From the NCBI GenBank assembly GCA_016700375.1, contig CP065016.1:930001-962000 (forward strand): a stretch of 32,000 bases of DNA. The letters are read 5' to 3'. The position numbers were made by a program, and so were the translations under genes. Position 1 is the stretch's first letter, and each line of letters starts with the position of its first letter. The notes beneath the pieces are model-generated. The model ran no database searches. It saw only the letters and a program-made list of their open reading frames with translations, and had not been told where the DNA came from. Shown one piece after another: positions 1 through 32,000 of the stretch. This DNA is from Candidatus Saccharimonadota bacterium (GTDB lineage Bacteria > Patescibacteriota > Saccharimonadia > Saccharimonadales > UBA4665).

Positions 1-103
1 GGCCGCAGGCAGAACTATGAATTCTGAACTCTCTGGGGACTTGCTCACTGAGAAATTGAATGAAAACTGAAAACTGGAAACTCCTAACCCCTAACCACCA
101 TCC

Positions 104-130
104 CTAGCACTCTAGACTTTTGAGTGCCAG
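104..130. promoter_or_regulatory. CIRCE operator (HrcA-binding inverted repeat) upstream of hrcA
   Basis: CTAGCACTC-N9(TAGACTTTT)-GAGTGCCAG closely matches the CIRCE consensus TTAGCACTC-N9-GAGTGCTAA. A possible embedded promoter is TAGACT 113-118 / TAAACT 136-141. Confidence 0.85.
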
Positions 131-243
131 TTTGATAAACTTATACCATTAAAAATGAATAGGGAAAAGAGCAGCCCGAGCAAAAATCGCATTTTTTGCC
201 CGGCGCGTTGAGAAAAACCGTAGGTTTGTCTCAAGGAGATGTC

Positions 244-942
244 ATGAGTCCTAGGCAAAAGCAAATACTCACAGCCATTATCGAGCAGTACGCTGAAGTA
301 GCCGTGCCTGTTGGCAGTAGTCTCCTTGCAAAGGTGTTTGGAGTATCGAGCGCGACCATACGCGCAGAGATGGCCGAGCTTGAAGCCCTTGGCTTCATAC
401 GTCAGCCGCACACCAGTGCCGGGCGCATCCCGACCGACAAAGGCTACCGTTTTTACGTAAACAATCTCGCCGAAGCAGACGAAAAACAGCCGGAACGCGG
501 TGCCGAACGTGCCCTTGCGGCACGACTTGAAGGCGGCGGCCTGCCCGAACGTGCCATTCGTAACGCCGTGGATACGTTGGTGGAACTAACTCATAATCTT
601 GGTCTTGCTACCATTGGCAACCAGTTGTATATTTCCGGCCTCAGCAACCTGTTTGGCCAGCCCGAATTTCACGGCGGAGCCCAGGTGCAACAGGTAGCGC
701 GTTTACTTGATAATCTTGAACCGTGGCTGCGTGAAGCCGCGCCAAACCAGCCGCTGAGCGTCTACATTGGTGCCGAAAACCCCATTGGCCGCAGTGCCGA
801 TGCGAGCCTCATTATCAGCCGGTTCCGTAGCCCTTTTAGCGACCACAGCTACATAGGCACGCTTGGCCCCACTCGCCAAAGCTACCGCGATGTCATGTCG
901 CTCGTCGCACACGCCGGGAGAACCCTGGAGGAAGTGTTATGA
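244..942 (+). CDS. hrcA: Heat-inducible transcription repressor HrcA (short form, 232 aa)
   Basis: The N-terminal wHTH string MSPRQKQILTAIIEQY..VGSSLLA..SSATIRAEMAELEALGFI.QPHTSAGRIPTDKGYRFYV and the C-terminal GTLGPTRQSYRDVMSLV are typical of HrcA. AAGGAG at 232-237 precedes ATG 244, so I prefer this start over the TTG at 196 in the ORF track. The gene lies upstream of grpE-dnaK. Confidence 0.93.
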   Translation: MSPRQKQILTAIIEQYAEVAVPVGSSLLAKVFGVSSATIRAEMAELEALGFIRQPHTSAGRIPTDKGYRFYVNNLAEADEKQPERGAERALAARLEGGGLPERAIRNAVDTLVELTHNLGLATIGNQLYISGLSNLFGQPEFHGGAQVQQVARLLDNLEPWLREAAPNQPLSVYIGAENPIGRSADASLIISRFRSPFSDHSYIGTLGPTRQSYRDVMSLVAHAGRTLEEVL

Positions 943-1175
943 CTTCGGGTCCAGACCCACACTTATCAGACGGGTTTCGCAAAGCCGGTAAACTGGCTGC
1001 AGCGGGTGATACGGCTGGGGCGCAAGAGGCTGCTGTACAGGCTGGTGAATTGCTCGCAGCTGAAACGCCACAAGATTTTGGTATAGGCGAAGCGTTGGAT
1101 GTATTGCTTGCCGCTGCTCTTGCCGCAGCTAATCCTTCAGCAGATCAGGATAATGCGCCAGATGAAATACAATAA
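939..1175 (+). CDS. Hypothetical small acidic Ala-rich protein (78 aa)
   Basis: The ATG overlaps the hrcA stop codon (ATGA at 939-942), which suggests translational coupling. I recognise no family. Confidence 0.5.
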   Translation: MTSGPDPHLSDGFRKAGKLAAAGDTAGAQEAAVQAGELLAAETPQDFGIGEALDVLLAAALAAANPSADQDNAPDEIQ

Positions 1176-1258
1176 AAACAATCAATTCAAAATGATTTAC
1201 ACTAATCAGACTACGGCTTTCATTCCACGTACGAAAAAGCTTTGGGTGGGGCGTTGTA

Positions 1259-1507
1259 ATGGCGCTTGATGAATGCAAAGACAAACCGCCGTTAGACGAA
1301 TGGGCAAATGATAGTGTTGCAGCGTTTCAAGAAATGGTCTCAGGAGGACATCTAATCGGTGCACAGCAATTAAGGGCGGTCACTATGGCTGAAGCAGAGC
1401 GGTATGTCAAGGACGGGCACACACCCAAAGAGGTGGAAGAAGCGCTAGTGACGGCATCCGCAACTTTGGGTATAAGTGCCGTAGAAAGATTTTTAGGGAG
1501 TAACTAA
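1259..1507 (+). CDS. Hypothetical small acidic protein (82 aa)
   Basis: A G-rich SD-like GGGTGGGG lies upstream. The stop TAA (1505-1507) directly abuts the grpE ATG at 1508. No family recognised. Confidence 0.55.
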   Translation: MALDECKDKPPLDEWANDSVAAFQEMVSGGHLIGAQQLRAVTMAEAERYVKDGHTPKEVEEALVTASATLGISAVERFLGSN

Positions 1508-1987
1508 ATGATGAAAAAGAAGCAAGATGACCTAGATTATGCACAAGTAGCTGAGCAGCTGGCTACCGAAAATGCCCAGCTGACAGAGGCGCTGCAGCGT
1601 GAGCGAGCAGATGCCACCAACATTCGCCGTCGGCACGACGAGCAAATCGCTTCACTTCGTTCAACAGTGAAGGCAAGTGTGGTGAAAGACCTGCTGCCTA
1701 TTATCGACAACTTTGAGCGCGCGCTAAAACATGTTCCGAAAGAGCTTGAAGGGAACGAATACGTTAAAGGTATAGAGGGTATCGTCAGGCAGTTTGAAAA
1801 AACCTTAGCAGACATCGGTGTCGAGCGCATCAAGACCGTCGGCGAACCATTTGATCCGCATCTGCACGAGGCGGTTAGTATGGAGGCAGGTGATGGCAAG
1901 CAAGAAGTGGTGAGCGAAGAACTCCAAAGCGGCTACCGCCTAGGCGATGACGTCATCCGCCACGCCATGGTCCGCGTGAAAGGCTAA
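1508..1987 (+). CDS. grpE: Nucleotide exchange factor GrpE
   Basis: Coiled-coil N-terminus followed by DLLPIIDNFERAL....G.E.I..F...L...GVE.I...GE.FDP.LHEAV, ending in R.GY.L.D.VIRHAMV.V. This is the canonical GrpE pattern. Confidence 0.96.
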   Translation: MMKKKQDDLDYAQVAEQLATENAQLTEALQRERADATNIRRRHDEQIASLRSTVKASVVKDLLPIIDNFERALKHVPKELEGNEYVKGIEGIVRQFEKTLADIGVERIKTVGEPFDPHLHEAVSMEAGDGKQEVVSEELQSGYRLGDDVIRHAMVRVKG

Positions 1988-1988
1988 C

Positions 1989-2237
1989 GTGGCCAAGTCA
2001 TTTCCTACTTGGCAAGAATGCGCCCCTGACCTGACACTTCACGATGCGGTCAGGGCATTCGTTTTATTATATGCTCTCACAAATGAGTATTTTACTCCCG
2101 ATGGCTTACGAAAAGCCTCGGAAGATGAAGATGAATTGCGCAGCCTACGAGACGTTGTAAGCTCTTGTGTGGGCGAAGATCTAACAGAAGTAGACATTGT
2201 TTTAGCATTGCACAGTTTTGTAACTGATATGAAATAG
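1989..2237 (+). CDS. Hypothetical small acidic protein (82 aa)
   Basis: The GTG start lies 1 nt after the grpE stop. The ORF ends just before the dnaK CIRCE/promoter. No family recognised. Confidence 0.45.
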   Translation: MAKSFPTWQECAPDLTLHDAVRAFVLLYALTNEYFTPDGLRKASEDEDELRSLRDVVSSCVGEDLTEVDIVLALHSFVTDMK

Positions 2238-2241
2238 AAAA

Positions 2242-2268
2242 TTGGCACTCTTGACAGGTGAGTGCTAA
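2242..2268. promoter_or_regulatory. CIRCE operator 1 of dnaK, with an embedded promoter
   Basis: TTGGCACTC-N9(TTGACAGGT)-GAGTGCTAA. The spacer carries a consensus -35 TTGACA (2251-2256), and a -10 region TATACAAT lies at 2273-2280. Confidence 0.9.
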
Positions 2269-2288
2269 TTTGTATACAATGGAGCTAC

Positions 2289-2315
2289 TTTAGCACTCTA
2301 TAGGTATAACTGCTA
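2289..2315. promoter_or_regulatory. Second, degenerate CIRCE-like repeat in the dnaK 5' UTR
   Basis: TTAGCACTC-N9(TATAGGTAT)-AACTGCTAA. The left arm is a perfect consensus and the right arm has 2 mismatches. It lies between the putative -10 and the SD (AAGAAAGGG) of dnaK. Confidence 0.55.
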
Positions 2316-2333
2316 ACAAGAAAGGGTAGAATT

Positions 2334-4262
2334 ATGAGCAAAATTATCGGTATCGACCTTGGTACAACCAACAGCGCCATGGCCGTCATGCAGTCTGGTA
2401 AACCAGAGATTATTACGAATAGCGAGGGCAATCGCACTACGCCGTCAGTGGTAGCTGTCAATAAAAAGGGTGAACGGCTCGTTGGCCAGGTAGCACGCCG
2501 CCAGCAGGTCACCAACCCCAAAGACACCATTTATGAAGTAAAGCGCCTCATTGGCCGGAATTTCAACGACAAAGAAGTTCAGCGCGACCTCAAGCTCATG
2601 GGCTACGAAATCGTTAAAAGCGGCAATAGCACCAAGGTAAAGATGGCGGGTAAAGAGTACAGCCCAGAGGAAGTGAGCGCTATGATTCTTGGCAAGCTCA
2701 AGGCCGACGCCGAGGCGTTCTTGGGTGAGCCAGTGACCGAAGCGGTCATTACTGTGCCAGCCTACTTCGACGACAGCCAGCGCCACGCTACCAAAGACGC
2801 CGGTAAAATTGCCGGACTTGAAGTCAAACGCATCATAAACGAGCCAACGGCCGCTGCACTTGCCTATGGGCTTGATAAAAAGAAGGCCGACGAGAAGATT
2901 GTTGTGTACGACCTTGGTGGTGGTACGTTCGACGTATCCGTCCTCGAACTCGGTGACGGCGTATTTGAAGTAAAAAGTACCAACGGCGACACCCACCTTG
3001 GTGGTGCCGACTTTGACCGCGTTATCATTAACTACTTTGCCGACGAGTTCAAAAAAGAGCACGGTATAGACATTCGTGAGGACAATGCCGCCATGCAGCG
3101 CCTTCGCGACGAAGCCGAAAAAGCCAAGATAGAACTTTCTACTGCGCAGGAAGTGGACGTGAACCTGCCGTTCCTCACCGCCGACGCCGATGGCCCCAAG
3201 CACTTCGAGCACAAACTGTCCCGCGCCAAGCTGGAAGAGCTCGTGAGCGAGCTTATAGATAAAACGGCTGTTCCGTGCGAAAAGGCCCTCAAAGATGCCG
3301 GGCTGAAAGCCAGCGACATAGACAACGTTGTGCTGGTGGGCGGTATGACCCGCATGCCAGCCGTTGCTGAAAAGGTGAAGAACATCTTCGGCAAAGACCC
3401 TATGAAGGGTGTGAACCCAGACGAAGTTGTCGCCATCGGCGCGGCCATACAGGGCGGCGTGCTCCAGGGTGATGTAAAGGACGTTTTGTTGCTTGATGTG
3501 ACCCCACTGAGCCTCGGTATCGAAACCATGGGCGGCGTAATGACCCGACTTATCGACCGCAATACCACCATTCCGACTAGCAAGAGCGAAGTGTTCAGTA
3601 CGGCGGCAGATAACCAGCCGCAGGTAGAAGTGCATGTCCTGCAGGGTGAACGCGAAATGGCCGAGGGCAATAAATCGCTCGGGCGCTTCATACTCGACGG
3701 CATCGCCCCCGCGCCACGCGGTATACCGCAAATAGAAGTGACCTTTAACATCGACGCAAACGGTATTTTGAATGTCACCGCCAAAGACAAGGGCACTGGC
3801 AAAGAACAGAACATCACCATTCAGGGCAGCGGTAGCCTCGACAAAGAAGAGATAGAAAAAATGGCCAAAGAAGCCGAAGCCCACGCCGAGGAAGACAAAG
3901 CCAAAAAAGAAGCCGTAGAAGCCCGCAACCACCTCGACAGCGCCGTGTACCAGGCCGAGAAACTGAAGGGCGAAGAAAAGGTTAGTGACGACGATAAAAA
4001 GACTATTGATGAAGCGGTCGAAAAGGCCAAGAAAGTCGTCGCAGACGAAAAGGCCGACAAAGACGCCCTAGAAGCTGCCACCAAAGAGCTGAACGACGTC
4101 CTCATGCCCATCGGCGCCAAGATGTACGAGCAGGCCGCCAAAGAAGCGGAAGCAGCCGCTCCAAGTGAAGACGCATCTGAAGAATCGTCATCCGAGACGA
4201 AAAAAGACAAGAAAAAGAAAGACGATGGCCCCATAGAAGGCGAAGTCGTCGACGAAAAGTAA
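2334..4262 (+). CDS. dnaK: Molecular chaperone DnaK (Hsp70), 642 aa
   Basis: [30 protein letters not shown], and a C-terminal lid with an EEVD-like acidic tail. This is unmistakably Hsp70. Confidence 0.99.
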
Positions 4263-4270
4263 TCCACGAG

Positions 4271-4294
4271 GGCGCAGAAATGCGCCTTCTTTAT
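4271..4294 (+). terminator. Rho-independent terminator after dnaK
   Basis: GGCGCA-GAAA-TGCGCC hairpin followed by TTCTTTAT. Confidence 0.75.
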
Positions 4295-4315
4295 GTATGA
4301 ACTAGGAAATGCGCA

Positions 4316-5467
4316 ATGTTTGAGGAAATCCAAAATTGGCCTACACCAATAAATGAGGAAAACTGGGCGACGCTAGAGGTGGGTCTGCTTCTTGAGCACG
4401 CAAAGAACAATAATAACCAGCGACTTCGAGGATTTGCTGAGATGTGGCAGGACATAAAGATTGGTCTTCAGACGGTGACAGATCAATCAACATCGCCATC
4501 ACTTTACTACCCGAAGAGTGAGCTAATAAATAGATGGATTATATTCAATAATTCGCTACGAGAGACCGTAATATCTCAGCCAAATGTGATCGAACAAGGC
4601 AGCTTTATACATCTCGGAAGCACTATTGGGTTATGGAGTGTGGGGTTAGATAGTGATGGCAATCCTAATCTTTCTGCAGACGGACAAATCATTGTTGATG
4701 CAAATATGTCAAAGGACTTTGGCCTGATATTTGACTTGGGTAAAACCGTAAAGAACTCCATTCCGTTTAAAGGAGGGGCAAAATCCCCATTTACTAAAGC
4801 GGCATTACAGAAGATCGAGGCAGCCTTTGACTCATTAGAAAAAAAGACCTCAGAAAAAATTGATCTCAAATATACTGAATTTGAAGCTAAGACGAACGAC
4901 GCTACAAAAAAACGTATTGCCGACATCAAAACCGTACAGGCTGCACGGTCATGGGCAACCCACTATGATGCACGCATAAAAGTTTTTGAACAAAGAGTTG
5001 CTGGTTTTGATAAGTTACGAACAAGATGGTATGGAGTACTCCTATTTGTCCTAATTATCTATGGGATTGGGGTGGTTTCTGTGCTGCTTGGCTGGCTCAA
5101 GCTGAGCGACATTGGAAGTTTACAGGGAATTGGTAAATATTTTCTTGGCCTTACTTTTTATGGAGCATTGCTCGGTGTGTATATTGGCTATAGCTTTGTA
5201 GTCAGACAACTAAAAGTAAGCCAGAACTTACTTGAGCAATACCATCATCGGGCTGTGGTCGCAAAGACAGTTGAGGGAGTCGTGGTAGCTGTAGCTAAAA
5301 CCAGGGACGGAACAGCTGCACCTGATGAACAAAGCGCTCTTAGAGATGAGGACTTGAAAACAATTGTTCAAACTGCCGCAGTTTCAATGTTTGAGTATCG
5401 CCCAATCGGTCATCTAGGCGGGAAAGAATCACCCAGCATACTTTCAGAACTCATAAGTAACAAATGA
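4316..5467 (+). CDS. Hypothetical protein: soluble N-terminal domain of about 230 aa, two TM helices and a C-terminal helical tail (383 aa)
   Basis: AGGAAA lies 6 nt upstream of the ATG. Hydrophobic segments are WYGVLLFVLIIYGIGVVSVLLGWL and FLGLTFYGALLGVYIGYSFVV. The gene is visibly more AT-rich than dnaK and dnaJ. No family recognised. Confidence 0.7.
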   Translation: MFEEIQNWPTPINEENWATLEVGLLLEHAKNNNNQRLRGFAEMWQDIKIGLQTVTDQSTSPSLYYPKSELINRWIIFNNSLRETVISQPNVIEQGSFIHLGSTIGLWSVGLDSDGNPNLSADGQIIVDANMSKDFGLIFDLGKTVKNSIPFKGGAKSPFTKAALQKIEAAFDSLEKKTSEKIDLKYTEFEAKTNDATKKRIADIKTVQAARSWATHYDARIKVFEQRVAGFDKLRTRWYGVLLFVLIIYGIGVVSVLLGWLKLSDIGSLQGIGKYFLGLTFYGALLGVYIGYSFVVRQLKVSQNLLEQYHHRAVVAKTVEGVVVAVAKTRDGTAAPDEQSALRDEDLKTIVQTAAVSMFEYRPIGHLGGKESPSILSELISNK

Positions 5468-5649
5468 TTGTCTAGGCAGTTCATTCTTAAAAAACTATTT
5501 TCACTCACGCTAAAAAATAGCATAGGTTAGTTTGTGGTGTTAAAAACTCAGCGCGAACATGCCTGCGAAAAAGCACCAGATGGTGCTAAGAGGACTGACC
5601 TCTGAAAGCACTGTTTTCACCCGGGATATTGGGATAACAGCAGTGAGCT

Positions 5650-5925
5650 TCACTTCGTTTTGGTTTTCCAGCGTTTGAGCCGGGGGAGTTGCTTTTGTGC
5701 CAGCCAGCGCATAAGGCGGCTGCTGCCGTTTTCAACGAGCGCCTTGTCGACGATAGTTTTCATTTCCTCGAGCGTGCGGTCTGGTCCTATGAACGCACCG
5801 TTTTGGTAGCACATGCTACACCACTGCTCGCTTTTGGCGCCATTGGCTTCGCTGCCGCGGCAGTCACCAGCCTTCTTTGTTTGCAAAGGCATCCCGCAGC
5901 TTTGACATTGTTTACTCATGGTCAC
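5650..5925 (-). CDS. Putative zinc-ribbon domain protein (91 aa)
   Basis: CQSCGMPL...(N23)...CSMCY forms a CxxC...CxxC ribbon followed by GAFIGPDRTLEEM. This resembles the Zn_ribbon_2-type putative zinc ribbon domain, a call made from memory. AAGGAG SD on the minus strand. Confidence 0.75.
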   Translation of the reverse strand: MTMSKQCQSCGMPLQTKKAGDCRGSEANGAKSEQWCSMCYQNGAFIGPDRTLEEMKTIVDKALVENGSSRLMRWLAQKQLPRLKRWKTKTK

Positions 5926-6089
5926 TCCTTACATTTCCAGTATACACTGCTAAAAATCCTACCACTCGGTACTTCGTAAAACCGCAGCATAGACGAGCAT
6001 GGGTTTTACAGACGGTCTTATGAGGCAACCGAGGACATATACACCCCAAATTGCATATGCTAGAGTATGAGTAATAACAAGGAGGGTGC

Positions 6090-9008
6090 ATGTTTTGGTT
6101 TTTTATCCTCGCAATTATTGTCATTATTGTCCTCTCTAGCAGGGGTAAGACAGCGCCACCACCGGCGAATTCCGTAAACCAGCAGTGGATGGATTACATA
6201 GCGGCATATAGGCATGGTGTAAAAACTAAGGCCGAAAGAGCGCTGCTTGCCCGCATGCTTTCTGACCTAGAGGCGCAAGGCATGCCGAGTCCATCACCTT
6301 CGCTACTAGAGGCGACAGCGGTCATAGATACAGAAGAATTCGAGCGACATAGAGATAAGACGGAAAACTCTGCGGCTACAGTGCAGGCTGCTGCGGTTGC
6401 TGAACCGGCTGCTATCGCCGAAGCCGTACCTGACTGGCAGTCTTCGGGTAATGTACCAGACCGTACTCAACAACCCTCAAGTTTGGATAATACGACACTC
6501 TTGCTCTACTTTGGCGCGTTCCTTTTTCTGGCTTCGGCCGGGCTTTTTGTGGCGCTCTCTGGTGCGTATGGTAGCATCCGGGTTGCAACAGTGCTAGTCG
6601 TGATGTCTGCACTCTACTTCGGCGGACTATGGCTGCACGACAATAAACCGAAGCTGCAAGCTGCGGGTAATACGTTTATAGGTATGGGTCTCATGCTCGC
6701 GCCGCTCGCGGGTCTTGCGACCTACTCATATGTTATGCACGACCAGCCCGAGCTGGTCTGGTTGCTAACGTCACTGCTGTGTTTGGGGCTGTATGGACAC
6801 GCGTTGCGTAAGCTCAAGACGCCGCTTATGGAATATATCTTTATCGGTACATTTGTTTCGTTGTTTGAGTCAGCCGTTTCGGTGTTACAGTTGCCATTGT
6901 ATTTCTACGGCTGGGGATTTGCAGCCGTTGGGCTTTGCATGCAAGCATGGTCGCTGTACCGTAAAAAAGTTGATGATTACGACGAGCCAACCACATTAAG
7001 CGGCAGCTTGCTTTTACCGATTTCTATATTGACGGCGCTGTACGTTTGGCCGCGCTACGGCGTGGTGCAGCTTGGCGTTTCGCTACTGCTCGCTGCTTTC
7101 TACTACGGCTTGCAGGCTTGGAAGGCCCGGCGGGATGATGTGAGAATTAATAACGCAGTAGTTTCACACGTATCGTTGCTATTAAGCCTTGCCTGTTTTG
7201 CGTACGGCGCTCAGCACAAACTGACAGACGTGACGGTACTGCTGCTGGTATTGGGCGCGCTGCAGCTAGGGGTTCTACTCACACGAGCCAGATCCTCGCT
7301 TATGCAAGTTTTTGCTAACATCACCTTTTTATCACTCGTTGTCGCCGCATTCTTGGGGTGGGAACGGCCATGGTACACGGCAGTTGCAACGCTGGCTGCT
7401 GTCATATTTGGCCTAACGCTGTGGGTCAGACAGTATCGCCCAGACATGTACGGTGCCGCAATAGGAGTTGCGGTAACGCTTCCGTTTAGTATTGGTTTAC
7501 GTGCCGTCGAGAACAAGTGGCATGCTTGGGGATTGGCGGTTGCGACGGGTGCAGTCGCCTTCCTTCAGCTCGTTATTTTTGTAGCAACACGACGTAAAGC
7601 GCTCGACACCCAAGAGTGGCGCACAAATTGGCGGGCGGCGCTTGTTCTCACGCTTACACTTGCGAGCTTCATAGCAATCTTTGCAGGCTCTATGTCGGTG
7701 CTTGTAGCCGGACTGCTTTCTGCGGTGGTGGCATATGCCATATATCGCTACGATGATGTGGCGGAGTGGCTTCAGACAAGTAGTCTTTTTGTGGCGTTAC
7801 CGGCGGTGTTTGCGGTATCGAAGCCAAGCGTATGGCTGGCGGGCTTGGCTGTAGGATGCACGTGGAATCTTGTACTCGTTTTTGCGAATCGGCTTGAGAC
7901 TGCTCGATGGGTCGGGAGTTTCCTATGGCTACTGCTCCCGATAGGTTTTGCGCGCGTTTTCCCAGTACTCCAAACATCGGAATGGTATGCGGGTAGTTTT
8001 TTGCTCTGTTTGGTAGGCATGGTCGTAGCGCGCGCGGTTGCAATGAAGCGTATCGCAAAGCTACCGATTGCCTTGTCGGAGCTTGAACGAAAGCTCCATA
8101 GCGACAGCCAGTCGTATGTCTTCGGATATATTGCAGCCAGTGTAATATCGTTTGGTGCCGCATGGGCTGGATCGCGGTTTGCGCCAGCGGTTGTGGGCTT
8201 ACTACAGGCCACCATATGGATGTACATTGCGCGAAACGTAGAACGCCGGCCAGATATCATGACCATACTGCCGCTACTGCTGCAGGCCGCCTTATGGGGC
8301 ACATTTAATCAAGACGGAGTTGGCTGGTATGTTTTCCTAAGTACGATGATTGCGCTCATGGGTTATCTTGTCGGCTGGTTCCAGCCTGCCGACAAACAAT
8401 CAACTGCGTATGCTCGTCAGTTCCAGCTTGCCTCGCTAGTGATGCTTTACATAGCACCAGCGGCCACATTTGCTCTTGGTACGCACTGGACAATGCCGTT
8501 CGGACTGGCGATAGCTGGCTGTGCAACACTGCATGCGACCTGGAACCGCGAACAAAGCGACCGAGAATGGGCGGGAGGCATCATAGCCCTCTCGCTTATG
8601 TGGCTTCTGTGGTACAACGGCGTAGAAAATATACAGGTGTACACACATATCCTGGCCGTACTTTTCGGTCTTTATGCCTACTGGCGAGCAACTCGAGGTG
8701 ATGCGGCAACAAGCCAGAGCTACTTGGTGGCTATGCTCTGCGCGGCGACAATTCCACTTGGCCTGCAGGTAATAGGCGGCAATGCTGGTGGCTTGTACGG
8801 CTGGTGGTTCCTGGGCGAGCAAATTGCCATTATGCTACTTGGTATGGCTATACATAATCGTTTTGTGACACGCTGGGGCATGTACGTGGCGGTTGGCGCA
8901 GTTCTGTACCAGTTACGGTCATTGGCATGGCTCTCGCTCACGCTTCTCGCCGTTTTCCTCATAGGCCTTGCCGTATACCAACTGCAAAAATCCGACTCAA
9001 AAAAATAA
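6090..9008 (+). CDS. Very large polytopic integral membrane protein (972 aa, more than 20 predicted TM segments)
   Basis: AAGGAGG SD. An N-terminal TM and a soluble linker of about 130 aa are followed by near-continuous hydrophobic helices. It is reminiscent of DUF2339-type membrane proteins, but that is unverified. Confidence 0.8.
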   Translation: MFWFFILAIIVIIVLSSRGKTAPPPANSVNQQWMDYIAAYRHGVKTKAERALLARMLSDLEAQGMPSPSPSLLEATAVIDTEEFERHRDKTENSAATVQAAAVAEPAAIAEAVPDWQSSGNVPDRTQQPSSLDNTTLLLYFGAFLFLASAGLFVALSGAYGSIRVATVLVVMSALYFGGLWLHDNKPKLQAAGNTFIGMGLMLAPLAGLATYSYVMHDQPELVWLLTSLLCLGLYGHALRKLKTPLMEYIFIGTFVSLFESAVSVLQLPLYFYGWGFAAVGLCMQAWSLYRKKVDDYDEPTTLSGSLLLPISILTALYVWPRYGVVQLGVSLLLAAFYYGLQAWKARRDDVRINNAVVSHVSLLLSLACFAYGAQHKLTDVTVLLLVLGALQLGVLLTRARSSLMQVFANITFLSLVVAAFLGWERPWYTAVATLAAVIFGLTLWVRQYRPDMYGAAIGVAVTLPFSIGLRAVENKWHAWGLAVATGAVAFLQLVIFVATRRKALDTQEWRTNWRAALVLTLTLASFIAIFAGSMSVLVAGLLSAVVAYAIYRYDDVAEWLQTSSLFVALPAVFAVSKPSVWLAGLAVGCTWNLVLVFANRLETARWVGSFLWLLLPIGFARVFPVLQTSEWYAGSFLLCLVGMVVARAVAMKRIAKLPIALSELERKLHSDSQSYVFGYIAASVISFGAAWAGSRFAPAVVGLLQATIWMYIARNVERRPDIMTILPLLLQAALWGTFNQDGVGWYVFLSTMIALMGYLVGWFQPADKQSTAYARQFQLASLVMLYIAPAATFALGTHWTMPFGLAIAGCATLHATWNREQSDREWAGGIIALSLMWLLWYNGVENIQVYTHILAVLFGLYAYWRATRGDAATSQSYLVAMLCAATIPLGLQVIGGNAGGLYGWWFLGEQIAIMLLGMAIHNRFVTRWGMYVAVGAVLYQLRSLAWLSLTLLAVFLIGLAVYQLQKSDSKK

Positions 9009-9025
9009 CGGGGAGGGGACAAATA

Positions 9026-9052
9026 TTGGCACTCTAGACTTTTGAGTGCTAG
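9026..9052. promoter_or_regulatory. CIRCE operator upstream of dnaJ, with an embedded promoter
   Basis: TTGGCACTC-N9(TAGACTTTT)-GAGTGCTAG. The 21-nt core GCACTCTAGACTTTTGAGTGC is identical to the hrcA CIRCE. A -10 TACAAT at 9058-9063 lies 7 nt before the dnaJ ATG. Confidence 0.88.
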
Positions 9053-9070
9053 TTTTGTACAATAGTTTTA

Positions 9071-10228
9071 ATGTCAAAACGTGATTACTACGAAGTGCTG
9101 GGCGTTGGCAAAGATGCCAGTGCAGACGAAATAAAAAAAGCTTTTCGCCGGAAGGCGGTAGAGCTACACCCCGACAAGCAGGGTGGGGATGAAGTGAAAT
9201 TCAAAGAAGTAAATGAGGCCTACGAGGTGCTAAAAGACCAAAGCAAGCGCCAGCGTTACGACCAGTTTGGCCACGCCGGCGTGGGTGGCGCCAGTGGCGG
9301 AGGTGGCAATCCGTTTGGTGGTTTTGGCGGTGAATGGAATGGGCAAAACGTAAACTTTGACTTTGGTGACCTTGGCCTTGGCGACATTTTTGGTAGCTTT
9401 TTTGGCGGCGGTGCCGGTGGGAGTCGCGGGCAGCGTCAGGCGCGAGGAAACGACGTTGAGACACGCGTGGAAATTAGCTTCGAAGACGCCGTTTTTGGTA
9501 CCGAAAGCGAACTCCGGCTCAACCTAGAAGACACGTGTAGCCACTGCAAAGGCACAACGGCCGAACCAGGTCATGAGCTCAAAACCTGCGACACTTGCAA
9601 AGGTAATGGCCAAGTTGTGCAGGCTGTGCGAACTATATTTGGCAACATTCAGCAGGCGGCGGTTTGTCCAACCTGTCAGGGCAAGGGCAAAGTACCCGAA
9701 AAAGTGTGTAGCGTTTGCCGCGGCAAGGGCACCGAACGCCGCACTCAAACCGTCCAACTCAAAATCCCGGCTGGCATAGACGACGGTGCGACAATTCGCC
9801 TGCGTGAGCACGGCGAAGCTGTTGCGAATGGCCCGAAAGGCGACCTGTACGTCCACATCCGCGTCAAAGCGCATAAACACTTTACGCGTGAAGGCGACCT
9901 CATACTCAGCGACGAACACGTCAGCATGGTCGATGCCGCCCTCGGTACAGAAATAGATGTCGAAACGGTCGACGGAGCGGTGCGTATGAAAGTTCCGGCT
10001 GGGACCCAAAGTGGGAGCGATTTTAAACTGAGCGGCCACGGTGTCCCGCACCTTCAGAAAGAAACCCGTGGGGCGCATATAGTAACTATCATTGTCGATA
10101 CGCCGACGAAGTTGTCAAAGCAGCAGCAAGAACTCCTCGAGGCCTTCCGGGCCGAACCAAAAAAAACGCGGCTTTTTCTAGGCTTCACTTTTTGCTACAA
10201 ACACGTAATAATAGAGTCACATGCATAA
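9071..10228 (+). CDS. dnaJ: Co-chaperone DnaJ (Hsp40)
   Basis: J domain (DYYEVLGV...HPD), a G/F-rich linker and four CxxCxGxG zinc-finger repeats ([32 protein letters not shown]). Confidence 0.98.
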
Positions 10229-10356
10229 GCGTAAGCTCAATCAACGCGGTCTCATAACCATGGAATTGCTTATTTTGATAGTACTCGCAGTGGTAATCTA
10301 TCTTATCTACAAGAAAGTTCAGAGCGCACAACAATAGCGAGTGCTATACTACGCAA

Positions 10357-11322
10357 ATGGCAAATAGTGTAACAAGACAGCTGTTGCTGCAAGAGGCGGC
10401 GAAGCGTGGCTGGGCGGTGAAAACGATTGGGCCGCGAGCTCAATTATGCAAAATTACAACCCCAGATGGCGAAACTGAGACATTTAGCGGTTCGCGTCCG
10501 ATGAAAAGTTCTGCAAACGGAAGACACATAGCAGTATATAAAGACCTCACACTTTCTTTCGTTCAATCACTTGGCTATGATGTGCCGCCATACGCAACTG
10601 TAGACAATTTTGAGGCTGCACTGCCATTCCTCGAGCAGTACGGAACTGTTGTCGTAAAACCTATTGACGGCTCGCAAAGTGTTGGTGTTAGCGTTGGTAT
10701 TGAAACGCACGAAAAGTTGTATGCTGCGATTAGTTTGGCAAAGAACAATAGCGCATCGGGAAGAGTTATTATACAGAAGCAAATCAAAGGTAAGCTATAC
10801 CGGATACTAGTGATTAATGGAAAGGTCCCGGTCGTAACTGAGCGTCGTGCGGCACGTGTTATTGGCGACGGAGTATCATCGGTTTCACAATTAGTGGAGC
10901 TACTCAATCAAGATCCCCGTCGTGGTCACGGTTCAGATACTCCCCTGAAGGTGGTAGAACACAAGGCGGTCGAAGCATATCTAGGGAGTCCTGCAATGCA
11001 GCACATACCTGCAAGGGGCGAGATTATCCGCGTATCGGGCATAGAAAGCGTAAGCGCCGGAGGTGAAGCAGCAAATGTGACTGACATAGTAGACCAAACA
11101 TGGGTCGCCGCCGCATGCGCTATTACCAAGGCAATGGGATTATTTATTGCTGGTTTTGATATTATGACTGAAAATATTGCACAGCCCATTGAGGGCAAGT
11201 ACATCCCGCTTCTTGAAGTAAATAGCTCCCCAGGTCTAAAAATTCACGAATATCCTTCCCAAGGAGAGCCGGTACATATAGCACCTCTGCTTTTCAATGA
11301 ACTATTTTCAACCGAATCATAA
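10357..11322 (+). CDS. ATP-grasp ligase resembling the N and G domains of cyanophycin synthetase, with no M domain (321 aa)
   Basis: VVVKPIDGSQSVGV, RVIGDGVSSVSQLVELLNQDPRRG, SAGGEAANVTDIV, GFDIM and LLEVNSSPGLKIHEYPSQG match the pattern I recall for the CphA1 ATP-grasp region. It is a paralogue of the 13703-14767 gene. Confidence 0.8.
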   Translation: MANSVTRQLLLQEAAKRGWAVKTIGPRAQLCKITTPDGETETFSGSRPMKSSANGRHIAVYKDLTLSFVQSLGYDVPPYATVDNFEAALPFLEQYGTVVVKPIDGSQSVGVSVGIETHEKLYAAISLAKNNSASGRVIIQKQIKGKLYRILVINGKVPVVTERRAARVIGDGVSSVSQLVELLNQDPRRGHGSDTPLKVVEHKAVEAYLGSPAMQHIPARGEIIRVSGIESVSAGGEAANVTDIVDQTWVAAACAITKAMGLFIAGFDIMTENIAQPIEGKYIPLLEVNSSPGLKIHEYPSQGEPVHIAPLLFNELFSTES

Positions 11323-12224
11323 CCCCAATCACGCATTAGCCACCAATAGATAAAGCACGCTACAATTTCTCTTGTAAATCTTTCAAAACAAACAGGAGGA
11401 AAATATGCGTGCTTTACAGAGGAATAATATCGTAGATGTGTTTGTTTGGGTAGACGACATAGTCGTCCAACCAAACAAACGAGGTCAGCATCCGGCCCTT
11501 AAAGACAGTGAACTCCTCACTATCCTCATATGGGATGGCCTCACCGAACCCCACAAAAACCTTTCGAGTTTGTACGGCTGGGCTTGCAGAGAGTACTCGG
11601 ATTGTTTTCCTCATATGCCCAAGTACCAAAACTTTGTGGCTCACGTGCATCGATTACTGCCACAGATGGTTTGGTTGCTACAGACGCTTCTAGCAAGCGG
11701 AGCACCGCTCCGCTTTGTCGACAGCACAATGCTCCCCGTCTGTAAGCCCATACGTGCTAACAGACACAAAGTAGCCAAGGGTGTAGCCGACTTTGGCAAG
11801 AACTGGCAAGGGTGGCACTACGGGTTCAAGCTCCATGCGGCCATAGATTACAACAACAGGTTAGCAGCTGTTGTATTTACTCCTGCTAATGAACACGACA
11901 ATCAGCACATCGAACAACTCGTGAATGACCACACGAAGATACTTGTCGGCGATAGTCACTACGGTGGCAGCGTCATGCGCAAGCGACTCTGGAAGAAACA
12001 TAAAACTATAGTGATCGCACCACCGCATCATACTCAAAGAAAGAAATTAGCCGCAGACTGGCAAATGCTTTTGCTCCACATGAGACCAAAGATAGAAGCT
12101 ACCTTCGGTAAGCTTAAGGAACACCACTTCCTGGTCACTTCGTTCCCAAGAAGTGTTAAAGGTTACTTTACACACTATGTGCGGGTACTACTTGGTTACC
12201 AGATGGCTAATGCGTGATTGGGGT
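11322..12224 (+). mobile_element. Intact IS element, IS982-family-like (903 bp)
   Basis: Perfect 21-bp terminal inverted repeats: ACCCCAATCACGCATTAGCCA (11322-11342) and its reverse complement (12204-12224). A 7-bp direct repeat AATCATA flanks the element (11315-11321 and 12225-12231). It carries a single DDE transposase ORF. Confidence 0.9.
11405..12217 (+). CDS. DDE transposase, IS982-family-like (270 aa)
   Basis: AGGAGG SD. Candidate DDE residues lie in FVDSTMLPVC, LVGDSHYGG and RPKIEATFGKLK, with GFKLH between them. The ORF ends inside the right IR. The family assignment is from memory of IS982 motifs. Confidence 0.85.
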   Translation: MRALQRNNIVDVFVWVDDIVVQPNKRGQHPALKDSELLTILIWDGLTEPHKNLSSLYGWACREYSDCFPHMPKYQNFVAHVHRLLPQMVWLLQTLLASGAPLRFVDSTMLPVCKPIRANRHKVAKGVADFGKNWQGWHYGFKLHAAIDYNNRLAAVVFTPANEHDNQHIEQLVNDHTKILVGDSHYGGSVMRKRLWKKHKTIVIAPPHHTQRKKLAADWQMLLLHMRPKIEATFGKLKEHHFLVTSFPRSVKGYFTHYVRVLLGYQMANA

Positions 12225-12234
12225 AATCATAATA

Positions 12235-12263
12235 TTGCAAAATTAACCTTAACATGCTATAAT
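12235..12263 (+). promoter_or_regulatory. Sigma-70-type promoter for the 12320-15277 operon
   Basis: TTGCAA (12235-12240), a 17-nt spacer, then TATAAT (12258-12263). It lies immediately after the right-hand target-site duplication of the IS. Confidence 0.7.
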
Positions 12264-12319
12264 TTGTACTGTTCCTTCTCGCGCGGTTTCGTACTACACT
12301 AACCGTAGAAAAGACAATT

Positions 12320-13699
12320 ATGGTTAAACACAAGCTAGCTATCGATTATAATGCATCGCGCCCCATTGGGGTGTTGAGCCCTGACCCCTATAATTTCCTT
12401 ATTCTAGATATGTTGTTTGACGATATACAGATAGTCACCCCGCGTCAGCAAAATTGGCTTAGAGACCTGCCGCTCAAAGCGAAAGTCACATCTTTGAACC
12501 TCAATAAGCTTACTCCGGGCGAAAACATCGGTAAATTTGTTACTACTAAGAAATTTATTGAGATGTTTAAGGCGGATCCACGGCGCAAGTATCCCCTTTA
12601 TTCGCCGCTTGACCCACCCTACAAAGTAAATCCTCTCACGTACCTAATGAACTCCCCCACCATTGCTCATGCCTATGAGAATAAACGATATTTTCGCGAT
12701 GAATTTGCTGACCTTATCAAAGTACCCGAGTACGAAATAAAGTACATGAATGAACTTGACCGTGCAGCCTCGTACCGCGAACTTCGCGAACGGTTTGGCG
12801 GGGCATTTATGTTGCAAGACGAAGAATCGTCCGGTTCAAAAGGCAGCTACGCCATTCACAATGAAGATGATTATGTTGACGCCGTAAAATCACTCAAAAA
12901 ATATTCACAAGGTCGTACTGTCGTTGCGTCTCAGTTTGTTCGCGGCGAAGTCTCAAGCATTCAAGTGTGTATTACTAAATACGGCATTTTTAGCGGAGGC
13001 ATCCAGCGCCAGCTGGTAGACAGCAAATATCTATGTAACCCAAAACTCGAAGGCGCAACCCGATGGTGCGGCGGCGAAATTGGGGCGGAATACCCCGATA
13101 TTGTCCAGCATCGCGCGCAGGAAATCGCATCGGTCATTGGTTCGGAGCTATCCAGCCACGGGTATAAGGGAGTCTTTGGCGTGGACCTTATCGTAACCCC
13201 TGAGGATGAAGTGTACGCGATAGAAATCAACGCTCGACTGACCGGATATTCTCATATCATTAGCGACATGCAAATGCTTAATGGCAAAATACCATTTATG
13301 CTACTTCATATTCTTGAACTCGGGAACTACCGTTATGAGGTTACTGATACCGAAGCTCTGCCAAGCGCTGCACGTTACAAAAAACCGGGCTCACTTATGA
13401 TACTCAACAACCAGAGTAGTGAAGATTTTGTACTTAAACAGTACATTCGACCAGGAATATACAAACTAGTTGGTGACCGCGTGGAATTTGTCAAAGATGG
13501 CTACTCGCTCAAGGACTGCCGTAGTGGCGAAGACACTATGGTTATTATGTGTCGATACAACGAGGGAGAAACAATCGAACGCGGCAAACGCATCCTCAAG
13601 ATAATGAAGCTCGGCAAAACCATGAAGGGTAGCGACCTTAATCCTAAAGCGCAGCAGCTTGTAAGTGCAATTAAAACCACATTTAACCTACCCGGGTAG
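12320..13699 (+). CDS. ATP-grasp fold ligase with long N-terminal and C-terminal extra domains (459 aa); family unresolved
   Basis: Gly/Ser-rich loop DEESSGSKGSY and a Mg/ATP-site string GVFGVDLIVTPEDEVYAIEINARLTG. The architecture recalls peptide-ligase (PGM1-like) or D-Asp-ligase-like ATP-grasp enzymes, but this is unverified. Confidence 0.75.
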   Translation: MVKHKLAIDYNASRPIGVLSPDPYNFLILDMLFDDIQIVTPRQQNWLRDLPLKAKVTSLNLNKLTPGENIGKFVTTKKFIEMFKADPRRKYPLYSPLDPPYKVNPLTYLMNSPTIAHAYENKRYFRDEFADLIKVPEYEIKYMNELDRAASYRELRERFGGAFMLQDEESSGSKGSYAIHNEDDYVDAVKSLKKYSQGRTVVASQFVRGEVSSIQVCITKYGIFSGGIQRQLVDSKYLCNPKLEGATRWCGGEIGAEYPDIVQHRAQEIASVIGSELSSHGYKGVFGVDLIVTPEDEVYAIEINARLTGYSHIISDMQMLNGKIPFMLLHILELGNYRYEVTDTEALPSAARYKKPGSLMILNNQSSEDFVLKQYIRPGIYKLVGDRVEFVKDGYSLKDCRSGEDTMVIMCRYNEGETIERGKRILKIMKLGKTMKGSDLNPKAQQLVSAIKTTFNLPG

Positions 13700-13702
13700 A
13701 AA

Positions 13703-14767
13703 ATGCAACAGGTTGATTATAAAACCGTTACCGCGATGCTTGGAAACGGTTCGTCAATGCGGGGCGTCTTAAGGTGTTTTGCCGAAAAGGGTGCAAAAAT
13801 TTTTGTATTGTATGACCAGAAAAACGCGAACCATCGTGAGCGATATTTCCTCGTTAAATATGAGGAACTTACCATTCCTCTTAGGGCATACAGACTAAAT
13901 TTTATTTCGTCCCTAAACTCGTTACTAGCTCAAACTATAACCACCGATAAGGGAAAAACATGGGTTGTTGCTAAAGCCTACGACCTACCAGTCCCTGAAA
14001 CAGAGAAATTTGTGTCATATGATTTCGCAGATAGTTTCCTGAGGCGATTTCACTCAGTTGTTGTCAAGCCTGCTAAAGGTTCTCACGGAAATGGAATTAC
14101 TGTTGGCATAGAAGACAAAGGGGTACTTAAGCAGGCTGTCTCTGAAGCACAAAGATTATGCCCCGATGTATTAATACAACAACACATTAAGGGGGAAGAT
14201 TATCGTCTGCTTTTTGTCGATTATACATTTGTTGCCGCGGTGCGTCGAAGTCCTGCAGAAATCGTAGGAGATGGAACGCATACGATACATGAGCTCGTTT
14301 CTAGTTCGAATGAGGAAAGGCGAAAACAATGGTACGCTGTGCGGGATGGGTCACTTGATGGCGACAAAATAGTAGGTTCTATGTCTATAACTCCGCTTGT
14401 TGAGATTGAACGAGCCAGAGGAAAGGCATTCCTAGGCATGGTACCGGCCCTGGGCGAGACAGTAAAACTTCTAGATAAAGCCAATGTTAGTCTTGGTGGA
14501 CAAACCGAAGATGTGACGGACATCGTAAATACCGATTTGTGTAAACGCATAGAAAAATTGCTTCGCTCAATTGATTTACCGCTGTGTGGGGTCGATATTA
14601 TGTCAACGGACATTGCCAGTTCGCCCTCGGAGGGGAAGTCTTTTCTAATCGAATTGAATGCGGCACCGGGTCTGCGGCTCCACGAATCACCAACAGTAGG
14701 TACCCAAAGGCCGGTTTGCGGGCTAGTCGCAGATGCGCTCATACGCAAATATCGTGCGGTACAATAA
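13703..14767 (+). CDS. ATP-grasp ligase resembling the N and G domains of cyanophycin synthetase, with no M domain (354 aa)
   Basis: VVVKPAKGSHGNGITVG, EIVGDGTHTIHELV, SLGGQTEDVTDIV, CGVDIM and LIELNAAPGLRLHESPTVG. It is a paralogue of 10357-11322. Its start lies 3 nt after the stop of the previous gene. Confidence 0.8.
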   Translation: MQQVDYKTVTAMLGNGSSMRGVLRCFAEKGAKIFVLYDQKNANHRERYFLVKYEELTIPLRAYRLNFISSLNSLLAQTITTDKGKTWVVAKAYDLPVPETEKFVSYDFADSFLRRFHSVVVKPAKGSHGNGITVGIEDKGVLKQAVSEAQRLCPDVLIQQHIKGEDYRLLFVDYTFVAAVRRSPAEIVGDGTHTIHELVSSSNEERRKQWYAVRDGSLDGDKIVGSMSITPLVEIERARGKAFLGMVPALGETVKLLDKANVSLGGQTEDVTDIVNTDLCKRIEKLLRSIDLPLCGVDIMSTDIASSPSEGKSFLIELNAAPGLRLHESPTVGTQRPVCGLVADALIRKYRAVQ

Positions 14768-14773
14768 GGTAAT

Positions 14774-15277
14774 ATGTCTAATTACGTTTTGGAAGGAACC
14801 GAAACAAAGACAGCGTCTCGGGTCCGGGTTGGTAGCCCGGCTCTGGTTTCGCTGGTTATTATTGCTGTTGCGATAGTTATTACTTTTCTAGTGGTGTTAA
14901 TCCGAGAGTCCGTGAGCGCAGGGCCGAGACTTCAGGGGAAAGATACTGTTTATGCACTAGAAATTGCCGATTCTGAGGAAGAACGAATACGTGGCCTGAG
15001 CGGCCGGGAGCGGCTGGCTGAAAACAGCGGTATGCTGTTTGTGTTTGACCCTCCACAACAGGCTTGTATGTGGATGAAAAGCATGCGCTTTAGCATAGAT
15101 ATGCTATGGCTCGATACTGCGAAGAAAATCATCAACATGTCAGCTGATGTATCGCCGCAAACTTTTCCGAAGCTTTTTTGTGCCACAAAACCGGCGTCGT
15201 ACGTGCTTGAGTTACCATCTGGCACAATCGCCGGGCAATCATTTGCTGTAGGCCAAACGCTGAACATACACTTGTGA
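14774..15277 (+). CDS. DUF192 domain protein with an N-terminal membrane anchor (167 aa)
   Basis: The TM segment ALVSLVIIAVAIVITFLVVLI is followed by IADSEEERIRGLSGRERLAENSGMLFVF....CMWMKSMRFSIDMLWLD and YVLELPSG, the DUF192 pattern. It is coupled to the upstream ATP-grasp gene. Confidence 0.8.
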   Translation: MSNYVLEGTETKTASRVRVGSPALVSLVIIAVAIVITFLVVLIRESVSAGPRLQGKDTVYALEIADSEEERIRGLSGRERLAENSGMLFVFDPPQQACMWMKSMRFSIDMLWLDTAKKIINMSADVSPQTFPKLFCATKPASYVLELPSGTIAGQSFAVGQTLNIHL

Positions 15278-15465
15278 TGCATAGTGTGAGCTGGATTAAA
15301 GAAATAGTTCAGTTGTAGCTGTAGTATATGCCTATGATTTCACTCATTTTTCGGATACGTCGTTTCATTGCGTTCGTTGCGGTAGCTCGTTCGGTTTATC
15401 GTACGTACAAATCATTCAGACGAAGAGCACGTACTACCAAATAATGCTTATGGTATAGTGTCAGT

Positions 15466-15963
15466 ATGGACGCACAAATCTTGGTTGGGCTACTGGTGTT
15501 AGTGCCATTTGTAGCGGTTTTGCTGCTACATGCCAGTGGAGTATTTACGTTTTTGTCTCTATGTCTTGGAAGTGTACTGGCAACCTATGTTGCTGGCGAT
15601 GCCAACACGGTGCTCGCATCTGCTCGTAGCGGGGGCGGGCTGGCAACTATGCAATGGGTACAGCTTGGGCTGCTGGTAGCGCCAATGGCAGCCGCCATTC
15701 TTCTTACGCGCAAGAAATCAAAGGGTGTAAAACTTGTGCTGAGTGCAACGCTTGCGCTAATAGCCGGGGCGCTGCTTGCGCTTTTGGCAACGCCATACTT
15801 TTCGCGCGCACTTCAGGCTGACGTGACTGCAACAGAACTCTGGCATCAGCTATACAGCCTACAGACGGCCATTATCTTGAGCGGTACTGGACTGGTACTC
15901 TTCAACCTATTTTCTACGCGATGGAAGCCCGACGGCGACAAAAAGAAGCACAAAAAAGGCTAG
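15466..15963 (+). CDS. Hypothetical integral membrane protein (165 aa, about 5 TM, Lys-rich tail)
   Basis: Hydrophobic throughout. TGgTATAGT lies 6 nt upstream of the ATG, the leaderless-type arrangement. Confidence 0.65.
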   Translation: MDAQILVGLLVLVPFVAVLLLHASGVFTFLSLCLGSVLATYVAGDANTVLASARSGGGLATMQWVQLGLLVAPMAAAILLTRKKSKGVKLVLSATLALIAGALLALLATPYFSRALQADVTATELWHQLYSLQTAIILSGTGLVLFNLFSTRWKPDGDKKKHKKG

Positions 15964-17519
15964 AGCCAGTCTGGCGGAGTCTTACCGGTTTTTCGAATTC
16001 TCTCTGCGACTTGTCGTCTGTCAAAACCGTAGCTCTCCGCAACTTCACGAGCGTGGGAAGTATGCGAAATACCCGGAATGACTCTGTATGTCGGACCTTT
16101 GCCAGAGAACTCAACTTGAAGAAATTGGCCTAGCTCATGGTTGGCAAAATCATCTACCAGTTCATGAGCATGGGTCGAGAAAACAGTATTCCCGGCAGTG
16201 TAAGCGAATTCTGCCATAACAGCTTGCAGAACCTCAAGACGTTCTTCGTGAGTTGTGCCGTCGAGGCAGTCATCGAGTATGGTTAAAGATGCTGGCGAGG
16301 CTGCATTGAGTATCGACCGAACTCTTTGAAGTTCGAAGCCAAACCGCCCGCTCTGTTCTGAAAGATCAGGGGGCAGTGGAATATGGTATGCAATAGTATC
16401 AGCGATGTTGGTACCAAAGCGAGTAGCCACTACTGGCGCACCGATTTGAGCTAAAATCTGATTTTGGATTAAAGCTTTGGAAAGCGTTGACTTGCCACCA
16501 CTATTGGGTCCTGTAAGAAAGCTCAGGTTTTGGCCTGAGTGGGCTCCGAGGTGTATTGTGTTTTCGACCAAGTCTGCCCTGCTGCCTGCTAAAACAGGAT
16601 TCTTCATGTCCCAAGCATCAATATGTTGCTCGTTACTATCCGTAACATCTGGGAAACAAGTTTTATGTCCGTTTTCGCGAACCTGTTGCTGCCAAGCTGC
16701 TAAGCCCTGAACCTTGTCAAGCAGACCAACGCTCATAAGCGCACCCATGAATGCCCCATTGCCCATGTGTTCTTTGCGTATTTTTCTATATACGATTGGA
16801 TTGTTATATAGATCATCCTTTGCGGTTGATAGGCTACGATTACCCATCGGCATGTGAGTATAAAGGCCCGTAAACAATACTAAGACAGCGCCAGCTGAGG
16901 TCAGAGTCGCAGTCCCTGGTGGGAGGTGCCCAGTTTGTGCTAGATATAACGCCGCTAAGCTGGGGGTAACTATTCTACCAGAGAGAAGAGATCGGTGACG
17001 CCAGCGGGGTTCAAACAGGTTACGTTCATGCTTGCCGCGTAATCCCCGCAGGGTTATGTATACTGGTCCGACAAGTAGTTCAGAAGCATGTGACTCATTA
17101 TAGGTAGCAAGATGCTTACGTGCCAGCTCAAGACCACTTTCGGGATCAATTGAGGTTTTGTGGTCTTCTAATGCTTCCTGGATAGTCCTTAGTGCCTGTC
17201 CGCCTTTCCTTCCGGCTTGATATGCGACGAACCCTGTATCTTTTCCCTCAATAAACTCATCCAACTTTTTTTCATGATGTGCAAAGGCTCCCAAAGCGCT
17301 ATTTAGGTCAGCCCTGAACGAGGTACAACTATCTAAACACGCAATAGCTAGTTGATTAGTTCGTACAATCCGTGGCGATGTGGTCCCATGGCTGAACTCT
17401 TCCTTTAGTACAGCCGAACCCAAGTCAGTATGTAATGGAACCTGATTAAATAGTACGTCCAGCTCGGCTGACGCGTGTGAGAGAGGATCTACGTTGTAGT
17501 TGGTAGGGCCTGAATTCAT
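15960..17519 (-). CDS. MutS-related ATPase with only MutS domain V (519 aa)
   Basis: Walker A GPNSGGKSTLSK, Walker B LTILDDCLDGT, and FSTHAHEL followed by the MutS-like C-terminal HSHAREVAESYGF. The roughly 320-aa N-terminus has no recognisable mismatch-binding domain, and there is no Smr or HNH tail. Confidence 0.8.
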   Translation of the reverse strand: MNSGPTNYNVDPLSHASAELDVLFNQVPLHTDLGSAVLKEEFSHGTTSPRIVRTNQLAIACLDSCTSFRADLNSALGAFAHHEKKLDEFIEGKDTGFVAYQAGRKGGQALRTIQEALEDHKTSIDPESGLELARKHLATYNESHASELLVGPVYITLRGLRGKHERNLFEPRWRHRSLLSGRIVTPSLAALYLAQTGHLPPGTATLTSAGAVLVLFTGLYTHMPMGNRSLSTAKDDLYNNPIVYRKIRKEHMGNGAFMGALMSVGLLDKVQGLAAWQQQVRENGHKTCFPDVTDSNEQHIDAWDMKNPVLAGSRADLVENTIHLGAHSGQNLSFLTGPNSGGKSTLSKALIQNQILAQIGAPVVATRFGTNIADTIAYHIPLPPDLSEQSGRFGFELQRVRSILNAASPASLTILDDCLDGTTHEERLEVLQAVMAEFAYTAGNTVFSTHAHELVDDFANHELGQFLQVEFSGKGPTYRVIPGISHTSHAREVAESYGFDRRQVAERIRKTGKTPPDWL

Positions 17520-17632
17520 ATCTCAATTATAACATTTATTAATTAATAACGGTATATTATTTCATAAATACATTAACAATATTGGGCTCCGTTTGCGGAG
17601 AATTTTTCCTACCCCACTCAGTAACTGCGTAA

Positions 17633-18553
17633 CTACCCGTTTACCTGGTGTGTTGTGTCACCTGACGCAAAGAAATTGATAATTTGCTGCGCGGCGGCGC
17701 GGCCAGAGTTTTCGTTTGCCTCAAGTGTTTCGGCACCCATTTTCTTTGGTGTGGCGTAGACCCTTCCAGGAAAGGCAACTACCAGCTCTTCGTAGCTGTC
17801 TGGCATGACATCTGCCACGTAAGACAGGTCGGGGCGCTCAGCTAGTGCGCGTTTCAGGTCAGCTTCGTGGATAACTTCCTTCCGCGCGGTGTTTAACAGT
17901 GTTCCGCCGTGGGGCATCAGTGAAAGCAATTCGTAACGTACCGAAGCAATAGTATCGGGTAGGGCGGGGATGTGTAGTGATAGGTAGTGGCTACTGCGGT
18001 ACAGGTCCTCAAGTGTGGCGACTGGTTCGACATTGTATTCACGCATAATTTCATTTCCCACATACGGGTCGTAAGCGTAGACTTTCATACCGAGCCCGCG
18101 GGCATGTGAGGCAACCAATTTGCCAACGTTGCCAAAAGCGTGGAGCCCAAGTGAACGCCCCCGAAGTTCGGTGCCCGTCCCGGGTGAAAATAAATTACGA
18201 GCAGAGTAAATCATGAGGCCTATAGCGAGCTCGGCGACGGCATTACTGTTTTGGCCTGGCGTGTTCATGACGACAATATTGCGTTTTGTGCACGCTACAA
18301 GGTCAATGTTGTCATAGCCTGCTCCGGCCCTCACAACAATCTTTAAATTCGGCGCGGCTTTCACAACCGCTGCATCCACAATGTCGCTGCGGACGATGAG
18401 CGCCTCGGCTTTCTTGACCGCTTTTAATAGGTCGGACTGGTCCTTGTAGTTTTCTAGTATGGTGAGGGTGTGGCCTGCTTTGGTGACAATGTTTTTTATG
18501 CCTGCAACGGCGTCAGCCGAGAATGGTTTTTGGGTGGCGAGTAGTACATTCAT
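17633..18553 (-). CDS. serA: D-3-phosphoglycerate dehydrogenase, short type (D-2-hydroxyacid dehydrogenase family, 306 aa)
   Basis: D-isomer 2-hydroxyacid dehydrogenase pattern ([29 protein letters not shown]). Its ATG overlaps the serC stop (ATGA). Confidence 0.8.
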
Positions 18554-19620
18554 GCCTGTTCCTCCTCAAATAGTTTCATGCAGTCTACCAGTTCTTGCAC
18601 GCTCTCTAGGGGCAAGGCATTGTACATGCTGGCGCGGAATCCGCCCACCGAACGGTGACCCTGCAACCCAATCATGTTGCGCTTGGCTACAAAGTCGAGA
18701 AAAGCCTGTTCTTTGCTTTCATGACCCTCGCTCATCACGAAACAGGCATTCATGAGCGAACGGTCCGCTGGCTCGACGGTACCGCAGAACAGAGGATTAC
18801 GATCAATCTCACTGTATAGCAGTGCTGCGCGCACTTCAGCCCTGTGCTGCATTTCGCTCACGCCGCCCTCGGCCTTTACCCACTTTAGAACCTCCCGAAC
18901 GGTATAAATGCTGGCAACGGGCGGCGTATTGTACAGCGAACTGTGTTCAACATGAGTGCGGTAATCGAGCATGGTTGGTATGCGTCTTTCCACTTTGCCG
19001 AGAGCATCCTCGCGGACAATCACAAATGATACGCCGGCTGGCCCCATGTTCTTCTGGCACCCGCCGTAAATGAGGGCATATTTACTGACATCCACGGGGC
19101 GGCTCAGAATATCAGATGACATATCGGCTACCAGTGGAATGGGGCTGTCTATATCGGTGCGGAGTTGACTGCCAAAAATGGTGTTATTGGTCGTGATGTG
19201 GAAATAATCGGCATCGGTCGGTATGGTGTAATCCTTAGGAATGTAGGTAAAGTTTTTGTCTTTCGAGCTCGCTACTACTTCGAGCTCACCAAAATGCTCT
19301 GCCTCGGCGATGGCCTTTTTAGCCCACGCGCCGGTCTCGAGGTAGGCAGCTTTGCTGTTCAGCAAGTTGTACGGCACCACTACAAACTGTGTGCTGGCAC
19401 CGCCGCCAAGAAACAGCGTGCGGTATCCGCTTGGGACATTCAGTAGCTCGTGCAAAAGCGCCTCGGCTTCACGGGCAATCTCCTCAAATGCAGTGCTTCG
19501 GTGTGAGATTTCAAGCAGCGATAACCCACTGCCGTCAAGTTCTAAGATTGCCTCAGCAGTATTTTTCACTGCCACGTCTGGCAAGACCGCCGGTCCCGCC
19601 CCGAAGTTATGTACCTTCAT
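18550..19620 (-). CDS. serC: Phosphoserine aminotransferase
   Basis: [10 protein letters not shown]....E.SHRS..F........L.ELL.VP..Y..LF..GGAS.QF. It is a full-length SerC-like protein with an AAGGAGG SD. Confidence 0.95.
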
Positions 19621-19688
19621 CTGCCCCTCCTTGTACTTTTATGGTACGCTTTGAAGCCTCGCTTCGTCAAACAACGGGCTGGAACGGA

Positions 19689-21116
19689 CTAGAAACTGTT
19701 CCACAAAAACTGGTTGGTGACCTCGTGGTGGTGGATGATTTCCTCGGATTTTATGCGCGTGCCAAGCTCAAGCGCGCTGCGGTTAGCAACGGCTTGTTTG
19801 GGCGCAAGGTATTTTTGTTTGCAATCCTCACCGAGCAGGCGCGATGTATAGTCACTCGTTTTGTATATGCGTATGGCGTCGTGGATGCTGTCTGGTAGGA
19901 CACGGACACGGGGCCGTTTGCTCGCATCGACGCGAGGAGGCTTGCCATCGAGTCCGGTTTTGAGAAGGGAGAAGGCGACCAGGTAAGGGTTTGCGTCCGG
20001 TGCAACAGAGCGTACCTCTATGCGAGCGGTTTTTTCATTGGCAAAAGGAATTCGTATCATGGAGCTGCGGTCGTTTGCAGAAGCTTTGATTTGGTTGGGC
20101 GCTTCGTACGCTGGGTCAAGCCGCCGATAGGCGTTCACGCTGGCATTGAGAATAAGGCATAGGTCGGAGGCGCGATGTAGAATATTTCCCACAAAATCCC
20201 AGCCCAGTTTGGAAAGTCCGGCTTCGCCGCCGCCGTCATAAAAAAGGTTTTTGCCGTTTTTCGCAAGCGATAGGTTGGTGTGCATGCCATTGCCGTTTAC
20301 ACCTTGGATTGGTTTGGGGAGGAATGTTGCTGTCATGCCCATGTTCATAGCTATTTGGCGGCAGACCAGCTTGTACAGTTGCGCTTGGTCACAGGCGCGA
20401 ACAATATCGGTGTAGCGGTAGTTAATTTCAAACTGTGAGGGTGCTACTTCGGGATGGTCTTTTTCGTTCCCGAAACCCATGGCGCGTTGGGCTTCGGCGG
20501 TTGCGTCTATGAAACGGCGCAGCTCATCGAGGGGCAGGGAGTGAAAGTAGCCGCCGGTGGAAACAAGCGAAAAGCCTTTGCGGCCATCGTAATGCTGCTC
20601 GGCATCGACACCTTGGAGCAGGAACCCTTCAATCTCTGGCGCCATATAGGCTTCCATGCCCTGTTTGGCTTTCAATTCCGCAGCGTAGCCTTGTAGCTGC
20701 GCCCGGAAGTCGGTCGCGTAGGCTTTTAGCTCTCGGTCGCAGATATTGGCAAAGACGATAACCTTGCCAGCCCCAAAAATGTCTGCCGGCACAAAGGTGA
20801 GGCTCGTCCAGTCGACCTGTAGTCTTAAGTCTGACTCATTCTGTTCGCTGAGCCCTCGTATGGATGAACCATCAAACGTGAGGTTATCGAGCGAGGCAAG
20901 GAAGAACTTGCGGTCATAGTCGAGCATATGTAGCCGTCCTTCTATGTCGCTAAAGCACAGGGTAACCGCCTTGAGCTGCCGCGCTTCCTCAAGGTATGCT
21001 ACATGCTTGTCGCGTGCTTCGTCTGGGTCGGTGATGGCCCGTGCGGCAAGGTTCATTTCCTCAATTGTTTCGTAGTCAAGCTCTAGAAAGTTTTTTAGAG
21101 TTTTGTCATTAGGCAT
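19689..21116 (-). CDS. glnA: Glutamine synthetase, type I-like (475 aa)
   Basis: FDGSSIRG, NGNGMHTNLSL, NAYRRL..AYEAP, SSMIRIP and EVRS.APDANPYL. AAGGAGG SD. Confidence 0.93.
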   Translation of the reverse strand: MPNDKTLKNFLELDYETIEEMNLAARAITDPDEARDKHVAYLEEARQLKAVTLCFSDIEGRLHMLDYDRKFFLASLDNLTFDGSSIRGLSEQNESDLRLQVDWTSLTFVPADIFGAGKVIVFANICDRELKAYATDFRAQLQGYAAELKAKQGMEAYMAPEIEGFLLQGVDAEQHYDGRKGFSLVSTGGYFHSLPLDELRRFIDATAEAQRAMGFGNEKDHPEVAPSQFEINYRYTDIVRACDQAQLYKLVCRQIAMNMGMTATFLPKPIQGVNGNGMHTNLSLAKNGKNLFYDGGGEAGLSKLGWDFVGNILHRASDLCLILNASVNAYRRLDPAYEAPNQIKASANDRSSMIRIPFANEKTARIEVRSVAPDANPYLVAFSLLKTGLDGKPPRVDASKRPRVRVLPDSIHDAIRIYKTSDYTSRLLGEDCKQKYLAPKQAVANRSALELGTRIKSEEIIHHHEVTNQFLWNSF

Positions 21117-21231
21117 AAATATTCCTCCTTTTATACTAAAAATTATAATACTTATAATAAAAATATAAAATATTAAATTTAAAATTAGTAATTAAAAAGT
21201 AATTTTCGCGCTACATTTCGCGAACACATCA

Positions 21232-21259
21232 TTGACTTTTTACTCAAAATATCGATAAT
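21232..21259 (+). promoter_or_regulatory. Promoter driving the tRNA-Lys leader
   Basis: TTGACT (21232-21237), a 16-nt spacer, then GATAAT (21254-21259). Confidence 0.6.
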
Positions 21260-21265
21260 GTAAGG

Positions 21266-21396
21266 AGTTAATTTCCCCCTCGGAAATTGCAGCCTGCCCG
21301 AAATTTCAATCCAAGGAGCGAAGCGACTGAATGAAATTTCGAGAGGAGAAATCGACGCAGGGTGCAGTTCGGTAAAAACAAGTTTGCTTGTTTTTG
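21266..21396 (+). ncRNA. Candidate structured leader or small RNA between the promoter and tRNA-Lys
   Basis: Hairpin AATTTCC/GGAAATT (21270-21288). Nested helices GCAGCCTGC/GCAGGGTGC (21289-97 with 21357-65, 8 of 9 bp) and CGAAATTTCA/TGAAATTTCG (21299-308 with 21332-41, 10 of 10 bp). A weak terminator-like hairpin ACAAG-TTTG-CTTGT plus T5 lies at 21378-21395. It matches no known RNA family that I recognise. Confidence 0.3.
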
Positions 21397-21428
21397 GCGC
21401 AACGGAACCCGTAGTCGTATTTTGACGA

Positions 21429-21504
21429 GGGCCCATAGCTCAGCCGGTAGAGCAGAGGCCTTTTAAGCCTCGTGTCGTGAGTTCGAGTCTCACTGGGCCC
21501 TCCA
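21429..21504 (+). tRNA. tRNA-Lys (anticodon UUU), with CCA encoded
   Basis: Cloverleaf read by hand: acceptor GGGCCCA/TGGGCCC, D arm GCTC/GAGC, anticodon stem GAGGC/GCCTC with loop CTTTTAA, T arm GTGAG-TTCGAGT-CTCAC, then TCCA. Confidence 0.93.
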
Positions 21505-21540
21505 TACAAAAAGCTCCCTCCGTGGGAGCTTTTTGTATGG
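21502..21540. terminator. Bidirectional rho-independent terminator overlapping the tRNA CCA end
   Basis: A 15-17 bp perfect stem ATACAAAAAGCTCCC / GGGAGCTTTTTGTAT with loop TCCGT. The GC core is flanked by an A-run and a T-run, so it reads as a terminator on both strands. Confidence 0.8.
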
Positions 21541-21587
21541 TAAGGTTTCAGCGAGCTTGAACTCACGACAGATTTGCGTTAGCAAAT

Positions 21588-21685
21588 CGTAGTCGTGAAG
21601 TTCGACGCCAGCGGAGCAGCCCGCAGGAGTTTACTCCGAGGACTGCAAAGTGCGCGAGCCAAAGGCGAGGTCTCACTGGGCCCTC
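21588..21685 (+). repeat. Displaced, interrupted copy of the tRNA-Lys 3' half
   Basis: CGTAGTCGTGAAGTTCGA (21588-21605) matches tRNA 21471-21486 apart from two 1-nt insertions. GTCTCACTGGGCCCTC (21670-21685) is identical to tRNA 21487-21502. About 64 nt lie between the two pieces, at the T-loop position. Confidence 0.75.
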
Positions 21686-21800
21686 GAAATAAATACCTCA
21701 GCTTGTATGGGGTATTTATTGGGCTATACTCATAAGCACGATGCATAGTCGCAAACAGCTTAAAAAACTCCGGCGGTTTCTCGCCATAAAGGAAGTAGTC

Positions 21801-22121
21801 ATGTTCACGCTGGTTGCGCTCAGCTTTTGCTTTTTGGCGCTTGAGCATTTCGAGACGCTTAGTCACCAACAACTTCTTGCGGTTGAGTGGTTTGATGTTG
21901 TGGTTGGGGTCATTTTTCTCGCTGAGTTTTTGTTTGAGTGGTACTACGCGCGTGACAGAGCACGCTATGTTCGTCACTACTGGTTTTACCTTATCGCCGC
22001 AGTACCTGTACCGACTGCCTCATTTGAAATTTTGCGCGCTATTCGACTGCTTCGCCTGCTAAAGCTGCTGAAAATATTTGCCCACCTCCGCTACGAACGC
22101 AACACTAGATTGTTTGAGTAA
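21801..22121 (+). CDS. Ion-transport-family voltage-sensor domain only (S1-S4, 106 aa): either truncated or a stand-alone VSD
   Basis: The S4-like helix FEILRAIRLLRLLKLLKIF carries Arg/Lys at every third position and is preceded by three hydrophobic helices. There is no pore (S5-P-S6) region. AAAGGAAG SD precedes ATG 21801, which I prefer over ATG 21741. Confidence 0.6.
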   Translation: MFTLVALSFCFLALEHFETLSHQQLLAVEWFDVVVGVIFLAEFLFEWYYARDRARYVRHYWFYLIAAVPVPTASFEILRAIRLLRLLKLLKIFAHLRYERNTRLFE

Positions 22122-22188
22122 ATTTCTGATTTGCAAAAAGCATAAAGACTACTTGAAATATAAAATTTGGGAGTATACTAGCGGTAGT

Positions 22189-22698
22189 ATGTCTGAAATA
22201 AACAAGCAAAAAGAGCACGTTATATGCAGAAGTGAACTTATTGCACTGGGAGGCGCTATCCCAGTTGCTGCAGGCATAATAGTACTTGAAAAAGGTCTCG
22301 GGTCTCGGCCAGTAAGTGATTTAAGTCGTTTGCCAGATACCGCAAGTATCGTCGTGGCGGTTTCACGCGCGCGAAAAGAATACACGTTGCCCGGGGGTAA
22401 AAAGGATTCAGGTGATTTGAGTTTGCAGTACACCTGCAGGAGAGAGCTTGAGGAAGAGCTCGGAATAATACCTGCTTATTTCCCAGAGTTTTATACTCGA
22501 GACGTAGGCCCTGCCGTACATGACCCGACAATTTTAGTTGATGTAAGTGCGTATCGTATAACGAACTTCCTGGGGAATATACGTCGATGCGGAGAAATAG
22601 ACGATGTGGCGGCTGTACCAGTTTTTGATACATCACCCCCAGTGCGGTTAGGTGGGTTAGTCCTTGATGTTTTGGATAGCCTTCGTCTGGCCGCGTAG
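22189..22698 (+). CDS. Nudix-like hydrolase (169 aa)
   Basis: Nudix-box-like LPGGKKDSGDLSLQYTCRRELEEELGI contains REUxEExGU, but the spacing to the upstream G/E is off by one. I moved the start to ATG 22189 because the track's 22078 start overlaps the previous ORF. Confidence 0.55.
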   Translation: MSEINKQKEHVICRSELIALGGAIPVAAGIIVLEKGLGSRPVSDLSRLPDTASIVVAVSRARKEYTLPGGKKDSGDLSLQYTCRRELEEELGIIPAYFPEFYTRDVGPAVHDPTILVDVSAYRITNFLGNIRRCGEIDDVAAVPVFDTSPPVRLGGLVLDVLDSLRLAA

Positions 22699-22745
22699 CA
22701 TTTGACGCTCATGGTTTAGGCGTTCACGAGTGCTAGTCTGGAATT

Positions 22746-24212
22746 ATGCGGTGGTTTTCTTTTACCTCGTATCTCCACATGCGAGCGCGGCGGACAGATA
22801 AAGTGCTGGCGCTATGCACGAGTTTTTTGGCTGGCTTGCTGCTGGCGCGTTTGCACTTAGTTTTGCCGGGCTGGTTTGTCATTTTACTTGGAGTGTTGGC
22901 ACTAACAGGGGTAAAAAAGCCCGTATTTCACTTCATTTTACTTGCTCTGTTTGGCCTTAGTCTGGGTTTGTGGCGCGGAGCAGTGTATTTACGAGCACTA
23001 CAACCCTACCAAGACTTCGCCCGTCAGCAAGTAACGCTCCGCGCAAAAGTTAGTCAAGACGCCGTGTATGGTGTGAGCGGGCAATTGAGTTTTGAGGTCA
23101 AACGGGTTCAGTTTGTATCGCCCATGGTGGTTTCGGCTCCGGGCACCATAAAGGTTAGTGGTTTCGGCGAGTTTGCAGTGTATAGAGGCGATATAGTGGA
23201 GGTTAGTGGCAAACTATACCCTACTCGCGGCGGCAAACAGGCCACTATGAGCTACACAAAAATACAGCGTATTGCCAGCGAACAGACGTGGGCGGATAAT
23301 TTTCGGCGTAGTTTCGTAGCCGGTATGCAAACTGCCCTGCCAGAACCAGCGGCATCGTTCGGCAGTGGCCTGCTAATAGGGCAGAGGAGTACACTGCCAT
23401 TTGCTATTTCGCAGGCATTCCTCATGGTTGGCCTAACGCATATTATTGCAGTCAGTGGTTATAACTTGACTATACTGCTCAATGCCTCGAAACGCTTGCT
23501 TGAAAAACGTTCAAAGCAACTCATGGTTTTAGTGGCGCTGTTGTTGGTAGGATTTTTTATGCTGGTGACTGGTGCCAGTGCGAGCATAGTTCGCGCGGCA
23601 GTAGTAAGTGGTTTAGCGCTTGCCGCGTGGTATTATGGTCGACCGGTTCGACCGATGGTGCTGATTTTGCTGGCTGCAGCACTAACAGCATATGCAACCC
23701 CCGTGTATATCTGGAGTGATATTGGCTGGTGGCTGTCTATGCTGGCATTTTTCGGCATATTGGTCGTTGCGCCTACGGTTCTGCACCGGCTTTTCCCAAA
23801 AAAGCAACCTCCGCTTCTTGCAAGCATGGCGGTAGAAACACTGGCAGCAGAAGCCATGACCATACCGCTTGTTATGTTTATATTTGGCCAGGTTTCACTG
23901 GTGGGGTTGCTGGCCAATATGCTCGTTGCGCTGTTTATTCCCATAGCAATGCTTTTGAGTTTTATCGCTGGGCTAGCGGGCATGCTCGTTCCTCTTGCTG
24001 CAGGCTGGGCGGCGCTGCCGGCACAACTGCTGCTTACCTACATGCTTGACGTAACTGTCCTGCTTTCGCAAATACCCCATGTGTTTCGTACCCACTCGTA
24101 CCTAAGTGTCGTTGACATGACGCTCTGTTACGCACTCATAATCACGGTCATTTATCTGTTACGTAAAAAGAAGCGGATATGGTTTACCGAGCTAGCCACG
24201 ACACGGTATTAA
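22746..24212 (+). CDS. comEC: ComEC/Rec2-family DNA internalisation channel, lacking the C-terminal metallo-beta-lactamase domain (488 aa)
   Basis: An N-terminal TM plus an OB-like region, then the competence-domain string GLLIGQRSTLPF....F...GLTHIIAVSGYNLTIL and GASASIVRAAVV, with multiple TM helices. Confidence 0.85.
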   Translation: MRWFSFTSYLHMRARRTDKVLALCTSFLAGLLLARLHLVLPGWFVILLGVLALTGVKKPVFHFILLALFGLSLGLWRGAVYLRALQPYQDFARQQVTLRAKVSQDAVYGVSGQLSFEVKRVQFVSPMVVSAPGTIKVSGFGEFAVYRGDIVEVSGKLYPTRGGKQATMSYTKIQRIASEQTWADNFRRSFVAGMQTALPEPAASFGSGLLIGQRSTLPFAISQAFLMVGLTHIIAVSGYNLTILLNASKRLLEKRSKQLMVLVALLLVGFFMLVTGASASIVRAAVVSGLALAAWYYGRPVRPMVLILLAAALTAYATPVYIWSDIGWWLSMLAFFGILVVAPTVLHRLFPKKQPPLLASMAVETLAAEAMTIPLVMFIFGQVSLVGLLANMLVALFIPIAMLLSFIAGLAGMLVPLAAGWAALPAQLLLTYMLDVTVLLSQIPHVFRTHSYLSVVDMTLCYALIITVIYLLRKKKRIWFTELATTRY

Positions 24213-24228
24213 TGCTATAAATAAGACA

Positions 24229-24930
24229 ATGGATGAACGAAAACAGTACGGCAAGCTATCAGTTCTCGAGCCAGTGGGGGTAACCCGCCACTACCCCAAA
24301 AAACGTACCATCCTGTTTCAAGGTGAAGTACCCGCGAGTGTCATGGTACTGCGCAGTGGCATTGTGAAGGTCTATGGTATTACGGGCGACGGAGACCAGC
24401 GCACGGTCACCATTCTTACGGCTGGCGATGTGTTTCCCATGTCGTGGGTGTTTGGTAAGTCACAGCAGTGTATCTACTATTTTGAGGCACTGACTGACTG
24501 CACGGTGCTGGCGGTGAGCAAAGAAGACTACGAACATGCTCTCGCCACAAACCTAGAGCTAAAGGAGCAGATTTTCCAAAACTACATGTCTCACTACGTT
24601 GCCGCAACCATGCATGTCTATGCCTTAGAGCACTCATATGCGCAGGATAAGCTCATTTACATACTTCAGTACCTCGTCACGCGTTTTGGTGAAAAGCAAG
24701 ATGACGGTCGCTGTAAAATAGGGTTACGGCTGAGTCATCAGGACATAGCGGAGATGGTTGGAATTACGCGAGAAACAGCGGCGGTTGAACTGCATAAGCT
24801 CAAAGCAAAAGAACTCATTGACTACCAAAAATTTACCTACATTGTTGACTGTGACAGGCTGTTCCATACAGACAGGGGTGATGAGTTCGACAGTCTCGAA
24901 CTCAAACATACATTGCCCGGCCGAGGGTAA
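24229..24930 (+). CDS. Crp/Fnr-family transcriptional regulator
   Basis: A cNMP-binding-like beta-roll in the N-terminal half and a C-terminal HTH (LSHQDIAEMVGITRETAAVELHKLKAKELI). Confidence 0.85.
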   Translation: MDERKQYGKLSVLEPVGVTRHYPKKRTILFQGEVPASVMVLRSGIVKVYGITGDGDQRTVTILTAGDVFPMSWVFGKSQQCIYYFEALTDCTVLAVSKEDYEHALATNLELKEQIFQNYMSHYVAATMHVYALEHSYAQDKLIYILQYLVTRFGEKQDDGRCKIGLRLSHQDIAEMVGITRETAAVELHKLKAKELIDYQKFTYIVDCDRLFHTDRGDEFDSLELKHTLPGRG

Positions 24931-25026
24931 GAGTCGTAACGGGAAAGAGGGCATTTTTGTCTTGCCGCACTAGCTATTTCGCTTAAAACATGGTAAGCTA
25001 ACAGATAGAAATGGAGTAGTTTTTGT

Positions 25027-25752
25027 ATGTCCGGACATAGCAAGTGGTCTACCATAAAACGAGAAAAAGGTGCCAAAGATGCGGCGCGCGGTGCGGTGTT
25101 TACCAAACTTGGTAATGCCATAGCCATAGCGGCCCGGAGCGGCACTGACCCAGAAACCAATTTTGCCCTGCGTCTTACCATAGACAAAGCCAAAATGGCA
25201 AATATGCCGCATGCCAACATCCAGCGGGCAATCGACCGCATAAAAGACAAGTCTGCGGCAGAGCTGCAAGAAGTGCTCTACGAAGGTTACGGCCCGGGTG
25301 GTGTTGCCATATTGGTCGAGGTAGCAACCGACAACATCAACCGTACTTATCCGGAAGTGCGCCTGGCGTTTAGTAAGCACGGCGGTAATATCGCCGAAAA
25401 GGGCGCGGTGGCATTTCAGTTTATGCGCAAGGGGCTGATTGTGGTGAAAGCTAAGGGCGATGAGTTCATGCTGGAAGCGCTCGACGCAGGCGCAGAAGAT
25501 GTGCAGGAAGATGGCGAGCTGAGCGAGGTGTACACCGCCGCAACGGAACTAGCACGGGTGCGTGACGCGCTAAAGGCTCGTGGCTACGAAATTACCGAGG
25601 CAGAACTAACCTATGTGCCAAACAACACCGTGGACGTTACCGATGCCGATACGGCTGGCAAAATTATGCGCCTCATGGACGCACTCGATGATTGCGACGA
25701 TGTCGCAAATACGCACGTCAACTTCGACATTGCCGAAGGCCTGCTGGGGTAG
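25027..25752 (+). CDS. yebC: YebC/PmpR-family DNA-binding regulator
   Basis: MSGHSKWSTIKR.KGAKDAARG..F.KL...I..AAR.G.DPE.N..LR..I.KAK..NMP...I.RAI. This is the canonical pattern. Confidence 0.95.
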   Translation: MSGHSKWSTIKREKGAKDAARGAVFTKLGNAIAIAARSGTDPETNFALRLTIDKAKMANMPHANIQRAIDRIKDKSAAELQEVLYEGYGPGGVAILVEVATDNINRTYPEVRLAFSKHGGNIAEKGAVAFQFMRKGLIVVKAKGDEFMLEALDAGAEDVQEDGELSEVYTAATELARVRDALKARGYEITEAELTYVPNNTVDVTDADTAGKIMRLMDALDDCDDVANTHVNFDIAEGLLG

Positions 25753-25756
25753 CCTA

Positions 25757-26572
25757 GTGGCGTACGAAAAAGAACTTCAATTTGCAAAGTCATTAGCGCT
25801 TGATGCAGGTGAGATTATGCGCCGCTATTTTCGTTCCAGCGAGCTTGCCATAACACAAAAACAAGACTTAACACCACTCACGGTTGCCGATACTCAAATT
25901 AACGAACTTGTCATCGAGCGCGTAAAGAGTGAATTTCCCTCGTACGGTGTGCTTGGTGAAGAAGCATCTTATGAACCGAAACGCGAGCTTCTCTGGGTTG
26001 TTGACCCCATAGATGGTACCAGCCCGTTTAGCTGCGGTATTCCGGTGAGTACATTTTCGCTTGCCTTGGTCGACCGGCAGAACGGGCAACCGTATGTGTC
26101 GGTAACGTATGACCCCTATCTTGATGAACTTATGTTTGCAACAAAGGGTGGTGGCGCTTTCTGCGGCGAGAAAACGCTTCGTACAAGCCAGACGAAAGAT
26201 TTAGCTGGTCAGTATGTGATGCAGGGAAGTGGACTTTGGGGTATCAAACCAACCGTTTCTATCGGAGATATCGTCACAGGGTTGAATGCAGCTGATGTGC
26301 GCGGGTTCAACTTTATTTCGGCCGTGTACGGAGCAAGGCAAGTTGCAAAAGGTAATTTTGCAGCTGGGTTCTTACTGTATGGCTCGCCTTGGGATAGCGC
26401 CGCAGTCTCACTTCTCGTGAGTGAGGCGGGTGGAGTTGCGAGCGACATATTTGGCAGTCCTCGTCGATATGACGAATTTGCAAATGGCCTACTTGTGTCA
26501 TGCAACGAAATTGTTCACGAAAAGATGCTACATATTATTCGAGCATCAGCTCTGCCAGGTATGCACGCGTAG
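25757..26572 (+). CDS. Inositol monophosphatase family protein (271 aa)
   Basis: GEEA, WVVDPIDGTSPF and GSPWDSAAVSLLVSEAGG motifs. A GTG start at 25757 lies 4 nt after the yebC stop. The track's 25613 start lies inside yebC. Confidence 0.85.
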   Translation: MAYEKELQFAKSLALDAGEIMRRYFRSSELAITQKQDLTPLTVADTQINELVIERVKSEFPSYGVLGEEASYEPKRELLWVVDPIDGTSPFSCGIPVSTFSLALVDRQNGQPYVSVTYDPYLDELMFATKGGGAFCGEKTLRTSQTKDLAGQYVMQGSGLWGIKPTVSIGDIVTGLNAADVRGFNFISAVYGARQVAKGNFAAGFLLYGSPWDSAAVSLLVSEAGGVASDIFGSPRRYDEFANGLLVSCNEIVHEKMLHIIRASALPGMHA

Positions 26573-26611
26573 CCACTGTTTTTGGGCTGGGTGACGTGCT
26601 ACTATGCTGGT

Positions 26612-27055
26612 ATGAAAGAGTTCAAACGGGCGACGATTATTTTTCTAAGTTTTTTGGCGCTTGTGGCAATAACATCTGTAGTATTAGCGTTCGTACCAGT
26701 ACGCCAGCGGCAGGTTGATGTTCCGAAAGGGTTTTACTACGGTGAGACGACGAACCAGGTTAGCACACAAGACGCGGCGAAATTTACGCGTAAATGGTAT
26801 GGCTTCCCGGCGACCGTTGCCGAGAAAGAGGTTGTGTCGTACGCACGGGGGAATTATGAAAGTGCAACCTATGATATTCAGCGGTTTAGCATATTCTATG
26901 CGGTCGTAAACGTGGTATTTTGGCTTGGCCTTGTGGCTGCGCTTCTTGCCCCGGTGACCATATTTTACCGACCGCAAAAAAAACCAGTCGAAGTGAAGGT
27001 CACAGAGAACAAAACCGAATCCCAGGTGAAAGCGAATGAGAATACTGGGGATTGA
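26612..27055 (+). CDS. Hypothetical membrane protein (147 aa, 2 TM)
   Basis: TGcTACTAT lies 6 nt upstream of ATG 26612. TM segments are IIFLSFLALVAITSVVLAF and VVNVVFWLGLVAALLAPV. The 3' end overlaps the ruvC start. Confidence 0.6.
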   Translation: MKEFKRATIIFLSFLALVAITSVVLAFVPVRQRQVDVPKGFYYGETTNQVSTQDAAKFTRKWYGFPATVAEKEVVSYARGNYESATYDIQRFSIFYAVVNVVFWLGLVAALLAPVTIFYRPQKKPVEVKVTENKTESQVKANENTGD

Positions 27056-27512
27056 CCCGGGAACCGGCATACTCGGTTTTGGGGTCATAGATGTCACGGG
27101 CGGCAAAACGCAGTTGGTAGATGCTGGCGTAATTCGTACGCCAGCACATGAAGACGACGTAGTGCGTTTGCAGACAATTTATGACGAGCTAACAGACATC
27201 ATTACGCAGACAAAACCAACACACATGGCAGTAGAGAAACTCTTTTTTGCGCGCAATGTTACGACTGCAATGACGGTGGCACAGGCCAGGGGTGTCGTGC
27301 TGCTATGCGGCAGCCAAAACAATCTTGAAATAGCAGAATACACGCCACTTCAGATAAAAATGGCTATTACCGGCTATGGTCGGGCCGATAAAAAACAAAT
27401 TCAAGAAATGGTACGTATACACCTCGGACTTGCCGAAGTGCCAAAGCCCGATGACTGCGCCGACGCCCTCGCTGCCGCCCTCACCCACGCCCAATCCCGC
27501 AAAATCACATAA
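27036..27512 (+). CDS. ruvC: Holliday junction resolvase RuvC
   Basis: MRILGIDPGT...G.GVI, EKLFF..N...A....QARGV and DAADALA-like DCADALAAALTHA. Confidence 0.95.
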   Translation: MRILGIDPGTGILGFGVIDVTGGKTQLVDAGVIRTPAHEDDVVRLQTIYDELTDIITQTKPTHMAVEKLFFARNVTTAMTVAQARGVVLLCGSQNNLEIAEYTPLQIKMAITGYGRADKKQIQEMVRIHLGLAEVPKPDDCADALAAALTHAQSRKIT

Positions 27513-27516
27513 CTTC

Positions 27517-27577
27517 TGCGTCAAGGACGGACCCTGACGCAACGCCTTCTACTGCGTCAGGGTCCGTCCTTGACGCA
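27517..27577. repeat. Inverted doublet of 25-nt REP-like palindromic units (REPIN-like)
   Basis: TGCGTCAAGGACGGACCCTGACGCA (27517-27541) and its exact reverse complement (27553-27577), separated by 11 nt. Each unit also has its own 7-bp stem, TGCGTCA/TGACGCA. Confidence 0.9.
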
Positions 27578-28226
27578 GGTGCCGTTCGTACGGTGATTCT
27601 GGGTCTGGGTTTTCTATGGTGGCGAGATCCCACTTGATTTCATCGTACATTTTCTTGACATCCTCATAATCTTCTAGAAAATCTAAATAGTTTTCAGATG
27701 ACGAAAAATACTCCATAATTCGCTTTGTACTAATCCAATCAGCATGTCTTTTGCCGAGGTAAAAATCAAGGCTCGTTTTGTCCGATTCTCTCCAGTCGTG
27801 CGGGTTTAGGTGGATGTAGCGTGAAATATGCTGGAGGTAGGCGTCGTCTCCTATCAAACTGGCACGGTAGCGACTCTGGAAAAGCGGGCCGACTCTTTTG
27901 TGGACTTTGTTGTACTGCATGCAGTAGCTAGTGAGTAGCGCCCGCATGAAGTCACGTATGGCATATTGGTCGTGCTGATACACAAAAAGATGTATGTGGT
28001 TTGGCATGAGAGCGTACGCAAGCAACTCAAGACGACCGACGAAAGATGGGTATACGTGCCGAGTATTGCTTTTGCTAGGTTTTGGTGAGAGATAGCGTTT
28101 GAGTAATCCAATGAAAACAGTGAAGTCAGCCTCTCCGTCGAAGGTAATGTTTTTGTTTACGCCTCTTGTATACAAGTGGTAGTAACTCTCTGGAGCGTAT
28201 TGCTTGATGATGTTTTTTCCGGGCAT
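27549..28226 (-). CDS. REP-associated tyrosine transposase (RAYT, IS200/IS605 Y1-transposase-like, 225 aa)
   Basis: YHLYTRG, the HUH motif MPNHIHLFV, and GPLFQSRYRASLI....YL..ISRYIHLNP. The gene is flanked on both sides by REP doublets. I chose ATG 28226 as the start because the track's 28262 start lies inside a REP unit. Confidence 0.85.
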   Translation of the reverse strand: MPGKNIIKQYAPESYYHLYTRGVNKNITFDGEADFTVFIGLLKRYLSPKPSKSNTRHVYPSFVGRLELLAYALMPNHIHLFVYQHDQYAIRDFMRALLTSYCMQYNKVHKRVGPLFQSRYRASLIGDDAYLQHISRYIHLNPHDWRESDKTSLDFYLGKRHADWISTKRIMEYFSSSENYLDFLEDYEDVKKMYDEIKWDLATIENPDPESPYERHLRQGRTLTQ

Positions 28227-28236
28227 GCCCACAGTA

Positions 28237-28319
28237 TGCGTCAAGGACGGACCCTGACGCAAGCAGCAGCGGTTTGCTATATGTTCGTTTTGGATGCGTC
28301 AGGGTCCGTCCTTGACGCA
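28237..28319. repeat. Second inverted doublet of the same 25-nt REP-like unit
   Basis: An exact copy at 28237-28261 and an exact reverse complement at 28295-28319, separated by 33 nt. Confidence 0.9.
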
Positions 28320-28343
28320 GGGGAAGTGTGGGATAATGGAAGG

Positions 28344-28916
28344 ATGATAGTGAGCTTGCGTGGGGTGGTGGAAAAGACGGTGGCGGGGTTGGTGCTCGAT
28401 GTAGGAGGTGTGGGGTATGGTCTCAGCGTCTCAAGCGAAGACTTTGGCCGTTCAGCAGATGGCAAGGAAGCAAAGTTTTACGTGTACGAACATATTCGCG
28501 AGCAGGGCTATGACCTGTTTGGTTTCAGCGAGCAGGGAACAAAAGAGTTGTTTGAACAGTTGCTTGGCGTAAAAAACGTGGGGCCAAAGGTTGCGATGGC
28601 CGTGCTAGACCTCGGGTCTGCAGCCACGGTGCGAGGTGCCATTGCTGCTGGTGATGTAAAGTTACTACAAAGTGCCAAGGGTGTTGGTAAGCGCGCAGCA
28701 GAGCAGATTGTGGTAGAACTGCGCGATAAAGTTGGCTTAGCCCCAGGTGCGTCGGCTGAAGATGTGGTGTACCGGCCTGGCGTGAACACGAAGGACGAAG
28801 CCGTGGAGGCGCTTGTATCACTCGGTTACTCCCCTCAGGATGCGGCAATTGCCCTGCAACAAATAGATGCTAGTCTCCCGACCGAAGAGCGAATAAAACA
28901 AGCGCTGAAGGGCTAA
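28344..28916 (+). CDS. ruvA: Holliday junction DNA helicase subunit RuvA (190 aa)
   Basis: MIVSLRGVV.......VLDVGGVGYGL.VS, HhH motifs (LLGVKNVGPKVAMAVL, LQSAKGVGKRAAEQIVVEL) and a C-terminal domain III. TGgGATAAT lies 6 nt upstream of the ATG. The track's 28176 start runs through REP units. Confidence 0.93.
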   Translation: MIVSLRGVVEKTVAGLVLDVGGVGYGLSVSSEDFGRSADGKEAKFYVYEHIREQGYDLFGFSEQGTKELFEQLLGVKNVGPKVAMAVLDLGSAATVRGAIAAGDVKLLQSAKGVGKRAAEQIVVELRDKVGLAPGASAEDVVYRPGVNTKDEAVEALVSLGYSPQDAAIALQQIDASLPTEERIKQALKG

Positions 28917-28917
28917 C

Positions 28918-29802
28918 ATGGACATACCTGTCAAAACGCTCAAATCAGGATTTTCACTGCCTGTGTATGGACTGGGAACATGGCAGATGGGCGGTCGCTG
29001 GGAGGCGGATAGCTCACAGGATGAAATAGAAATTGGTGCTATTCGGTACGCAATTGAACAAGGTATCACGCACATCGATACAGCGGAAAGTTATGGAAAC
29101 GGCCATGCGGAAGAACTGATTGCAATTGCAACAGCAGACGTAGACCGTTCAAAACTCTTTGTCGCCTCAAAAGTTTCTGGTAATCATCAGGGATATGATG
29201 ATTTAATGCGTTCGTGCGAAGCGAGTTTGAAGCGCCTAAAAACCGACTACCTAGACCTATACCTACTGCACCGTTTTCCAGATGCAGGCACGGACATAGC
29301 TGACACCATGCGCGCAATGGACCGCCTGGTTGAAGAGGGCATGGTACGTAACATTGGCGCGTGTAACATGACAGTAAGCCGTTTCGCCGAAGCGCAAAAA
29401 TACACCGCGAGTAAGCTTGTCTGCAACCAGCTACACTATAGCCTAGACTGCCGTGAGATAACCGATAAAGGCGTCCTGCACTACTGTCAAGAAAACGATA
29501 TTTTTGTCACCGCATGGGGTCCTCTTAGCAAGGGTGCGCTCGAAAAAGCAAAAATCTTGCATGAAATGGCACAAAAATATGGTAAAACTCCATACCAAAT
29601 AGCACTGAACTGGCTCATTGCACAGCAGAATGTCATTACCATACCCAAAACTTCAACACCTGAACACCTAGATGAGAACCTTGGTGCTCTTGGTTGGGAG
29701 CTGGATGCACAGGACTGGCAAAGACTCAGCGATGAGTTTCCTGGCCAAACGCTGGTATCTGACCGCGTTCCATTGGGCTACGACGCAGCCATAAAACCAT
29801 AA
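28918..29802 (+). CDS. Aldo/keto reductase family oxidoreductase (294 aa)
   Basis: GLGTWQMGG, HIDTAESYGNG and LDLYLLH. It starts 1 nt after the ruvA stop. Confidence 0.9.
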   Translation: MDIPVKTLKSGFSLPVYGLGTWQMGGRWEADSSQDEIEIGAIRYAIEQGITHIDTAESYGNGHAEELIAIATADVDRSKLFVASKVSGNHQGYDDLMRSCEASLKRLKTDYLDLYLLHRFPDAGTDIADTMRAMDRLVEEGMVRNIGACNMTVSRFAEAQKYTASKLVCNQLHYSLDCREITDKGVLHYCQENDIFVTAWGPLSKGALEKAKILHEMAQKYGKTPYQIALNWLIAQQNVITIPKTSTPEHLDENLGALGWELDAQDWQRLSDEFPGQTLVSDRVPLGYDAAIKP

Positions 29803-29812
29803 GGAGGTCGCT

Positions 29813-30457
29813 ATGATAGTTATTACCGGGGCAAGCGATGGGCTGGGGAGGGAAATTGCAAAGCTGTATGCGCTTGAGGGTCAGACGGTTGCAAACATAT
29901 CTCGTCGGACGTGTGATGTTGCCGAGTATAACTTCTTGGGTGACCTCAGTGAGCCAAACGACGTTGCCAAGATAGTCGCAGAAATTCACCAGTCCAAAGA
30001 ACCTATGGAAGCGCTCATTCTATGTGCCGGGCATTTTACCGTACAAGAACTTGGGCAGATTGACCCGGCCGTAGTGCGAAAAACGTTTGAGATAAATGTG
30101 GCTTCGAACATAGAGCTTGTTTCTCGGCTCATAGAGCTTATAAAACGTGATGGTACTGATATTGTGAGTGTGGTTTCAACCACTGGTACAAAACCCACAA
30201 ATGAGTTTGTGTACGGGGCGTCGAAATGGGCACAGCGTGGTTTTACACTTGGGCTGCAGGCTGAGCTGAAACATACGCCGTGCCGTGTTATAAGTTTTTG
30301 CCCCGGTGGTATGAAGACTGGCATGTTTGAGAAAGGCGGCGAACAAATGGATACATCTGGCTTTATGGATCCCCATGAAGTAGCCAAATGCCTCAAGCAG
30401 CTTCTGGAACTTCCTAAAAACATGGAGGTTAGCGAAATAATCATAAACAGGAAATAA
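29813..30457 (+). CDS. Short-chain dehydrogenase/reductase (SDR) family protein (214 aa)
   Basis: TGASDGLG (TGxxxGxG) and YGASKWA (YxxxK). AAGGAGG SD. Confidence 0.88.
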   Translation: MIVITGASDGLGREIAKLYALEGQTVANISRRTCDVAEYNFLGDLSEPNDVAKIVAEIHQSKEPMEALILCAGHFTVQELGQIDPAVVRKTFEINVASNIELVSRLIELIKRDGTDIVSVVSTTGTKPTNEFVYGASKWAQRGFTLGLQAELKHTPCRVISFCPGGMKTGMFEKGGEQMDTSGFMDPHEVAKCLKQLLELPKNMEVSEIIINRK

Positions 30458-30459
30458 GG

Positions 30460-30963
30460 ATGAAGTGGCAAGTTAGAATTACTAAACAACAGCGCGTAAA
30501 ATCAGTTTTTGCGATACTGTTTTCTCCCAGAGAAGCATTACTTATTGCTGGTGCATTTCTGGCAATATTAGTGCTTCAGCAATTTTCGAGTGGATTCTTA
30601 CGGGTGGTATTACTCACAGAACTTGTGGTGATTGTGGTAATAGTGCCATTAATGATTTTCCGTTCTTTGTGGCAAAGAGGACGTATGATTCGTATGACTG
30701 GGAGCGAGGTAATGCAGTATGAAATAAAGAAGGGTTTGTTGCGGTTCAGCGTCGGGAACGACAGCATTCAAATACCTACCAACGATATCGTGCTCCAGCG
30801 AACGTATCCGCAAATGATTCTGCTGAAGCGCAAAGGCTTGAAGGTTGGCAACCAGCTTGTGTTGTATTTTGACGAAGAATCTACGAAGCTGAAAGCATTG
30901 GCAGCGCTAAAAAAGGAAGGAGTCGCCGTCTATGATAAACGTACCAAAGATTGGGCTGTCTGA
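30460..30963 (+). CDS. Hypothetical membrane protein (167 aa, 2 TM plus a small C-terminal domain)
   Basis: TM segments LLIAGAFLAILVL and VVLLTELVVIVVIVPLMIF. It starts 2 nt after the SDR stop. No family is confidently recognised. Confidence 0.55.
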   Translation: MKWQVRITKQQRVKSVFAILFSPREALLIAGAFLAILVLQQFSSGFLRVVLLTELVVIVVIVPLMIFRSLWQRGRMIRMTGSEVMQYEIKKGLLRFSVGNDSIQIPTNDIVLQRTYPQMILLKRKGLKVGNQLVLYFDEESTKLKALAALKKEGVAVYDKRTKDWAV

Positions 30964-31753
30964 TGGGCGGGAGATACCGCAAGTAGGACTGGGGCTGTGG
31001 CGGGTAAAAGTTGAAGCCGATTTGCATGCATCAGTTACGGCAGCTTTAAGTACTGGATATGTACATTTTGATGATGCCCACGCGTACGGTAACGAGGAGT
31101 GGCTTGGTGCTGCACTTCGAGGCAGCGGTAAAACTCGCGGGGAGCTTTTTGTTACTACAAAAATCCGCACCGAGCTTATTGCAGTTGGACAAACGCGAAA
31201 AAGTTACCGCCAATCGATGGAGCGGCTTGGGCTGGACTACGTTGACCTATTACTGTTGCACTTTCCAGTGTCACTCATGCGCAAAAAGGCGTGGCTTGAA
31301 CTCGAGAATATTAAGGCAGAAGGTGGCGCAAAAAGTATCGGTGTTAGCAACTACACCATAAAACACCTCGAAGAAATGAAGTTGTATGCAACAGAGATGC
31401 CGGTGGTCAACCAAGTGGAACTACATGTGTTTTTGCAGCAGCCTGAGCTGCTCGAATACTGCCGTGAACACGGCATAGTTGCGGAGGCCTATAGCCCCCT
31501 TGCTCATGGTAAAAAGATGGACGACCCCACCATTGTCGCAATCGCCCAGAAACACCACAAAAGCTACGCGCAGATTATGTTGCGCTGGTGTGTGGACAAA
31601 GGCCTCGTGGTGTTACCAAAGTCCGTCACGCCGGAACGAGTACAGCAGAACGTAGATATCTTCGACTTCCAGCTCGATGAAGAGGACATGAAGCGCCTTG
31701 CTGTCCTCGATCAAGACCTCCGTACGTGCTGGGATCCGACACATGTGCCATAA
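30932..31753 (+). CDS. Aldo/keto reductase, DkgA-like (273 aa)
   Basis: IPQVGLGLW, HFDDAHAYGNE, YVDLLLLHFP, NQVELH and LPKS. Confidence 0.9.
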   Translation: MINVPKIGLSDGREIPQVGLGLWRVKVEADLHASVTAALSTGYVHFDDAHAYGNEEWLGAALRGSGKTRGELFVTTKIRTELIAVGQTRKSYRQSMERLGLDYVDLLLLHFPVSLMRKKAWLELENIKAEGGAKSIGVSNYTIKHLEEMKLYATEMPVVNQVELHVFLQQPELLEYCREHGIVAEAYSPLAHGKKMDDPTIVAIAQKHHKSYAQIMLRWCVDKGLVVLPKSVTPERVQQNVDIFDFQLDEEDMKRLAVLDQDLRTCWDPTHVP

Positions 31754-31764
31754 TGTAGGGTACT

Positions 31765-32000
31765 ATGGCGATTGAGCGGATTATGAATACGGTGGTAGCG
31801 GATGACGATGACTCGACTGATGAGGTTGAGTTTGAGCTCAAACTGCGTCCGCACGACTTTGCGAATTACATTGGGCAAGAGCGGTTGAAGAAAAACATTC
31901 AGCTGGCAATAGCGGCAGCCAAAAAGCGTGGGGAGCCGCTCGACCACGTGTTGCTATACGGTCCGCCCGGGCTGGGCAAGACTACCATGGCGAGCGTTAT
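31765..32000 (+). CDS. ruvB: Holliday junction helicase RuvB, 5' partial (runs off the window)
   Basis: My own translation from ATG 31765 gives [78 protein letters not shown]. It shows the RuvB N-terminus and Walker A. The ORF is absent from the track because it is open-ended. Confidence 0.93.

Follow-up and report, generated by a model that had tools for sequence, protein, structure and literature searches.

What might three peptide-bond-forming, ATP-dependent enzymes and two or three small membrane proteins make together in one Saccharibacteria (TM7) genome? The locus that raises this question lies in a window of 32,000 nucleotides, the whole stretch of DNA analysed, where the initial annotation had proposed an undescribed peptide or polymer ligation system of three ATP-grasp ligases (here A, B and C) and an anchored DUF192 protein. 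All of its ORFs were found at their coordinates, and the features considered below are:

10357–11322, + strand: ligase A, stand-alone cyanophycin-synthetase G-domain-like ATP-grasp protein, 321 aa, with an A-type pocket variant (TIGR02068)
11323–12224, + strand: IS982-family insertion sequence, 902 bp, in the A–C intergenic region (transposase ORF 11405–12217)
12235–12263, + strand: promoter-like site for C-B-DUF192, TTGCAA-17 nt-TATAAT with TG extension (consensus scan, conservation)
12320–13699, + strand: ligase C, conserved core ATP-grasp protein, 459 aa (PF02655, AF2 model, orthologues)
13703–14767, + strand: ligase B, stand-alone cyanophycin-synthetase G-domain-like ATP-grasp protein, 354 aa, with a CphA1-like pocket (TIGR02068, AF2 model)
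14774–15277, + strand: DUF192 (COG1430) protein, 167 aa, with N-terminal anchor and predicted extracytoplasmic domain (PF02643)
15328–15444, + strand: candidate small ORF, 38 aa, MPMISLIFRIRRFIAFVAVARSVYRTYKSFRRRARTTK, read from the sequence
15466–15963, + strand: M165, small polytopic membrane protein, 165 aa, with homologues beside C

A and B are paralogues, as had been claimed (32% identity over 269 aa, E 2e-36), and their resemblance to cyanophycin synthetase (CphA) is strong but partial. TIGR02068 scored 208 bits on each (cut-off 850), covering model positions 164–473 of 862 in A and 199–473 in B; the CphA1 chains 7lg5 and 7lgn in the PDB matched both at E 1e-38 to 1e-40 (A against 7lg5, 5e-40). 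The AF2 model of B (pLDDT 94.7) superposed on CphA1/CphA2 G domains over about 345 columns, its top structural matches being CphA2 7ta5 and CphA1 7wac, 7txv and 7lg5 (TMq 0.69–0.73). Both proteins do stop where the M domain would start. They had, however, been read as N domain plus G domain, and only the G domain stands: the CphA1 N domain is absent from both, judged by TIGR02068 coverage and, for B, by the AF2 superposition. As G domains they are complete, with ATP/Mg and acyl-phosphate residues intact, and no best match was a well-characterised single-function enzyme.

The CphA1 G domain extends the C-terminal alpha-carboxylate of a peptide (PMC9427784). Its catalytic and aspartate-contacting residues are kept in B and its orthologues, whereas the pocket of A differs. 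B retains H267, R309, R323, N394, S396 and R458, and so do nearly all of its 37 orthologues (P0121–P0157). A retains the catalytic residues K220, K261, R309, R323, D431, E450 and N452 and departs from CphA1 by H267 to Q, N394 to S, R458 to K and E215 to H, within a consistent A-type pattern (Q/G/R at 267, S at 394, K at 458). E215, the CphA1 residue that binds the primer's Arg side chain, is likewise not conserved in B or its orthologues. From these residues the most probable substrate of B is aspartate, or a residue like it that is small and polar or acidic; the aspartate specificity is a suggestion, because NAGGN-synthetase-like proteins (P0167, P0170) have N394 too, and R323 and R458 are general features.

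C is a separate protein from a different family (PF02655, 42.8 bits), laid out as a pre-ATP-grasp domain, an ATP-grasp domain and a C-terminal beta domain, and we assign it to an uncharacterised, mainly Patescibacterial ATP-grasp family. Its orthologues across Saccharimonadia share about 75% identity (range 65–85%), and the gene follows dnaJ in every fetched locus that includes dnaJ; in the cultivated Saccharibacterium S. epibionticum it is seemingly absent. The AF2 model of C (pLDDT 85) resembles PurD, PurK, biotin carboxylase, LdmS and BacD at TM 0.5–0.6 with identities of only 10–15%, a generic fold match.

The C-B-DUF192 genes are tightly spaced (gaps of 3 and 6 nt) behind the near-consensus promoter that had been described: the site has 10/12 consensus matches plus the TG, and two relatives without the IS, L010 and L001, share both the TGCTATAAT box and a downstream TTCGTAyTACACTA; 12235–12263 is a putative promoter by consensus match and conservation. 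The IS982 element, the one copy in the window, is identified by its transposase (NF033520 transpos_IS982, 152.5 bits; cut-off 130), terminal inverted repeats of ~21 bp (ACCCCAATCACGCATTAGCCA and TGGCTAATGCGTGATTGGGGT) and a 7–8 bp target duplication (AATCATAA at 11315–11322 and 12225–12232). It is inserted directly 3′ of the stop codon of A and disrupts no gene; once the element is taken out, the sequence at the site can be aligned with that of L010 and L001, which lack the IS.

The four genes do not form a fixed operon. The closest relatives (L001, L009–L011) have no B, A is often missing, and A lies upstream of C's own conserved promoter and is, from this arrangement, assigned its own transcription unit. 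Orthologues of A precede C in L001, L010, L012, L014 and L015 and are absent from many loci; in L001 and L009–L014 no B stands between C and DUF192, so in the present locus it is a lineage-specific insertion at that position. Among the sampled loci only this genome carries both. At its other end the gene unit runs beyond 15277, with the conserved M165 included and possibly the 38-aa ORF.

The ligases nevertheless belong to a linked set. Among 34 non-redundant C loci, 18 have a RimK-superfamily ligase at ≤3 kb from C and 10 have one at ≤200 nt; such ligases number ~20 in 184 kb of near flank against 3 in 332 kb of farther flank, a density ~12 times higher beside C. The partner is swappable (A-type, B-type or true RimK), and in about one locus in three C stands with M165, and sometimes with DUF192, but has no second ligase nearby. 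Proteins of the C family also occur fused to RimB-like, MATCAP, GNAT or G-like domains: P0247 joins an A-like N-terminal part (39% identity, E 2e-73) to a C-family domain, P0302 a G-like domain to a C-family domain, and P0325 carries MATCAP, while RimB-like PF05618 is fused or adjacent to the C family in P0187, P0197, P0219, P0318, L041 and L035. Deeper relatives show the arrays dnaJ-C-RimB-RimK-(DUF192)-M165 (L040, L041) and RimB-RimK-DUF192-x-C (L035); no RimB, MATCAP or other peptidase gene was found within the window. We take the three ligases to be functionally linked because of the linkage in 18 of 34 loci, the C-RimB-RimK arrays, the RimB and MATCAP fusions and the A–C fusions. The module is uncharacterised, as proposed, but not wholly without precedent, since C-RimB-RimK-DUF192 loci occupy the same position in L040, L041 and L035.

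The DUF192 protein is membrane-anchored as described (PF02643, 100 bits), with a hydrophobic segment at about residues 22–43 that is present in every orthologue examined; its PDB matches, 3m7a and 3pjy (E 4e-10), are both uncharacterised proteins. It adjoins C in about 20 of the 34 loci and RimK in L035 and L040. M165, with 4–5 predicted TM helices and a basic C-terminal tail (KKKHKKG), is the most constant neighbour of C, homologues following C or C-DUF192 in about 29 of the 34 loci. No Pfam family was found for it, and its conservation is low (mean column identity 38%, few invariant residues), as would be expected of a passive membrane partner more than of an enzyme. The 38-aa ORF would encode a single hydrophobic helix with a basic tail and has homologues in the DUF192-to-M165 spacer of L010 (48% identity, E 5e-7) and L012 (E 0.03). 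DUF192 and M165 recur near C or RimK whatever the gene order.

Our leading, still tentative, reading is that the locus represents a local form of a multi-ligase module that recurs in Saccharibacteria/Patescibacteria and assembles an oligomer or polymer of alpha-linked amino acids, or a peptide tail on an acceptor; an oligomer, polymer or peptide tail is the most likely product of the three ligases. Its mode of action would resemble that of RimK/RimB and of multi-domain enzymes like CphA1 and GshF. C would be the core ligase that makes or primes a carboxylate substrate, and a partner ligase, true RimK or CphA-G-like depending on lineage, would extend the C-terminal carboxylate through an acyl-phosphate intermediate. 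Here there would be two partners: B, with its CphA1-type pocket, would add aspartate or the like, and A, with its different pocket, some other residue. DUF192, M165 and possibly the 38-aa peptide may link the process with the membrane by serving as acceptor, scaffold or exporter.

A cytoplasmic small-peptide pathway, yielding a thiol of the glutathione type, an osmolyte like NAGGN or some other di- or tripeptide, is unlikely on balance, though it deserves serious consideration: C would make a dipeptide that A or B extends, and the membrane proteins would, with the same low likelihood, be unrelated neighbours or an exporter. After CphA, the next-best families for A and B are GshF (118–151 bits) and NAGGN synthetase (123–141 bits), one-residue adders whose G-like domain receives its small acyl substrate from a fused partner; the only PDB sequence matches of C, all weak, are L-amino-acid ligases (BesA 8yi6, LdmS 7r8p and PGM1 3wvq), and the G-like–C fusions mirror the two-step logic of GshF. 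Yet every one of these scores is far under its family cut-off, the membrane partners are constant, and the C family is repeatedly fused or adjacent to tail-trimming RimB-like and MATCAP peptidases and stands beside true RimK, a polymer and tail maker.

In Firmicutes, ATP-grasp ligases, such as D-aspartate ligase, add amino acids to peptidoglycan, and the initial annotation had considered a cell-wall substituent. Similar enzymes here might attach amino acids to stem peptides, cross-bridges or another wall polymer, with DUF192, which is anchored and predicted to be extracytoplasmic, acting outside; L006 has genes for a sortase and a Peptidase_S51 protein close to its B orthologue, and C and B weakly match an archaeal pseudomurein ATP-grasp model (E about 1e-3). 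We consider this improbable and found no specific support for it: none of the 34 neighbourhoods has mur, fem or other wall-synthesis genes, C is apparently missing from S. epibionticum, the partner ligases vary and include true RimK, and the fused peptidases are of the tail-trimming kind.

It is more doubtful still that unrelated genes have merely collected in a variable region 3′ of dnaJ, B and the IS being recent hot-spot insertions. The interval from dnaJ to comEC/yebC does differ widely from one genome to the next (GGDEF, FolD, HAD, MutS-like and transposase genes), A and B meet only here among the sampled loci, and the cluster is more AT-rich than its flanks, as had been noted by eye (GC 0.47 for A, 0.458 for C, 0.451 for B and 0.486 for DUF192, against 0.52–0.54 for dnaJ, serA, serC and glnA); but chance accounts poorly for the ~12-fold enrichment, the natural ligase fusions, the gaps of 3 and 6 nt, and DUF192 and M165 staying with C or RimK through changes of order (L035, L027). 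A true cyanophycin synthetase, in separate polypeptides or as an assembly artefact, is barely conceivable, despite CphA1 and CphA2 as top HMM and structure matches and the name 'cyanophycin synthetase' given by JGI to several B orthologues: no CphA N domain or Mur-ligase-like M domain was found in the window or related loci, no split full-length CphA is present, 208 bits compare with a cut-off of 850, E215 is not conserved, and stand-alone lengths of ~320 and ~355 aa are consistent over dozens of genomes.

Among known systems, CphA1/CphA2 have a G domain to the full length of which A and B are homologous (~25–35% identity, TM ~0.7), Glid and G-omega modules included. B keeps the residues in contact with the incoming aspartate, with the acyl-phosphate and with the carboxylate at the C-terminus, and the natural G-like–C fusions echo the two-ligase architecture of CphA1. 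A and B differ in having neither the primer-anchoring N domain nor the Mur-like M domain nor the Arg-reading E215, with HMM scores a quarter of the cut-off, and on this domain content cannot make cyanophycin as known. Next closest are the ATP-grasp modules of GshF (bifunctional GshA-GshB) and NAGGN synthetase (GNAT plus ATP-grasp), in which a G-like module adds one residue to the product of a fused partner, a precedent for the order C, then A or B; the cluster, however, lacks a GshA or GNAT partner, and those enzymes make small soluble molecules without peptidase or membrane partners. With PGM1, BesA and LdmS, C has a three-domain ATP-grasp architecture in common and matches centred on the EINARxTG region (E 1e-4 to 1e-2), but the similarity spans ~50 residues, NCBIfam scores are 25–31 bits against cut-offs of 475–750, and structural TM is only ~0.5.

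Iyer, Aravind and colleagues reportedly predicted, by comparative genomics in 2009, ATP-grasp amidoligase neighbourhoods that carry 7TM_transglut, ATPgrasp_ST and aspartyl-protease domains (PF14402, PF14397, PF05618). In other Patescibacteria (L039, L042) distant C homologues stand in arrays that run in the order 7TM_transglut, ATPgrasp_ST protein with a RimB-like fusion, C homologue, and in L039 further RimK-like genes come after it. Such arrays bring together several ligases with a trimming protease and a polytopic membrane protein. The window differs in lacking PF14402, PF14397 and PF05618, M165 has no detectable homology to 7TM_transglut (hhalign probability 0.4%), and DUF192 was not found among the components of the described systems.

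RimK, an ATP-grasp ligase, attaches alpha-linked acidic residues to a C-terminal carboxylate or else synthesises free poly-alpha-Glu; it pairs with a retropepsin-like trimming protease, RimB, which takes Glu off the tails that RimK has made and stimulates the synthesis of poly-Glu, and RimB-RimK hybrid proteins occur (PMC11957791). Relative to RimABK (S6 polyglutamylation), the window has no Rimk_N-bearing RimK, RimB or RimA; the partners are CphA-G-like, the constant element is the extra ATP-grasp protein C, and the DUF192 and M165 membrane proteins are associated. True RimK and RimB nonetheless stand by C at the same post-dnaJ position in L040, L041 and L035, and C-family proteins carry fused RimB-like domains; on these gene arrangements, the C-RimB-RimK-DUF192 loci tie the module to RimK/RimB-type peptide-tailing systems.

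The ligase genes lie in a saccharibacterial (TM7) stretch whose proteins are 65-85% identical to proteins named Candidatus Saccharibacteria or Saccharimonadales in the source databases, and they come after hrcA, grpE, dnaK, a 383-aa ORF, a gene for a 972-aa membrane protein and dnaJ, in that order. From there on the features, in window positions, are:

10357-11322: ligase A, resembling the ATP-grasp (G) domain of cyanophycin synthetase
11323-12224: IS982-family element, between A and C
12320-13699: ligase C, an ATP-grasp ligase of another family
13703-14767: ligase B, G-domain-like as A
14774-15277: DUF192 protein, membrane-anchored
15328-15444 (+): 38-aa ORF
15466-15963: M165, a 165-aa polytopic membrane protein

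Downstream of M165, on the opposite strand, are genes for a MutS-domain-V protein, serA, serC and glnA, with comEC, crp, yebC, ruvC and ruvA farther along. The tight coupling that the initial annotation had described for C, B and the DUF192 gene was confirmed, with gaps of 3 and 6 nt, as was the AT-richness it had noted by eye (GC 0.45-0.49 in the cluster vs 0.52-0.54 in the flanks), and the promoter it had proposed, TTGCAA-17-TATAAT, is present and carries a TG extension. The element between A and C was assigned to IS982 by its transposase (NF033520, 152.5 bits vs a cut-off of 130), inverted repeats of ~21 bp and a 7-8-bp target-site duplication, AATCATAA, which takes in the stop codon of A. 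It disrupts nothing, since the window sequence without it aligns with IS-free relatives, where the extended -10 box TGCTATAAT 5' of C is also kept; C thus has its own native promoter-like site, apart from A. Disruption or promoter creation driven by the IS was ruled out, the promoter box being native and conserved.

Both genes between dnaK and dnaJ are insertions there: the 383-aa ORF (4316-5467, +) has no Pfam match and a low GC content (0.424), and the 972-aa polytopic membrane protein (6090-9008, +) has homologues in two of the related loci (L013 and L014), its position in S. epibionticum being taken by a protein annotated as DUF2339-like and adjoining RimK-RimB. Between dnaJ and A is a hydrophobic 25-aa mini-ORF, MELLILIVLAVVIYLIYKKVQSAQQ (10262-10339, +), and a 38-aa gene is called at the equivalent place in locus L008. 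A second mobile-element gene, for an IS200-like Y1 transposase (PF01797; 27549-28262, -), lies between ruvC and ruvA and overlaps the listed ruvA ORF (28176-28916), whose true start is probably farther downstream.

A and B are paralogues, as had been claimed from the sequence (32% identity, E 2e-36). Their description as N-domain plus G proteins fails: of the 862 positions of the cyanophycin synthetase model TIGR02068, A aligned with just 164-473 and B with just 199-473, and the primer-anchoring N domain of CphA1 (residues ~1-160) was not found in either protein, the HMM matches beginning at 164 and 199. That both stop before the Mur-ligase-like M domain was correct, the ends falling at model position ~473. 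Scores with TIGR02068 and PRK14016 were 208 and 211 bits for A, and 208 and 203 bits for B, under the respective cut-offs of 850 and 877. The structural comparison suggested in the initial annotation as a way of finding a primer-binding N domain gave, for B, a superposition restricted to the G domain: the model (pLDDT 94.7) fits from end to end onto the CphA2 and CphA1 G domains (TMq 0.69-0.73), and its next structural match is the ATP-grasp module of GshF. The GshF cut-off of 425 bits was not reached (A 151, B 118, in the C-terminal ATP-grasp part only), and scanning the window ORFs with Pfam/NCBIfam brought up no GshA-type domain. Scores with the RimK model TIGR00768 were likewise under the cut-off of 143.4 bits (A 36.9, B 43); neither protein matched the pre-ATP-grasp domain Rimk_N (PF18030), and the PF08443 match was partial. 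A split or mis-assembled CphA was also rejected. JGI calls several orthologues of B, stand-alone G domains of ~355 aa (P0127, P0132, P0138, P0144, P0147-P0149), 'cyanophycin synthetase', a label that is overstated because these proteins are without N and M domains.

Residue roles in the TeCphA1 and SuCphA1 structures (ATP/Mg ligands, holders of the C-terminal carboxylate and acyl phosphate, and contacts to the incoming aspartate; PMC9427784) were mapped by alignment onto A, B and their orthologues, and are given here in CphA1 numbering. In B, and in almost every one of its 37 orthologues (stand-alone proteins of ~355 aa, 42-58% identical, collected by homology to B), K220, K261, H267, R309, R323, N394, S396, D431, E450 and R458 are kept, so the aspartate pocket about which the initial annotation had asked is retained in its contacting residues N394, S396 and R458. 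A retains the ATP/Mg residues, with Q267, S394 and K458; its orthologues (L001, L010, L012, L014, L015) keep the catalytic set and consistently have Q, G or R at 267, S at 394 and K at 458. In the cyanophycin primer, the Arg side chain of the final beta-Asp-Arg unit is read by E215 (PMC9427784). This residue is not conserved: A has H there, B has T, and the orthologues vary. Since their catalytic residues are retained, A and B are probably active carboxylate-extending ligases, and they probably differ from each other in their specificity for acceptor and amino acid. For B, aspartate is a sensible guess as substrate, and only a guess because N394 is found too in NAGGN-synthetase-like proteins.

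C is an ATP-grasp protein (PF02655, 42.8 bits vs a threshold of 23.2) with flanking pre-ATP-grasp and C-terminal beta domains, and its SSGSKG loop and E302-x-N304-x-R306 motif are invariant in 53 orthologues. Mean column identity is 74-75% over 15-53 Saccharimonadia sequences, and the wider family in metagenomes comprises 1070 cluster representatives (E <= 1e-3). Its AF2 model (pLDDT 85) matched PurD, PurK and biotin carboxylase at a Foldseek probability of 1.0, a likeness that, together with that to LdmS and BacD, is generic (TM 0.5-0.6, 10-15% identity). With the 'biotin carboxylase-like' model PRK06524, C scored 85.8 bits vs 684, over residues 168-455, and to judge from its sequence it is only distantly related to that group. 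Its sequence matches to BesA, LdmS and PGM1 are restricted to ~50 residues, and L-amino-acid-ligase cut-offs were not reached (LdmS 31 bits vs 475, BesA 25.6 vs 750). A profile of distant C homologues retrieved nothing but Patescibacterial proteins that are unnamed or called 'ATP-grasp domain-containing', and looking up cluster names for such homologues yielded none. No C-like PF02655 protein is listed in the annotation table of S. epibionticum (Cell 2023 supplement), and this cultivated species appears to be without C; the same table has RimK-RimB upstream of DUF2339-dnaJ.

Gene context was compared in 34 non-redundant related loci. dnaJ precedes C in every fetched locus that includes dnaJ, C or C-DUF192 is followed by a small polytopic membrane protein of the M165 type in about 29 of the 34, and a DUF192 protein adjoins C in about 20. 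A RimK-superfamily ATP-grasp gene is found at most 3 kb from C in 18 loci, and at most 200 nt away in 10; this partner is of A type, of B type or a true RimK with Rimk_N. True RimK adjoins C in L025, L036, L040 and L041. The four genes are not a fixed set: A and B occur together in the window alone among the sampled loci. B is a lineage-specific insertion, given that in the nearest relatives (C 82-85% identical) DUF192 directly follows C. The MutS-domain-V gene is another, since L001, L009 and L011 do not have it here and serA comes next directly; its 519-aa product (15960-17519, -) carries a MutS domain V ATPase module only (PF00488, E 2e-19), and its end overlaps the M165 stop codon by 4 nt, convergently. 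In just one genome a Peptidase_S51 gene, of the cyanophycinase/dipeptidase E family, lies ~1 kb from a B orthologue and adjoins genes for a HAD hydrolase and a sortase (L006:9995-10585, -), a possible hint of aspartyl-peptide turnover.

The DUF192 protein was assigned (PF02643/COG1430, 100.1 bits vs 27), is homologous to the uncharacterised structures 3m7a and 3pjy, and has an N-terminal anchor in all orthologues examined. M165 gave only scattered noise against Pfam at lenient thresholds, and homology to 7TM_transglut was rejected (hhalign probability 0.4%). The 38-aa ORF in the spacer between them, MPMISLIFRIRRFIAFVAVARSVYRTYKSFRRRARTTK, encodes one hydrophobic helix with a basic tail and resembles ORFs located in that spacer in L010 (3189-3281, E 5e-7) and L012 (11936-12046, E 0.03); its product may be a small membrane protein or might even serve as a peptide acceptor. 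Directly 5' of C in at least eight genomes is an uncharacterised family of ~380-aa proteins, here U380 (L004:8784-9908, L024:8819-9970, L011:8790-9992, L013:8750-9952, L036:8765-9970, also L014, L015 and L040), which in L014 and L015 sits between A and C. Neither Pfam nor PDB gave a sequence match for this family. Its invariant motifs AYGANxSP, WHGxPGQxG, FAELY and TEGxTY resemble those of gamma-glutamyl cyclotransferase and align with them in a comparison with a human GGCT sequence, at an hhalign probability of just 1.4%; GGCT-like is our guess for this family.

In deeper relatives C keeps company with RimB and RimK. The order is dnaJ, C, RimB, RimK and an M165-like gene in L041; dnaJ, U380, a C-RimB fusion protein, RimK, DUF192 and an M165-like gene in L040; and RimB, RimK, DUF192, one more ORF and C in L035. 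In L039 and L042, from other Patescibacteria, 7TM_transglut and an ATPgrasp_ST protein with a fused RimB-like domain precede the C homologue, which in L039 is followed by additional RimK-like ligases. The PF05618 RimB-like domain is thus present in all five loci; in the window, phmmer with four RimB seeds found no PF05618-like ORF, and rpsF is absent. Among top representatives of the C family, four carry a fused RimB-like domain, one carries MATCAP, a domain whose name refers to tubulin tyrosine carboxypeptidases, one carries GNAT, and two have a G-like ligase at the N terminus. Domains that are separate proteins in the window are hence joined in the last two, P0247 and P0302: in P0247 the N-terminal part shares 39% identity with the whole of A (E 2e-73) and its pocket is A-like, and the pocket of P0302 is B/CphA-like. 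RimB strips glutamates off RimK-made tails and stimulates poly-alpha-glutamate synthesis (PMC11957791). The peptidases recurring with C belong to the type that shortens tails of amino acids.

Together, gene linkage and fusion proteins show C to be the working partner of a G-like or RimK-like ligase. Elsewhere, G-like domains are fused to a substrate-making enzyme, as with the M domain in CphA1, GshA in GshF and GNAT in NAGGN synthetase. The data are most economically read as a multi-ligase module for making either a peptide tail or an alpha-linked oligomer or polymer; in this module C would be the constant step, A or B would serve as interchangeable extension steps, and DUF192 and M165 would tie product building to the membrane. 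The main rival is a small-peptide metabolite pathway. Modification of the cell wall, with DUF192 at work outside the membrane, is less likely than the multi-ligase module, as is chance adjacency of the genes, RimK-superfamily genes numbering just 3 in 332 kb of farther flank. True cyanophycin synthesis is also less likely, and no Mur-ligase domain was found in the scanned window ORFs or neighbouring genes.

Saccharibacteria and other Patescibacteria have tiny genomes and very little biosynthetic capacity. Many environmental lineages nevertheless retain the extremely conserved C (~75% column identity), together with membrane proteins and exchangeable partner ligases. If the product of the multi-ligase module were identified, an uncharacterised ATP-grasp family would gain a function, as would DUF192 (COG1430) and a lineage-specific membrane protein, and the role of stand-alone cyanophycin-synthetase G domains would become clear; a new protein-tailing or poly-amino-acid system bearing on translation control or the epibiont cell surface could also come to light. 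Makers of polyaspartate-type polymers may take an interest in stand-alone G domains whose aspartate pocket is intact. Literature searches on Saccharibacteria ATP-grasp proteins, stand-alone G domains and DUF192 found nothing relevant.

A bolder proposal, which we regard as a long shot, is that the G-like and C-family ligases form a CphA-like machine with two active sites, the second ATP-grasp standing in for the M domain. In Saccharibacteria this machine would produce a novel poly-amino acid, alternating or branched, or else add a tail of mixed residues to a membrane or ribosomal acceptor, with DUF192 and M165 as membrane-anchoring or export partners. Clusters of ATP-grasp amidoligases with trimming peptidases and membrane proteins are in themselves a known theme, represented by RimABK and, reportedly, by comparative-genomic predictions; no earlier description seems to exist of the C family, of how it pairs with stand-alone CphA-type G domains, of the natural G-C fusions or of the link to DUF192 and M165.
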